Below the pieces are notes generated by a model that was given only the letters and a program-made list of their open reading frames with translations, did not search any database and was not told the origin of the DNA. Shown piece by piece: positions 1 through 64,000 of a stretch of 64,000 nt of DNA; the first letter of the stretch is position 1; each line of letters begins with the position of its first letter. Location of the stretch: positions 96,001 through 160,000 of the forward strand of contig JBMNJT010000004.1 of assembly GCA_050951805.1 (NCBI GenBank). Direction: 5' to 3'. This stretch comes from Bacillota bacterium (GTDB lineage: Bacteria > Bacillota > DTU025). The position numbers were made by a program, and so were the translations under genes.

Positions 1-344
1 AGGAGATTGCAGAGATTACCCGATCACTGAAGACGCTCGCACGCGAGCTGGAGGTGCCAGTGGTTTCCCTCGCGCAGCTCAGCAGGGCTGTTGAAGCGAC
101 TGCCGACAAGCGCCCGCTATTGTCACACCTCAGAGAGAGCGGTGAAATCGAGCAATCGGCAGACGTGGTTGCGTTCATCTACCGTGAAGATTACTACAAG
201 CCCGACACGGAACGGAGGAATATCGCGGAGATAATCATCGCTAAGCAGCGCAACGGACCGACCGGTGTTGTTGAGCTGGTTTGGCAGAGGGAATACACGC
301 GGTTTCGGAATCTGGAGAGGTTTGCCCAGGGCGAGTCGGCATAA
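1..344 (+). CDS. dnaB: Replicative DNA helicase DnaB, C-terminal part (truncated by window edge)
   Basis: [30 protein letters not shown] and [12 protein letters not shown] motifs; frame is open from the window start. Confidence 0.95.
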
Positions 345-351
345 GCCGTGG

Positions 352-1569
352 TCAGATATGCCGACCCGATCTGCCGATTCGGGAGGTCATGAAGTCCCGA
401 ATCCGTCGCGTGCCCTCGAGGATTTCCCTCTCGCCTGCGGCATAGGATATCCGGATGTACTGGTCGTCCTTGGGGCCATTTGGCGAATGAAAGGCACTCA
501 TGGACAGGACTGCTACGCCTGCGTCGTCCAGGAGGGCATCCTGGAGCTGATCTGCGTCAGCAAGACCAGCCATACGGCACGCTTCTGTGACATTGGGAAA
601 GGCATAGAATGCCCCTAGGGGCATGTGACATCTGAAACCTGGTACACGGTTGAGCTCCGTCACGACGAGGTCCCGCCGCTTCAGGAATTTGAGGCGCATC
701 TTCTCCACTTCATGTTGGGGCCCTGTGAGGGCCTCTATTCCGGCGTATTGGGTGAATGTGGCTGTGCAGGAGTGCGCATTGGCCATGAAGGTGTCGAACA
801 GGGCTGCAAGCTCCGTGTTGACGACGGCGAAACCCAGACGCCAGCCGGTCATGGCATAGGCTTTTGAGAAACCATCAACGAGGATTGTCCGCTCTGCCAT
901 GTCTGGCAGGGACGAGATGCTGACGAAGTCGCCATCGTAGACAAGTCGGGAGTATATCTCATCTGACAGGACCCACAGGTCGTGTTCGATGGCGATTTCG
1001 GCAATGCGCGCAAGATCCTCCCGTGGGAGGAGTGTGCCGGTCGGGTTGTGCGGGAAGTTCAGGATTATCATGGAAGTATTCGGGGTTACCAGGCTCGCAA
1101 GGCGATCGAGGTCCAAGCGAAAGCCCTGGTCGGTATCGATGAATGGGACTGGAATAAAGTTTGCTCCGATCATGCTTACTATTGACGGGTAGGCCGGGTA
1201 TGAGGGGACAGGTCCCAAGACGTCGGCGCCACTTTCTACGCAGGACATGATCGCGCAGAATATCGCAAGTTTGGTCCCTGCGGCCACGACTATTTGCTCG
1301 GGAGATACGGATATTCCCCGGGTTCTGGAAATATAGTCGGCGATGGCACTCTGGAAGGCCGGCACTCCGGACGGGGGCGAGTAATGTGTCCTGTTAGCAT
1401 GGATTGAAGAGCAAGCTGCCGTTTTTATGTTTTCAGGCGTGGTGAAATCGGGTTCACCTATGTGAAAACCTATTATGTCGTGACCTGAGGCAACCATTTC
1501 AGAAATCTTTTTCAGTACCGAAAAGGCGCGCTCGGGTTCGAGCCGCTGAGCCCTTTTTGCGTAGTCCAT
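352..1569 (-). CDS. PLP-dependent class I/II (aspartate-type) aminotransferase
   Basis: GEPDF, NFPHNPTG, SDEIY and GFSKAYAMTGWRLG motifs. Confidence 0.92.
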   Translation of the reverse strand: MDYAKRAQRLEPERAFSVLKKISEMVASGHDIIGFHIGEPDFTTPENIKTAACSSIHANRTHYSPPSGVPAFQSAIADYISRTRGISVSPEQIVVAAGTKLAIFCAIMSCVESGADVLGPVPSYPAYPSIVSMIGANFIPVPFIDTDQGFRLDLDRLASLVTPNTSMIILNFPHNPTGTLLPREDLARIAEIAIEHDLWVLSDEIYSRLVYDGDFVSISSLPDMAERTILVDGFSKAYAMTGWRLGFAVVNTELAALFDTFMANAHSCTATFTQYAGIEALTGPQHEVEKMRLKFLKRRDLVVTELNRVPGFRCHMPLGAFYAFPNVTEACRMAGLADADQLQDALLDDAGVAVLSMSAFHSPNGPKDDQYIRISYAAGEREILEGTRRIRDFMTSRIGRSGRHI

Positions 1570-1644
1570 TCATTCATCATCTCCAACTACAGAGATTGTG
1601 GCGCGAAGCGCCCTGCACACAATGTGGACTGGAGGGTTATTCGC

Positions 1645-2427
1645 ATGGAGAAGAGTATTCTGGTCACTGCTGCAGTGGCTGCGCTTTTCTCTTTACTCAG
1701 TATTCCCGGGTATGCGCAGGATCTCCCGCGAGGCATCGATATTGCCCGGGTGACTGCTGAGAGGAAACCTCATGTTCTGTTGGTCCATGGCTGGCTGGCT
1801 ACGTCCCTGGACATGAGCGTGCTCAAATACAAGCTGGAACAGGCCGGGTTTGAATGCGAAACCATCAATTTCTCGTATCTTGGGGCGGTGAGCTCCATAG
1901 CCGACTACGCCGTGGAGCTGGCGAGAAAGGTGGAAGTCGATTGTGCGGGCAAGGCTGATGTGGCAATCGTGGCTCATAGCATGGGCGGATTGGTTACCAG
2001 ATACTACTTGGATAACCTGAGGCAGACGGCCCAGGTGAGTCTGGTCATCACCATCGGAACTCCGCACCATGGGACACTGAGTGGCAAGATCGCTCCCACC
2101 GCAAGTAGATGCGCTAGGGAGATGGCTCCGGGAAGTGAGCTTTTGCGGCTCCTCAATGCTCAAGAGGGGGATTGCCCGGGTGTTGAATTCCATGCGATCT
2201 GGACTCCTACGGATGGGGTGGTTATTCCGGCGGAGAATGCTATAATGTGCGGCGCGAAGAACTATCAGGTCACGGGCTTTGGAATGGCTCATATGACGAT
2301 GCTTGCGAGCGATACGGTCTTTGAGATTGTCCATGCCATACTGCGGGGGCAGGATGTGGACGTATCCGGTCCTCAGCTGAGAGATCATACAGAGGCTGAA
2401 AAGCCTGTGGTTTTTCCATGGCAGTAG
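1645..2427 (+). CDS. Secreted lipase/esterase (alpha/beta hydrolase)
   Basis: Signal peptide, VLLVHG, AHSMGG nucleophile elbow, GTPHHG; GGAGG RBS at 1631 supports ATG 1645. Confidence 0.85.
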   Translation: MEKSILVTAAVAALFSLLSIPGYAQDLPRGIDIARVTAERKPHVLLVHGWLATSLDMSVLKYKLEQAGFECETINFSYLGAVSSIADYAVELARKVEVDCAGKADVAIVAHSMGGLVTRYYLDNLRQTAQVSLVITIGTPHHGTLSGKIAPTASRCAREMAPGSELLRLLNAQEGDCPGVEFHAIWTPTDGVVIPAENAIMCGAKNYQVTGFGMAHMTMLASDTVFEIVHAILRGQDVDVSGPQLRDHTEAEKPVVFPWQ

Positions 2428-2481
2428 CATGAAATTGTGCCAGACCCTGTGGCGGCGTCCAGGCTATTCTCGGTGAGTGCC

Positions 2482-2511
2482 TTGAAAGATCCTCTGTGTA
2501 CGTGATATAAT
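2482..2511 (+). promoter_or_regulatory. sigmaA/sigma70 promoter for tRNA-Lys
   Basis: TTGAAA-18 bp-TATAAT with TGn extended -10, 22 bp upstream of the tRNA. Confidence 0.75.
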
Positions 2512-2533
2512 GGCGAAGCTAAAGATGTTGAGT

Positions 2534-2609
2534 GGGCCACTAGCTCAGGCGGTAGAGCACCGGACTTTTAATCCGGGTGTCGCGGGTTCGAGTCCCGCGT
2601 GGCTCACCA
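2534..2609 (+). tRNA. tRNA-Lys(TTT)
   Basis: 76-nt cloverleaf: GGGCCAC acceptor, anticodon arm CCGGA-CTTTTAA-TCCGG, GGTTCGAGTCC T-arm, encoded CCA. Confidence 0.97.
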
Positions 2610-2640
2610 TTTTTATACCCTTTTAGCTGAGAAGATGATA

Positions 2641-2671
2641 AGTGCCACTGGGTTTGGTTCCCAGTGGCACT
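2641..2671 (+). terminator. Hairpin after tRNA-Lys (terminator-like; intron target)
   Basis: Perfect 12-bp stem AGTGCCACTGGG/CCCAGTGGCACT; no U-tract follows, and the intron starts 5 nt later. Confidence 0.7.
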
Positions 2672-2676
2672 CCGTT

Positions 2677-3460
2677 GTTCGCCCGGCATGGTTGTTGAGC
2701 CGATGGACTGAAAGAAGTCCTGTCACCCAACCAGCGGGAAGACAACCTCAAGGCAAGGGCGTCGCCGAAAGCGGCGGGGTCTGAAGGAAGCTTTAAGGGG
2801 GAACACGGAACGTAGCGAAAGCGAACCGAAGTTGGCCTGTCAGGTGGGTAACCTTGCGAAGTATGGGAAAGCCCGAAAGCTGGATAACCTGGGGGGTTGG
2901 GACGGACGGGTTCATGTTCAGGCAGACAAACTTAACCGGGGAAGCCCTGCATCATCCAGATAGCTGGTAAGCCCAAACAAGCGGAGACGCAAGGATGGGA
3001 ATATGTGGTGTGGGGTGGCAGATGAGTCCGTAGTAGTTATGAACCCTCAGCCCATGAAAGCTGGCAATAGACCGGAGGATAAAACTGAGGGGACAGCGGC
3101 CAGGAGTCGCTGGGCTGCATTGGCCAAAAGCCTATGCAGTTGCGAAGGGACGAAGGCAAACCAAAGCGTGCAACCTAGTTACAGGCAAGCATGGGAGAGA
3201 GATAACAGAGGCTGAAATGCCGATGGGAACGGGGGAGCCGGGGGCGACGAGTCTGCTGGTCCCTGCGCCCGCTCAGCAGAGTATCAAAGCCTGACAGGGT
3301 AGATTGCCTTTGAGCTAGAGGCGCCTCGCAAGACCCTGGGAAGAGACCGAAGCCATGCAGGTGAGAAGCGAAGAAAGCGCTGTAGGATGAAGGGCCTCAT
3401 CAAATACGAGGTCGGCGTCTTGCGTTTCTTCAATGAAACGAAGCAACGAAGGTTTGCCAG
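2677..3460 (+). mobile_element. Degenerate group II (IIC-like) intron copy: RT ORF mostly deleted, domains V-VI missing
   Basis: About 600 bp near-identical to 5073-5670 starting GTTCGCCCGGCATG; 3393-3460 resembles the ORF 3' end (6760-6815) and stops just before domain V. Confidence 0.88.
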
Positions 3461-3488
3461 TGGACACACTTGTTGAGCTGGCGATTCA

Positions 3489-3875
3489 TTACTCTAGCGA
3501 AGCTATGTGATTCTTGATAGCGATGCAGAAAGCCTTGGCGTTCTCCAACACTGAGTGGACGTCTGCATCCTCGATAGTGCGGACCGCACCGTAGTCGGCG
3601 AGATTGCGAAGATCAAAGGCCTCAAGGAAGTGCCGGTGAAGGGAGGCATCTAGGATCCCGGTCTTAACAAAGTGCTGCCCGAAAGCTGCAATTACGGCGG
3701 AGTGCTTGGAAAACGAAAGATCTCGGCTGAGCAGAAGTGCTTCTGCCGAGTAGAACATGGCATAGTATGCCCGGCCAACGGCGAATTCGGGAAACCCATG
3801 CGTGAATAGGTGCTCCGCTGCGGCAAGGCTGCGATCCGCCTTCACGAGCAGATCTGTTACATCCGGTGAGCTCAC
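3489..3875 (-). CDS. HEPN domain protein (UPF0332/COG1895-like)
   Basis: RAYYAMFYSAEALL..SKHSAVIAAFG..LRNLADY; overlaps the MNT gene (GTGA). Confidence 0.88.
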   Translation of the reverse strand: MSSPDVTDLLVKADRSLAAAEHLFTHGFPEFAVGRAYYAMFYSAEALLLSRDLSFSKHSAVIAAFGQHFVKTGILDASLHRHFLEAFDLRNLADYGAVRTIEDADVHSVLENAKAFCIAIKNHIASLE

Positions 3876-4228
3876 AGCCTCACTCCCTCTTTGCGGACAT
3901 TGAGCAGAAAAGGCGTCTTGCCCGAACGGTACTCGTCGATTCCCATGGGGATCAAGGAGATTACCGTGTCGTATCGGAGGGACAGGTCAGCGATGGCCTC
4001 AGAATAGTGTCGTCTCTCACTAAGACCGCTACAGTCCTGAAGTAGAAGCACTAGATCGATGTCTGAACCCTGGACCGATGTGCCTTGGGCATGAGAACCG
4101 AAAAGCACAAGACCCAGGAAACGGTCGCCGTAGATCCCACGCAGCGTGGCTTCAATTTCGCGCACGATACCTTGGAGGCGAGGTGAGAGAGTGAATGACG
4201 GCCGAATAGCCTCAGTATCAGTGTTCAT
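3872..4228 (-). CDS. Minimal nucleotidyltransferase (MNT), partner of HEPN
   Basis: LFGSHAQG..GSDIDL motif; ATG 4228 preceded by GGAG. Confidence 0.88.
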   Translation of the reverse strand: MNTDTEAIRPSFTLSPRLQGIVREIEATLRGIYGDRFLGLVLFGSHAQGTSVQGSDIDLVLLLQDCSGLSERRHYSEAIADLSLRYDTVISLIPMGIDEYRSGKTPFLLNVRKEGVRL

Positions 4229-4810
4229 CTGGACCGCTCCTACATGTGTTGTCGGCACCATTATACCAGACTCATAGACACAAATGGTTCCACCTATCTG
4301 TCGCACCTGGGTACAGCATCGGGTCACGTCTTGTCATGTGGAGTACTGTGGGAGGTTGGAAGCTGGAGGGATTTCTGAATATGGGCCCAAATCCAATGGT
4401 TTCGTCGTATGTTCCCACTCCTGGGGCGAGCGGCGCGGCTGAGCTGGGGTTTGCTGAATTGTTCAGGATGGTCGTCCCACCGGCCCTGATAGGCTTGGCT
4501 GTCGCCCGCTGGCGGCTGCGTACCTACTATTTCACTCTGCTTGTGGGGGGCACTTTGACCTTGGGTCGGCAGGGGATGAGGGATGAATTCTGGGCGGGGG
4601 TGCAGCAGATGATACTCGTGGAGGTATTATGATTGGGGGACGATTTCGTAGATCCGTAGAGGAAATGGATATGTAATGTAGTATGTATTATATTTAAGGC
4701 AGTGGAGCCACATTTATGTCAAATGCTTACGCAATGCTGCTTTGGTTTTGCTGTTGTGTAGGCACCATATTGCTTGCAATTTGGAAGGAGTGCTGTATAC
4801 GCAAAGTCCT

Positions 4811-4980
4811 ACCGCGGACCTCAAAGGATGCCGATTTCTCCGGGAGGTTCGCGCAAGCCATCTAGCTTGGGTAACAGTGTTTGTTACTCGGACACAAGCC
4901 TAAGAGGACTAGCTTTTCAGAGAGGTTCGCGGAACCAGGCTCAAAAGCCCAGGTAAATCGGCGGATTTTTTGGATACTGT
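4811..4980 (+). promoter_or_regulatory. Type I-C-like CRISPR leader
   Basis: CGCGGACCTC (4813) / GAGGTTCGCG (4844) inverted pair plus a second GAGGTTCGCG (4922), resembling I-C leader motifs, directly before repeat 1. Confidence 0.65.
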
Positions 4981-5072
4981 GTCGCACCCCATGCGGGTGC
5001 GTGGATTGAAACCCAAACCTGTGGAATACAAGCGTGGAAGGCCCAAGTCGCACCCCATGCGGGTGCGTGGAT
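4981..5072 (+). CRISPR. Orphan type I-C mini-array: one full repeat, one 34-bp spacer, second repeat interrupted by an intron
   Basis: Repeat GTCGCACCCCATGCGGGTGCGTGGATTGAAAC 4981-5012; spacer 5013-5046; identical first 26 nt of the repeat at 5047-5072; no cas genes in the window. Confidence 0.88.
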
Positions 5073-6895
5073 GTTCGCCCGGCATGTTTGTTGAGCCGAT
5101 GGACTGAAAGAAGTCCTGTCACCCAACCAGCGGGAAGACAACCTCAAGGCAAGGGCGTCGCTGAAAGCGGCGGGGTCTGAAGGAAGCTTTAAGGGGGAAC
5201 ACGGAACGTAGCGAAAGCGAACCGAAGTTGGCCTGTCAGGTGGGTAACCTTGCGAAGTATGGGAAAGCCCGAAAGCTGGATAACCTGGGGGGTTTGACGG
5301 ACGGGTTCGTGTACAGGCAGACAAACTTAACCGGGGAAGCCCTGCATCATCCAGATAGCTGGTAAGCCCAAACAAGCGGAGACGCAAGGATGGGAATATG
5401 TGGTGTGGGGTGGCAGATGAGTCCGTAGTAGTTATGAACCCTCAGCCTATGAAAGCTGGCAACAGGCCGGAGGATAAAACTGAGGGGACAGCGGGAGTCG
5501 CTGGGCTGCATAGGCCAAAAGCCTATGCAGTTGCGAAGAAACCAAAGCGTGCAACCTAGTTACAGGCAAGCATGGGAGAGAGATAACAGAGGCTGAAATG
5601 CCGATGGGAACGGGGGAGCCGGGGGCGACGAGTCTGCTGGTCCTTGTGCCCGCTCAGCAGAGTATCAAAGTTTCGCGGGGTAGATTGCCTTAGAGCTGCA
5701 TACAGGGCCGTCAGGGCCAACAACGGGGCTTCCGGGATAGACGGTGAGACCGTGGACGCCTTCGGCGAGAACCTGGAAGCCAGGCTGGCAGAGATACCGA
5801 AGCCAGACGGAAGCAAAAGGCCGCTTGGCATACCCACCGTTGGCGACAGAGTAGTGCAGCAAGCGCTGCTCAATGTGGTTCAGCCAATCTTCGACCCCGA
5901 ATTTCATCCATCGAGCTATGGGTACCGACCCGGGCGATCCTGTCATCAAGCAGTGGCAAAGGCAGAGAGGTTCATTAATCGCTACGGTCTCAAGCACGTA
6001 GTGGACATGGACTTGTCAAAATGCTTTGACCGACTCGATCATGACCTGATCATTGAGTTTGTGAACCGCAAGGTCAGCGACGGAAGCGTACTTAAGCTGA
6101 TCCGGAAGTTCCTTGAAGCAGGAGTCATGAAAGACGGGGCCTGGGAGGAAACAACCATAGGCAATCCGCAAGGCGGAGTAATATCGCCTCTTTTTGCCAA
6201 CATCTATCTTGACTACTTTGATCAAAAGATGAAGTCAAAGGACATCAGGATAGTGAGGTACGCTGACGATATACTCATCTTTGCGCGGACAAAGCGACAG
6301 GCGGAAAAGTTCTTGGAGATAGCGTGCGAGATCCTTGAGGGCGAGTTAAAGCTCGTTGTGAACAGGGATAAAACGCACATAACCAGCGTCTATAAGGGAG
6401 TGCCCTACCTTGGGTTTGTCATATACCCCAAGAAGCTGGCGAAGTTCAAGGACGCCGTCCGCAAGCTGACTCCCCGCAATCATGGGATGAGTGTTGAGCA
6501 GATGGTGAAGCGACTCAACCGATTCCTTATTGCGAACTGCAAGACGATAGTAGCCAGCCTGATGGGGTGGATAAGGCGGCGTCTGAGGATGAAGCAGATG
6601 GGGGAGTGGAAGAGCTGGAGGGGCCTGCATAAAGCACTTCGAAGGCGAGGCTACTCAGGCGAATTCCTCAAGATATCCATGAGACGATGGAGGAACTCGG
6701 CAAGTCCTCTGGTCAACATGGCGCTTCCTCAGGCTTGGTTCAGTGAGATAGGACTGATTGGCCTCACGAAGTATGAGGTCGTTTCCTATGAAGCGAAGTG
6801 ACTAAGGTTTGCCAGGAGCCGTGCACGGGGCCCGTACGCACGGTTCTGTGAGAGGGATGACGCCAGGCTGATCACCTGGCGCCACCCTACTCGAT
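5073..6895 (+). mobile_element. Group II intron (IIC-like), both ends present
   Basis: 5' GTTCGCCCGGCATG; short domain V GAGCCGTGCACGGGGCCCGTACGCACGGTTC; domain VI ending CCCTACTCGAT; internal RT ORF. Confidence 0.92.
5644..6801 (+). CDS. ltrA: Group II intron reverse transcriptase/maturase, no endonuclease domain; apparent in-frame deletions, true start uncertain
   Basis: IPKPDGSKRPLGIPTVGDRVVQQA, SYGYRPGRS, DLSKCFD, PQGGVISPL, RYADD; the usual segment before IPKPDG appears to be missing. Confidence 0.88.
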   Translation: MCPLSRVSKFRGVDCLRAAYRAVRANNGASGIDGETVDAFGENLEARLAEIPKPDGSKRPLGIPTVGDRVVQQALLNVVQPIFDPEFHPSSYGYRPGRSCHQAVAKAERFINRYGLKHVVDMDLSKCFDRLDHDLIIEFVNRKVSDGSVLKLIRKFLEAGVMKDGAWEETTIGNPQGGVISPLFANIYLDYFDQKMKSKDIRIVRYADDILIFARTKRQAEKFLEIACEILEGELKLVVNRDKTHITSVYKGVPYLGFVIYPKKLAKFKDAVRKLTPRNHGMSVEQMVKRLNRFLIANCKTIVASLMGWIRRRLRMKQMGEWKSWRGLHKALRRRGYSGEFLKISMRRWRNSASPLVNMALPQAWFSEIGLIGLTKYEVVSYEAK

Positions 6896-7081
6896 TAAGT
6901 TACCTTCAGGTTAGTTATGACCTTGCTGCTCCTTTGGTGAAGGCGGTCCGAAAAGGAGTGGCAAAACTTCAGACATTTGGCTTCATCGGGGCTATGCGCT
7001 GACTCAACTTTCGTGTTCTGACAACAGAGGCCCATAGCGAGCCTGTCTTGAGAAGCGCGAGATCCACTCTGTCCTTGCGAA

Positions 7082-7822
7082 TCAGGCCTTTTCTTGTTCG
7101 GCTGAGGCCATCAAGTCGCACGAGTTACGGTCTCGATCGAGGAAATATTGGTGCGCTGCCACACCGAAGAACTCTTCGAGTCGGCCGGCGAGTTCGGCCA
7201 TAGCCCGTTCAACAGCATCACGATTGCGGTCTGTGAACCCATCTATGGGAAAGAAGATGTTCCTTGACTCCTCTGTCACTTTTCCGCGGTCGTTCTGCCG
7301 CCATATCCATCGCCTTGTCCTTATTTCCCGTCCATCGGCATACACCAACTCTCCTGCCGGGACTTCTTCGGGCTCAGCTTCCCCGAGCGGGGTGAAGAGT
7401 TCGCCTTGGCGCGAGAATCGCACCGCTAGATCGCCGGAGATGGAGTCGAGGTCGTGCGCCCCCATTGGTAACGCGAGTTCGAGCGATACGGCGTTTACAA
7501 GGTTCACAACGGAGTTTATGTCGGGAAGATCGCTCCCTTTGACTACCCGGGATGTGAGGGCCTCAACCGAGCAGGGGAACTTGTTCGGGTTATATCCCAA
7601 CGCCCGAAATGCCTCTCGGTAGGGTACGATGTCAGGATGCTCCTTCACATTTGTCCCCGCAAACTTGGCCCTAGTTCGGCGCATAGCTTTACTGAGAAGA
7701 GCACTGATTTTCTGAGCATTGTCTGATTGGAGTTGGGTATTGTCGATGCCGTGCGCCACAACAACGCCAATGCACATAGTGGGCAATACCTCGAATACTT
7801 CAGGATCGATCAGAAATCTCAT
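7082..7822 (-). CDS. B3/B4 domain protein (PheRS-beta-like tRNA editing)
   Basis: YREAF..NPNKFPCSVEAL, INSVVNLVNAVS, GAHDLD, RRWIWRQ. Confidence 0.88.
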   Translation of the reverse strand: MRFLIDPEVFEVLPTMCIGVVVAHGIDNTQLQSDNAQKISALLSKAMRRTRAKFAGTNVKEHPDIVPYREAFRALGYNPNKFPCSVEALTSRVVKGSDLPDINSVVNLVNAVSLELALPMGAHDLDSISGDLAVRFSRQGELFTPLGEAEPEEVPAGELVYADGREIRTRRWIWRQNDRGKVTEESRNIFFPIDGFTDRNRDAVERAMAELAGRLEEFFGVAAHQYFLDRDRNSCDLMASAEQEKA

Positions 7823-8426
7823 GTGCCGATTCCTCCTGTGTCTGCCAGATAGGCGGTCGTAAGCATTTCAGCGGCTATGCGTTGCAATTGCCCATGCGGG
7901 GCGTTCTACTTAATGATACAGCAAATACGAGTCAAACCGCCACATACGTTTGAAGGCTCCTTCGGATTGCCCAGGCCCAATGGAATCTGGGCCTTTTCTT
8001 TGCTCAGGATCGGAGGTTAGATCTATCTGCCCAGGCCGTCATCGCGCTCAATCGAGACCAATGTCAAGAGCCAAAGGTGCATGCGTATCCTTCCCATCTT
8101 GGGTCGTGCAGAGCTGCTGAGATGGCGTCGGCAGATGATGTTGCACGCACCAGAGGGTTCTCTATATCTCCTTCCTCAGCGCCAACAAGGACTACGGCGA
8201 ACAACTGAGTCTTCTTATCTGCCTTCGTCATGTTACTACCCCCCCCGTTCAAGTGGCATGCTCTGACATACAAACACGAAGGACGAAGGATTGCACCTTC
8301 CCGAAGAATTCGAACCGCAGCTACACTTATCAACGGCGCGAGATTAGGACGACGAACGGTCGAAAACGCAAATGCTGCAGGAGAGCCATATGATGGGATG
8401 ACTGATTTCCCATGGGAGTGATTTGT

Positions 8427-9884
8427 ATGGTGATCCATGTTGTGGCACCCGGAGAGACTCTCTGGGTGATTTCGCGCAGATATGGTGTGTCTATAGCTGC
8501 AATCGTCTCGGCAAATGCCATCGCCGATCCGAATGTACTAGTGGTGGGCGAGGCGCTTGCTATACCGCTGCCGCGCCCTGAGCCTGCGCCTCTTACGTAT
8601 GTAGTGAGGCGTGGCGATACATTGGCTGCGATTGCCGGGCTCTTCTCAACTACTGTCCAGTCCATAGCTTTGGCCAATCAAATAACGGATGTCAACCTGG
8701 TCTATGTTGGACAGGAGCTTGTGGTGCCTGGATGGACATATCAAACATACACTGTGAGGTCCGGCGACACTCTATCACGCGTGGCTGCGGCCTTTTCCAC
8801 CAGCGTTCAGTTGATTGTGGCAGTCAACCACATAGCTGACCCTAATGTCATCAATGTCGGCCAGGTTCTGATCATACCCGCCAGAGGGTTGCCTGCTCCG
8901 CCCAAGCCCCTCGTGGAGACCAACGGCTACATCTTCCTCCTTTCCGAAAGCACTTTGCGCCGCATCCTGACGCCCATCGCCCATGACCTCACGTACATTA
9001 GCGTTTTCAGCTTCTCCGTAGATGGGCGGGGTGGTCTTGATTATGCGCCCGGTAGGGCTAGGGCAGCGGTGGACGTGGCCCGTTCGATGGGCATTGTGCC
9101 CCTGATAGTCATCTCTAACTTCGACGGGACCAACTTCAACCCCGACCTTGCCAGAGACGCCATGTTGGAGCCTACAGGCGTGGCAACTATAGGGGCCATC
9201 GTGGATGTCGCTGTATCCGAAGGTTTTGGAGGCGTCAATATCGACCTTGAGAACATGTATCCTGAAGACAGGGAACTATACACAGCATTCATGGCTGCTC
9301 TCTCAGACGCTGCCCACTCCCGCAAACTCACGCTTTCCAATGCTATGGCGCCGAAATGGGCTGATTGGCCTACGCTGCCCTGGGTGGGCACATTTGACTA
9401 CGCGGCGCTGGCGCCTTCACTCGATTTCACCATGCTCATGACTTATGAGTGGGGTTGGTCGGGGGGACCCCCTATGGCCATTGCTCCTGTTAATCTGGTG
9501 CGGCGCGTGTTGGACTACGCGATTGGCAAGATCCCCGCAAACAAAATACTGATGGGGATACCTTTATACGGCTATGATTGGACGCTGCCGGCGGCCGCCG
9601 GAAGGCTGGCAGATACGGTTACGCCAGCCGAGGCCACCGCAATCGCCGCGCGCCATGGCATAAACATCAACTTCGATGACATCGGCAAGGCTCCATGGTT
9701 CCGCTACATTGATCAATCAGGCGCGGAGCATGAAGTATGGTTCGAAGACGTTCGTTCGTCTGTTGCCGCGCATTCACTTGTAGGAGAATACGGTCTGCGG
9801 GGCACAAGCTATTGGAACCTGTTGTTTGACTTTCCTCAGAACTGGTTGGCACTCGAGGACCGCTACATTGTGAGGAAGTTGTGA
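8427..9884 (+). CDS. 3x LysM + GH18 spore cortex-lytic/germination protein (YaaH/YdhD-like)
   Basis: Three LysM repeats; GVNIDLE, LMTYEWGWSGGPPMAIAP, HEVWFED. Confidence 0.9.
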   Translation: MVIHVVAPGETLWVISRRYGVSIAAIVSANAIADPNVLVVGEALAIPLPRPEPAPLTYVVRRGDTLAAIAGLFSTTVQSIALANQITDVNLVYVGQELVVPGWTYQTYTVRSGDTLSRVAAAFSTSVQLIVAVNHIADPNVINVGQVLIIPARGLPAPPKPLVETNGYIFLLSESTLRRILTPIAHDLTYISVFSFSVDGRGGLDYAPGRARAAVDVARSMGIVPLIVISNFDGTNFNPDLARDAMLEPTGVATIGAIVDVAVSEGFGGVNIDLENMYPEDRELYTAFMAALSDAAHSRKLTLSNAMAPKWADWPTLPWVGTFDYAALAPSLDFTMLMTYEWGWSGGPPMAIAPVNLVRRVLDYAIGKIPANKILMGIPLYGYDWTLPAAAGRLADTVTPAEATAIAARHGININFDDIGKAPWFRYIDQSGAEHEVWFEDVRSSVAAHSLVGEYGLRGTSYWNLLFDFPQNWLALEDRYIVRKL

Positions 9885-10430
9885 GAGAGTTGTGGGCGGC
9901 CTATGCCGCCCATCGTACAGAGGAAATGTCTGATCCCGGAGCTTTGCATCACCGGTATCGCCGTAAGAGCTAGTCGACTACCAGGTCGCGGCCCGCGGCA
10001 AAGCCCATCGCGATCTCGTTGCCATCCGAGATCCCCAGTTTTCGCAGGATGTATAAGGCAACACTGCAGCTGGTTGACGAGTAACTCAAGCCGACTCATT
10101 GTCATGGGAGATGACGGACCGCTGCGCTGCTAATATCTCATCGATGGGCTTGCCGTTGATGGTTGCGAATTTCATTGTTGATTGTGTTCCGGTATTCCTC
10201 TCGGGCATCGAATGCATATATCCCTCATTGAACTAGTAGAGCCCCTTACGGGATATGTGAAGCGGAACCCCGAGCTTGACCATCTGTTCTATATAGGTGT
10301 TCTGCTGTCTTGTTACTTTAGCCCGGCCGGGCGACTCGCGGTCGTGGACAATTGGGAAATCAACAAGGAGTGGAATGCCGCGGCCTGCTGGTGTATGATG
10401 TATAAAACTTGCCAGGAGGTTCTTACGGTT

Positions 10431-12128
10431 ATGACACAAATAAACTCAGTAGCAGCCAGAGTCTTCGGAGTTGTCCTCGCTATCGTGATAATTCCGGTCA
10501 TAGCTGTATCGGGAGCTTCTACGACTTCAGAAGTCGCTCCCGGGACGTCTGCCGTGGCTCCATCCCGAGCCGAGGTGGAGGCCTTTTATTCCTATGATGC
10601 AGGCATCCCCCTTGATGTCAAAGAGATCCCGTTGGGATCTAGTCCCTGGTATCGGGAGTATGAGATCAGCTATGCTAACCTTGGAGACACCGTGTATTCC
10701 AGGTTCATGCTTCCATGGGAGGCGGGGGCGTCTTTCGAAACGATGAACCCGATGCCCTGCCTAGTCGGCCTCCATGGCATGTTCTCTGACTCAGCGTACC
10801 AGTTTTGGACCATTGCGGACTTCTGTGCCAAGCGAAAAGTTGCAGTAATGACCCCCAGCCTTCCATACCACCACAAGCGCACGAAGGGGATGCCTCTCAT
10901 ACCAGGACAGCAGCTGATCGTTGGTTCGCCTGATGCGATCAGAAACAATCTGCGTCGAGCGGTCATAGATGTCCGTCGCGCTGTAGATTGGCTTGCCACG
11001 CGTGACGATATCGACCAGGGCGCTATATCGATTGCAGGCGTCAGTCTGGGCGGAATTGTTGCCTCGTTGGCCTTCAAGGTTGAGCCAAGGTTCGCAAATG
11101 CCGTGCTGGTAGTGGCTGGCTCAGGGGTTAGAGGCATACTTGAGAACGGGGATACGAGTGTCCTCGATGTCTTCCGCGCAGCCACCTGGGCAAACATGGT
11201 AAACCCCGATGATTTCGTCGATGCGCTTCAGATCGTCGATCCCATCAATGTGCCGGATTTCCAGCCCCGCCCGGCGCTTCTAATGAACGGAATTTCCGAT
11301 GCGATCATGGTCCCCGATAACGTGACGGCGCTTCGCCGTTCCATGGCTCGAGCTGAGCAGATATGGACCACGGGCGGGCACTATTTTCCGATGTACCCAG
11401 CGGAATACTTGCTCATGGACTATTTGTCTAGGCAGTATGCGGAATCTCCGTCATTTGCTCAAGGCATTCGTGTGGATGTAGGCTCTGGATTCTGTTTCAC
11501 CGAAAGGGTGTGCGCACCGGAAGTGGGGGCCGACAACTTGTGGGTAGACATCGCAGTTGAGCTTGGCAGTCCCGAGTACGTGGCTGCTCACCGGGTTTCG
11601 GTACCGATGGTTAACAGGTCGGTTCCGGTCATAATCCTGAGCAGGGAGACTTATTTGGCTCTCGAGCCTTTCTTGATGGGACGGCATCTTCCTGCGTTCA
11701 TCTATATCATCAACGGTGATTCTCCACTCCAGCTGTGCGCCGCCGTGGCATATGTACAGGCGTTGGGGCTTGGCGCCGACCCGCAGCTCTATTACGTCTC
11801 CCCTCTGGAGGATTCAGAAAACAACCCGGGCCAGGAAGGATATGCCGTCTGTGCTGCATCTCCCATGGATGTGGGGAGGGTCCGCAATATGTTAGAGTCG
11901 ATCGCACGAGCTCCTGGTTCTAGGACCTCGGGGGGCTTTGAGAAGGCGAATGCCCGAATCCCCCTGACGCTCTTTGGCGAAGCAAAGCGTTTTCAAGGCC
12001 CGACTGCTCGTGAGGACATCGGGTTGTGGTTTGCCAAGACGCTCTCGGTGAGCAAACTCAAGGGCATCCCTTGGTTCCCGAATTATCCCCATGATGACCC
12101 ATGTTGGTCGGCGGGGCCCGACAGATGA
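10431..12128 (+). CDS. Secreted alpha/beta hydrolase with uncharacterised C-terminal domain
   Basis: AGGAGG RBS, signal/TM segment, LHG, GVSLGG elbow, GGHY. Confidence 0.75.
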   Translation: MTQINSVAARVFGVVLAIVIIPVIAVSGASTTSEVAPGTSAVAPSRAEVEAFYSYDAGIPLDVKEIPLGSSPWYREYEISYANLGDTVYSRFMLPWEAGASFETMNPMPCLVGLHGMFSDSAYQFWTIADFCAKRKVAVMTPSLPYHHKRTKGMPLIPGQQLIVGSPDAIRNNLRRAVIDVRRAVDWLATRDDIDQGAISIAGVSLGGIVASLAFKVEPRFANAVLVVAGSGVRGILENGDTSVLDVFRAATWANMVNPDDFVDALQIVDPINVPDFQPRPALLMNGISDAIMVPDNVTALRRSMARAEQIWTTGGHYFPMYPAEYLLMDYLSRQYAESPSFAQGIRVDVGSGFCFTERVCAPEVGADNLWVDIAVELGSPEYVAAHRVSVPMVNRSVPVIILSRETYLALEPFLMGRHLPAFIYIINGDSPLQLCAAVAYVQALGLGADPQLYYVSPLEDSENNPGQEGYAVCAASPMDVGRVRNMLESIARAPGSRTSGGFEKANARIPLTLFGEAKRFQGPTAREDIGLWFAKTLSVSKLKGIPWFPNYPHDDPCWSAGPDR

Positions 12129-13746
12129 CTAAAAACCGGGCGGGAAGGCAGACAGTGTGCCAGCTCTCTCGCCACTGCAGGTCTTGCTGTGCTCATGGCC
12201 AATAGCGCGGTTGATCGCGGAGGTCTTCATTAACTGTCTGCCGCAGCTGATGAAGACCTGACTAGATACTCATGGGGCTGTCTGCGGGGAGTATGCAATT
12301 GTGCGAATCAGCGAAGCGCGGAAGAGACCGCCACTGCGCGCTTAGCCATTTCCGCATGGAACGGAACTCGTCTCTCAAGATAGTTTGCACAGCTAATGCC
12401 ACAGGCCCTGCGGGAGTCTTTGGGTTGTTCGAACGTCCGTGTTCCGATTCCCGCGGAAGATTCCCGGCAGAGGTGATTCTGGTTCGTTATAGGCGAGGGC
12501 TTTGGGTTCATGCACTAGTCGATGTGGGAAGAGCTGAAGCAGGCAATTGTATGAAGCCCTTGGAAGGACTCGTGGGTTATCGGTTATTCTCGATCCGTGG
12601 GGACTCGCATCACTCAAAGTTCTATCCTACACACATTCCACCCCAAGGTATCAGCGCGAACTTCACATACTCAGTCTCTATTACGCTGTTTTCGCCGAAT
12701 AGCGTGATGACTATCTCTAAGAATCGAAAGGAGCTAGAAACAAGAGCCCATCGCATATTCCCGCGATCTTCACACTGCAAGCCTTCTTGCAGCATTGGCC
12801 GCACTTGAATTCTACGGGCCAAGGCCATCCGCCATTGAGCCGTCAAAGTCCCGATCGAATGGCGCCGCAGCGATTCCTTGGGTGTCTTGTTTGCATGATA
12901 CTCGACTATCACCACGGTATACACTGACGGAAGGGCAGGTTACCCCGGAAGTCATGGCTGATGCGGGGCTCTTCCTGTATGGTGCAGGTTCATGTTTCGA
13001 GTGCGCCCGACCTGTCCCTTGGTTCTTCTTGTCGCTCCCTGCTGGCCATGTATCTCGTCACGTAATTTGGTTTGCATGATATGTCTGACGAAGAGAAGCC
13101 CATGCACGCCATGATTGCCTGGCAAGGGCTGGCGCTCTGCCCTCAAGGCTGTTCGATACAGCCCTGCGACTGCTGGCTACACTATTCCGGAAAACCCATA
13201 TCCTCCCTTCATGTCGAGCCCGGCGATTCTCGTGTGTTCGTTTCGATGAGAGGGCCTTCGAACCTCCTGCCTAGGCGATGCTTTTCCTTGCTGTGTGCTT
13301 CGCTCAGAGGTACTAGCTGGTTTTCCGGCCCCTATTACCCACAAGGTTGAGAGGCGAGGTGCGATTGGTACCAGTCGACACCCTCCTTCGTTTATATACA
13401 TTTTCAAGAATCATCCCGTGTGATAGATCGCTGATGTTATATAAGAGCCAAGCAAGACCGCGCATTTCCGATAGTGGGCGACCGACAAGAAACGAATGAC
13501 CTTGCATATCTCGGTACCTCGAGTGAAGATGGAGAAATATCGCGTAAAAGACAGGCTGTGCGAATCGCCAGATACAAACCATGTTTCGGAATGCACGTAT
13601 CGGAATGCCTCGTTTGCGAATCCATAGGATTCGACAAGCTGTCAATGGGATTTGCTATAGACTGCGATTGTCTCATCATGAAATGGCACAATTCAGCGTT
13701 TTCTAAAGAGAAGCTATGTTTCAGTGTAAGAAGGAGGTTAAGTATC

Positions 13747-14238
13747 TTGACTAGCAGATTAGCAGTAGGTTTGGGGATTTTTCTCACAATTATGATAGTA
13801 TCAGCGGCTGTCTGCGGCGCGGTTCCACAGTCTGTGACTCACAATATCACAATATGTGTTCCAGCCGTGGACGTTGTTCGGCTGAGTTGCCCCGGCGTTC
13901 ACGCTACTTTGCAGGCACGCAATGATAATACAGGATTTGTTCAGCATGTGCTGGAGGCGGGCGACCTCAGGTGGATAACAAACGATTCTCCAAGGGAGGT
14001 AACGGTGAATGCGCAATGCATTCCAAATGGTCTCACACTTGAGGTGCTCAAATCGCTCAGCCCTGCCAATAAGTGGCTGGAGCTTGGTGCGTCCCATGTG
14101 CTTCTGATAGATGATGCATCATGCCATCCAGGCACGAGCCTGCCCAGGGAATTCTCAATCTTCTATAGGATCCTGGCTACGTTGGAGGTCCGTCCTGATA
14201 CCTACGAGATTGTTGTCATTTATACGTTGACAGTTTAG
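13747..14238 (+). CDS. Secreted pilin-like subunit
   Basis: AAGGAGG + TTG start, signal peptide, C-terminal PDTYEIVVIYTLTV; resembles the next ORF. Confidence 0.6.
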   Translation: MTSRLAVGLGIFLTIMIVSAAVCGAVPQSVTHNITICVPAVDVVRLSCPGVHATLQARNDNTGFVQHVLEAGDLRWITNDSPREVTVNAQCIPNGLTLEVLKSLSPANKWLELGASHVLLIDDASCHPGTSLPREFSIFYRILATLEVRPDTYEIVVIYTLTV

Positions 14239-14381
14239 GCACACTTGACAATCCCACGGCAACGAGGGCGTGAGCCAGCCCGGTTACATACTGGCTAGAG
14301 GCTTAGGAGATTGAAGTGAGCGGGGTGGCCAACTGCGAACTTCAAATTGAGAATAGTCAAGAATGGGAGGTCTTTTGTCAA

Positions 14382-14861
14382 ATGTCCAGACGGAAAGTAA
14401 TGTGGTCGGTCCTTCTCTTGGTGCTTCTGGGGTTCTCGGCGATTTCGTTCGCGGCGGATAGCGCCTCGCACACCGTTACGATCGTGGTTCCGGAAATCGA
14501 CAAGATCTGGGCGGACGCTGGCGGGACGCTACAGCTTGACTGGCTGCCAATTGAAGAGGTCGACGACAACATGGTTGCGTACCCCCATACGCTCCTTCAG
14601 GTTTGTCTGATGTACGTCACCAATGCCTCTAATAGGAAGATAACGGCTCAGGCAAGTATACCGTTTGCTGGCTTGAGCCTGAGCGTGAAGGGACCAGGAA
14701 TGGGTTATTGCGAGGAGCTCGGCGCTGGTTCCGTAACTGTAGTAGATTCCTGCATACCTGGGTCAGTGCAGACAGTGACGCTCACCTATGATGGCAAGGC
14801 GGACATTACTGTCCCGGCAGGCGATCACGACGTCACCGTGACCTATACAATTACTGACTAA
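14382..14861 (+). CDS. Secreted pilin-like subunit (possibly the major one)
   Basis: Signal peptide ..SFAA, HTVTIVVPEI N-strand, C-terminal PAGDHDVTVTYTITD; stem-loop follows at ~14890-14929. Confidence 0.65.
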   Translation: MSRRKVMWSVLLLVLLGFSAISFAADSASHTVTIVVPEIDKIWADAGGTLQLDWLPIEEVDDNMVAYPHTLLQVCLMYVTNASNRKITAQASIPFAGLSLSVKGPGMGYCEELGAGSVTVVDSCIPGSVQTVTLTYDGKADITVPAGDHDVTVTYTITD

Positions 14862-15005
14862 CAGGCTAGATCACTTGGCTTTAAGATGTATGGGAGAGGC
14901 TGGGGGGTTCTTCCTCGGCCTTTCCCATCGGCAGCCCTGTGCGGGTACTGGCTGAAGAGGGAGGATGTCTCTGTGCACGGTTGAAGCGAAGGGAGCGATG
15001 TTGTC

Positions 15006-15866
15006 ATGATATATCCAAATCGCAGATGTGTTGCAGGTGCCACTACTTTGGCTCTGGCTGTTCTGCTTTGTGTGATGATGCCACCTAGCGCCCATGCCTC
15101 GGTAAACGTGCTGAGTGGCCTCACTCAAATGCATGAGGTTGCTCTAGGCGGGGAGTATAGCGGGGTCATAGTACTGGAAAATCTGGGCGATGTGGTCGAG
15201 AGGGTGGAGCTTTATCAAACAGATTACCGGTTTACTGCAGAAGGCTACACATATTATGAAGAGCCTGGCACTGTTCGACGCTCCAATGCAGCTTGGATTC
15301 GCCTGGGACAGTCTGTTGTAGAGATTCCGCCCAAATGCAGAATTAGCATCCCCTACAGAATCCTGATACCCAACGACACCGGACTCGTCGGCACTTACTG
15401 GAGTATGGTGATGGCAGAGATGCTGGGCAGTGTAGACGAGGTCGACATTGACGAGCCTTACAAGAAGGACGAGAATGCGATTGTCCTAGGAGTGAAACAG
15501 AAGTTTAGATACGGCATCCAGATAGTAACCAATATCGGCGTTACGGGCAAGAAAAAAGTAGTCTTCAGCAACCCGGCACTCAGACGCATCGAATCTTCCG
15601 GCGCCCTTACATTGAGCGTAGACCTGGCCAACGCTGGCGAACGGTTGGTCAACCCGTCTGTATGGGTTGAGGTATACGACAAGACCGGAACGAAGATAGG
15701 ACGGCTTGAGGGCAAGAATGCCAAGATATACCCTGACACGTCCGTTCGGGCAACGGTCGAGCTCGGCGCGCTCGAGCCCGGAAGCTACAGGGTGATTATA
15801 GTGGCCGACAACCATGACGAGTACGTGGCGGCTGTTCGGTACAGCCTGGAGGTGCCGGTACCTTGA
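15006..15866 (+). CDS. Pilus-assembly chaperone-like protein (PapD/DUF916-like, two Ig folds)
   Basis: Signal peptide, YQTDY..RSNAAWI..GTYWSMVMAE..RYGIQIVTN pattern. Confidence 0.65.
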   Translation: MIYPNRRCVAGATTLALAVLLCVMMPPSAHASVNVLSGLTQMHEVALGGEYSGVIVLENLGDVVERVELYQTDYRFTAEGYTYYEEPGTVRRSNAAWIRLGQSVVEIPPKCRISIPYRILIPNDTGLVGTYWSMVMAEMLGSVDEVDIDEPYKKDENAIVLGVKQKFRYGIQIVTNIGVTGKKKVVFSNPALRRIESSGALTLSVDLANAGERLVNPSVWVEVYDKTGTKIGRLEGKNAKIYPDTSVRATVELGALEPGSYRVIIVADNHDEYVAAVRYSLEVPVP

Positions 15867-15872
15867 CTCGGT

Positions 15873-18539
15873 GTGAGGAGAGCCAGCCTACTTCCGATGA
15901 TTGCTGTTGCACTCTCCGCCGTCTGCGCTTTTGGGGCATTCGCTGAAGAGTCGGAGCGCGTTGTCGATTCATCCTGTCAACAGATTGATTCAGGCAGATC
16001 CGGGCAGTGTTGTTACCATTGTGGTGGCGATTGAGAACCACAGTGCGGAGGCGGTAGATGTTGACCTCGGTTCGGAACTGCCTCAGTCGTGGTTTGCGTT
16101 CTTCGGAGACGAAACGGTCAGGCTGGCGCCGGGCGAAACCGAAATTCTGCCCATAGCGGCAATGATTCCCAAGAATGCGCCTGGCCGGAAGCTACGAAGT
16201 CCTCGTCCATGCGAGGTACACATGTCCGCGCATGAACGATCGTCAATCCTCAGAAATCCGGTTCACTGTGTTGGTAAACGAAGTCAGGAGTATCAGAGTT
16301 ACACTTGTCAATGCGCCGGATTACGTTGTGGACACTGCTTACACAGCATCATTTCTCCTGAGCAACCATGGCAATGTCGTGGAGGACTTGAAGCTCTCGA
16401 CCTGCGATATTCAGGGGGCGTACATCAAACTCGACCCTGCCTGGGTCAGCTTGGAGCCGGGCGGGAGCACTCCGATAGATGTGCATGTAATCTTGACTGC
16501 CGCTCCTGGAAGGGTCCTCGATCATACAGTACTTGTCAAAGCGGGAAACCGGGATTTGCTGTCGAACTGGGCGTCGGCCAGCGCTCGGGTGAAGGTGCTT
16601 CCGCAGAAGCTGAGCGATTCCGATGCCTACCACCATTTCCCCCTCAAGATCCAGCTGAGCGCAGGTGTGCTTGGGACATCTAATCGGGCGCAGCTCAAAG
16701 TGGCCGGGGCAGGCCCGCTTGCTCACGGGGGCAATGACAGACTACGCTTTGATCTATCAGATACGGGAGGGGTTGTCGAATACAGTGCTCCTGGAATGCG
16801 TCTGATATTAGGTGACGGCAGGTTCGGCCTGTCCCCGCTGACCGAATGGCAGGCCAAGGCGCGAGGCATAGGCGTGCAAATCAGTCAGGAAAGGGCGGGA
16901 CTCGAGCTCTATACTCACGATGGCGCTGGCTCTCCTAGGGTGGGGCTTAGGGCTGCCGCGACTTCTAGCAACGGGTCTTCGCTTTCCCTTCAGCTTTTGA
17001 CACAAGTAGAGCCCGCGACGAACATTCTCACAGTAAAAGGTGTGCACAGGATACCTGGCGTCGAAATCGATTGTGAGTATGGAATGCTGGCTAATGGGTC
17101 GAGTTCTGGCGCACAAGCGCTGCGTGCAAGCGGCAGGTCAAAACTTGGCCCGGTTGAGGCAGTTGTGACCGTTCAGAATGCGGATCGTGGCTACACCGCA
17201 ATAGACAATCCCGGGATTGACATGTCGTTGAAACTCAAAAGTCTCTCAAAGCTGCCCGTATCAGGCACCCTTCTGCTGCAAAAGCATGATGATGGGGAAT
17301 TGCATAGCCGCAAATTGGAAGCTAATGCCGTATGGAAGTTGGATTCGACTGAACTAGGATTGAAATACTCCGATACGGCGAAATGGGACGACGGTTCGGA
17401 TGATCTCGGCAGGTCTAGACAGGCCTCAGTCTCTCTCAACGTCTTCGATAGCAGCAATGCCTCTCTCAAGGAGGAGATTTCTGTGCAGAACTGCTCCGGC
17501 ATGTTGGGAAACCCCGGAAGTTGGACCGTGGCATATGCTCTCAAGAAGCAGTTGACTGAAAGCAGGTGGAAGTGGACCTCCTGCCTGAGTGCGAGTATGC
17601 CGTTGAGCCAAGGCGCTTCGGTACAGTGTTGGCTTGGGTGCAGACGCTTCATATCAAGTTGTGCCCGGGCTGGAGATGAGGGGCGGTTTTCGCGCAGGCA
17701 CAATGGGGCAGAGCGGCTTGACTGTGTCTGCAGGAGCGACGTACAAGCCATCTGATTGGGCGGCCCTATCGATCGATGCATCCTGCAAGATAGTGGACGG
17801 CGGGGTGCGTGACTTGGGAGTGAAGGTTGGCCAGACAGCCTTCTTCGATATTCCCCTAGCCCGCCGCTCAGACGTGGGGGAGATATCGGGAAAGGTTGTG
17901 GGCGTGGACGGTAAGGGTATGCCGGGTATCATAGTGAACGCGGGAGGGTTTTCGACCGTAACGGATTCATCCGGCACTTTCAGATTCCCTGCAGTGGTCG
18001 AAGGCGAGCAGTATGTATCGGTTAGCGTGCGTGAACTGGGCCCCGAGTATCTAGTGATGCCCTCGTCCGCCGTCAGTGTGAAGGTGGAACGGAACACCGA
18101 ATCCACAGTGCAATTGACTGTTGCCAGGTCGGGAAGGATCGAAGGTATTGTCAGATTCTCTTCTGACGAGGGAAGCCGTGCAGTGCCTGATGAAATGATA
18201 TGGCGTATTGCAGATGGTATATCGACTCAAAGTGCGCCCAAGCTGCTGTCAGGGCTGCTGGTGGAAGTATCCGGAGCTAGGCGGTACGTGGTTCCGCTTG
18301 ATTTCGAGGGCCGGTTTGCTATCGACCATCTCCCCCCAGGGGACTACAGGGTAACTATAGATCGGAGCTCTGTGCCTTCCCTTTACGAGCTGACTCCGTC
18401 AGCGATGAACATAACATTGGGCGAAGGTGAAAAGGCATCGGCTGAATTTGCTATCTACCAGGTACTTCGGGAATATGATTTCACTGAAGGTGGTGAGATT
18501 GGACACGAGCTAATAGTAGAGGGACAGCAAGAAAGGTAG
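15873..18539 (+). pseudogene. Large usher-like secreted/outer-membrane protein with about 3 frameshifts
   Basis: Signal peptide frame from GTG 15873 (MRRASLLPMIAVALSAVCAFGAFA) shifts at ~15958, ~16180 and ~17630; Ig-like N-terminus, beta-strand-rich middle, carboxypeptidase-regulatory-like C-terminus. Confidence 0.6.
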
Positions 18540-18878
18540 TTCAGGGAAATTGCGCGGGAGTTGAGGTGATCAGGCGACGCAGCGGTATCTGCTAATAGGG
18601 GTAAACCGCGTTCTGCATGTGGTATGTCTGCGAAGAAGGCCTTTCATCAAAATGGGACGTGCCATACCTATCCTCCATATGAGCAACGCCGACAAGGCGT
18701 TAGCCTCTCCAGATCACGGTGTTCAGCTCGAGGGCTGTACCGGGTTTTGCCTAAGAAATAGCCTTGTTCCCATGCTACACCCGGGGTATGATAAGAATTG
18801 GAATGAAATGATGTAGTTCGCTTGAATGGCTCCCTCGTTTTTGAAGAGCCGAGCTGTCTGATGAGGAGGAACACCATT

Positions 18879-20516
18879 ATGTCTGTAACAGAACTTCCGG
18901 CGTGGCGGGCTTTGGCTGAGCACCGTCTGGAGATGGAGAACATCCATATGCGCCAGCTGTTCGCATCCGACCCGGAAAGATTCGAGCGGTTTTCGATCGG
19001 GCTTGGGGATCTGCTCTTCGACTACTCCAAGAACCGCATTACAGACGAGACCATGTCTTTGCTATTCAACCTTGCCGAACAGGCCCGCCTTGCAGAGGCA
19101 ATAGAGGCGATGTTCAACGGCGAGCGGATAAACACGACAGAGAATCGCCCAGCGCTTCACGTGGCCTTGCGGAATCGATCCAATCGGCCCATCCTGGTGG
19201 ACGGCACGGACGTTATGCCTGAGGTAAATGCGGTGCTTTCTCAGATGCGCCGCTTTTCTGAGGCGGTGCGCAGCGGCGACTGGAAGGGCTACACCGGAAA
19301 GGCCATCACCGATGTTGTCAATATCGGGATTGGAGGATCAGATCTGGGTCCTCGCATGGTTGTGCACGCGCTAAAGCCCTACGGCCATGACCGCTTGCAC
19401 GTCCACTTTGTGTCGAATGTAGATCCCACGGACATTTCAGAAACCCTATCCGACCTTGCCCCAGAGACGACGCTCTTCCTCATCGCTTCGAAGACTTTCA
19501 CTACGCAAGAGACCATGATGAACGCCAATACGGCTCGAAATTGGCTTTTGCGCCATGCCGGAGAAGATGCAGCTGTAGCCAAGCACTTCGTGGCGATCTC
19601 CACCAATCGCGACGCGGTTGAAGCGTTCGGGATCGATCATCGCAACATGTTCGTCTTCTGGGATTGGGTTGGCGGCCGCTACTCGCTCTGGTCGGCCATT
19701 GGACTTTCGATAGCTCTCTATGTGGGCATGGACGATTTCGAATCTCTGCTCGCAGGCGCGCACAAAGTAGACGAGCACTTTCGCACTGCGCCCTTGGACC
19801 GGAACATCCCGGCTATAATGGGGTTGCTCGGCATATGGTACAACAACTTCTGGGGTGCCGAGACCTGCGCTGTTCTCCCTTACGATCAGTACTTGGCTTA
19901 TTTCCCCGATTACCTGCAGCAAGCGGACATGGAAAGCAACGGCAAGAGCGTGACCAGGACGGGGGGGCCGGTGGACTATCAGACTGGGCCAGTACTTTGG
20001 GGACAACCAGGAACCAACGGGCAACACGCTTTCTATCAGCTCATTCACCAGGGCACGAAGCTGGTCCCGTGCGATTTTCTGGCTGCAGCTCAGAGCCATA
20101 ATCCCATTGGCGACCATCATGAAGTGCTTGTAGCCAACTTCCTGGCGCAGACAGAGGCGCTCATGAAGGGCCGAACTTCCGACGAGACCCGGGCGGAGCT
20201 TGCGGCTCAAGGCTGCACTGGTCAAGAGCTGGAGTTGCTGACCGCTGCGAAGACCTTTGAAGGAAACAAGCCTACGAACACGTTCCTTTACAAGAAGCTT
20301 ACTCCTGAAACCCTTGGCATGTTGATCGCTCTGTACGAGCACAAGATATTCACTCAGGGCGTTATTTGGAATGTGAACAGTTATGACCAGATGGGGGTCG
20401 AGCTAGGGAAGGAACTCGCCAGCAAGATTTTGCCCGAGCTGAAGGACGTCAGGCCCGCAGTCGGTCATGACAGCAGCACTGTCGGGCTAATCAATGCGTT
20501 CAAAAGCATGAGATAG
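18879..20516 (+). CDS. pgi: Glucose-6-phosphate isomerase
   Basis: [49 protein letters not shown]; GAGGAGG RBS. Confidence 0.97.
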
Positions 20517-20698
20517 CCGATGATGTCATCCGTTTGGCAGCCGGAGAGTTCGTAGTTCGGCGGTCAAAATGTGCATAGCTAACTATGCCTGGGGCCAGTG
20601 GTTGCTCTCCATTCTTAGCTATATATGCATGCAAGTCTGTGCGAGTTGGCGGCGAAGCATCCTTGAAAAGAAAAGCCGAGAAGAACGGAGGCGTGCCG

Positions 20699-21919
20699 GT
20701 GAAGTTCATGTCGAACATTATGGCCTTCATAAAGAGGTCGGAATCGAATGTGATAGCAATCAGGCCCAATGAGTACCTGTTTCTTTGTGATGAGAATGGA
20801 CACGATATGGCTGCTCTGATCGCGTATTCGCCTGAAATGAAGATGGACATGCTAAGCGAGTTCAAACAAGACGCAAGTGCCCAGTATGCGTCCGGTTACA
20901 GCGCAGTGACTGGAGCGATAGTCGACAAGCTTGGCGCGGTGGGACCGGTCATGATGAGCGGGGCGAGAGCCGGCGAATTGATGCAGATTGTTGCGCCCCC
21001 CGAGATTGTGAAGGCTTTGGCGGATGGATCGGTGAAGCTGATGCAGACGCCGACTGGGGCTACAAGCAGCGTGGTAGCTGAGGGATCCTCGAGAATAGTG
21101 GGCCAGGTTAGGTTAGCGCCGGCAAATGTTGCGCCAATAGTTGCTCCTGTTGTTCTCTATCAAATTCTAAATGCCATTGCAGGTGCGCATCAACTGAGCA
21201 AGATCAACGCTCGTTTAGACAGCCTTCAAAGGGCTATAGATTCCGTAATCTTCCGTCAACAGGCGAACTCATATGCCCGACTCTATGCCGCCATCGATGC
21301 GTTGCAAGAACTGGATAGAGAGTATTGCGCTATCGGAATGTTTACGGATGACATGCGCTGGAGGCTTTCTATAGCTACGAATGATATTCAGGCTGTAAAC
21401 TATGAAAGCAGCTTTATCATTGGCCGCTTTAAGCGCATGAGCGAAGATCTGATAAGATCATCCCATAAAAGGCAGGGTGCGATACAGGCGAATACAATGC
21501 TGAACGAAGAGTCGAATGTGTACATGTTGGATGCGGCCATATACGTGACTGCGGTCAAGGCGGGGCTCATGGCTGAGCAGATGTGGATAAGGCACGATCT
21601 TCAGTTTGTCCCTGAATATGTTGGGTATAGGCTTGCCGACTTGAATTGCGAGATTGAAGAGCTGAAAGAGACTGTTCCGCCAATGCGTTATATCGAGGAG
21701 CTTCAGGATCACGCGGATAGCTGTTTGCGGGAAATGCGGTCGTTACAAAGATGGACCAGCCCGCGGCTGAGTAAGGAGATACGAAGCCGCTCTGAGCAAT
21801 TTGCGTCAATGCAGGAAGATGATTCTCGGCAATATACTGCTCAATCGTTGTTCATATGGGAAGACGATAAGGGCGAAATCAAAGCCTTATCCGGAGTGGA
21901 GGCGATCGATACAAAATAG
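20699..21919 (+). CDS. Hypothetical helical protein
   Basis: About 406-codon ORF with GGAGG RBS; no family recognised. Confidence 0.7.
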   Translation: MKFMSNIMAFIKRSESNVIAIRPNEYLFLCDENGHDMAALIAYSPEMKMDMLSEFKQDASAQYASGYSAVTGAIVDKLGAVGPVMMSGARAGELMQIVAPPEIVKALADGSVKLMQTPTGATSSVVAEGSSRIVGQVRLAPANVAPIVAPVVLYQILNAIAGAHQLSKINARLDSLQRAIDSVIFRQQANSYARLYAAIDALQELDREYCAIGMFTDDMRWRLSIATNDIQAVNYESSFIIGRFKRMSEDLIRSSHKRQGAIQANTMLNEESNVYMLDAAIYVTAVKAGLMAEQMWIRHDLQFVPEYVGYRLADLNCEIEELKETVPPMRYIEELQDHADSCLREMRSLQRWTSPRLSKEIRSRSEQFASMQEDDSRQYTAQSLFIWEDDKGEIKALSGVEAIDTK

Positions 21920-22520
21920 ACGTTACCGCTGCCACAGCGCTTCGGTTCGGCTACAGTTCGTCTGCTTCGTCGATGTTGCATGCGATGCAAAACTCCGCAG
22001 TGTGATGAGGACCCTCTGACGGTTGGCCATTCGACGGGCACTGCAACCGGATCATAATTCTCTTTGCCGTATTGCATAGAAAGGCCATTGATATAATAGT
22101 GTGTGCCGCTTCCCAGCTGGACGCCATGGGCAGAATCGATGTGGCCAGAGCAAAAGGAATGCCAAATGGGATGGCGAGTTGGCTCCCGATCATCCTATTT
22201 CCAAAGATCGGGATGGATGTCTCTTGGTCAAGCCCTGCGTCTTTTGGAATATCGTAGTCCTCACGGAATGGCGGGCTACGCGAATCTGCCCAAAAATAGT
22301 GAACGAGTCTGATCGTATTAGGAAAGTCAATGCCACAAAATGTTTCATGTGAAACATTTGACTATGCATTATGCACATAGATGTCCAGAAAACTCTGCTT
22401 TTCATGGCATAAACTCGGTCTGCTCCCGTCTGGCACCTGGGCGAGTTGTTGGCCTCAGCAAGGAGCTGAGGTCCGGACGCATATGCCCTTCTAACATGAG
22501 CGTTCGGGGACGCTGCACGG

Positions 22521-23220
22521 TCAGAACGACCAGTCTTCCCTGGCGAAGCCCCAGCCTGTCTTATCCATCTCCTTGAGGAATCTCGCCAGATAATCTGAAA
22601 GAGCTCCTATCATCTTCTCGCCTTGCTCCCGCGTATCCCCGGTCGCTTTGGTCCTGGAGATCTGGGGTATCGTGGTCTTGATGCTCACTTCAGCCGGGCT
22701 GGCCGGCCACTCGCCCCGTGCTGCATCCATATCAACCAGGTCAGGCACGATCGCCAGCCCTGCAGCTGTTTTGGCTTCGCCGGCGTGCCCAAGGCCGTTC
22801 TCTAGGCCAAAGGTTCCCGGCGGACACAGGCGCGGCCCCGATATCCACCAAGCGTACGACACTGCCGCCTTGGCTGAAGGATACTCTCGGCCAAGGCGTC
22901 TCAAGGCGATGTCGATGGCAGAGTTGTTCCCGCCATGGCCGTTTATGAGGAGAAAACGATCGATGCCTTGGACGATACAGGACTCCAGTAATTCGAAGAC
23001 TACTTGGGAGAGGGTTTCAGGACGGAGACTTAAGTTAAAGGGATACGGCATCAGCGGTCCGTTCTGCTATGGCGTATGCGGCGTAGGTGTCCATGCCCAT
23101 GGGAAGATGATAGCCGTGGCTCTCGGTTGCGCCGATAACAAGAATAGCTTTGTTGAAGTGGGATGCTTCGAACCTGTGCCGGTTGAGCTTTTCCAGTCTG
23201 AATTCGTTTACCTTTGACAT
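22521..23220 (-). pseudogene. Creatininase-family amidohydrolase, split by a deletion/frameshift
   Basis: GATESHGYHLPMGMDT in one frame; LINGHGGN and GHAGE in another; the conserved intervening segment is missing. Confidence 0.8.
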
Positions 23221-23233
23221 CTGCGCTGCCTCC

Positions 23234-24010
23234 TCAGTCAAGCCTGGCCATGACCATTAACTCTATCTCATCCATCAAAAGAGGACGACGCCCCCAATTT
23301 CCTGCAGTGCCGCCCCAGATGTGCTCCACGCTGAACCCCGTTATGTTCAGCATCAGCGTCAGCTCCATTGGGGTGAAGGCTTTCTCCCTTATCACGGAGG
23401 ATAATATGTTTTCCGGCAGTTCGTTGCGGATGTCGTCGGCTATGAACGAGCCTATGGGATGGATTTGGCACAAGGCAATGTTGTCGAATCTTCCTGCGGC
23501 TACATCATCATCGCTGTACATGCGTATAGTCCTGAGGGCGTTGAGAGCAGTAAGAAGGAAGGGGCCCTTTGGAACCAGGGCTGAAGCGATGCCCCTCAAT
23601 ATGGAGATGTCGCGGTCTGCGGCGTTTTCGCCTGAGTTGAGGAGGCCGAAAGCTCCTTCGCACAAGCATATGCATGCATCGTAAGTGCGGTCCAATTTGA
23701 GCTCGGTGGCATCTTGGCGCAGCCACTTCACATCGACTCTCGCCTGTTCTGCTCTGCGGGCAGCCTCATGAAGCATTCCTTCGGATATGTCTACGCCAGT
23801 GACCTGATATCCCCGGTTGGCAAGTTCAACGCTATGCCGTCCGACACCGCAACCTACGTCGAGCACCGATGCGCCAGGCTCAAGGGCCATTATTTCTATT
23901 ATGAAGTCAACCTCTCTGCAGGTGTTGAGGGTGAAAGGCTCGTCCATGTAATAGGGCGCATAGATGTCGAAGAAGCTTTTCCATTCACGGGTCGAATCGT
24001 GCTCAGGCAA
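23234..24010 (-). CDS. Class I SAM-dependent methyltransferase
   Basis: VLDVGCGVGRH, VTGVDIS; AGGAGG + TTG start. Confidence 0.88.
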   Translation of the reverse strand: MPEHDSTREWKSFFDIYAPYYMDEPFTLNTCREVDFIIEIMALEPGASVLDVGCGVGRHSVELANRGYQVTGVDISEGMLHEAARRAEQARVDVKWLRQDATELKLDRTYDACICLCEGAFGLLNSGENAADRDISILRGIASALVPKGPFLLTALNALRTIRMYSDDDVAAGRFDNIALCQIHPIGSFIADDIRNELPENILSSVIREKAFTPMELTLMLNITGFSVEHIWGGTAGNWGRRPLLMDEIELMVMARLD

Positions 24011-24455
24011 AGCTATTCCTCCTCGCGTTATCTTTACCCTGTTTGTTCTGTGTGCGGAGGTCTCTTCCTGCATCGCCCTGACGATGTTGACACCGTTGTG
24101 CCAAGGGCAATCCGGGATTCCCCTGAGCTCGATGAGCAGCTAGCCGAGGCAACCGGGCGTTTTGAAAGGTGTATCGCCGTAGAGGTTTTATTAGAGTATG
24201 GAGTCAAGCTCGACAGAAAGTTGATCGGAACGAGAACCCTAGGGATAAGCGCGGCAAGGTTTGGTTTGATTGGGCCAGTGCCAGATGCGCCTGGGATGCT
24301 TCGTGGCCTCCGAGCTATGTGCCAGGCATAATCTCTCAGGCGTTTGCTGATGATCCGAAGTACTGTTGGCGCCTTCGGGCCGCTGTGCATCGACGGAGGA
24401 GGCCAGAGGCGGCAGCCGCCTCTGGCTCGGTTACGAGCATAGCATAACGAACTGC

Positions 24456-26576
24456 TCAGGCCAGCCCAAAAAGGCGACCCACTTGATAGATTATGACTGC
24501 AAGCGTCCACCCGAGCACGAGAGTATATGCCACGGCGAAAGCCGTCCATCGCCGAGAACCTGTCTCCCTGCGTATGGCCGCAATCGTGGCTGTGCACGGT
24601 ATGTATGTGAGGGCCATAACCATGAATGAATAGGCCGCGAGCGGGGTCCAGCTGGCTCTGATCGCAGCGATGAGTCCCGCTTCCCCTGTTGTGCCGTAGA
24701 GGACTCCCAGGGTGCCGACGATGAGCTCCTTGGCTATCACCCCAAAGAGCAAGGCCGCTGCTGCTTGCCATTGGCCGAAGCCTGCGGGGGCAAGAATGGG
24801 AGCTATTGCCTTTCCAATTCTCCCTATCAGCGAATCCGGGCTGCCGGGATCGACGCCTGGCGGCAGATTGGACAATGCCCATACCAGGACGACTGAGAGC
24901 AGGATGACTGTGCCTGCCTTCTCCAGGAATTCCTTTCCCCTTTCCCACGTCTGAATCAGGACCCCGGATATTCTCGGCATGCGATACGGCGGCAGTTCAA
25001 GGACGAATGTGGCCTCGTCATCCGGTTCCACAAATAGGCTCAATACCTTGGCAACGATGAAAGCTAGCACAACTCCGAGGGCGTACAAGGAGAAGACAAC
25101 CAGTCCGCGGCGGCTTTCGAAGAAAGCTGTGGCGAACAGTACGTACACAGGTAGACGCGCTGCGCAGGATATTAGAGGGTTAATCAATATGGATATAAGG
25201 CGGTCGCGCTTGCTGTCCAGGCTTCTGGTGGCCAGAATGCCCGTGACGTTGCATCCGAACCCGAGGATCATCGGGATGAAGGCTTTCCCGTGAAGCCCGA
25301 CTGACCGCATCAGCCTGTCTGATAGCACTGCAGCCCTTGCCATGTAGCCCACGTCTTCAAGAAGTGAGATCATCAAAAAAAGCATGAATATTGGCGGTGC
25401 GAACTCCAATACGGCCCCTAGTCCCCCGACTACGCCTTCTACGAGCAAGCCAATAACGATATTGGGTGTTCCCGCCGCTTCCAGAGAACCTGCAAGCCAG
25501 GTGCCGAATGTTGCAAATAAGCCGCTGAGTGCGTCTGCAATTGGCTCGCTGAGGGTAAATGTTATCTGAAACATTAGCCATACTACGACGAAGAATATGG
25601 GATATGCGAGCCACGGATGGAGCACGAACTTGTCGATACGCTGCGTAGGAGTGATCTCGGCGTCATCTGGGCGTGAGACTATGACGGACGCGGAGATGCT
25701 TGCCGCAAGTTCGTAGCGCTTTTCGGCAATCAAGTCCACAGCTTCACGGCCTGCTGCCTTCTTTACGCGCGCGCAGGCCTCCTCTGCTGCGACTTCGAGT
25801 TCGGCAATTAGCTTTCCATAGGCCGTGTTGGCCTGTTCATTCGCTGAATTCCTGATTTCCTGCAAAATGTCGGCGTCTTTTTCAAGCAGCTTTATGGCCA
25901 GCCACCGCGCAGATCGTCTACGGCAGAGATCCGGGACGCCGGCAAGTGCCTGCTCGAGCAGGGCAATTTCCTTCTCCAAAATGGGGCCGTAGTCTATCCA
26001 GTATGAAGGCGTTCCGGCATCGGCGGGTTTTTCTACATCTTCGAGGCCTTCAGCCCCGGCGACCGCATTGGCAGTCTTGAGGGCGAGATCGACTAGTTCC
26101 TCGACTCCTCTTCCATGAACGGCAGCTGTGGGCACGACCCCGACTCCGAGGTGGTTCGACAGCTCATCTATGTCTATATCGAGGCCGAGCTCTTCAGCCT
26201 CGTCTATCATGTTCAGTGCCACAATGGTGGGCACGCCCATCTCCAGCATCTGAAGGGTTAGGTAGAGGTTTCTTTCGAGATTCGTAGCGTCAACGACGTT
26301 TATTGCCACGTCTGGGTGCTCGTGCATGATGAAGTTACGGGCAATTACCTCATCCAGCGCTCGCGAGCTGAAAGCGTAAGTACCCGGCAGGTCCACGACT
26401 AATGCTGAGGTGTCGCCTCTTGTCAATGTGCCCTCTTTTCGCTCTACTGTGACTCCGGGCCAATTGCCCACGTGTTGTCTTGACCCTGTCATTGCATTGA
26501 AAAGGGCTGTCTTCCCTGAGTTGGGGTTGCCCGCAATTGCTATGACAGGCCTAGAGTGTGCACTTGAATGGTTCAT
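24456..26576 (-). CDS. feoB: Ferrous iron transporter B
   Basis: GNPNSGKT, VGNWPGVTVE, DLPGTY, GFGCNV, ELPPYRMP. Confidence 0.96.
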   Translation of the reverse strand: MNHSSAHSRPVIAIAGNPNSGKTALFNAMTGSRQHVGNWPGVTVERKEGTLTRGDTSALVVDLPGTYAFSSRALDEVIARNFIMHEHPDVAINVVDATNLERNLYLTLQMLEMGVPTIVALNMIDEAEELGLDIDIDELSNHLGVGVVPTAAVHGRGVEELVDLALKTANAVAGAEGLEDVEKPADAGTPSYWIDYGPILEKEIALLEQALAGVPDLCRRRSARWLAIKLLEKDADILQEIRNSANEQANTAYGKLIAELEVAAEEACARVKKAAGREAVDLIAEKRYELAASISASVIVSRPDDAEITPTQRIDKFVLHPWLAYPIFFVVVWLMFQITFTLSEPIADALSGLFATFGTWLAGSLEAAGTPNIVIGLLVEGVVGGLGAVLEFAPPIFMLFLMISLLEDVGYMARAAVLSDRLMRSVGLHGKAFIPMILGFGCNVTGILATRSLDSKRDRLISILINPLISCAARLPVYVLFATAFFESRRGLVVFSLYALGVVLAFIVAKVLSLFVEPDDEATFVLELPPYRMPRISGVLIQTWERGKEFLEKAGTVILLSVVLVWALSNLPPGVDPGSPDSLIGRIGKAIAPILAPAGFGQWQAAAALLFGVIAKELIVGTLGVLYGTTGEAGLIAAIRASWTPLAAYSFMVMALTYIPCTATIAAIRRETGSRRWTAFAVAYTLVLGWTLAVIIYQVGRLFGLA

Positions 26577-26637
26577 CTCATTGTGCCTCCGTAGATGATT
26601 CGTGTAAATAATGTATAAAGCCTAAAAGACGCATAAT

Positions 26638-26655
26638 AGTTACCAACGCCTAACT
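26638..26655. promoter_or_regulatory. Candidate DtxR/MntR-family operator upstream of feoB
   Basis: AGTTA-CCAACGCC-TAACT, similar to the box at 27535. Confidence 0.5.
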
Positions 26656-26703
26656 TTTGGTCCAAAAAGAGTGCGCCCAATGGACGCCCGTGCGAGTATT
26701 TCT

Positions 26704-27096
26704 CTATTCAGTGCAATCTGCTTTCCTGTGTTGATGGCGCCCGCTTTCCCGCAGGCATTTATCGCCTGAGGCCGCCACCTGTCCATGTCTGTGGCGTCGA
26801 CGGAACGGCCCGTGATTTTCCAGCTTGCATGCTTCCGAGCAGGGCCTGTCAGCACACGGTATGACGGATATGCCTGCCGCTTCGCCTCTTCGCAGACCGA
26901 GGCGGCAGCCGCGGGCACACACTATCAGGGGATCTCCGAAGGGCGCTGTCCCTTCTATGCAGACTTCTGTTCCAGGGGTCAAGCCCATATCCATCAACCG
27001 TCTCCTGAGTGGTCCCTCACAATCTATGCTCAGGATTGTTCCCCGATCGCCCGGATTGAGTTGGCTGAGGGATATTGCTCCGTTAGCATCGCTCAT
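26704..27096 (-). CDS. feoA: Ferrous iron transport protein A
   Basis: RRRLMDMGLTPGTEV..APFGDP..LRRGEA. Confidence 0.92.
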   Translation of the reverse strand: MSDANGAISLSQLNPGDRGTILSIDCEGPLRRRLMDMGLTPGTEVCIEGTAPFGDPLIVCARGCRLGLRRGEAAGISVIPCADRPCSEACKLENHGPFRRRHRHGQVAASGDKCLRESGRHQHRKADCTE

Positions 27097-27482
27097 TCCG
27101 CGTCTCTCCTCTCCATGAATTCAACTAGTCCGTTCATTGTGTCTTTGCTGACTACATGCTCTATCTGGCACGCATCTTCTTCTGCTATGTGTTCGGCCAC
27201 GCCTAGCACCGATACGAGAAAGGCTTTGATGGTGTGGTGGCGCCTGGACACGGCTCGAGCCTGTTCGTCCCCGGAGTCTGTGAGAAAGACTGGACCGTAC
27301 TTTTCGCGCTCAATTAGGCCGCGATCGACCAAAAGCCCCATTGCCTGATTGACGCTGGCTTTCGATACGCCGAGCTTATCAGCTATATCGGTGGTACGGG
27401 CAGCACCGCTTTCGTCCGCCACTTCCAGCACGGCTTCGAGGTAATCTTCGAGCGACGGCGATATTGGCGTTGAGTTCTTCAC
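27093..27482 (-). CDS. DtxR/MntR-family metal-dependent regulator
   Basis: SLEDYLEA, HTH, RRHHTI, EDACQIEH. Confidence 0.92.
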   Translation of the reverse strand: MKNSTPISPSLEDYLEAVLEVADESGAARTTDIADKLGVSKASVNQAMGLLVDRGLIEREKYGPVFLTDSGDEQARAVSRRHHTIKAFLVSVLGVAEHIAEEDACQIEHVVSKDTMNGLVEFMERRDAE

Positions 27483-27534
27483 TTCTTTCTCCCACCTTCA
27501 TACTGAGGCGGCCGATCTGGATCAGCCGAAAGCT

Positions 27535-27554
27535 AAGTAAGGCATGACTAACTT
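27535..27554. promoter_or_regulatory. Candidate DtxR/MntR-family operator
   Basis: Imperfect palindrome AAGTAAGGCATGACTAACTT upstream of the regulator gene. Confidence 0.55.
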
Positions 27555-28034
27555 GCCCTGATAAGAATCTATGCCATTTTTCAGGAGATGTCAAGAGCTT
27601 TCTGACGCGTATTGACATGTACGTGCCGTAGCGGGAAAATAATTATGGACATATGACCAATATGCAACGATATAATCTACCCGTCTCGACTGGCCTTTAT
27701 CAACTCTATCCAGGTGCGATACGTCCTGGGACGGGAAGGCAGTTTGAAGGACTCATGTGCGTTCAGTGCAGGTTAGCCATAGTCAATTGCGTGCTCAGGG
27801 GATGGGTGTAGATGGGATGAGAGGGCACCTGGTTGTCTCTTTGCAAGTTGCAGTTGAGCCTGGGGCTTTCCTTTGTAGCCTTAAAACATCGCCTTGGGCG
27901 ACTATATCGCACGCGGGCCCTAACCCTAAGGAACGTGAATTTCAGGATCCCGCAATATTCGATTGTAAGCGGCTCAGATTGCTGTTGCGCCGATTGAAGA
28001 AAACTTGAAAGATCTCTGACTAGGAGCTGATATT

Positions 28035-28523
28035 ATGCCGAGGCCTCCAAAATGCAGAAGAGTCGAGTTCATGCCCGAAGTGACTGTCTTCAAGCCTGCT
28101 GGCGTTCGATTGGCGGAGATGGAAGAGGAGATCCTCCTCCTGGAAGAACTGGAGGCTCTGCGCCTCAAGGATGTTGAAGGGCTAGAGCAAGAGGAGTGCG
28201 CCGATAGGATGCAAGTGTCCCGGCCTACATTCCAGAGGGTGCTCTCTTCAGCCAGGGAGAAGGTGGCCCGGGCGCTGGTCGAAGGTAAGGCTATCCGGAT
28301 CGAAGGCGGAACCTACCGTCTTGCTGCGCGGAAGCTGCGGTGCGAGGATTGCAGTTATGAGTTCGAGGCACCCGTTGCCATGTATCGCCAAGGCGCCGGA
28401 GCGGCTTGCCCTAGGTGCGGTGCGCGTCATGGGCGACGTAACGACGGGGACCAGACAGCAGGCGGCATGATGCACCACGGGCGCTGTGGCAGGGGGTGGA
28501 GGAATACCGAAGGCGACGAATAG
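28035..28523 (+). CDS. DUF134 (UPF0251) HTH protein with C-terminal Zn ribbon
   Basis: MPRPPKCRRV..FKPAG..ELEALRLKDVEGLEQEECA..VSRPTFQR; CEDC..CPRC. Confidence 0.92.
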   Translation: MPRPPKCRRVEFMPEVTVFKPAGVRLAEMEEEILLLEELEALRLKDVEGLEQEECADRMQVSRPTFQRVLSSAREKVARALVEGKAIRIEGGTYRLAARKLRCEDCSYEFEAPVAMYRQGAGAACPRCGARHGRRNDGDQTAGGMMHHGRCGRGWRNTEGDE

Positions 28524-28646
28524 AGGTTAAAGCTTCAAGGTGCATCCAAAGCGGCCACATGCCAGGCAACTGACCTTTACACCTTGCCAAAAACCTTTGC
28601 TTGTTTCGCCGGGGCCAAATGAGGCAACCAGAGTATACGGGGGGCG

Positions 28647-29621
28647 TTGAGTTTGAAATACATCTTTGGTCCAGTTCCCTCAAGACGGCTGTGCCGTTCG
28701 TTGGGGGTCGACTTGATTCCGTACAAGCATTGTTCCTTCGACTGCATCTATTGCCAGCTCGGCGCGACCGTCCACAAGAGGGCGGAGCGCCAGCAATTCG
28801 TCGAGACAGGCGAGGTCATCGCCGAGCTCGAGTCGGCTTTGCCCTGTGTGGAAGCCGACTACGTCACTTTGTCGGGGTCGGGCGAACCCACCCTATGCTT
28901 GGGGATAGGGGAGCTGATCGAGGGGATAAAGGAATTGACAGAGATTCCTGTGGCGGTTCTGACCAATAGCTCGCTCATGTCATGTGCTGAGGTCCGAAAA
29001 GAGCTCCTTGGCGCGGACCTTGTGATTCCTTCTGTTGATGCCGCAACGCAAGACGTTTTTGAAAGGATAAACCGCCCATGCTCCGGATTGAGAATCGAGG
29101 ACATCCTCTGCGGCTTGGAGGAGTTCTCGTATGAGTACTCGGGGAAGCTTTGGATAGAAGTGATGATGGTCAGGGACATAAACGACAGTGATGATGAAAT
29201 CGACAAGATAGCCTCTGCCCTAACACGCATAAGGTGTGAAAAGATCCAGCTCAATACGGTGGAAAGGCCTCCCGCCGAATCCTTTGCCCGCGCACTGACA
29301 CAGGGGGCGCTGGAAAAAGCGAGAAGACGGTTTGACGATCGGGCGGAGTTGATCGTGGCGTCCGGGATTTATCAGGACGCTGATGGGTCTTTTCATAGCC
29401 CAGCCGGGGCCGGGCTGGGGGCGCCCGGGATCGAAGCGGACTGTGGGCGGGTGCTTGAGCTCCTCAAGAGACGGCCGTGCACCGTCAGGGACATAGCCGA
29501 AGGGCTCGATCTCAACATCAATGAGGCCGCTAAGTTTGTGGGGATTCTCAAGGGAGAAGGACTTATCTGCGCCATCCGCCGAGAAGGACGGGCCTATTTC
29601 TTCGCCAACGATGGAAACTGA
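28647..29621 (+). CDS. Radical SAM protein (COG0731/TYW1-like)
   Basis: FGPVPSRRL..SLGVD, CSFDCIYC, SGSGEPTL. Confidence 0.9.
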   Translation: MSLKYIFGPVPSRRLCRSLGVDLIPYKHCSFDCIYCQLGATVHKRAERQQFVETGEVIAELESALPCVEADYVTLSGSGEPTLCLGIGELIEGIKELTEIPVAVLTNSSLMSCAEVRKELLGADLVIPSVDAATQDVFERINRPCSGLRIEDILCGLEEFSYEYSGKLWIEVMMVRDINDSDDEIDKIASALTRIRCEKIQLNTVERPPAESFARALTQGALEKARRRFDDRAELIVASGIYQDADGSFHSPAGAGLGAPGIEADCGRVLELLKRRPCTVRDIAEGLDLNINEAAKFVGILKGEGLICAIRREGRAYFFANDGN

Positions 29622-29650
29622 ACCATTGCGGGCACATTTCTGCGCTCAGA

Positions 29651-29705
29651 TTATTGACATATGCTCATAACCACGGGTATACTGATAATGAACATATGCC
29701 CATAA
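29651..29705 (+). promoter_or_regulatory. sigmaA promoter overlapped and followed by two CATATG-centred palindromes
   Basis: TTGACA 29654 - 18 bp - TATACT 29678; boxes TTATTGACATATGCTCATAA and TAATGAACATATGCCCATAA. Confidence 0.7.
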
Positions 29706-29833
29706 CCCTACAACAGCAATTGATGGCGTCAAGCCAAGCACGTATTCAATCCAACCGGAGGATGGGCATATGAAAAAGCCGTGGAGGTAGTCGTTCGATC
29801 AAACCCCAAGGCTTTGGAGAGGAGGTGCTTTAC

Positions 29834-30244
29834 ATGCCGAGAGGAGATGGAAGAGGACCAACTGGTTTCGGTCCTATGACAGGCAGGGGCGCAGGCTTCT
29901 GCACCGGATATGATGTTCCTGGATATGCTAATCCCGCAATGGGCAGGGGGCCGGGATTTGGACGCGCTCCGCGCTGTTATGGGGGAGGCGGATTCGGACG
30001 AGGGTACAGAAGGATGTACTACGCGACGGGACTGCCGAGATGGATGCGTTCTGGAGCAGGGGCATGGGGTCAGGCCGCGTACGGGCCTGCTTACAGCCCT
30101 TACGCCCAAGAGGCCATGAGGCCGTCGAAAGAACAGGAGATAGGCTATCTAAAACGACAGTCAGAGTTTCTCATGGAGGAGCTCGAGGCCGTCCGGGGGC
30201 GTCTGAGCGAGCTTTCTGGTTCCCAAGAGTACGATGAAGGCTAG
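29834..30244 (+). CDS. DUF5320 family Gly-rich protein
   Basis: MPRGDGRGPTGFGPMTGRGAGFC, ATGLPRW, C-terminal coiled coil. Confidence 0.88.
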   Translation: MPRGDGRGPTGFGPMTGRGAGFCTGYDVPGYANPAMGRGPGFGRAPRCYGGGGFGRGYRRMYYATGLPRWMRSGAGAWGQAAYGPAYSPYAQEAMRPSKEQEIGYLKRQSEFLMEELEAVRGRLSELSGSQEYDEG

Positions 30245-30368
30245 TCCTTCGAGGCGAAGGGGTGAGAGAGGTCGGATTTGAGCGTCCTTCGGCTCCTTCG
30301 CCGGCCAGCAATCGACCTGTACCGAGGATAGTGGACAAAGTTGCCGGAGGTTAAGGGGAGATGGTAGT

Positions 30369-30755
30369 TTGAAGCTAGCAGTAACGGCGCAGGGAACCAG
30401 CCTCTCAGCCGGGTTGGACCCGCGTTTCGGCAGGTGCGAACATTTTGTGATCATAGACGTCGATACCGAGGAATTCGAAGCATTCTCCAACGAGAGCGTT
30501 ATGGCGTCAGGCGGAGCGGGAACTGAAAGCGCCCAGTTTCTTGCTGACAAGGGCGCAGAGGCGGTCGTTACCGGAAATGTTGGTCCCAATGCAGCGATGG
30601 CTCTGGAAGCCGCGGGCATAAAGGTCTACAGAATGTCTTCCGGGACAGTGAAGGACGCTTTGGAGGCTTTTAAGTCAGGGACGCTCGAGGCAATTTCCGG
30701 ACCTACAGTCAATTCCCATCATGGAATGGGCGGGCATGGCCGCGGGGGTCGCTAG
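30369..30755 (+). CDS. NifB/NifX-family protein
   Basis: DPRFGRCEHF, GAG..AQ, TGNVGPNA. Confidence 0.9.
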   Translation: MKLAVTAQGTSLSAGLDPRFGRCEHFVIIDVDTEEFEAFSNESVMASGGAGTESAQFLADKGAEAVVTGNVGPNAAMALEAAGIKVYRMSSGTVKDALEAFKSGTLEAISGPTVNSHHGMGGHGRGGR

Positions 30756-30868
30756 GCTCAAGGGCTGGGCCAGCTGGCAAGTGGGGCAGACCCCGTCGGC
30801 GCAAACGGAGCTTCCCACGATAGGATCGAGCAGAATTGGTCTTTTCACATTTAAGGGGGTAACCATAG

Positions 30869-31276
30869 ATGAAGATTGCTGTGGCAACTGACGGTTCCAC
30901 CGTCTCGCCTCATTTCGGGCATTGCTCTGAATTCACCATAGTCACAGTGGAAAACGGCAAGGCCGTCGATTCGGCCATTCTTCCAAACCCCGAGCATCAA
31001 CCCGATTTTCTCCCTCAGTACCTTTCTGAACACGGAGTTTCATGCATCATCGCAGGCGGAATGGGTCCAAGGGCCCAGCAACACTTTGCTGCTAGGGGCA
31101 TTAAGACCGTGATAGGAGCGTCCGGGAGTGTGGACGATGTCGTCCACGCGTATCTTGCGGGATCTCTTGAGGTGGGCGAGAGCGCTTGCGATCACGGCCA
31201 CGGACATGAGCAGCACGGTGAATGCGGACACGGGGAAAACGGGGGAACCCATAGGCGCGGCTGCGGCCACAACTAG
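30869..31276 (+). CDS. NifB/NifX-family protein with His-rich tail
   Basis: VSPHFGHC, IIAGGMGPRA, CDHGHGHEQH. Confidence 0.9.
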   Translation: MKIAVATDGSTVSPHFGHCSEFTIVTVENGKAVDSAILPNPEHQPDFLPQYLSEHGVSCIIAGGMGPRAQQHFAARGIKTVIGASGSVDDVVHAYLAGSLEVGESACDHGHGHEQHGECGHGENGGTHRRGCGHN

Positions 31277-31373
31277 CGGGGGATTGGCGGGCAGGCCCGT
31301 TAGAGCCTGCCTGTTTTTGGAAGGACAAAATACGCGAAGTTGGGGCATGCACGATGAATGGTGGCGATGGAAT

Positions 31374-32273
31374 GTGATTGTTTCAATAGCGAGCGGCAAA
31401 GGAGGAACGGGCAAGACTACTGTCGCGGTCAACTTGGCGTTGGCCTTGGAGGGGGCTATGCCGATACGCTTTTTGGACTGCGATGTTGAGGAGCCCAATG
31501 CCCATCTTTTCCTCCATCCCGAAATCGAGCGCTCCGAAAAAGTAAGTTTGCCAGTTCCGGTTGTGGACGAGAGCAAGTGTAACGGATGCGGAAAATGCGC
31601 CCGGGTGTGCGCTTTCCATGCGATCCTTGCCTTCAGCTCCCGGACGATCGTCCTGCCCGAGCTCTGTCATGGATGCGGGGGGTGTGCGCTTCTTTGCCCG
31701 CAGGGGGCGATAACGGAGAGCCCGAAGGTGATCGGGGAAGTGGAGACGGGGCGCGCAGGAGATATCAGGTTTGCCCATGGACGGACAGGGATCGGAAGCC
31801 CTCTGGCACCGCCTGTGGTGAAAGCGGTGAGGGAGGCGTTGGACAAGGAAGGCCTAGGGGCCGGGTTGACGATCATAGACGCGCCCCCCGGGACGTCCTG
31901 TCCGGTTGTGGCTTCGATCAAGGGCAGCGATTACTGCGTGCTGGTGACGGAGCCTACGCCCTTCGGCCTCAACGATCTTGGGCTGGCCGTTGGACTGGTT
32001 CGGGAGCTAGGCATACCCTGCGGCGTAGTGATTAACAGGGCCGGGTTGGGGGATGAGGCCGTTTCAGCCTATTGCAGCCGCGAGGGCATCCCTGTGTTGC
32101 TTGAAATACCATACGACAGGAAGTACGCCGAATGCTACGCTAAGGGCGGAAGGCTTGTGGATGACTTTCCAGAGCTCCGAGGCGCTTTGAAGGGGTTGTG
32201 GCGCAAGATCAGTGCGAGCGGCGAATCTGGCGCAGAGGGAGAGGATGGGCGAAGGGAGATGGGTGAGATATGA
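31374..32273 (+). CDS. MinD-superfamily P-loop ATPase with inserted ferredoxin (COG1149)
   Basis: SGKGGTGKTT, DCDVEEPN, two CxxCxxCxxxC, DAPPGTSCP. Confidence 0.9.
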   Translation: MIVSIASGKGGTGKTTVAVNLALALEGAMPIRFLDCDVEEPNAHLFLHPEIERSEKVSLPVPVVDESKCNGCGKCARVCAFHAILAFSSRTIVLPELCHGCGGCALLCPQGAITESPKVIGEVETGRAGDIRFAHGRTGIGSPLAPPVVKAVREALDKEGLGAGLTIIDAPPGTSCPVVASIKGSDYCVLVTEPTPFGLNDLGLAVGLVRELGIPCGVVINRAGLGDEAVSAYCSREGIPVLLEIPYDRKYAECYAKGGRLVDDFPELRGALKGLWRKISASGESGAEGEDGRREMGEI

Positions 32274-33193
32274 AGGAGTTGCTCGTGATAAGCGGCAAGG
32301 GAGGCACCGGCAAGACGAGTGTAGTTGCGTCATTTGCGGCTTTGGCGGAGAACAAAGTCTTAGTCGACTGCGATGTGGATGCTGCCGACCTTCACCTCTT
32401 GCTTTCGCCAGAGGTAGTTGAATCCCATGAATTCATGGCTTCGCGACAGGCAACTGTCGATGTGAGCCGATGCACGGGGTGCGGTCATTGCAGCGAAGTG
32501 TGCCGCTTCGGCGCTATAGCCATGGCCTATGGGCATCCAACCATCGATCCGATTTCCTGTGAAGGGTGTACTGTGTGCTCCCATATTTGTCCCGAGGGTG
32601 CTATAACCATGGTCGACGTCATGTCAGGGCACTGGTACGTATCCCATACCCGGTTTGGGCCGATGGTCCATGCCAAGCTCAAGGCGGCTGAAGAGAACTC
32701 AGGGAAGCTCGTATCCCAAGTGAGGCGCAAGGCGCGGGAGATAGCCGAAAGCCAGGGGCACGAGTTGATCATTACCGACGGGCCGCCTGGGGTGGGATGC
32801 CCCGTCATATCCTCCATCTCCGGAGTGGATCTTGCCTTGATCGTAACGGAACCCACGGTGGCGGGGGTCCACGACATGGAGCGGGTCCTCGACCTTACGT
32901 GCCATTTCGGTGTAGAGTCGGCGGTATGTATCAACAAGTGCGATCTTGATGGGGCTAATGCTGAGCGCATAGAGGATTACTGTTGTGCAAGGGGAATCGA
33001 GATTGCGGGGAAGATCCCGTTCGATGAGGATATGGTAAGGGCGGTTGTAAGGGGTGAGCCGCCTGTTCTGTACGGAGATGGTGCTCCTGATTGCGCGGGC
33101 CCAGATAGCGTTGCGGGCGAAGCCGCGCAGGCTATACGCCAGCTTTGGGATAGGGTCGCTGTTCTTCTCGCGCGTGATGCGGGCTCTTTCTAG
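32270..33193 (+). CDS. Second MinD-superfamily ATPase with ferredoxin
   Basis: SGKGGTGKTS, DCDVDAADL, two 4Fe-4S motifs, ENSGKLV, DGPPGVGCP. Confidence 0.9.
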   Translation: MKELLVISGKGGTGKTSVVASFAALAENKVLVDCDVDAADLHLLLSPEVVESHEFMASRQATVDVSRCTGCGHCSEVCRFGAIAMAYGHPTIDPISCEGCTVCSHICPEGAITMVDVMSGHWYVSHTRFGPMVHAKLKAAEENSGKLVSQVRRKAREIAESQGHELIITDGPPGVGCPVISSISGVDLALIVTEPTVAGVHDMERVLDLTCHFGVESAVCINKCDLDGANAERIEDYCCARGIEIAGKIPFDEDMVRAVVRGEPPVLYGDGAPDCAGPDSVAGEAAQAIRQLWDRVAVLLARDAGSF

Positions 33194-33203
33194 GAGCGGA
33201 GGC

Positions 33204-33788
33204 TTACCCGAACAGTGAAAAAAGGTAGCTGAGGATGGCTCCAACAACGGCGCCGACCACGTATTCCATGACCTTGCTTTGCCAGCTGCGCTCCTTGGCG
33301 AGGGCTGCGTCGAGCTCCTCGATCATCCTCGATTGCTCTGCTATGGCTCTTGAGAGAACCTCAATCTGGTTCGGCTGGTCTGCCAGGGCCTGCACGAGCA
33401 CGCGCGAGATATCGCTTGCAGTCATGGGTTCGACAGAAGACCCGACTTGAGCATACGCGCTGCTGTCGGCGAGGACGAGACTGTCGGCTTCCTCGACAGT
33501 TATCACAGCGACGTCTTTTCCTTCAACATTTACGATTTCGAAAGAAGTTCGGGGCTTAGGCTCCAGTTTTTCGAGGGCGTCTACATACAGTCTTCGCGCC
33601 TTTTTGATGTCGGTGCCTATGATTTCGCCTGACTCTTCTATGCCAACGAGGATCGTGCCGCCAGACGTGTTGGACAGGGCACCTATCAGCCTCGACAGGT
33701 CCTTAGGCTTCTTGGGCTTAGCTCTGAATTCAACCTTTTCATTCTGCCCCTGGGCGATGAGATCGCAAATCTTTTGAGACTTTGTCAC
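33204..33788 (-). CDS. Schlafen/AlbA_2 domain protein with C-terminal coiled coil and TM helix
   Basis: NEKVEF..ALSNTSGGTILVGIEE; hydrophobic C-terminus. Confidence 0.8.
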   Translation of the reverse strand: MTKSQKICDLIAQGQNEKVEFRAKPKKPKDLSRLIGALSNTSGGTILVGIEESGEIIGTDIKKARRLYVDALEKLEPKPRTSFEIVNVEGKDVAVITVEEADSLVLADSSAYAQVGSSVEPMTASDISRVLVQALADQPNQIEVLSRAIAEQSRMIEELDAALAKERSWQSKVMEYVVGAVVGAILSYLFSLFG

Positions 33789-33846
33789 ATTAATGGCCCC
33801 CTAAGCAGCACATTGCGCCAATACCATTTCCAGTTCTGCCGTGAGC

Positions 33847-34288
33847 TTACTCAATTTCCAGTAAGAATGCAAGCAGTTGATTCCTGCCCCAAAGTTTGCC
33901 AGCCGCATACCGTTGGAGCGGGGCAAGGTCAACCATCTTGTCGGCCTGTCCGTATGATCCCGGCGGCACGATCATCTTCTCCCCCGGACGCCAATCTGCC
34001 GGGGTGGCCACTTTCTGCCCGTCAGAAGTGTGCACGGCGATGAGCAGGCGCTTGATCTCGTCGAGGGTAGGCCTATGTCACCCGCTGACGGCTGAATCAT
34101 CCCTCACTTCTTTGCCACCTCCATCTTCAGATCGACAGATGAGCGGGAACTTGATTTTCTCTTTGATGGTTCTTGGCCAAGCGATGTGGCTGAAGAGTAT
34201 GCCCACTTGTTCTCGTAGTCATTGGCGAAAGAGACTGTGCCACGGCTTCGAAGCTCGGGGCCTTCTCTTTGATAAGCGGAATCCGCAC
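33847..34288 (-). pseudogene. Peroxiredoxin remnant
   Basis: RIPLIKEKAPSFEAV N-terminus and DEIKRLLIAVHTSD..VATPADWRPGEKMIVPP C-terminus in different frames; catalytic core missing. Confidence 0.75.
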
Positions 34289-34295
34289 GGTCTCT

Positions 34296-34530
34296 TCACA
34301 ACAAGTTGAATTGGCGGTTTCTCTCATATCTGCTTTTCACACAGTCTGCACACGCCACGCCATTATACATGGATTGCGTGGCGCGGCCGATCTCTTCAAT
34401 GGTTGTTATCAATCCCATGTCGTCAAGAATCCACAAGGTTCGATAGACTGTAGTTCTCGTGGACGTGGTGATATATGGTTTCCGCGTCGGTGCGGTCACT
34501 CGACTCTGCTAATTCCTCACAAGAATCACT
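34296..34530 (-). pseudogene. Fur/PerR-family regulator remnant
   Basis: EELAESSDRTDAETIYHHV shifting to TTVYRTLWILDDMGLI, ending GVACADC. Confidence 0.7.
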
Positions 34531-34971
34531 AATATGTCTGGGGTGTCAATGGTTGCCTCCATTCTTATTGTCCCATCTGCTGTTTGTGGAAAGCACAATT
34601 GAAGAAGCTTGCTCGACTTCATGCATGCTGGTTTAGCTGCCTGATCCCGAATCGAACTCGGAAAGGTTAGAGGATTCCAGAGCTAACCTTTTTGCAATGC
34701 AGATGCTCCTCAGCCATCTCCTATTAGAACCTGAGGCGGGTATGAGACCCCTTCCATCGCGGTGATGTTCAAACTGAATCTGCTATGGCTATTGCCAGTT
34801 GGCGCCTTAATCTCAGACCGATGCAGATATGGAGGATTATGGTGATATACCTCGAAATACACGTTCATGGTCCTGGGCTTGGGCGCACAACAAAGTGCAG
34901 AGGCACCCGAGTCCATGAACACGAATCTTAACCTTTGGGGTTAATATACGATTTGACTTGGGGGACGTAAT

Positions 34972-35216
34972 TTGCGTATAATGTTCAGGGATGAAGACCT
35001 CCAATTGGCATGCACAGATCCTGATGTTGGCAGACGTAGATGGGGAGAATCTTGTGCAAAGGTGATCAGGCGAAGACTTGATCAGCTTCGGGCTGCAGAA
35101 ACACTTGAAGACATGAGGAATCTGTGGAATGTCCGCTGCCGCGGAAACCGGATGGAGGTTTGGACTGGACGAAAGTGAAGGAAATTGTCGTAATTGGGGT
35201 GGTGGACTACCATTGA
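34972..35216 (+). pseudogene. HigB/RelE-like toxin with internal deletion and frameshift
   Basis: RRRLDQLRAAETLEDM N-terminal half; C-terminus DGGLDWTKVKEIVVIGVVDYH* in another frame. Confidence 0.8.
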
Positions 35217-36322
35217 CTGAGAAGGGCATAGGAATGTACGAGTACGTGCCAGATGTGGTATCACCGCCTGGTTCCACGCTGCTGGAGACGATTGAGGCGT
35301 TGGGGATGACTCAAGCAGAATTGGCACGGCGAATGGGCCGTCCGGTAAAGACGATAAATGAGATTATCAATGGGAAAACCGCAATAACTCCGAAGACGGC
35401 CTTGCAGCTTGAACGCGTTTTAGGCATTCCTGCACATTTCTGGAGAAATCGTGAGGAGCAGTATCAGCAGTATCTTTTGGCCCAAAGGGACGAAAAAGAG
35501 CTGGCTGAGTATAGCTATTGGCTGGAGGAGATACCGTTCAGGTATCTTGTGACAAGTGGCTGGGTAAAGGATGGCGCGAATGATGCCGAACGAGTCAGGC
35601 TTGGCTTGGAGTATTTCGGAGTAGCGTCAGTCGATGCATGGCGCTCGACATGGGGTTCGCCGACCGCAGTTTATCGCCGGTCGCCGGTTTTTGAGGCCAA
35701 ACCCGGAGCGGTGGCCGCATGGCTGCGGAAGGGTGAGATAGAAGCAAGGACAATAGAGTGCAGCCCTTACAGGAAGAAGGCGTTTGCTTCGGCTCTTCAG
35801 GATATTCGTATTCTCACAGTGGAGCAGCCAGAGGTTTTCATTCCGAAAATGCAATCCTTGTGTGCCCAAACTGGTGTGGCAGTAGTTTTCGTGCCTGAAG
35901 TGCCCGAAAGCCGCGCATCGGGTGCTGCTCGATGGTTGAACAGACAGAAGGCCCTTATTCAGCTGAGCTTTCGCTACAAGACCGACGATCAACTTTGGTT
36001 TACATTTTTCCATGAAGCAGCCCACGTACTGGGCGGCTACCAGAGCAGTGCATTCATTGACAATTTCGAACCCAACGATCTCGCATCAGAAGTAGAGCTT
36101 GAGGCGGATCGCTTCGCTGCCGACATCCTCATGCCGCCGACTGAGTATCGCAAGTTTACCGAAGGCATTCAGGGAGGGCGAATAAGTCGGAACAAGGTTT
36201 CAGCATTTGCCAAGTCAATCGGCGTGGCCCCGGGAATTGTTGTCGGACGTCTGCAACATGATGGGCTACTGCCGTACACTCATCTTAACGGGCTCAAAGT
36301 GCGTCTGAAATGGCCTACATGA
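35213..36322 (+). CDS. HigA-family HTH antitoxin fused to an ImmA/IrrE metallopeptidase domain
   Basis: SPPG..GMTQAELARRMG..INEIING, FFHEAAH, EADRFAA; TTG overlaps the toxin stop (ATG 35234 is an alternative start). Confidence 0.9.
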   Translation: MTEKGIGMYEYVPDVVSPPGSTLLETIEALGMTQAELARRMGRPVKTINEIINGKTAITPKTALQLERVLGIPAHFWRNREEQYQQYLLAQRDEKELAEYSYWLEEIPFRYLVTSGWVKDGANDAERVRLGLEYFGVASVDAWRSTWGSPTAVYRRSPVFEAKPGAVAAWLRKGEIEARTIECSPYRKKAFASALQDIRILTVEQPEVFIPKMQSLCAQTGVAVVFVPEVPESRASGAARWLNRQKALIQLSFRYKTDDQLWFTFFHEAAHVLGGYQSSAFIDNFEPNDLASEVELEADRFAADILMPPTEYRKFTEGIQGGRISRNKVSAFAKSIGVAPGIVVGRLQHDGLLPYTHLNGLKVRLKWPT

Positions 36323-37200
36323 TTTGAGGCTTGATCCGTTTTCCGGCGTATCTGCCGATGACTAGATTGTGTCGCATCACAGCCACACCCCTGTTGGGTT
36401 TTTGACTTTCCCCTGGATCTTGAGTCTAAAGACATATTCCATGCGCCTATTGACGTCCTTGTTGGGATCCCTGACATAGCTCTGAATTGCCTAAGCACAG
36501 ATTTCTGCATCCATTTTTGTTGAATGCCTGATTGCATCACAGACGGCCCGTCGTGCCATTGACCACCTGCTCGGAAAGCCCAATGTTGATGAGACGGGGC
36601 TTAACGAAGTATGCCTTTAGAGCGGGGTATTCAAGCTTAAGTTTCGTTTTGTTGATCAGGTGTCAGGGGTTTGGTCAATATACCCGTGAAAGTGGAGTGC
36701 GCTGTCCATGCAGAGCATTGCTTCGGGAATCAGCCGGAAGATGATCTTCATCTCTGAGGCCGTCTGCGGTCCACTCGTAGACCACTCTCTTTACTGCATC
36801 ATGTTTGCTCATAGAAAACACCTCGTCAAAAGTATCCGTGGCATCTATAAACAAGCTGACACTTTTGACAAAGCAGACGGCGGCTGTGGCGTCAATGGTG
36901 AAGCGCAGGTGCAGGTTAATAGGCTAGCCATTACGGGGGCCACGTGCTCTGTCAGGCAGACAAGTTCAGTGGATCCATATTTGAGCCCGGTTTTCTATTG
37001 TGAGGCCAATTTCTGCATTGAGAATATCCACAACAAGGGAAGTACCAGTTTGACGTTTCCGGTGGGGCAAGTCCATATTTGCGCAGGGAGCATCCTCCGC
37101 AGTCAGAGGCAGGGATAGGATGTCAACCGAATTGGGCAGCATCACAAAAAAGGAAACCTGGGGGCAAATGAACCAGCATAGCGCCAGCGATTAGGGAGTC

Positions 37201-37338
37201 CGGGGCGAGGCATATCTGGTCAGGTTTGCGGATAGCTTCGTGGTCTGCTTCGAGCACAAGCAGGATGCAGAACGGTTTTATCGAGCGTTGGTGGAACGTA
37301 TGGGGGAAATTCGGGCTGGAGCTTGCGGAGGAAAAGGT
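37201..37338 (+). pseudogene. Fragment of a different group II intron RT
   Basis: Manual translation RGEAYLVRFADSFVVCFEHKQDAERFYRALVERMG/KFGLELAEEK (RT5-7 region, degenerate YADD). Confidence 0.75.
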
Positions 37339-37519
37339 GCGCTTACTGCTCTTCGGCCGATTTGATATTCATCTCAAGCTATTGGGCTCTTGATTCTGCG
37401 TCCACCTGGGGATGGATCTTCAGGATAAAAAACGCTTCGCCCTGGCAGTTAGCCTGGGCGAAGCGGCAGTTGCGCGAGAAATCGAGGTTCGAGTCAGTAC
37501 TCATCTGACGGTTATTGGC

Positions 37520-38350
37520 TCAATAGACTAGATCCTCTACAGAATTCATGACAATGTCAGGTCGGAATTCTATCGGGTAAGCATCTGGAGCGCTCATGTC
37601 GAGGCCCTTGGAATTTCCGCTGAGCACGAGAATGGTGCTCAACCCCAATCGATTCCCGGCAAGGATATCTGTTTCAAGAGTGTCGCCTACAATGGCGCAC
37701 TCCGCTGCGTCGAGCCCACTTTGTTCCAAGGCCATTTCCAGCAACAGGGTTCCAGGTTTTCCTACGATTACGTCAGGATCGCGATTAACCATGGCCGTTA
37801 TAGCTGCTACTATTGCCCCCGCTCCTGGTTCCAAGCCGTCTTGCGAGGGAACTGTTGGGTCACAATTCACGGCTACAAAACGTGCACCTGACTGGAGAAC
37901 GCGCAGGGCACATGTGAGCCGAGCAAAGCTTAGATCATTATCCTTGCCGGCAATGAGGTAGTGGGCTTTTTCAGGATTTCTGGTTGAGGCATTACGCGCA
38001 TCCAGGCCAGCAGCTAACGCCTCTTCCAGAAGCCCTTCAGATCCCAACACGTATGTTACGGCGCCCGGCATCTGACTTGCCACATACTTTGCTGCACATT
38101 CGCTTGCTATGAATACTTCGCTGCTGTCAACGTCCAGACCCATGTGCTTGAATATTGAAAGGCATTTCGCCTTTGAGCGCGAGCTAGTATTGGAGACAAA
38201 CATGAGTTGTTTGCCTTCTCTCCTGAGCTGTTTAAGCGTATTCGCTACGCCTGGAATGGGATGGTCGCCAAGCCACAACACTCCGTCGAGGTCAAACATG
38301 AAACCTTTGATGTCTCTGATAACGTTGTTCCTGTCAGTGATCTGTGTCAT
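37520..38350 (-). CDS. HAD-IIA (NagD-like) phosphatase
   Basis: FDLDGVL, VSNTS, GKP, VGDTLETDI. Confidence 0.92.
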   Translation of the reverse strand: MTQITDRNNVIRDIKGFMFDLDGVLWLGDHPIPGVANTLKQLRREGKQLMFVSNTSSRSKAKCLSIFKHMGLDVDSSEVFIASECAAKYVASQMPGAVTYVLGSEGLLEEALAAGLDARNASTRNPEKAHYLIAGKDNDLSFARLTCALRVLQSGARFVAVNCDPTVPSQDGLEPGAGAIVAAITAMVNRDPDVIVGKPGTLLLEMALEQSGLDAAECAIVGDTLETDILAGNRLGLSTILVLSGNSKGLDMSAPDAYPIEFRPDIVMNSVEDLVY

Positions 38351-39434
38351 CCCCAATTCTCTTCCCTGTTTCTGCATCATAGATGTTGATCTGTGAGCGG
38401 TCCAGCTCAAGCCAGACTTGCTGGTTCCCTTGGAATGACGTGCCTCTGTCGGCACGAATAACGATCTCGATTCCGTTTGAGTCGGCATATACGAGCACCG
38501 ATGGACCAACTGGCAATGTTGCGTATACCACAGCTGGAATCCGACCGGGCTGATTATCGTTGCAAAGAGTCAGGCCCTCAGGCCTTATGGCTAGCACAAC
38601 TTGGTCTGGCCAACCAGGTTGAGCTGGCCAAAGTACTGTATCACCTACAGCTAGGTAAGGTGAGTCTCCGTTGCGAACGACCTTTGCGTCTAGAAAGTTA
38701 GTCTGAGGGTTGCCGGTAAACTCCGCGACGAAATGCGTGGCAGGACGTTCATATACGTCTTCTGGGGGCGAATACTGCTCAAGCTGTCCATGGTTCATCA
38801 CGGCAATCTTGGTTGAAAGCGTGAGCGCCTCTTCTTGGTCGTGCGTCACGTAGACTACAGTGGTGTTTGCCTCCTGATGCATCCGTTTCAGGCTTGCTCG
38901 CATCTGCATTCTGAGTCGAGTATCCAGATTTGATAGCGGCTCATCCATCAGAAGCAGCTCGGGTTCGACTATTACCATGCGGGCTAGTGCTACGCGTTGC
39001 TGTTGGCCTCCTGAAAGCTCTGATGGATACCGATCGGCTAGGTCTTCTAACCCTACCTGCTTCAGAGTGCCAAATACCTTGGCCTCGATTTTATCGCGTG
39101 GCATTTTTTGCTGAACGAGACCGAATGCCACGTTGTCAAAGACTGTCATATGCGGCCACAGAGCGTAAGATTGAAAGATTATCCCCAGGCCACGGGCGGC
39201 TGGAGGAAGGTTGATTCCCTGACTTGCGGAGAAAACAAGTTTCCCGTTTATGTATATGTCTCCAGCGTCGGGATCTTCGAGCCCTGCAATCATTCTGAGC
39301 GTGGTGGTCTTCCCACAGCCAGACGGTCCGAGCAAGGTAGCGAAATCCCCTTTGCCGATGTCGAAACTGAGGTTGTCCACAGCCTTTACTCCTGGCCATT
39401 CCTTGGTTACGCCGACCAGTTTGACTGCTTCCAT
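38334..39434 (-). CDS. ABC transporter ATP-binding subunit (FbpC/AfuC/PotA-like)
   Basis: GPSGCGKTT, LSGGQQQRVALAR, MDEPLSNLD, TOBE-like tail. Confidence 0.93.
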   Translation of the reverse strand: MEAVKLVGVTKEWPGVKAVDNLSFDIGKGDFATLLGPSGCGKTTTLRMIAGLEDPDAGDIYINGKLVFSASQGINLPPAARGLGIIFQSYALWPHMTVFDNVAFGLVQQKMPRDKIEAKVFGTLKQVGLEDLADRYPSELSGGQQQRVALARMVIVEPELLLMDEPLSNLDTRLRMQMRASLKRMHQEANTTVVYVTHDQEEALTLSTKIAVMNHGQLEQYSPPEDVYERPATHFVAEFTGNPQTNFLDAKVVRNGDSPYLAVGDTVLWPAQPGWPDQVVLAIRPEGLTLCNDNQPGRIPAVVYATLPVGPSVLVYADSNGIEIVIRADRGTSFQGNQQVWLELDRSQINIYDAETGKRIGDDTDH

Positions 39435-39436
39435 AT

Positions 39437-41245
39437 CTACATGCCTCCTAAGCCTTCAGCAATATCCATGTTTTGCCAAGCTTTAATCGCCCAGGTCATT
39501 AATAGTACCAGAAGGGTGAGAAGCACGGTCATGGCATTGCTGAATTGCGTGTAGCCCACTTCTATGTACCTGTAAGTAAGTGTAGTAAGCATGCGATTGG
39601 CGGGCGTAACCAGCAGTATGTATAGACTGAGTTCGCGCATGCTGGTGATAAGGACTATGAGCGCACCAGACACAAAGCCACTCTTTGTTAGCGGAAGCAT
39701 TATCCGGCGCATGCGCTCTCTCCATGACGCGCCAAGAATTACTGCTGCCTCTTCTAGCTCGTGAGATACTTGGAGCATCGATGATACGCCGGATCGCACG
39801 GTATAGGGCAATTGCTTGGCAATGGTAACGAGAACTAGTAAAGTGAATGTGCCGTAGAGTGCGGGGATCGGGCCTCGTCGCACGGCAAACAAAGTCAGGT
39901 ACAGGGCTCCAAAGACTATGCTTGGCACGAGCATCGGGGCGAATGAGATCTGCTCAAGCATGTGAGCGATCGGTGAGTTCCGCGATTTCACTACGACATA
40001 GCCAATCAGCATTCCGAATAGGCCGCATATCAACGCTGAAATAAGTGATAAGCGGACGCTGTTCCAAGCCGCTCCCCGTACTGCTTCGTTACGGAGGATA
40101 CCCGGTTCACCAGCAGCAAACCTGGGATTGCTGGCGCCTATCCAGTAATGCGACGAGAGATTGGATATGCTGTAGTCGCCTGCGTTCAGGCAGAAACTGC
40201 TCCATACAAGGAAGCCCAGAGGGAACACGGATACCATGAACAGAAATATCAAAGTGATCACTGCTATGGGCGTATTCCACTTTCCCAGCTTTACTTTTCG
40301 CGACTTTACTCCTTTTCCCCCTATTGTGGCGTAACTGCGACGAGAGCTGATGAGCTTCTGGTTGAGATACAGGCCAGTGCTGGATATCAACAGCAGAACA
40401 ATTGCTAGTATGTAAGCTTGTGCTTCTCTTTGAGTGTGAATGAGAGAGTATATCTGCGTCGATAAAGTATAGTATCTAGCAGGCAGGCCAAGGATTGCCG
40501 GAGTTCCGAAAGTGCCCATGGAACGCGCTATGCCTAGTAATGCAGTGGAAAGCAAGGCGGGACTTACTATGGGCATGGTTATGTGACGCCCTATGAACCG
40601 TTGGTTGGCGCCGAGGATCTCTGCTGACTCTTCTAGCTGAGAATCTACAGTAGACAGAGCTCCGGATATCAATAGATAGCCAAAGGGATAGTAGTGCAAG
40701 CCCAAGGTAATCATTATGGGGATCGGACCGTAAACCAGCCACTCAGGAGCATTTTTGCCTGTGAGGAAGAAAAGTAGACCATCCGGCAATGCAACAGCAC
40801 TGTTCTGGAAGATCTGTAGCCAAGACAACGACAATACCCAAGAAGGGAGGATATAAGGTACAATGGCTAAGGCGTTGATAAGCTTAGCCCACCGAATGTC
40901 AGTGCGCACTACTAGATATGCCAGGAGAGTGCTTATAAGCAGTATGATGGCTACGGCGCCAACAGTGATTGTAAGAGTATTGAGCAATGGTTTGTAGAAA
41001 ACAGATTTTGCGAAATCTCCAGTTAGCATGCGTCGCCAGTGATACAAAGTGAATTTGCCAGGCTCTACATTTTCACCCTGGATGCGAAGATCGCCAGTCC
41101 CCCATACAAAGGTTCTGCATATGAGTGAGATGAGCGGAACTATTATTAGGTAAGCCAAAATGATCAAGAACAAGATCGATAAGATCGATTCTGGCTTACG
41201 AAGCTGATTCCATGCCTTGCGACCGTGTAATTTCACATTGTTCAT
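39437..41245 (-). CDS. ABC permease with two fused TM domains (FbpB/AfuB-like)
   Basis: Two EAA loops (LEESAEILGA, LEEAAVILGA), FGTPAILG. Confidence 0.9.
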   Translation of the reverse strand: MNNVKLHGRKAWNQLRKPESILSILFLIILAYLIIVPLISLICRTFVWGTGDLRIQGENVEPGKFTLYHWRRMLTGDFAKSVFYKPLLNTLTITVGAVAIILLISTLLAYLVVRTDIRWAKLINALAIVPYILPSWVLSLSWLQIFQNSAVALPDGLLFFLTGKNAPEWLVYGPIPIMITLGLHYYPFGYLLISGALSTVDSQLEESAEILGANQRFIGRHITMPIVSPALLSTALLGIARSMGTFGTPAILGLPARYYTLSTQIYSLIHTQREAQAYILAIVLLLISSTGLYLNQKLISSRRSYATIGGKGVKSRKVKLGKWNTPIAVITLIFLFMVSVFPLGFLVWSSFCLNAGDYSISNLSSHYWIGASNPRFAAGEPGILRNEAVRGAAWNSVRLSLISALICGLFGMLIGYVVVKSRNSPIAHMLEQISFAPMLVPSIVFGALYLTLFAVRRGPIPALYGTFTLLVLVTIAKQLPYTVRSGVSSMLQVSHELEEAAVILGASWRERMRRIMLPLTKSGFVSGALIVLITSMRELSLYILLVTPANRMLTTLTYRYIEVGYTQFSNAMTVLLTLLVLLMTWAIKAWQNMDIAEGLGGM

Positions 41246-41340
41246 TGGCTCAACCTCCGCCAGTGCTACATTGGCTAAGGCGGATAGTTCCCAAGACGGG
41301 CGCCTCCGCCTTAGCCTTCAGATTTCTTGGTAGTTGTCCA

Positions 41341-42561
41341 TTAGTTGATGTTTATCATCCACCATTCCTGAACTTCGGCCGAAGTTTTCCATATCCCGAT
41401 CGGGTCAAGCATCCAGAACTTCATGCTCTTTAGAGGCAAAGAAAGATTGGGCAAAAACTCGTTCTTCGGCTCGGCCAGCATGTCAGTGCGGGCTGGCCAA
41501 TTACCCACTATAAAGAACGGTTTCATGCCAAGTCCCCCGTATTGATCTCCGAACAAGTATTTGATCAGCAGTTTAGCAGCGTTAGGATGCGGAGCCTTGT
41601 ATGTGATGTTCATAAGGCTGGGATATAGTAGCCCCACAGTAGGCGTGATATTAGTTGTCGCCATGAGCTTGAGGCTGCCTCTAGCTGGGTCTTCTGCGTA
41701 TCCTAGGCTGGAAAAGGGGATTGATATCCCAATCGGCGGATTCTTGTTAGTAGGATCGCCCACTACGTTTATTAGATCTGTGTGTCGAGAGTATATGCGA
41801 GGTTTGTTTGCGATGATGCCTTTGAGAAGTTCGTATCCTGCATTTGGCGTGGTGAGACGAATGGGGCGTCCAAACACTCGCTGGTAATCACTGGCTAGAT
41901 CGTCGGCGTTGAGCACTATGGTTGTGATCAGGTCCAGACTAGATGCATCATTCACAGGATCAACCATTGCTATTTTGCCGCGCCACTCAGGCTTGGTCAG
42001 ATCCCACCAGCTGTTGATGGGGCATTTCGGGTAGACCTTGGAATTATAGAAGATGGTTCGCGACTCGTATCGCTGGGCAACCAAGGGCTCGCGAAATGCC
42101 CGCGGGATCACGGATTCGAGCTCGGGCGGGTAGAACGGGAACAACATGTTCTTGTTGTAGAGGAGATGGAGTTGGTCCGCATAACCTGAGGCATGAAGTA
42201 TGTCAGCATTGTATACGCCTGCTAATTGTTCTCGTTCGACCTTCTCGATGGCGCCTGTGGTTCCCAGCTCGTATACTTCCATGGTCACGCCCGGATAGAG
42301 TGATTCAAACTCTGACTTTAAGCTGATCGTTCGCGAGGAACTTGTGTAGATCACCACCTTGCCTTCGCGTTTAGCTGCTTGGTAAACTTTGTCCCAATCT
42401 ACCTTAGCAGGTTGGTAGGGGCCGATCTCAACTTGCTTAAGCCATGCATCCACATCAGCAGGAAGTTTGGGGGCAGAATAGGCTCGTGGTGCCCCAACGT
42501 ACGCTCCAATCATTCCAACGAATACGCACAAGATTACTAACTTGATTATCCGTTGACTCAT
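41341..42561 (-). CDS. ABC substrate-binding protein (FbpA/AfuA-like)
   Basis: Signal peptide, AAKREGKVVIYTS, WDLTKPEWRGKI, APHPNAAKL. Confidence 0.88.
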   Translation of the reverse strand: MSQRIIKLVILCVFVGMIGAYVGAPRAYSAPKLPADVDAWLKQVEIGPYQPAKVDWDKVYQAAKREGKVVIYTSSSRTISLKSEFESLYPGVTMEVYELGTTGAIEKVEREQLAGVYNADILHASGYADQLHLLYNKNMLFPFYPPELESVIPRAFREPLVAQRYESRTIFYNSKVYPKCPINSWWDLTKPEWRGKIAMVDPVNDASSLDLITTIVLNADDLASDYQRVFGRPIRLTTPNAGYELLKGIIANKPRIYSRHTDLINVVGDPTNKNPPIGISIPFSSLGYAEDPARGSLKLMATTNITPTVGLLYPSLMNITYKAPHPNAAKLLIKYLFGDQYGGLGMKPFFIVGNWPARTDMLAEPKNEFLPNLSLPLKSMKFWMLDPIGIWKTSAEVQEWWMININ

Positions 42562-42585
42562 ACGATTCCCTCCTATTTTTGATAA

Positions 42586-43440
42586 TCATAGACAGTCATA
42601 GCGTTGGCGTAATGTATCTAAGCGACTGAGCTGCTCTACAGCATCATCGCCTTTTGCGAGCATAACGCCGAGGATCAATGCATCTACCAACGCAAGGGGG
42701 GCCCCCATGGGTCTGAAGGCCTCCATCGGACCGCGTTGAACAAGGAATACTTGGGTTGCCAGAGGATGCATTTTGGAATCAATGAGATCGGTGACGAGCA
42801 GGCTTTGTCCACCTTCTTGATTGAGGTGTTCAAGTATAGCCATGGCTTCTAAGGTTACCCGGCGGAAAGCAAAAACTATAGCCAGATCTTCTGATCCTGC
42901 TTGGAATATCTTGTCGAACAGACGCCTTCCGGTCTGGTTTACGCGGACTACCTGGCAACCAAGGCGCGATAGCCAGAAATCCGCAAGCACTGTAATGCTG
43001 GCCGGAGCGCCCTCGCCGAAAACAATCACTCGCCGAGCGCTGATTATTCTTTGCACTGCTTCTTCAACTTGTGCATCATTGACGCTTTGAAGGAGAAGCT
43101 GCAAGCTTTTTATGGTTTCACTTACTACCATGGTCAATGGGCCTGCATTATCCGATTGTGCGTGGACCATTGCAGCAACTCTGCTGGATGAGCGAAACTG
43201 CTTCAGCAGTTCTGTTTGTAGCTGCTGTCGCATGTCGGGGTATCCGTTGAATTCGAGCATCTGGGCAAATCTGACTACCGTGGCCTCGCTAAGATCCATG
43301 CAACAAGCGAGATCAGCACTGGACATCATGGCGACTTCCGGCATGTTTTGCAGTACGAAGTCGGCGAGACGCTGCTGACTCTTGGTCATAGAAGCATATT
43401 TTGAATGGATTCGCTCAGTGACAATCCCGAGGTTTTCCAC
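42586..43440 (-). CDS. RpiR/MurR-family regulator
   Basis: SEATVVRFAQMLEFNGY HTH plus SIS domain. Confidence 0.92.
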   Translation of the reverse strand: MENLGIVTERIHSKYASMTKSQQRLADFVLQNMPEVAMMSSADLACCMDLSEATVVRFAQMLEFNGYPDMRQQLQTELLKQFRSSSRVAAMVHAQSDNAGPLTMVVSETIKSLQLLLQSVNDAQVEEAVQRIISARRVIVFGEGAPASITVLADFWLSRLGCQVVRVNQTGRRLFDKIFQAGSEDLAIVFAFRRVTLEAMAILEHLNQEGGQSLLVTDLIDSKMHPLATQVFLVQRGPMEAFRPMGAPLALVDALILGVMLAKGDDAVEQLSRLDTLRQRYDCL

Positions 43441-43629
43441 GCTAATTCACCATCCTGTTGGAGAATGGCCGACATGGGCTAAAGTTTATATTCAACATAT
43501 CTTGCAACATTCCTTCTTGTGCAAGATATATTACATATACATGGCTGGAGGAGACGAATGCCTGATAGATAAAGTTCATTTTGATGATAACAGGGCAACA
43601 GAGCGTTGGGTCGGGTGGACCGATTAAGG

Positions 43630-43674
43630 AAAAGGAACACCTCCGGGGCGCACCGCCCCGAAGATGTTCCTTTT
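43630..43674. terminator. Intrinsic terminator after the ABC exporter genes
   Basis: AAAAGGAACA..CGGGGCG-CAC-CGCCCCG..TGTTCCTTTT hairpin. Confidence 0.75.
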
Positions 43675-43691
43675 ATGCTTTACCTTAAAGC

Positions 43692-45641
43692 TTACACCGC
43701 TTCATCGTACGCCCCGGCAAATTGGCTGTTGTAGAGGTCGTAGTAGAATCCGCGGGCTGCCATGAGCTCCTCATGGTTGCCCTGCTCCACGATGCGTCCA
43801 TTATCCATTACCAGGATAGTGTCGGCATTGCGTATTGTCGAGAGGCGGTGGGCTATAACAAAGCTTGTTCTGCCACGCATCAGCTCTGCCATGGCCTCTT
43901 GTATCAGTACCTCGGTACGGGTATCCACCGAGCTTGTAGCCTCGTCGAGAATGAGGATATCGGGGTCGGCGAGGAAAGCTCGGGCGATTGTGAGCAGCTG
44001 TTTCTGCCCTTGGGATATGTTGGATGCCTCATCGCCCAGCTCGGTATCGTACCCTTTAGGCAGAGTCCTGACGAAGTGGTCGACATGGGCCGCGCGGGCC
44101 GCGGCCAGTATCTCCTCTTCGGTGGCATCCTCGCGCCCGTAGGCGATGTTGTCGCGTATGGTCCCGTTGAAGAGCCATGTGTCCTGAAGGACCATCCCGA
44201 ATAATCTCCTCAGGTCGTTTCGGGCCATGTCGCGGATGTCAATGCCGTCTATGGAGATGCTTCCCCCATCCAGCTCGTAGAATCTCATCAAGAGGTTGAC
44301 TACGGTGGTTTTGCCAGCGCCAGTGGGCCCGACTATGGCTACTGTCTGTCCTGGCTTAACCTCGAGGTTCATGTCCTCAATCAGCGGCACATCAGGCTTA
44401 TATCTAAACGAGACGTTCTTGAAGACCACATGGCCTTCTACCTTTTCCAGGACTACAGGGTTTTCGGTGTCAGGCGTCTCCTCTTCCTCGTCGAGGAGCT
44501 CGAACACGCGCTCAGCTGAGGCCACTGTTGACTGAAGCACATTCATGATGCTAGCTGTCTGGACTATCGGCTGAGTAAACTGCCTTGAATACTGGATGAA
44601 GGCTTGGACGTCTCCGAGGGAGAGGACGCCATTGGCGACCTTCATACCCCCTATCACGCAGATTGCCACGTAGTTTAGGTTATTGATGAACTGCATGGCC
44701 GGCTGGATAGTGCTTGAGATAAAGTGCGCCTTGAAGCTGGCCTGGTAGAGGCGGTCGTTTTCCTTATCGAACTCGTCGATCGCCTCTTGCTGGCGGTTGA
44801 AGGCCTTTACTATCCGATGGCCGGTGTACATTTCCTCTATATGTCCGTTGAGCGCGCCGGTGCTGTCCCATTGCTCCGCAAACTGCTTCTGGGAGCGTTT
44901 GGCGATGAACAGCGTGACGATAACGCCCAAGGGCAATACTACCAGAGCAATTGCGGCAAGCAGCGGGCTGATGGAAAACATCATTATCAACACGCCGATT
45001 ACCGTAAACGTCGCCGTAACCAGCTGCGTCAGGCTTTGCTGAAGCGTGCTGGCGATGTTGTCTATGTCATTTGTCACCCGGCTCAGGATCTCTCCCCGCG
45101 TGTTGCTGTCGTAGTATTTCAGAGGCAGCCTCCCAAGTTTTGCATCCGCCTCTTTGCGCAGGCTGTACACGGTGCGCTGGGAGATTCCGGCCATGATGTA
45201 GTGCTGCAGCCAACTGAACAAGGCGTTGGCGATGTATATTCCGACAAGTATGAGCAGTATTCGCTTGATGGCCTCGAAATCGACGCCGGCGCCGGGGACG
45301 ATGTTCATTCCCGCCACCATATCGGCCATCTGGTCCTTGCCGGCAGCCTTGAGCATGCTAATGATCTGTTCCTTGCCAAGTCCAGGAGGAAGCTGCTTCC
45401 CGATGACTCCTTCAAAGAGGATGTTCGTGGCTTTGCCCAGGATCTTCGGCCCAGCAATGGTCAGGACGACGCAGACTATGGATAAAACCATGACGATGAT
45501 GAGCTGCGTCTTGTGCGGTTTGAGATACCCGAACAGCCTCTTCAACGACCCCTTGAAGTCGCGCGCTTTTTCTCCGGGCATCATGGCGCCTCGGGGACCA
45601 TGTCCTCGCTGGCGTCGTGCTGCTGTTTTCTCTTCACTCAT
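43692..45641 (-). CDS. Heterodimeric ABC exporter subunit (TM288-like)
   Basis: TMD plus GPTGAGKTT, ISQGQKQ, LDEATSSVD. Confidence 0.93.
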   Translation of the reverse strand: MSEEKTAARRQRGHGPRGAMMPGEKARDFKGSLKRLFGYLKPHKTQLIIVMVLSIVCVVLTIAGPKILGKATNILFEGVIGKQLPPGLGKEQIISMLKAAGKDQMADMVAGMNIVPGAGVDFEAIKRILLILVGIYIANALFSWLQHYIMAGISQRTVYSLRKEADAKLGRLPLKYYDSNTRGEILSRVTNDIDNIASTLQQSLTQLVTATFTVIGVLIMMFSISPLLAAIALVVLPLGVIVTLFIAKRSQKQFAEQWDSTGALNGHIEEMYTGHRIVKAFNRQQEAIDEFDKENDRLYQASFKAHFISSTIQPAMQFINNLNYVAICVIGGMKVANGVLSLGDVQAFIQYSRQFTQPIVQTASIMNVLQSTVASAERVFELLDEEEETPDTENPVVLEKVEGHVVFKNVSFRYKPDVPLIEDMNLEVKPGQTVAIVGPTGAGKTTVVNLLMRFYELDGGSISIDGIDIRDMARNDLRRLFGMVLQDTWLFNGTIRDNIAYGREDATEEEILAAARAAHVDHFVRTLPKGYDTELGDEASNISQGQKQLLTIARAFLADPDILILDEATSSVDTRTEVLIQEAMAELMRGRTSFVIAHRLSTIRNADTILVMDNGRIVEQGNHEELMAARGFYYDLYNSQFAGAYDEAV

Positions 45642-47377
45642 GCGACTTCCTCCTCTGAAAGCTGTGAGAGGACGATCTCACGATATACGGAACAGAGCTT
45701 CATCAGTTCCTCATGTGTCCCCATTCCCACGATCTCGCCTTTGTCGAGCACGATTATGCGTTCGGCATTCATGATAGTGCTCACACGCTGCGCCACGATG
45801 AAGACTATGGCGTCATCCACTTCGTCATTGAGCGCGGCGCGAAGTGCGGCGTCGGTCTTGAAGTCAAGTGCGGAGAAGCTGTCATCGAAGACGTATATCT
45901 TCGGCCTTTTCACCAAGGCTCGCGCGATGGCTAGGCGCTGCTTCTGCCCTCCCGAGAAGTTCGTTCCTCCCTGAGAGACTGGGGCTTCAAGCTGTCCGGG
46001 CATCTCGGCGACGAAGTCGGCTGCCTGGGCTATGCGCAGGGCATGCCAGAGTTCGTCGTCGGTGGCATCGCGCTTTCCGTAGCGCAGGTTGCTGGCAATT
46101 GTCCCGCTAAAAAGGAAGGCTTTCTGTGGGACAAAGCCTATCTTGTTCCTCAGGTCCTCCTCAGGTATTTCCCGTATGTCTACTCCATCTATGAGCAGGC
46201 TGCCGCCGGTCACATCGTAGAAGCGGGGGATGAGGTTGATCAGAGTGGACTTCCCGCATCCTGTGCCGCCGACGATGGCGGTGGTTTCGCCCGGATAGGC
46301 GATGAAGGAGATTCCGCGCAGGACCGGAGTCTCTGCGCCCGGGTATGTGAACTCTACATCCCTAAATTCGACGCTCGCGTCGGAGTCGGCGGTGCCTGGG
46401 TTGAGCGCGGCCGGCGCCTTGGGGGCGGAGATAGACGGCTCAGTCTCGAGAACTTCGAGGATTCGTTCGGCCGAGGCACTGGCCCGCGGGATCATGATGA
46501 ACATCACTGTGGCCATCATCACCGCAATGAGGATTTGCATGGTGTAGGCGATGAAGGCTGTAAGGTTTCCTATGGGCATGGCCCCGCTGTCGATTCTGTG
46601 TGCGCCGAACCACATAATGGCTGCCATGGAGATGTTGACTATGAGCATCAGCAGCGGCATGGTGATGGCGACCATCCTGTTGATCTTCAAGGCTGTGGTT
46701 GTGAGATCGAGGTTGGCCTCATCGAATCGCGCCTCTTCGTAGTCGGTTTTAACAAAGGCTCTGATGACCCGGACTCCGGCAAGCTTCTCGCGGACTACCT
46801 GGTTGAGCCTGTCTATTTTTACCTGCATCGACTTGAATAGCGGCAGGGCGCGTCGCATGATCACACCGATGACCACGGCCATTACCGGCACAATGATGAT
46901 GATGGATATGGACAATGGCACGTCCTGGCGGAGAGCCATGATGATGCCGCCGATGCACATTACAGGGGCGGAGATCATGACGTTTAGGGTTATGAGGACT
47001 GCCATCTGTACCTGCTGCACGTCGTTGGTGGTGCGGGTTATGAGTGAGGGTGTACCGAATTGGTCCACCTCTGCCTGGGAAAAACTCTGCACCTTGCGGA
47101 AAACGTCGCTCCTGAGGTCTCGGCCGAAGGACATTGCTGTTTTCGATCCCCAATATACCGAGACCACGGAGCATGCCGCCAGCAGTAAGGTGACGAGCAG
47201 CATGAACCCGCCTGTCTTCAGGATGTATTCGGTGTCGCCCCTAGCGATGCCGTTGTTGATGATATCGGCATTGAGGTCGGGCAGGTACAAATTGGCAATA
47301 GCCTGGACCAGAAGGAGTGCCATTACGAGGAACAGCTGCTTTTGGTAGGGCTTGAGGTATTGAAGTAGTTTTGTCAT
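45638..47377 (-). CDS. Heterodimeric ABC exporter subunit (TM287-like)
   Basis: TMD plus GGTGCGKST, FSGGQKQR, degenerate FDDSFSALD. Confidence 0.93.
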   Translation of the reverse strand: MTKLLQYLKPYQKQLFLVMALLLVQAIANLYLPDLNADIINNGIARGDTEYILKTGGFMLLVTLLLAACSVVSVYWGSKTAMSFGRDLRSDVFRKVQSFSQAEVDQFGTPSLITRTTNDVQQVQMAVLITLNVMISAPVMCIGGIIMALRQDVPLSISIIIIVPVMAVVIGVIMRRALPLFKSMQVKIDRLNQVVREKLAGVRVIRAFVKTDYEEARFDEANLDLTTTALKINRMVAITMPLLMLIVNISMAAIMWFGAHRIDSGAMPIGNLTAFIAYTMQILIAVMMATVMFIMIPRASASAERILEVLETEPSISAPKAPAALNPGTADSDASVEFRDVEFTYPGAETPVLRGISFIAYPGETTAIVGGTGCGKSTLINLIPRFYDVTGGSLLIDGVDIREIPEEDLRNKIGFVPQKAFLFSGTIASNLRYGKRDATDDELWHALRIAQAADFVAEMPGQLEAPVSQGGTNFSGGQKQRLAIARALVKRPKIYVFDDSFSALDFKTDAALRAALNDEVDDAIVFIVAQRVSTIMNAERIIVLDKGEIVGMGTHEELMKLCSVYREIVLSQLSEEEVA

Positions 47378-47407
47378 TCAGAAACTGACACCTCTCATGT
47401 AAGCAAA

Positions 47408-47887
47408 TCAAAGCTCCTGTGATATGTTGGAACACAGGGCGCTCAGGAGCCTGTCGAATTCTTCGCGGTCGCCGGAAGGCATTTTGCCGAAGGTGGCGTT
47501 GACGAAGTCCGCAAGCGCCTCGTTCATCTCTTCCTGTATTTTGCGTCCTGCATCAGTCAAGTATATGCGGGACAGTCGTTGGTCCTCCTCATCCGTTTTT
47601 CGGACTATCGTGCCTGCAGCCTCCATCTTCTGAAGCATCACGGTTACCGTGGATGACGCCACATGAAGCTTTCGGGCTAGGTCCCGCTGGGCAATGCCGT
47701 CATGACCGCTGAGGACCCAGAGGCATCCGGCTTGTCCGGGGTAAATTTCCTTTTCAGACAGCACTTTGAAGATTAGCTGGCGATACAAGCGCATTGCCTT
47801 GAAAAAGGAATGGAAGACGCGCAACGATAGAGGATCGACTCCATAAAGCTCTGTGACGGGCGTGGGATCATATGTCGATGAATGCAC
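47408..47887 (-). CDS. MarR-family regulator
   Basis: DGIAQRDLA..STVTVMLQKME..DEEDQR..IYLT; GTG start after AAGGGGG. Confidence 0.9.
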   Translation of the reverse strand: MHSSTYDPTPVTELYGVDPLSLRVFHSFFKAMRLYRQLIFKVLSEKEIYPGQAGCLWVLSGHDGIAQRDLARKLHVASSTVTVMLQKMEAAGTIVRKTDEEDQRLSRIYLTDAGRKIQEEMNEALADFVNATFGKMPSGDREEFDRLLSALCSNISQEL

Positions 47888-47948
47888 TGTTAGACCCCCT
47901 TTCAGCGATCGTAGGCCAGGCCCCGAGCACATAATCGTTGCCATGCTA

Positions 47949-47968
47949 ATAGGTAGCATGCTAACTAT
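47949..47968. promoter_or_regulatory. Candidate MarR operator
   Basis: Near-perfect palindrome ATAGGTAGCATGCTAACTAT upstream of the MarR gene. Confidence 0.6.
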
Positions 47969-48518
47969 ATGCGTAATGTATTGTAGCGCGTCTTGGCTGC
48001 GAGGTCAACAGGGATGTGTTGAGGGTGGCTGGGAATCAGTAGTATGAAGCTCTTAGCGTCTGGGCGGGCTCCGTGGGAGGGGATTTCGCGTCCCCGTACA
48101 CGCTGCAAACTCTATCCGCTGCTAATAGAGGGGTTTAGGTCCGTTTCGCCAACGCCTGCTGCGCTCAATTCGAATGCTCTCCCTCCTGACCTTTTCCGGC
48201 TATACTGCGAATCGTCAGATTTGCCCCGCATAGCATCGGTATGTCCAGTCCGAATGCTTCTATGAGCTTGGATAGATACTCTACTGCCTGTAGTATGCCT
48301 TTTTGTTTCCCACAGCGGAGCTATTCGATTGTCCGTATAAGACTTTGAAAGCTCAAAGCTTCGGTGTTCGCACCAACGTGTTCGCGTGGCCGAGTTGAGA
48401 TTCTTCCATTACAATGACAGTTGACAAGCGGCATCTTTAGGGGCGGGAGCCATGCTCCGATGTTCTGCCTTTTAGTCTCAGGTGGCATATTGTCCACTTT
48501 GCCAAAGGGGGCTCCGAT

Positions 48519-49073
48519 ATGAACGGGGAATTGGAAAAAATGCTCTCGGGCGAGCTTTACGACGCCGGCGACCCTGAGTTGTACCGTATGCGTCTCAGAG
48601 CTCGCCGGTTGACCCGGGAGTTTAACGCCACAACGGAAGAGGAACACGACTTGCGTGCGACGATTTTGAAGGAGCTGTTTGCATCGGTGGGCAGCGCCTT
48701 CATTGAGCCGCCTTTCTACTGCGATTATGGAAGTAACATATGCGTCGGCAAGAACTTCTACATGAATTTCAACTGCGTCATTCTTGACTGCGCTGCAGTT
48801 GAGATCGGTGACAACGTCATGGCCGGTCCCGGGGTTCATATCTACACTGCATACCACCCGCTTGATGCCGCAGTGAGGGTGCAAGGCCTTGAACTTGCGG
48901 CGCCAGTCAAAATAGGAAACAACGTCTGGATAGGCGGAGGGGCCATAATATGCCCTGGGGTTGTCATCGGCGATAACACAACGATCGGAGCGGGAAGCGT
49001 GGTGACTAGGGACGTTTTGGCCAATGTGTTCGCAGCGGGGAATCCCTGTCGGGTGATGAGAGACTTGGAGTAG
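48519..49073 (+). CDS. maa: Sugar (maltose) O-acetyltransferase
   Basis: KMLSGELY, EPPFYCDYG, hexapeptide repeats, AGNPCRV. Confidence 0.9.
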   Translation: MNGELEKMLSGELYDAGDPELYRMRLRARRLTREFNATTEEEHDLRATILKELFASVGSAFIEPPFYCDYGSNICVGKNFYMNFNCVILDCAAVEIGDNVMAGPGVHIYTAYHPLDAAVRVQGLELAAPVKIGNNVWIGGGAIICPGVVIGDNTTIGAGSVVTRDVLANVFAAGNPCRVMRDLE

Positions 49074-49219
49074 CGCTCATTTTTCCGGCTCGGGAACGGC
49101 GGCGGATTCGTCACTGGGCGGGGAATCGATTGTTGATGGAGGAGAAAGGAGTGGGCTGCCCGAACGCTTATCAGAACTGATGCAGCCTTTCGATTGTATA
49201 TATTTGATGGGGGACGTGT

Positions 49220-49948
49220 ATGGATCTTCTTGTTGATGCCGACATTCTGGCGTGCCAGTACGCGTACGTGTATGAAGCGAGCCGTGGATGGGACGCGGGC
49301 GATGACTTTGATATAGATGACGCAGGCTGGGCGATTTCTGGGTTTGATTCGGCGGTTGTTCGGATGATGAACGAGACGGGAACGGAAAATGCGATCCTTT
49401 GCTTTACCGGCAGGGATAACTTCAGGTACTCGATACTGCCTACATACAAATCGAATCGGCGGGGCAAGCCCAGGCCGGTGCTTCTGGATGTGCTTATTGA
49501 ACATGCGTGGGATATATGGAACTGCAAGTCAGTCGATTGCCTTGAGGCGGATGATGTGATGGGGATTATGGCGACTAGGTGGCCTGGGCGCTATGTAGTG
49601 GCCAGCACCGACAAGGATTTGAAGCAGATTCCCGGGCTCCATTACAACTGGAAGAAGGAGAGGGTTGCAGAAGTCGATCAGCGCCGGGCTGATTACTGGT
49701 TCTACTTTCAGGTGCTCACCGGTGATTCTACAGATGGGTATGCGGGGTGTCCCGGCATTGGCGAATGCAGGGCCAGGCGGGTTTTGGAGGATGCTGCTCC
49801 TGACATGTGGGCGCGGGTTGTGGCCGCCTTCGAGTCCCGGGGGTTGACTGAGGAGGACGCTCTTATTCAGGCAAGGGTAGCCCGAATCCTGCGAGCAGAT
49901 GACTACGATTTCGAAGAGAGCCAGCCTATCCTCTGGAGCCCGGCTTGA
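49220..49948 (+). CDS. T7 gp6-like 5'-3' exonuclease
   Basis: VDADIL, NFR..PTYKSNR, LEADDVMGI, DKDLKQIPG, GDSTDGYAGCPG, ARILRADDYD..ILWSP. Confidence 0.85.
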   Translation: MDLLVDADILACQYAYVYEASRGWDAGDDFDIDDAGWAISGFDSAVVRMMNETGTENAILCFTGRDNFRYSILPTYKSNRRGKPRPVLLDVLIEHAWDIWNCKSVDCLEADDVMGIMATRWPGRYVVASTDKDLKQIPGLHYNWKKERVAEVDQRRADYWFYFQVLTGDSTDGYAGCPGIGECRARRVLEDAAPDMWARVVAAFESRGLTEEDALIQARVARILRADDYDFEESQPILWSPA

Positions 49949-50253
49949 ATGTGTAATAAGTCTGCTCCCGTCGGTGGCTTCGGTGCCGATCTTAGCAGTG
50001 ATAAACCACATTGTCTGTACCGATTTTCTGCCTTCCCCGCGGCTTTGCTGCAGATATGCATGACGCGGGTTTTGTTTTGCCTTCCGGCGCTTGTCTCTTG
50101 CAAGGCGTTGACGGGGATGGTTTTGATTCTCCTTCAGATGCCTGAGGATGTGCGGCCCAACTTATTTCTAGCTTTGATTGGGAAATACCGGATTCGGCTC
50201 ACACTCAACTAATGGGGCGCTCGTCGCGGCCACCTGGGATTGAAAACCCAACC

Positions 50254-51764
50254 TGTCAACCGACTGTGAAAATGTCACCCCTTTTGGGGGTTAATCCGTC
50301 TGAGAAAATGTCACCCCCTGTGGTTGTGTTCCGCTGGCGAGCCCGCGCATTATGCGCAGGCTCGCGGCCGATTGAGATTAGGGTGCCGCCAGCGGGAAAC
50401 TGTTGTTTTGTCTGTTTTTGGTCTGGGTTGCCTAGCGTGCTTGTTGAATGCGTTGTTGACGCTCGTAGCTCGCATGTTTCCAGGGATGATCATCCGGGGG
50501 CTTCCATGGCATCCTCGGGGCTTTAGGCTCTTGGGCTGCAGCCGAGGCTGAGTCTTCGATCGCCGGTGTGGAGTTGAACTCGGCTAGGCTGTAGCATTTT
50601 CCCTTGTAGAGTGCGTTGATTGACCCGTCCATGTGCGTAAGCACGAAAACGGGATCCCTCCTGGCCAATCCGACAACATGGCCGTATGCGTCCAGAAGAC
50701 GGAACTTGGTGCCATGGTAGGATATGAGTGATCCTCCCAGCCCTTGACGAGATTCCCTGATCGAAAGAATCATGTCGAGATCCATGTCGGGGGGCGGGTG
50801 TCTCATCAGCTGCAGGAACGGCAAAGCGGGCGTTGTACCTGGGGATATATCTGAGGAGGAACTCATTTGCCTGTTCGATTGTGTTGATTCCGGCGAGGCG
50901 CATTTCAATAGGCAGTCTTCCCTGAAGCGTCTCCCATGCGCGCTCAATGCGGCCCTTTGCTTGAGGCGAATGCGCTGGTATGTGAGTGATCTGTAGTTCG
51001 TCGAGAATGCGGCCTATCTGGGTAAGGTTGACCCGTTTGCCCTGGAGTTGTTCTTCGATGGTGAGCTTGTCCATCTTGGGCGAGAAAAACATGGTATGGC
51101 GGTCAGAATACAAGCACAGCGGTATGCCGTTGTTCTCAAGCACCTGACGGAACACATGGAGGTATCCTATGATGTCTTCCTGAGGCCTGAAATACAGGCC
51201 CAGGATGGCTCCGGTGGCGTCGTCGATGATCCCATGAAGCGACATAGCTGGGCCTCTTCCTTCGAGCCAGTCGTAGGGACTGGCGTCGCATTGGAGCAAG
51301 ATGCCCGATTGGGGTTTTCGCTCTCGCATGCGTCTGTGGCGCGGGGCTCTTTTGGTGGAGCACACTATCCCGGCTTTTTTCAGCAATCGTTGTACAGTGC
51401 GTGGACTCACCGAGATCTGATAGCCCTCTGCCATGAGCTCGGACATATGGGTGCAATTTGCGTCTTTCAGGTCGGTCTGAGCTAGCTCTATGATGCGTGA
51501 TGGGTCTAAAGGCTTGCGTCCGGCATTGCCATGCCCCAGGGCCTGGACCCCGTTACTCTGCATCTCCTTTTTGATCCGTTTGATCTGGCGGACACTTAAT
51601 CCAAGCATCTTGGCAGCCTGCGCGTTTGTGATTTGCCCGGCGGCAAGCTGATCCATTACGAAGACCCTCTTCCGTACTTTTTCCGTCAAGATGACGTCCC
51701 CCTTGTTCATGGGTGACATTATCTCAGACGCGTTATGGGGTGACAATATCACAGACGCGTAACA
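50254..51764 (-). mobile_element. IS1202/ISNCY-like element, copy 1 (frameshifted transposase)
   Basis: Ends TGTCAACCGACTGTGAAAATGTCACCCC / GGGGTGACAATATCACAGACGCGTAACA with internal repeated boxes; 1511 bp; 14-nt deletion near 50790 shifts the frame. Confidence 0.9.
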
Positions 51765-51780
51765 GATTGAAAACCCAACC

Positions 51781-53359
51781 TGTCAACCGACTGTGAAAAT
51801 GTCACCCCTTTTGGGGGTTAATCCGTCTGAGAAAATGTCACCCCCTGTGGTTGTGTTCCGCTGGCGAGCCCGCGCATTATGCGCAGGCTCGCGGCCGAGT
51901 CAAGGATCGGCCTGCGGCCTGCTTTGCTCCTTGACTCGGCCTCTGCGCCTGCTCGAGATTAGGGTGCCGCCAGCGGGGAACTGTTGTTTTGTCTGTCTTG
52001 GCTCTGGGCTGCTTTGCGTGCTTGTTGAATGCGTTGTTGGCGCTGGTAGCTTGCACGTTTCCAGGGATGATCGTCCGGGGGCTTCCATGGCATCCTCGGG
52101 GGCTTGGACTCTTTAGCTGCAGTTGAGGCGGAGTCTTCGACCGCCGGTGTGGAGTTGAACTCGGCCAAGCTGTAGCATTTGCCCTTGTAGAGTGCGCTGA
52201 TTGACCCGTCCATGTGCGTAAGCACGGAAACGGGATCCTTCCTGGCCAATCCGACAACATGGCCGTACGCGTCCAGAAGACGGAACTTGGTGCCATGGTA
52301 GGATATGAGTGATCCTCCCAGCGCTTGACGAGATTCCCTGATAGAAAGAATGACGTCCAGATTCATCTCTGGGGTCAGAGCACGAAAAGCGGGTGTCTCA
52401 TCAGCTGCAGGAACGGCAAAGCGGGCGTTGTACCTGGGGATATATCTGAGGAGGAACTCATTTGCCTGTTCGATTGTGTTGATTCCGGCGAGGCGCATTT
52501 CAATAGGCAGTCTTCCCTGAAGCGTCTCCCATGCGCGCTCAATGCGGCCCTTTGCTTGAGGCGAATGCGCTGGTATGTGAGTGATCTGTAGTTCGTCGAG
52601 AATGCGGCCTATCTGGGTAAGGTTGACCCGTTTGCCCTGGAGTTGTTCTTCGATGGTGAGCTTGTCCATCTTGGGCGAGAAAAACATGGTATGGCGGTCA
52701 GAATACAAGCACAGCGGTATGCCGTTGTTCTCAAGCACCTGACGGAACACATGGAGGTATCCTATGATGTCTTCCTGAGGCCTGAAATACAGGCCCAGGA
52801 TGGCTCCGGTGGCGTCGTCGATGATCCCATGAAGCGACATAGCTGGGCCTCTTCCTTCGAGCCAGTCGTAGGGACTGGCGTCGCATTGGAGCAAGATGCC
52901 CGATTGGGGTTTTCGCTCTCGCATGCGTCTGTGGCGCGGGGCTCTTTTGGTGGAGCACACTATCCCGGCTTTTTTCAGCAATCGTTGTACAGTGCGTGGA
53001 CTCACCGAGATCTGATAGCCCTCTGCCATGAGCTCGGACATATGGGTGCAATTTGCGTCTTTCAGGTCGGTCTGAGCTAGCTCTATGATGCGTGATGGGT
53101 CTAAAGGCTTGCGTCCGGCATTGCCATGCCCCAGGGCCTGGACCCCGTTACTCTGCATCTCCTTTTTGATCCGTTTGATCTGGCGGACACTTAATCCAAG
53201 CATCTTGGCAGCCTGCGCGTTTGTGATTTGCCCGGCGGCAAGCTGATCCATTACGAAGACCCTCTTCCGTACTTTTTCCGTCAAGATGACGTCCCCCTTG
53301 TTCATGGGTGACATTATCTCAGACGCGTTATGGGGTGACAATATCACAGACGCGTAACA
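51781..53359 (-). mobile_element. IS1202/ISNCY-like element, copy 2
   Basis: Same ends; 1579 bp; uninterrupted transposase ORF. Confidence 0.92.
51959..53305 (-). CDS. ISNCY/IS1202-family DDE transposase
   Basis: HTH LSVRQIKR, QCDASPYDW, IDDAT, YSDRH, SPQAKGRIER, KPPDDHPWK; start is ATG 53305 or TTG 53284. Confidence 0.92.
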   Translation of the reverse strand: MNKGDVILTEKVRKRVFVMDQLAAGQITNAQAAKMLGLSVRQIKRIKKEMQSNGVQALGHGNAGRKPLDPSRIIELAQTDLKDANCTHMSELMAEGYQISVSPRTVQRLLKKAGIVCSTKRAPRHRRMRERKPQSGILLQCDASPYDWLEGRGPAMSLHGIIDDATGAILGLYFRPQEDIIGYLHVFRQVLENNGIPLCLYSDRHTMFFSPKMDKLTIEEQLQGKRVNLTQIGRILDELQITHIPAHSPQAKGRIERAWETLQGRLPIEMRLAGINTIEQANEFLLRYIPRYNARFAVPAADETPAFRALTPEMNLDVILSIRESRQALGGSLISYHGTKFRLLDAYGHVVGLARKDPVSVLTHMDGSISALYKGKCYSLAEFNSTPAVEDSASTAAKESKPPRMPWKPPDDHPWKRASYQRQQRIQQARKAAQSQDRQNNSSPLAAP

Positions 53360-53375
53360 GATTGAAAACCCAACC

Positions 53376-53404
53376 TTGACATCCGCTACACGGGGGTATA
53401 TACT
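53376..53404 (+). promoter_or_regulatory. sigmaA promoter of the Met T-box operon
   Basis: TTGACA-17 bp-TATACT. Confidence 0.85.
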
Positions 53405-53429
53405 GTCTCCAAGTTTAAAATCGCAGCTA

Positions 53430-53748
53430 AACGCAATGACGGGGATGAGTACTCGCACAGTACCGGGCACAGAGAGCCGGCCTCGAGCTGAAAGCCGGAA
53501 CCGCGGAAATGCGACGAACATGGCCCCTGAGCGGCCGTCCGAACTTCCTCCGCTTTGCTCCTTGATGGGCAGGGAGGGAAAGTAGGCGCGGACGTGTGCG
53601 CACGTTAAAGCGCCGGGGTCTAGCGAATCGGATGGATTCGCCGCACCTGCCGAGGCGCGGTATCGTGAGAACCGCGTGAACCTGGGTGGTACCACGAAGG
53701 ATTAGTCCTCTCGTCCCAGGCATTTTGCCTGGGGGAGAGGGCTTTTTG
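53430..53748 (+). ncRNA. T-box riboswitch, Met (AUG) specifier
   Basis: AGAGAGCCGG..GCTGAAAGCCGG stem I apex, GAAC-ATG-GCCCCTGA specifier (53520), AACCTGGGTGGTACCACG T-box, terminator hairpin ~53705-53748. Confidence 0.9.
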
Positions 53749-53828
53749 CATTTGCCCTTCTTGGCTTGGGCGGCTAAAGACTTTTCAGCAGAGATAAGTA
53801 GAGAAAGCTCGCGCAGGAGGGAGTTTTT

Positions 53829-54764
53829 ATGGCAAGATTATTGAACAGGTTGAGGCAGGGCAGCTTTGCGGTTACGGTGGAGGTTAACCCCCCGAAAGGT
53901 GCGGATGTTTCCAAGACGCTTGCGCTGGTTCGCCGGTTTTCTGACCGGGTGGACGCCGTGAATGTGGCGGACTGCCCTATGGCAAATGTGAGGATGAGCC
54001 CTATTACCTTAGCCCACCTTATCCAGCGCGATGTAGGGGTAGAGGCCATTTTCCACCTTACGTGCCGTGATCGCAACACCATAGGGCTTCAGGCGGAGCT
54101 TTTGGGTGCCTCCGGGCTCGGAGTCAGGAACATACTGGCCCTCAGGGGCGATCCGCCGTCGAGGGGGGATCATCCGGAGGCCCATGGAGTGTTCGAGGTA
54201 GATGCTGTTGGGCTAATCAGCTTGGCCGCCGCGCTCAACTCGGGACACACGGTAGGCGGCGGCGAGCTGGGTGAAGGGACCGATTTCGCCATCGGTTGCG
54301 TAGCAAATCCCAACGCCGAAGATCTTGAGGCCGAGATATCGAGGCTGGAGGAGAAGATCGCAGCTGGAGCGCACTTCGTCCAGACCCAGCCCATTTTCGA
54401 CGTCCGCGCCTATGAAAGGTGGGCTAATGCCATAGACGGGCGGGTGAGCATCCCTATCCTCTACGGGATACTCCCTATCAAAGATGCTGCCTTTGCTGTG
54501 CACCTAAAGGAGAATGTTCCTGGCATGGCGGTGCCCGACTGGGTTATCGACCGGATGCGCTCCGGGGGAGACGGTGAAGGGTACAGGCTGGCTGCGGAGT
54601 TGCTATCGGAGATAGGGAAGGATATCGCCGGGATACACATCTTCCCCATGAACAGTTCCAAGCGGGTTGTAGGCGTGCTGGACGCCTTGGCCGAGGAGGG
54701 GTTTGCGGTGCCCCCGGTACAAACGGCATGCGACGGCCTGCGGAAGGTGGCTCCGAACGGATGA
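53829..54764 (+). CDS. metF: Methylenetetrahydrofolate reductase
   Basis: EVNPPKG, HLTCRDRN, LALRGDP, KIAAGAHFVQTQP. Confidence 0.9.
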   Translation: MARLLNRLRQGSFAVTVEVNPPKGADVSKTLALVRRFSDRVDAVNVADCPMANVRMSPITLAHLIQRDVGVEAIFHLTCRDRNTIGLQAELLGASGLGVRNILALRGDPPSRGDHPEAHGVFEVDAVGLISLAAALNSGHTVGGGELGEGTDFAIGCVANPNAEDLEAEISRLEEKIAAGAHFVQTQPIFDVRAYERWANAIDGRVSIPILYGILPIKDAAFAVHLKENVPGMAVPDWVIDRMRSGGDGEGYRLAAELLSEIGKDIAGIHIFPMNSSKRVVGVLDALAEEGFAVPPVQTACDGLRKVAPNG

Positions 54765-57226
54765 GTGTGCGTGTGGAGGATCTGATCCGTGGGGACGAGG
54801 TGTTCGTGTTTGACGGGGCATTTGGGACGATGCTTCAGGCGCGCGGTCTGCCTCCCGGAGCCTGTCCTGAAGTGTGGTGCCTAAAGTGCCCGGAAGAAGT
54901 GGAGCGGGTTCACCGCCAGTATATTGATGCCGGCGCGCAGGTGATCGAGACTTGCACTTTCGGGGGCACAGCTTTGCGGCTCGGACATTTCGGGCTAGCT
55001 CATGCGGCGCGGGAGATCAACCTGGCTGCCGTCGAGATTGCCCGGAGGGCTGCTGCCGACCGCGGAACGCTTGTGGCGGCTTCCATGGGCCCCCTGGGGG
55101 CATTGGTGGAGCCTTTGGGCGAAGTCAGTTTCGATGAAGCCTATCTGCAATTTGCGGAGCAGGCGGAGGCGTTTGCCCTGGCGCGACCGGACCTTATCAT
55201 CATCGAGACCATTGCCGATCTCAACGAGATGCGCGCAGCGCTCCTCGCGTGCCGCGATCGTGCGCCAGACATCCCGGTAATCGCCCAGATGACATTCGAT
55301 TCCACAGGCCGAACCTTCACCGGCACTCCGCCGGAGTCGGCCGCGCTCGTCATGGAGTCGATGGGGGCGTCTGTCGTGGGCGTCAACTGCTCTGTCGGCC
55401 CGGACCTGCTCGCAGATGTTGTAGCTCGGATGGGGGCTGTTACATCAAAGCCAATATCGGTCCAGCCCAATGCTGGACTGCCGCATGTGGGCCCATCGGG
55501 GCGGGGCGAGTATCCAATGGGGCCTGAGGAATTCGCGTCCTACGGCCCTAAGCTGGTGTCGGCGGGAGCCTCTATCGTAGGGGGCTGCTGCGGAACTACC
55601 CCGGAGCACATCGCAAGGCTTCGCAGTGCGCTGGAGGGGCTCCGGCCGATCGTGCGAAGGCGCGAGCCTGAGCTTGGTATAACTTCCCGGACTCAGCCTC
55701 TGTTTTTCGCCGATGCGGAGCTGCCCGCGATTGTGGGCGAGAGGATTAACCCAACTGGCAGGCGCAAACTTGCCCAAGACATTGTCGACGGCAGCTTCGA
55801 GCTAGTTCGGAAGGAAGCGGTTGCTCAGGCTAAGGCGGGAGCGCAAGCTCTCGATGTGAATGTGGGCACGCCTCTTGCGAACGAGCCGTGGGCGATGTAT
55901 GAAGCAGTGAAGGCGATTGAGGCGACCACTCGTCTGCCGCTCTGCCTCGACTCTTCATCTGCCGAGGCTCTCGAAGCAGGGCTTCGGGCTTATGCAGGCC
56001 GAGCCTTGGTCAACTCCTTCTCGCTGGAGCGTGGCAGGGAAGAGGACGTGCTGAGGCTTGCAGCCAGATACGGCGCGGCGGTGATAGGCTTGCCTATCGA
56101 CGAGAACGGGATTCCGGCGACGGCAGAGGACCGGCTGAGACTGGCTGAGCGGCTCGTCTCGAGCGCACAATCTCATGGAATCCCCCAAAATGCGGTGATC
56201 ATCGACGCTTTGGCGATGCCTTGCGGGGCAAAGCAGGAACAGGCTGTGGAGACTCTCAAGGCCATAGAGATGATCCGCAAAGAGCTGGGCTGCAAGACTT
56301 CTCTGGGGATTTCCAATGTATCGTTCGGGCTTCCGAGCAAGCCCGTGTTGAACACTGCATTCTTGATGCTGGCCATCGCTGCCGGGTTAGACATGGCTAT
56401 AGCTAACCCCCTTGATGAGGCGATGATGGCTCAGGTGCGGGCGGCAAGGGTCCTTCTCGGGCGGGATGTTAATGCGGAAAGATACATCTTGTGGGCGGGC
56501 GCGGCGTCGCCTGCACCTCATGGCGTTGCTGCCGATCCAGGCGGGAAGAAGAAGTTGACCTTGATCTATGATGCGGTCCTCGGGGGCGACAAGGACCTCG
56601 CCGTAAGGTTTGTGGAGGAGGCGGTTTCGGAGGGAGAGGATCCGTCTTCTATCCTAAACGACGCGCTCATCCCGGCTATAGAAGAGACCGGACGGCGCTT
56701 CGCCTCAGGCGCTTACTTCCTCCCTGAACTGATGCTGTCGGCAGGGGCCATGCAGGCTGCAACTGAAGTTATCAGGTCCAGGGTAGGCAGCGCAGAGGAT
56801 GCGCCGGCATCCCGAGGAACTGTGGTGATTGCCACAGTCGAAGGGGATATCCACGACATAGGCAAGAACATCGTCTCCATGTTCCTCGAAAGCAACGGCT
56901 ACAACGTAGTAGACCTGGGAAAGAACGTTAAGGCCAGGGATGTTCTGGCAGGGGCCAAGAAGGCAGGGGCCGACGTGGTCTGCCTGAGCGCGCTGATGAC
57001 AACGACGGCTCCGAAGATGCGCGAGTCGATAGAGCTTTTTTCAAGCGAGGGGTACGATTGCCCAATCATCATTGGAGGCGCAGCTACATCACGGGAGTAC
57101 GCCATACGCATAGGAGCGGACGGATACGGCAGTGATGCCGTGGAAGCGGTCTTCGAGGTAGAAAGGCTTTTGGCAAGAAAGCGTGCTTTTGGGCGGCAAA
57201 GCGATCAAGTGGGAGGGAAAGAGTAG
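54761..57226 (+). CDS. metH: Cobalamin-dependent methionine synthase lacking the SAM reactivation domain
   Basis: DGAFGTML, GVNCS, GGCCGTTP, GERINPTG, GDIHDIGKNIV, SALMTTT; ends after the B12 domain. Confidence 0.92.
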   Translation: MSVRVEDLIRGDEVFVFDGAFGTMLQARGLPPGACPEVWCLKCPEEVERVHRQYIDAGAQVIETCTFGGTALRLGHFGLAHAAREINLAAVEIARRAAADRGTLVAASMGPLGALVEPLGEVSFDEAYLQFAEQAEAFALARPDLIIIETIADLNEMRAALLACRDRAPDIPVIAQMTFDSTGRTFTGTPPESAALVMESMGASVVGVNCSVGPDLLADVVARMGAVTSKPISVQPNAGLPHVGPSGRGEYPMGPEEFASYGPKLVSAGASIVGGCCGTTPEHIARLRSALEGLRPIVRRREPELGITSRTQPLFFADAELPAIVGERINPTGRRKLAQDIVDGSFELVRKEAVAQAKAGAQALDVNVGTPLANEPWAMYEAVKAIEATTRLPLCLDSSSAEALEAGLRAYAGRALVNSFSLERGREEDVLRLAARYGAAVIGLPIDENGIPATAEDRLRLAERLVSSAQSHGIPQNAVIIDALAMPCGAKQEQAVETLKAIEMIRKELGCKTSLGISNVSFGLPSKPVLNTAFLMLAIAAGLDMAIANPLDEAMMAQVRAARVLLGRDVNAERYILWAGAASPAPHGVAADPGGKKKLTLIYDAVLGGDKDLAVRFVEEAVSEGEDPSSILNDALIPAIEETGRRFASGAYFLPELMLSAGAMQAATEVIRSRVGSAEDAPASRGTVVIATVEGDIHDIGKNIVSMFLESNGYNVVDLGKNVKARDVLAGAKKAGADVVCLSALMTTTAPKMRESIELFSSEGYDCPIIIGGAATSREYAIRIGADGYGSDAVEAVFEVERLLARKRAFGRQSDQVGGKE

Positions 57227-58390
57227 ATGGGCTACAGGAGCTTTGAAGAGATAAACGAGAAGATACGCAGCAAAAAGGCGGTTGTTGTGACTGCTGAGGA
57301 GATAATAGAGATTGTGGACGAGAAGGGGGTAGAGGGGGCCTTTCGCGACGTGGATGTCGTGACTTGCGGCACTTTCAGCCCGATGTGTTCCTCAGGGGCT
57401 TTTCTCAACTTCGGCCACTCTGATCCTCCCATAAGGATGAGCCGCGTGTGGCTAAATGACGTGCCGGCATGCGCTGGGCTTGCTGCTGTAGACGCCTATA
57501 TCGGTGCAACGGAGCTCTCGGAGACCGCGGGGATGGAATACGGGGGAGCGCACGTCATCGAAGACCTCATAGCAGGCAGAAAGGTGAGGCTTAAGGCCAC
57601 TTCCTACGGGACAGACTGTTATCCTCGGCGCGCGCTCGAGGCATGGATTACCAAGGATTCAATCAATGAGGCCTACATGTTCAACCCCCGCAACTGCTAC
57701 CAGAATTACGGGGCGGCGACCAATTCCTCGGACCGCACTATTTATACGTACATGGGAACACTCCTGCCCCACTTTGGGAATGTGAACTACTGCACTGCAG
57801 GCGAGCTCAGCCCTTTGATAAACGACCCGTTCTACCGCACGATCGGGTTGGGTTCACGGATATTCCTCGGAGGCGCCCAAGGGTACGTTGCGTGGCAGGG
57901 AACCCAGAACAACCCGTCGCAGCCTCGGGCGGAAAACGGGGTTCCTATCGGCGGAGCGGCATGCCTCGCTCTTATAGGCGACCTAAAACAGATGGATCCG
58001 AGATACATAAGGGCCGCCAGGTTCGAAAAGTATGGGGTGACCATGTTTGTCGGAGTGGGCACTGCCATTCCTCTGCTGGACGAGGAGATGGTCAGATTCG
58101 TCGCGGTGCAAAACCGCGACATAAAGACGAAGGTCTTTGATTACAGCGTCGGTCGTCGATCCAAACCTGCATTGGCCGAAGTCTCCTACGAGGAACTGCG
58201 GAGCGGGAGTGTTCAGATTGGGTCGCGCACGATCCCTACCGCGCCTCTTTCCAGCCTGAAGGTGGCGCGGGAGATAGCCCAGACGTTGAAAGGCTGGATT
58301 GCCCGAGGAGAGTTCCTGTTGCAGCAGCCTGTGGCGGCTCTTCCGCTCGAAGGCTCGCCGACTACACTAGATAACTGTGAGGGGGAGTAA
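57227..58390 (+). CDS. Homocysteine biosynthesis protein (DUF39/COG1900, MA1821-like), no CBS domains
   Basis: EINEKI..AVVVTAEE, DVVTCGTFSPMCSSGA, NPRNCYQNY, GELSPLINDP. Confidence 0.9.
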   Translation: MGYRSFEEINEKIRSKKAVVVTAEEIIEIVDEKGVEGAFRDVDVVTCGTFSPMCSSGAFLNFGHSDPPIRMSRVWLNDVPACAGLAAVDAYIGATELSETAGMEYGGAHVIEDLIAGRKVRLKATSYGTDCYPRRALEAWITKDSINEAYMFNPRNCYQNYGAATNSSDRTIYTYMGTLLPHFGNVNYCTAGELSPLINDPFYRTIGLGSRIFLGGAQGYVAWQGTQNNPSQPRAENGVPIGGAACLALIGDLKQMDPRYIRAARFEKYGVTMFVGVGTAIPLLDEEMVRFVAVQNRDIKTKVFDYSVGRRSKPALAEVSYEELRSGSVQIGSRTIPTAPLSSLKVAREIAQTLKGWIARGEFLLQQPVAALPLEGSPTTLDNCEGE

Positions 58391-58392
58391 GG

Positions 58393-58851
58393 ATGACCGT
58401 GGAGAGGACTGTTGGGGCCGATGGCATAACTGATGCGACGACGGCAAAGAGAGTTAAGGCGTTGCTGACCTACCCTCCGGGCGCGGCAGGCAAGCCCATA
58501 ACTTACTCCCTGATCCGCGAGTTCGATCTGTGGATCAATATTCTCCACGCCGAAATCGCCGCGGACAAAGCCGGCAAGCTCATCATGGACATACAGGGAA
58601 GCGTTGAAGATGTGGATCGGGGCTTGGAGTTCCTCGACGAAGAGGGCATTGGGTACGAGATCCTAAATGGCAGCATCGTTTGGGATGAGGACAAGTGCGT
58701 GCATTGTGGAGCATGCACGGCTGTATGCCCTTCGCACGCGCTCACTATGGATAACTGTGATTGGAGCCTTGTATTTGACAAAGAGAAATGCTATCTTTGC
58801 CGGTTGTGCGCCCGCACATGTCCCGTGGGGGCAATGAGCTCGCCCATATAG
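58393..58851 (+). CDS. NIL-domain ferredoxin (MA1822-like)
   Basis: NIL motif plus CVHCGACTAVCP and CYLCRLCARTCP. Confidence 0.9.
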   Translation: MTVERTVGADGITDATTAKRVKALLTYPPGAAGKPITYSLIREFDLWINILHAEIAADKAGKLIMDIQGSVEDVDRGLEFLDEEGIGYEILNGSIVWDEDKCVHCGACTAVCPSHALTMDNCDWSLVFDKEKCYLCRLCARTCPVGAMSSPI

Positions 58852-58861
58852 AGGGGGCGGG

Positions 58862-59728
58862 ATGGGCAAAGATAGGTTGGGGGAAAGTTGCGTGAGAGAA
58901 GCCTACGAACCGAGGAAATACAGGGAGCTTTTCAGCGCTCAAGATGTAATCTATTTCAGATGCGCCGTGGGGCAGACTGATCTTCAAGTCGGCGTTGGCT
59001 TCTCTTGCCCTGATTTTCGCGGGAAACTTCCCGAAGAGAGCTTTCTTCGGGATCATGTCTCGGGCGTTGTTCTTCGCGCCCGCAGAGATATCGAAAACTA
59101 CATCGCCACTCACCCCGAGTTTCTCACTAGCCTCATCCCGGTGATTCCGCGGCCATGGGCGCCGCCTATTGTCAGATGGATGTGCGCCTGTGCTGCGCAG
59201 GCAGGGGTGGGGCCCATGGCCGCCGTGGCCGGCGCCATAAGCGAGACGGTTGGGATCAGCCTCCTGTCGGAGGATAGCCTTTCTAAGCTGTGGCAGCGCG
59301 AGCCTGACATTGGGAATCCTGATGGGCATCGAGCGAGGATAAGTGAAGTGATAGTGGAGAATGGGGGAGACGTGTTCATCGCCTCCAGCCGTTTGCGCAG
59401 GGTTGGAATCTACGCGGGCACGTCCCCTTTGAGTGGCAAGATTGCCCTGGAGATTGCTCCGGGCCAGACCCCTTGCGGCATCTGTACGTCTTCTGGAACG
59501 GTCGGGCATTCGCGCAGTTTCGGTAGATGCGACGGAGCCGTGATCGTTGCGAAAGACACAGCCCTCGCCGATGCCGTTGCCACTAGGGTCGCAAATGTCG
59601 TGAAATCGAGGGAGGACATTGAAGAGGCGTTGGACACGGCTTCGAAGATTCCCGGCATAGTCGGGGCTGTTATCGTCATCGGCGATGCCTTGGGGGCATG
59701 GGGCGATATCAAGCTGGCGCCGGCGTGA
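58862..59728 (+). CDS. UPF0280/COG2122 ApbE-like protein (MA1715-like)
   Basis: GVGPMAAVAGA, ENGGD, CTSSGTVGHSRSFG, ADAVAT. Confidence 0.9.
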   Translation: MGKDRLGESCVREAYEPRKYRELFSAQDVIYFRCAVGQTDLQVGVGFSCPDFRGKLPEESFLRDHVSGVVLRARRDIENYIATHPEFLTSLIPVIPRPWAPPIVRWMCACAAQAGVGPMAAVAGAISETVGISLLSEDSLSKLWQREPDIGNPDGHRARISEVIVENGGDVFIASSRLRRVGIYAGTSPLSGKIALEIAPGQTPCGICTSSGTVGHSRSFGRCDGAVIVAKDTALADAVATRVANVVKSREDIEEALDTASKIPGIVGAVIVIGDALGAWGDIKLAPA

Positions 59729-59828
59729 AGAAACATAGCAAATCGCAACATGGCTGACATTGAGCCCGGTTCCATTTTATCTGGGGCAACATAGAATAAG
59801 CCAGACCTACCTCAGGAGGTGACCGGAC

Positions 59829-59939
59829 GTGGCCGACGTGACTGCCAGCCAGTGCTTCTGCCCTTGGTGGTTCTGGCTTTGGGTTGCGATCATCGCATTC
59901 ATCGTGTGCTGCATCTGCCGTTTCGTGCTTTGCTGGTAA
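59829..59939 (+). CDS. 36-aa Cys/Trp-rich membrane peptide, copy 1
   Basis: AGGAGGTG RBS + GTG; MADVTASQCFCPWWFWLWVAIIAFIVCCICRFVLCW*. Confidence 0.75.
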   Translation: MADVTASQCFCPWWFWLWVAIIAFIVCCICRFVLCW

Positions 59940-60025
59940 GGCACGATTTTCCTCCGCGCAAGTAAGATCAAGTTCGCTTCAGGCGTCATAGTATGGACCA
60001 GACATGCATCAGGAGGTGACCGGAT

Positions 60026-60136
60026 GTGGCCGAAGTGACTGCCAGCCAGTGCTGTTTTCCTTGGTGGATTTGGTTTTGGGTAGTGGTAATCGCATTCATC
60101 GTGTGCTGCATTTGCCATTTTATGCTTTGCTGGTAA
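60026..60136 (+). CDS. 36-aa Cys/Trp-rich membrane peptide, copy 2
   Basis: AGGAGGTG RBS + GTG; MAEVTASQCCFPWWIWFWVVVIAFIVCCICHFMLCW*. Confidence 0.75.
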   Translation: MAEVTASQCCFPWWIWFWVVVIAFIVCCICHFMLCW

Positions 60137-60634
60137 GAACCAGCTCGTCCCCACGCTGGCAAAACAGCTCATCGCCTATATCGAGCTTGGACAACGGCCC
60201 ACGCGCCATCCGCCCGCCACGGTGGGCGGATGGCGTTGGTGATGCGTCCCGCCGCACCTGTTAAAAGAAAGGACGGACCCGTTGCAAGGACTGATATCCT
60301 TGACCACACAAAAGATGACAGGAAAGGTTGGAGATGAGCTTTTATCAGAAGGCGCGCGGCAGGGTCTTCCGCGAAATGGTCGTCACATATTGGCGCCGTG
60401 ACCGCGTTGATGTTGATAGCGATAATCGCGTGCTGGATTCTGAAGCCCGAGCGGAAACCCGGACGTGTCTATAGAGCCGATTGTGGGTGCCGCTTTGGCT
60501 CCTGATCGATGATGATCAGCATTTCCGCCTCGCACAAGAACAGAGCAGCAGGACTGCGGCATCGGTGGTCTCTTTCCCTGCGCGATTTAGAGCAGGGAAG
60601 GGCGTCGTGCCGCAGTCAGCTTTGTCTCCACTCA

Positions 60635-61339
60635 TCAGCCAGCGTTTCCGCTCATCAGCTCCTCGAGTTCCTCAGAGTCTTTGCAGGCATACACGGCCTT
60701 GTAATAGGCCACATCCGCCATGCGGGCGCATTCTGCAAGGGTTATCTTTCGGCCGGCAGCCGCAAGTTCTCTGGCGGCTTCGAGTATCTTCTCTCTCGTC
60801 TGTTCTTTGGGCACTCTCTCATACTTCCCTCGCGGTTTCGACGGGGTCGCAGCGCGTCCCCCAGTTCCCGGACCCGCGGTGCCGATGGCTGAAACCTGTG
60901 AGGCAGGGAGGCTGGGTGTGGGAAATGATGTGACTGCCAATCCTTCCTGAGGTTCGATTCTCTTCAGAAGCTCGAGAAGAGCCCTGTCTGTTCTGCTGGC
61001 CAAGGCCGCAAGGTCGCGGCGGACTAAGTCGAGGGATGCCACAACGGTGGCCAGCTGCTCTCCGATTCGCCTTTCCAGACCTACGGGATCGGCAAGGGCA
61101 GGCGAAGTCCTTGCGCCCGACAAGATGTCGAGTAGATTTGAGAATGCTGCTAGAGACTTCTTTCCAATCTCTTCGTAAGTGCCATTGTCCACATTAGAGA
61201 CCTCCTCGTACGACGGTGTTTCTTCTCTACTGCGCTTGAGTGCCGCTTCTTGCACAATAGCGGCATAATAGCGCTGTTTCCCACGAGAGCGCAATTGGGT
61301 TGCACCTCCTGCCATATTATTATTTCCAAACTCGTTCAT
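60635..61339 (-). CDS. Hypothetical protein with coiled coil and C-terminal HTH-like region (start uncertain)
   Basis: REKILEAARELAAAGRKITLAECARMADV. Confidence 0.6.
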   Translation of the reverse strand: MNEFGNNNMAGGATQLRSRGKQRYYAAIVQEAALKRSREETPSYEEVSNVDNGTYEEIGKKSLAAFSNLLDILSGARTSPALADPVGLERRIGEQLATVVASLDLVRRDLAALASRTDRALLELLKRIEPQEGLAVTSFPTPSLPASQVSAIGTAGPGTGGRAATPSKPRGKYERVPKEQTREKILEAARELAAAGRKITLAECARMADVAYYKAVYACKDSEELEELMSGNAG

Positions 61340-61497
61340 AATGTGTCATATGGATGGAAGATCGTCTGGATGACGCCTGCCCCGAACCGTGTTGGCTCGG
61401 GAAGGGTTGTCTCAAAGTGTTTATTGCGCCTACAATATACTAGCCGGGGAGAGTCGGCGCTATTCATCTTTATCTTCAGAAGACGGAGGGGTGAAGG

Positions 61498-63324
61498 GTG
61501 AAAGCGGAGATCAATCTGCCTTCGACAGCGGTGGTTTTGAGCCTTGATCCACGGCTCGAGGCTTCAATCCGGGTTGCTGTGTCATTGCGCAGAGAGCCCT
61601 TTCCTTCAGACGCGGATATGAGAATCATAACTTGCAGTACTCGGGCAGGGGCTGCGGAAGCCTTGGCCCGATATGTGGGGCAGCCCGTTCTCTCCATTGT
61701 CCTTGTTGACGTGTCGCCTGGAGGCGGCTTTACCCTGGATGACGTTACCCTCATGGCGCGGCAGTTTCCTACGATTCCGGTGGTGGCTGTTGTGCCTCGC
61801 AACAAGGAGGACTTGGAGTATGAGGCGCTTCGCGCCGGGGCGTGCGACTACTTGATAAAAGGGGTCATCACTCCGAGCATATTCGCGAGGATGACAAGGA
61901 GCGCAGAAAACTACTGGTCTGCAAAGAGCCTGGCCTTTGAGGGACTAGAAAAGGCCAAGACCTTGGCGCAAGCGATTCCCATAGCTCTGATGCTCGTTGA
62001 TGATCGGGGTATCGTGATAGGTGGCTGGAACCCGGCGGCTGAAGAGGTGTTTGGCGTTGCGAGAAGGGACGCTCTCGGCAGACCGATGCCTGCGGTGAAA
62101 TGGACTGGCAAGGAAGAGACTGCAGCCATTCTGGCGAGGGCTGTTGCCGGCGACTCCATATCTGGAATCGAGGTCCAGTGTCGGCGCGCGGACGGGGAAT
62201 TGATAGATGCAATTGCCTTCTTTACCGCGCTTTACGAGGGGGACGAGCTCAAGGGCATACTGGCTCTTTTTGAGGATATCACCCAACGAAAGCGGGCGGA
62301 GAACGCGCTGCGCGACAGCGAGGTGCGGTTCAGGGGAGTTTTCGAGGGAAGCCAGCTTGGGATGGCGATTGCGGACACAAATATGCGGATTATCCACGCA
62401 AACCCCGCTCTTGGGGAGCTGTTCGGATGTCTGCCGGAGGACTTGGCCGGGGTCATGGCAGAAGAACTGATCCACCCGGACGATGAAGCGGATATTGCGT
62501 CGCGTGTGAGCAGGCTTCTGCGGGACAGGATAAGCTTTTTTACAGCGGAGAGCCGGTATGTGAGGATGGACGGCACGGTCTTTGTAGGCAGGTTGCTTGC
62601 GACTCTGTTCAGCGTCAGCCTGGAAGGGCCGCACTATGTCCTTTTTGCTCTGGAGGACATTACATTGCGCAAGATAGCCCAAGATCAGCTCGAGGCCAGC
62701 CTGGTCAAGCTCGCGCAGACTACGGAGGGAGCCATCCATGCAATGTCGCGGGTTGTGGAGATGCGCGACCCTTATACCGCGGGCCATCAGGAACGCGTGG
62801 CTTGCCTGGCACGGCACATCGCAATGGAACTGGGATACCCCAAGGACGCCGTGGACGGGATTTACTTCGGCTCGCTGGTGCATGACATAGGCAAGATCGT
62901 GGTTCCGGGGGAGATACTGACTAAACCGGGCAAACTGAGCCCAATTGAGTTTTCGTTGATCAAGGCCCACCCTGAAGAGGGTTTTAAGGTGGTCAATTCG
63001 ATAGAATTTCCCTGGCCCATTGCGGACATGGTCCTTCAGCATCACGAGAGGCTGGACGGGTCGGGTTATCCAGCCGGCCTAGCCGGGGACGCGATCTGCG
63101 AGGGGGCAAAGATAATTGCAGTTGCCGACGTGGTGGAGGCAATGTCGTCGCACAGGCCTTACAGGCCTTCTTTGGGAATGGATGCAGCATTGGACGAGAT
63201 AGTGAGCAAAAGTGGTATACTGTACGATCCTGAAGTGGTCCAGGCTTGCGTAAATGTAATCGCGGTCCATGGCGACCGCGCTCTCATGGGAACGGTTTCG
63301 GATTTGAATGGAGAAATGCCCTGA
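61498..63324 (+). CDS. REC-like/PAS/PAS/HD-GYP cyclic-dinucleotide phosphodiesterase
   Basis: GACDYLIK, two PAS domains, RDPYTAGH, HDIGK, HHERLDGSGYP. Confidence 0.92.
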   Translation: MKAEINLPSTAVVLSLDPRLEASIRVAVSLRREPFPSDADMRIITCSTRAGAAEALARYVGQPVLSIVLVDVSPGGGFTLDDVTLMARQFPTIPVVAVVPRNKEDLEYEALRAGACDYLIKGVITPSIFARMTRSAENYWSAKSLAFEGLEKAKTLAQAIPIALMLVDDRGIVIGGWNPAAEEVFGVARRDALGRPMPAVKWTGKEETAAILARAVAGDSISGIEVQCRRADGELIDAIAFFTALYEGDELKGILALFEDITQRKRAENALRDSEVRFRGVFEGSQLGMAIADTNMRIIHANPALGELFGCLPEDLAGVMAEELIHPDDEADIASRVSRLLRDRISFFTAESRYVRMDGTVFVGRLLATLFSVSLEGPHYVLFALEDITLRKIAQDQLEASLVKLAQTTEGAIHAMSRVVEMRDPYTAGHQERVACLARHIAMELGYPKDAVDGIYFGSLVHDIGKIVVPGEILTKPGKLSPIEFSLIKAHPEEGFKVVNSIEFPWPIADMVLQHHERLDGSGYPAGLAGDAICEGAKIIAVADVVEAMSSHRPYRPSLGMDAALDEIVSKSGILYDPEVVQACVNVIAVHGDRALMGTVSDLNGEMP

Positions 63325-63342
63325 GCTGTCAGGGCATTTCTC
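63311..63342. terminator. Hairpin between convergent genes
   Basis: GAGAAATGCCCTGA-GCTG-TCAGGGCATTTCTC perfect 14-bp stem. Confidence 0.75.
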
Positions 63343-63349
63343 ATGCGAT

Positions 63350-64000
63350 CTATGCTAGCTTGAACCTGGCTGCAAGCTGCTGTAGCCTTGCTGCCATGTC
63401 GGCAAGGGAATGGGAAGCAGAGGACATCTGCTGCAGCGAAGCGGTGATTTGCTCCGTTGAGGCCGCCACTTCCTCTACTGAAGCCGCGTTTTCTTCGGAT
63501 ATGGCAGCTACGTTTTCGATAGCTTTTTGCACTTGTTGTATGCTCGCTGCCATCTGCTGGGATGCCGCGGCGTTCTCGTCAGCCACTGCTACAACTTCTA
63601 CAGTGGCCTCGTTCACATCGCTCGCTCCCTCCATCAAGCTGTTGCTAGATTCGACTACTGAATGCGCAAGCTCTAGGTTGTTCGCGGCGTGGTTGCTTAT
63701 GTTATGCAAAACCTCTGTGGATTCGATTACCAGTGGAAGGCTCTCTTCTACGAGATCGTTTGTGCCTCTGATGGCCGATGCCACTTTGCCTACTTCTGCC
63801 AATGTTTGCTCGATCAGTCCCGAGATGACCTTCGTTTCATTTAGCGAGCCCTCTGCGAGTTTCCGCACTTCGTCCGCTACCACCGCAAAACCGCGGCCCT
63901 GTTCGCCGGCGCGCGCCGCTTCTATGGCGGCGTTGAGAGCCAGAAGATTGGTCTGATCCGCGATATCCTCTATTACCTGCACCACCTGGACCATCTGGCG
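63350..64000 (-). CDS. Methyl-accepting chemotaxis protein, C-terminal part
   Basis: [38 protein letters not shown]. Confidence 0.95.

What the first reader, a model, noticed from the sequence alone, without database searches (positions are those of the whole stretch)
4981..6901. Group IIC-like intron inserted inside a CRISPR repeat, using the repeat hairpin as target
Seen: repeat 2 (5047) reads GTCGCACCCCATGCGGGTGCGTGGAT and is followed immediately by the intron 5' end GTTCG at 5073, exactly 5 nt after the CGCACCC/GGGTGCG stem. The intron runs in the same orientation as the leader-to-array direction. Known: IIC introns home just 3' of DNA hairpins such as terminators and attC sites. Inference: this retroelement treats type I-C repeats as homing sites. 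That would give it a multicopy transcribed target, and could either make crRNA maturation depend on splicing or disable the array. I do not know of this being a characterised target class.
Basis: partly seen in the sequence, partly recalled or inferred. Interest (0 to 1): 0.85.

Follow-up and report, generated by a model that had tools for sequence, protein, structure and literature searches.

The report
Hairpin-seeking intron lodged in CRISPR repeat
A selfish group IIC intron that normally lands just after terminator hairpins has, once in this lineage, landed after the hairpin of a repeat in a dead two-repeat CRISPR remnant; it is a curiosity of an ordinary mechanism, not a new homing class.

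Summary
Window 4981-5012 is an intact 32-nt type I-C-style repeat and 5013-5046 a 34-nt spacer. 5047-5072 is the first 26 nt of a second repeat, and a group II intron runs 5073-6895. It starts 5 nt after the 7-bp repeat stem, in leader-to-array orientation. Four independent metagenome contigs carry the same junction.

- The intron belongs to a multicopy class C (IIC) family. Of 78 distinct 5' junctions (12 in this genome, 66 in other genomes of the phylum), 77 lie outside CRISPR repeats, typically after terminator-like hairpins with T-rich tails.
- A repeat-plus-intron-start pattern found only this locus among 241 million metagenome records, 401 phylum genomes and the viral contigs.
- A sister genome has at least 13 identical repeats in its assembled contig, none occupied.
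- This genome has no type I-C effector gene (Cas8c absent), so the array is an orphan remnant.
- This copy's reverse transcriptase carries four in-frame deletions, one removing RGWINYFR. The 3' flank (TAAGTT) does not complete the repeat.
- No spliced joint was seen.

A decayed paralogous locus (G000:C2:15523) keeps an intron remnant followed by TGAAAC. That suggests the ancestral insertion split a whole repeat.

The parts
4640..4980 (+). CRISPR leader-like region upstream of R1
   Evidence: Window 4782-5072 aligns at 70% to the leader plus first repeats of the I-C array in sister genome G001:C184. Leaders of G001, G004 and G009 share motifs with it. There is one weak sigma-70-like site at 4666-4694, which is not above shuffles.
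4981..5012 (+). Intact 32-nt type I-C-style repeat R1
   Evidence: It is identical (0 mismatches) to the 13 repeats of G001:C184.
5013..5046 (+). Single 34-nt spacer
   Evidence: The same spacer is present in metagenome contigs L157, L160, L167 and L170.
5047..5072 (+). First 26 nt of repeat R2, serving as the 5' exon. Hairpin stem 5049-5055/5061-5067, loop 5056-5060, 5-nt tail TGGAT.
   Evidence: RNAfold of the 45-nt 5' exon shows the 7-bp stem.
5073..6895 (+). Group IIC intron, 1823 nt, a deletion derivative of a 2092-nt family
   Evidence: Boundaries come from 12 5' ends and 10 3' ends of copies in the genome. This copy has unique 1-, 4- and 10-nt deletions in D1-D4.
5157..5326 (+). Ribozyme domain I-IV segment
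   Evidence: Rfam RF02001, 50.8 bits against a gathering score of 32.
5644..6801 (+). Degenerate intron-encoded RT/maturase ORF (385 aa from TTG)
   Evidence: RVT_1 and GIIM. TIGR04416 scores 326 bits against 428 bits for the 424-aa full copy. Four in-frame deletions of 19, 7, 8 (RGWINYFR) and 4 aa, and a replaced N-terminus, relative to copies at C2:831218, C7:21996 and C7:31547.
6814..6895 (+). Domains V and VI, intron 3' end ...CTACTCGAT
   Evidence: Rfam RF00029, 44.2 bits against a gathering score of 40.
6896..6901 (+). First 6 nt of the 3' exon (TAAGTT), not the repeat tail TGAAAC
   Evidence: 2 of 6 positions match. A contig of run X15 reads G at 6897. No further repeat lies downstream. 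The flank 6896-7900 has no match in 20 relatives.
4246..4632 (+). Fragment of a LPG_synthase_TM-like gene upstream of the leader
   Evidence: Only the last ~50 profile positions match. It is 85% identical to the 3' end of the full gene at G000:C2. Related strains carry 999 extra nt between window 4395 and 4396.
2677..3470 (+). Second, truncated copy of the same intron, 5 nt after a 12-bp hairpin (2641-2671) that follows tRNA-Lys (2534-2609)
   Evidence: RF02001 matches 2761-2931. There is no D5/D6 hit.

Best explanation
An ordinary class C (IIC) group II intron made one off-target retrotransposition into a CRISPR repeat, and the result was inherited.

The proposed steps are:
1. An intron RNP formed from a deletion-derivative intron RNA and the 424-aa RT/maturase supplied in trans by an autonomous copy.
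2. The RNP recognised the DNA stem-loop that the palindromic I-C repeat forms on the sense strand, in the way it recognises terminator stem-loops.
3. It reverse-spliced 5 nt 3' of the stem, between GGAT and the repeat tail.
4. The RNA was copied into DNA. The RT has no endonuclease domain, so priming presumably came from the replication fork.

The host array is a two-repeat orphan with no I-C cas genes. The insertion therefore has no immune consequence and is drifting. The RT is crippled, small deletions have accumulated, and the 3' flank no longer completes the repeat.

Shown: the anatomy, the family behaviour, the rarity, the orphan status and the decay. Inferred: hairpin recognition at this particular site, mobilisation in trans and replication-fork priming.
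For: - Ribozyme and RT/maturase are present.
- The full-length family protein is most like the GsI-IIC RT (6ar1), E 8.4e-103 over residues 6-411 of 424. The next hit is 7uim. No endonuclease extension is present.
- 12 junctions in this genome and 66 in other phylum genomes begin within 0-11 unpaired nt of a hairpin. MFE of the last 45 nt is -11.1 to -32.1 kcal/mol. The repeat hairpin (-16.1) lies within this range.
- Only 1 of 78 junctions is a CRISPR repeat.
- The pattern scans gave no independent case.
- Cas8c is absent from G000 but found in G001, G004 and G013 as positive controls. The only Cas1 and Cas5 lie in a different, I-B-like locus with a different repeat.
- The copy at C3:143717 shares the same four deletions, and five ORF-less copies exist. 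Non-autonomous derivatives have therefore moved.
- No other copy carries this copy's private deletions, so it has not been a source of new copies.
- The junction is conserved in strains 96-98% identical.
- Published target classes for class C are terminators and attC stem-loops, recognised by structure plus a short IBS1 (passages seen in PMC4424553, PMC7306698, PMC7161350).
Against: - The 5' exon tail TGGAT is atypical. Positions -6 to -1 carry at least 3 T in 68 of 75 junctions, and GAT ends only 2 (this one and an intron-after-intron tandem).
- EBS1 could not be located, so IBS1 pairing at this site is untested.
- The 3' exon does not complete the repeat. A clean insertion into a whole repeat is therefore inferred only from the C2 paralog.
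- A second locus (C2:15523) also has an intron remnant next to a repeat. If that arose independently, the site was used twice.
The pattern covers only repeats of the GTCGC...GCGTGGAT type with the intron exactly at GGAT|GTNYG.
Confidence: 0.75

Rival explanations
1. Dedicated homing: this intron lineage has adopted type I-C repeats as a preferred, multicopy, transcribed homing site.
For: The insertion point is precise and in transcription orientation. A second locus in the same genome (C2:15523) has a repeat, an intron remnant and then TGAAAC. An RNA-library contig in run X15 continues from the intron 3' end into GAAACGCGTTGCC..., which resembles that C2 flank.
Against: 1 of 78 junctions is a CRISPR repeat. 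There are 0 independent cases in the metagenome, phylum and viral pattern scans. G001 has 13 identical repeats unoccupied although its genome holds related introns. G004 arrays are likewise unoccupied. The occupied array is a dead remnant. No intron sequence variant is shared by the two copies with GAT-ending exons.
Confidence: 0.06
2. Recurrent opportunism: the repeat hairpin was hit twice independently in this lineage (C4 and C2 loci). It would then be a usable, if minor, site whenever it is present.
For: The C4 intron is 93.5-97% identical to the other long copies in the genome but only 77-84% identical to the C2 remnant. The flanks of the two loci are 67-85% identical. This could mean the C4 insertion is younger than the duplication.
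Against: The two loci share the same gene fragment, leader, repeat and intron order. One insertion followed by segmental duplication is the more economical account. The C4 copy has private deletions consistent with age. The C2 remnant is closest to the same family, at 85.6%. The numbers fit a single old event with neutral decay on both sides.
Confidence: 0.13
3. Secondary junction: the intron first sat after another hairpin, and a deletion or recombination between intron copies later fused it to the repeat or removed the rest of the array.
For: The 3' flank is unrelated to the repeat and absent from 20 relatives. Many same-orientation copies exist that could recombine, including one 2.4 kb upstream.
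Against: The 5' junction has the family-typical geometry (5 nt after a stem). The C2 locus shows GGAT ... intron end | TGAAAC, as expected of a true insertion. Recombination between copies may explain the 3' side only.
Confidence: 0.04
4. Assembly artefact: repeat and intron were joined by misassembly of multicopy sequence.
For: The intron is multicopy. Logan contigs of the four runs laid break at both R1 and the intron start. One metagenome contig (L160) is chimeric at its far end.
Against: The same junction with the same spacer appears in four separately recorded metagenome contigs and in this 8-contig genome.
Confidence: 0.02

Closest known systems
Bacterial class C (group IIC) introns that insert after intrinsic terminators (for example the GsI-IIC family, and Ta.it.I1 as named in PMC7161350)
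   Same: The ribozyme has D5/D6. The ~424-aa RT/maturase lacks an endonuclease domain and is most similar to GsI-IIC RT. Insertion is a few nt 3' of a stem-loop in sense orientation. Copy number is high, with ORF-less derivatives.
   Different: At this one site the stem-loop is a CRISPR repeat, with no T-run, and the exon tail is TGGAT. That is a difference of target, not of element.
Group IIC-attC introns of integrons
   Same: A class C intron uses a non-terminator, recombination-related DNA stem-loop as its landmark (passage seen in PMC4424553).
   Different: attC use is recurrent and lineage-specific. Here the repeat is used in 1 of 78 junctions, with no lineage specialised on it. No integron context was examined.
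Insertion elements that interrupt CRISPR arrays (general knowledge, recalled, no paper looked up)
   Same: A mobile element sits inside an array that is decaying.
   Different: Here the element is a self-splicing intron. In the ancestral GGAT|TGAAAC state it could in principle have restored the repeat at the RNA level.

Membership tests
Group II intron, class C / IIC | Catalytic domain V and branch-site domain VI at the 3' end | tested here: met
   RF00029 matches 6814-6895 at 44.2 bits (gathering score 40). The alignment shows the conserved GAGCC...GGUUC helix and the end ...CCUACUCGAU.
Group II intron, class C / IIC | Domain I-IV ribozyme scaffold | tested here: met
   RF02001 matches 5157-5326 at 50.8 bits (gathering score 32). 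A whole-D1 secondary structure was not modelled. The single-sequence fold is not better than shuffles (z -1.04).
Group II intron, class C / IIC | Intron-encoded RT plus maturase (X) without an endonuclease domain, nearest to class C proteins | tested here: met
   The family's full copy is 424 aa. TIGR04416 scores 428 bits. The best solved relative is GsI-IIC RT 6ar1, E 8.4e-103, end to end. This copy scores 326 bits and has four in-frame deletions, one removing RGWINYFR, so the protein of this copy is probably inactive.
Group II intron, class C / IIC | Insertion shortly 3' of a DNA/RNA stem-loop rather than in a long sequence-defined homing site | tested here: met
   78 distinct junctions were examined. 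In the 75 that were folded, a hairpin ends 0-11 nt before the intron, and this copy sits 5 nt after a 7-bp stem.
Group II intron, class C / IIC | Short EBS1-IBS1 (and EBS3-IBS3) pairing, no EBS2 | tested here: inconclusive
   EBS1 could not be assigned from the Rfam alignment, the fold or a motif-versus-exon-tail comparison. The exon tail GAT is rare, 2 of 75.
Group II intron, class C / IIC | Splicing and retromobility activity | not testable with these tools
   Mobility of the family is implied by 12 copies 93-99% alike. Contigs of three RNA libraries were laid on the region and showed no joint from 5072 to 6896. This carries no weight either way, because contigs drop rare forms.
Type I-C CRISPR array | Repeats of the I-C family separated by 33-37-nt spacers, preceded by a leader | tested here: met
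   R1 is identical to the 13 repeats of the G001:C184 array, whose genome encodes Cas8c. The spacer is 34 nt and the leader is similar. Only one and a half repeat units exist here.
Type I-C CRISPR array | Cognate I-C cas genes (Cas8c/Csd1, Cas5c, Cas7c) in the genome | tested here: not met
   PF09709 gives no match in G000 (97% complete). G001, G004 and G013 match at E 1e-117 to 1e-190. There is a single Cas1 and a single Cas5, in a locus ordered Cas7-Cas5-Cas3-Cas4-Cas1 next to a different repeat. The array is therefore an orphan remnant.
IIC-attC intron | Target is an integron attC site | not tested
   The target is a CRISPR repeat behind a CRISPR leader. No search for an integron integrase was made.

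The most novel reading that the evidence does not exclude
CRISPR repeats that fold into hairpins are a genuine, so far undescribed, minor target class for class C introns. Because an inserted intron would be transcribed from the leader promoter and could splice to restore the repeat, such insertions may be tolerated in live arrays and act as one route of array erosion. The two loci in this genome would then be two hits, not one.
Probability: 0.1. Interest if true: 0.6.

Novelty: new member of a known kind. Interest (0 to 1): 0.3.

Why it matters
The locus is a clean natural example showing that class C introns read DNA shape rather than sequence. A CRISPR repeat hairpin without a T-run was enough.

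I found no paper describing a group II intron inside a CRISPR repeat in five full-text searches. A review lists only three target specificities: homing sites, terminators and attC (PMC4424553, passage seen). The site is therefore worth a line in a census of intron targets, and it is a caution for CRISPR array annotation.

It does not reveal a new mechanism or a link between splicing and CRISPR immunity. The array is dead, the intron copy is decaying, and the event is not repeated elsewhere in what I searched.

Tried and rejected
1. Genome-contig scan with a loose repeat-plus-GTNNG pattern. All 120 hits examined were chance matches, with no second repeat copy and no I-C tail nearby.

2. A degenerate third repeat downstream of the intron. 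The local alignment score is no better than shuffles, both for the window (1238 of 2000) and for the C2 locus (246 of 2000). Rejected.

3. Locating EBS1 to test pairing with GGAT. The Rfam alignment, a single-sequence fold (z -1.04) and a comparison of a conserved D1 motif with exon tails gave no assignment.

4. An EBS retargeting variant shared by the two copies whose exons end in GAT. None was found.

5. Spliced exon joint 5072|6896. None was seen in contigs of one DNA run and three RNA-library runs. These are contigs, so this says nothing about absence of splicing. No listed contig of those four runs bridged 5072/5073 either, because they break at the repeated sequence.

6. The joint '6892 to 5070, goes back 1823' in RNA-library runs X15 and X16 is not evidence of intron circles. 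The genome has a head-to-tail intron pair at G000:C7:29456/29455 that gives the same joint.

7. Viral contig scans found 0 hits.

8. Contig L160 seemed to show an ORF-less intron at the CRISPR site, but its end runs into rRNA-like sequence. It is treated as chimeric beyond the 5' junction.

9. Literature hits on Clostridium tetani, Streptococcus suis, Dolosigranulum and Enterobacteriales do not concern introns in repeats (passages seen).

Supplementary tables of PMC7306698 (class C neighbourhoods) could not be seen and might list such a site.
Full report
WHAT IS THERE

The window is G000:C4:96001-160000. At 4981-5012 lies a 32-nt palindromic repeat, and its first 26 nt recur exactly at 5047-5072. 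The 34 nt between them are spacer-sized. The region upstream resembles the leaders that precede type I-C arrays in relatives. The sister genome G001 has 13 copies of the identical repeat behind a similar leader, with 33-37-nt spacers. G001, G004 and G013 encode Cas8c.

Directly after position 5072 comes a group II intron. RF02001 matches 5157-5326 and RF00029 (domains V and VI) matches 6814-6895. An ORF at 5644-6801 has RVT_1 and GIIM domains. The repeat stem is 5049-5055/5061-5067, so the intron starts 5 nt after it, in leader-to-array orientation. The one correction is that the intron ends at 6895.

The next six bases, TAAGTT, match the missing repeat tail at 2 of 6 positions. No further repeat follows.

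THE INTRON FAMILY

The genome (8 contigs, 2.75 Mb) holds 12 copies that start with the same bases and 10 that end with the same bases.
- Three copies are 2092-nt elements with a 424-aa protein.
- Two copies (this one and C3:143717) share four in-frame deletions in the protein. The deletions are 19, 7, 8 and 4 residues, the third removing RGWINYFR. Both also have a replaced N-terminus.
- Five copies are ORF-less elements of about 865 nt.
- Two copies are truncated. One lies in the window at 2677-~3470, 5 nt after a 12-bp hairpin behind tRNA-Lys.

The 424-aa protein is most similar, end to end, to the GsI-IIC reverse transcriptase (6ar1, E 8.4e-103). The next hit is 7uim. It has no endonuclease extension and passes TIGR04416. 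This is a class C (IIC) family.

WHERE THE FAMILY INSERTS

I collected 5' exons from three searches.
- The own genome gave 12 junctions.
- 40 relatives were searched, and 8 of the 41 genomes including G000 matched.
- 400 genomes drawn from the phylum were searched, and 54 of 401 matched. Extra flanks were fetched.

After removing duplicates and one false pattern hit, 75 distinct junctions were in hand as loci, 9 own and 66 foreign. Three further own junctions come, giving 78 in all.

The last 45 nt of each of the 75 fold into a hairpin with MFE -11.1 to -32.1 kcal/mol. The hairpin ends 0-11 unpaired nt before the intron. The tail is T-rich: T occupies positions -5 to -1 in 49-58 of 75, and at least 3 of the last 6 nt are T in 68 of 75. 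This is the published behaviour of class C introns, which insert after terminator stem-loops and recognise structure plus a short IBS1 (passages seen in PMC4424553, PMC7306698 and PMC7161350).

Exactly one of the 78 junctions is a CRISPR repeat, the one in the finding. Its hairpin energy (-16.1) is ordinary. Its tail (TGGAT) is not. GAT ends only one other exon, an intron that inserted directly behind another intron's domain VI.

IS THE REPEAT A TARGET CLASS?

I scanned for repeats of this family broken at GGAT by a group II 5' end. The pattern was GTCGC-N-C-N-C...G-N-G-N-GCGTGGAT followed by GTNYG.
- In 241 million metagenome records there were 16 hits. Twelve were chance matches in unrelated sequence. 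Four were this same locus with the same spacer, in strains 96-98% identical to the window.
- In 401 genomes of the phylum only G000 matched.
- In viral contigs nothing matched.

G001 holds related introns (5 matches to the intron's 5' part, two of them reaching its first base) and at least 13 identical repeats, and G004 carries its own arrays. Neither shows an occupied repeat in the assembled sequence. Within the limits of the pattern and of fragmented assemblies, the event is a one-off in one lineage.

STATE OF THE HOST ARRAY

G000 has no Cas8c, while the same search rings in G001, G004 and G013. It has one Cas1 and one Cas5. Both lie in a locus ordered Cas7-Cas5-Cas3-Cas4-Cas1 at C2:~136-144 kb, beside a large array with a different repeat. 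The I-C repeats occur nowhere else except as one degenerate copy at C2:15523. The array is an orphan remnant of one spacer.

From recalled knowledge, not looked up, Cas5c cuts at the 3' base of the hairpin. The intron would then sit in the 5' handle of the next crRNA. With no I-C effector genes, this has no consequence here.

THE SECOND LOCUS

C2:15523 is a diverged paralog. A full LPG_synthase_TM-like gene is followed by a similar leader, one degenerate repeat and about 170 nt made of pieces of the intron ORF. The window carries only the last ~240 nt of its own copy of this gene. Related strains carry 999 more nt there. Identities between the two loci are:
- gene, 148 of 174 positions (85%);
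- leader, 144 of 216 (67%);
- intron ORF pieces, 80 of 95 (84%) and 34 of 44 (77%).

The C2 remnant ends with a diverged copy of the intron's last 16 nt, followed by TGAAAC, the missing repeat tail. The remnant is closest to this same family, at 85.6%. The orthologous genes of G001, G002 and G003 lack the leader and repeat.

The simplest history has four steps.
1. The intron inserted once into a whole repeat, between GGAT and TGAAAC.
2. The segment was duplicated.
3. The C2 copy decayed by deletions.
4. The C4 copy kept its intron but lost the original 3' flank, possibly by recombination between intron copies. That flank is absent from 20 relatives.

Two independent hits are not excluded, and I give that 0.13.

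IS IT ACTIVE?

Probably not at this copy. The protein lacks conserved segments. The RNA carries private 1-, 4- and 10-nt deletions that no other copy shares, so it has not seeded others.

Contigs of one DNA run and three RNA-library runs were laid on 4600-7300. They bridge the 3' junction and cover the leader but show no exon-exon joint. Because these are contigs, this is no evidence on splicing.

VERDICT

The claim of a CRISPR homing class is not supported. This is a new copy of a known kind of element at an unusual, apparently unreported site.

Five full-text searches found no description of a group II intron in a CRISPR repeat. PMC6082379 and PMC1871835 were not held.

Noticed in passing
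G000:C7:28591-31547 (locus L252): A full 2092-nt intron is followed head-to-tail, with no base between, by an ORF-less copy. The second intron inserted 3 nt after domain VI of the first. RNA-library contigs in runs X15 and X16 show the same 3'-end-to-5'-end joint, which could be this DNA arrangement or intron circles.
   Followed up: partly
window 5644-6801 and G000:C3:143717-145566: Two intron copies share four deletions in the RT/maturase that are all multiples of three. The frame stays open (404 codons stop to stop) although conserved motifs are gone. This is an odd pattern for random decay.
   Followed up: partly
window 4395/4396: Related strains (L157, L167, L170) carry 999 nt here that the window lacks. 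The window therefore keeps only the 3' end of a LPG_synthase_TM-like gene in front of the CRISPR leader. A full paralog with the same leader sits at G000:C2:14203-15246.
   Followed up: partly
window 3489-4327, minus strand: Overlapping HEPN (128 aa) and nucleotidyltransferase (151 aa) genes lie between the two intron copies. Such a pair usually forms a toxin-antitoxin-like module.
   Followed up: no
G000:C2:136000-152839 (locus L002 and beyond): A type I cas locus ordered Cas7-Cas5-Cas3-Cas4-Cas1 is separated from its ~4.9-kb array (C2:147983-152839) by Mutator-family and IS21-type transposase genes. A 716-aa ORF in front of Cas7 has no Pfam match and may be the large subunit.
   Followed up: no
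Read laying bin 4964-5054, run X16: Word depth is very high (about 21,000) over the repeat in one activated-sludge RNA library. Contigs there carry other spacers between the same repeats. Other community members with this exact repeat appear to have live arrays.
   Followed up: no
L160 (metagenome contig), last ~150 nt: The contig runs from the intron's domain V straight into rRNA-like sequence, which looks like an assembly chimera.
   Followed up: partly
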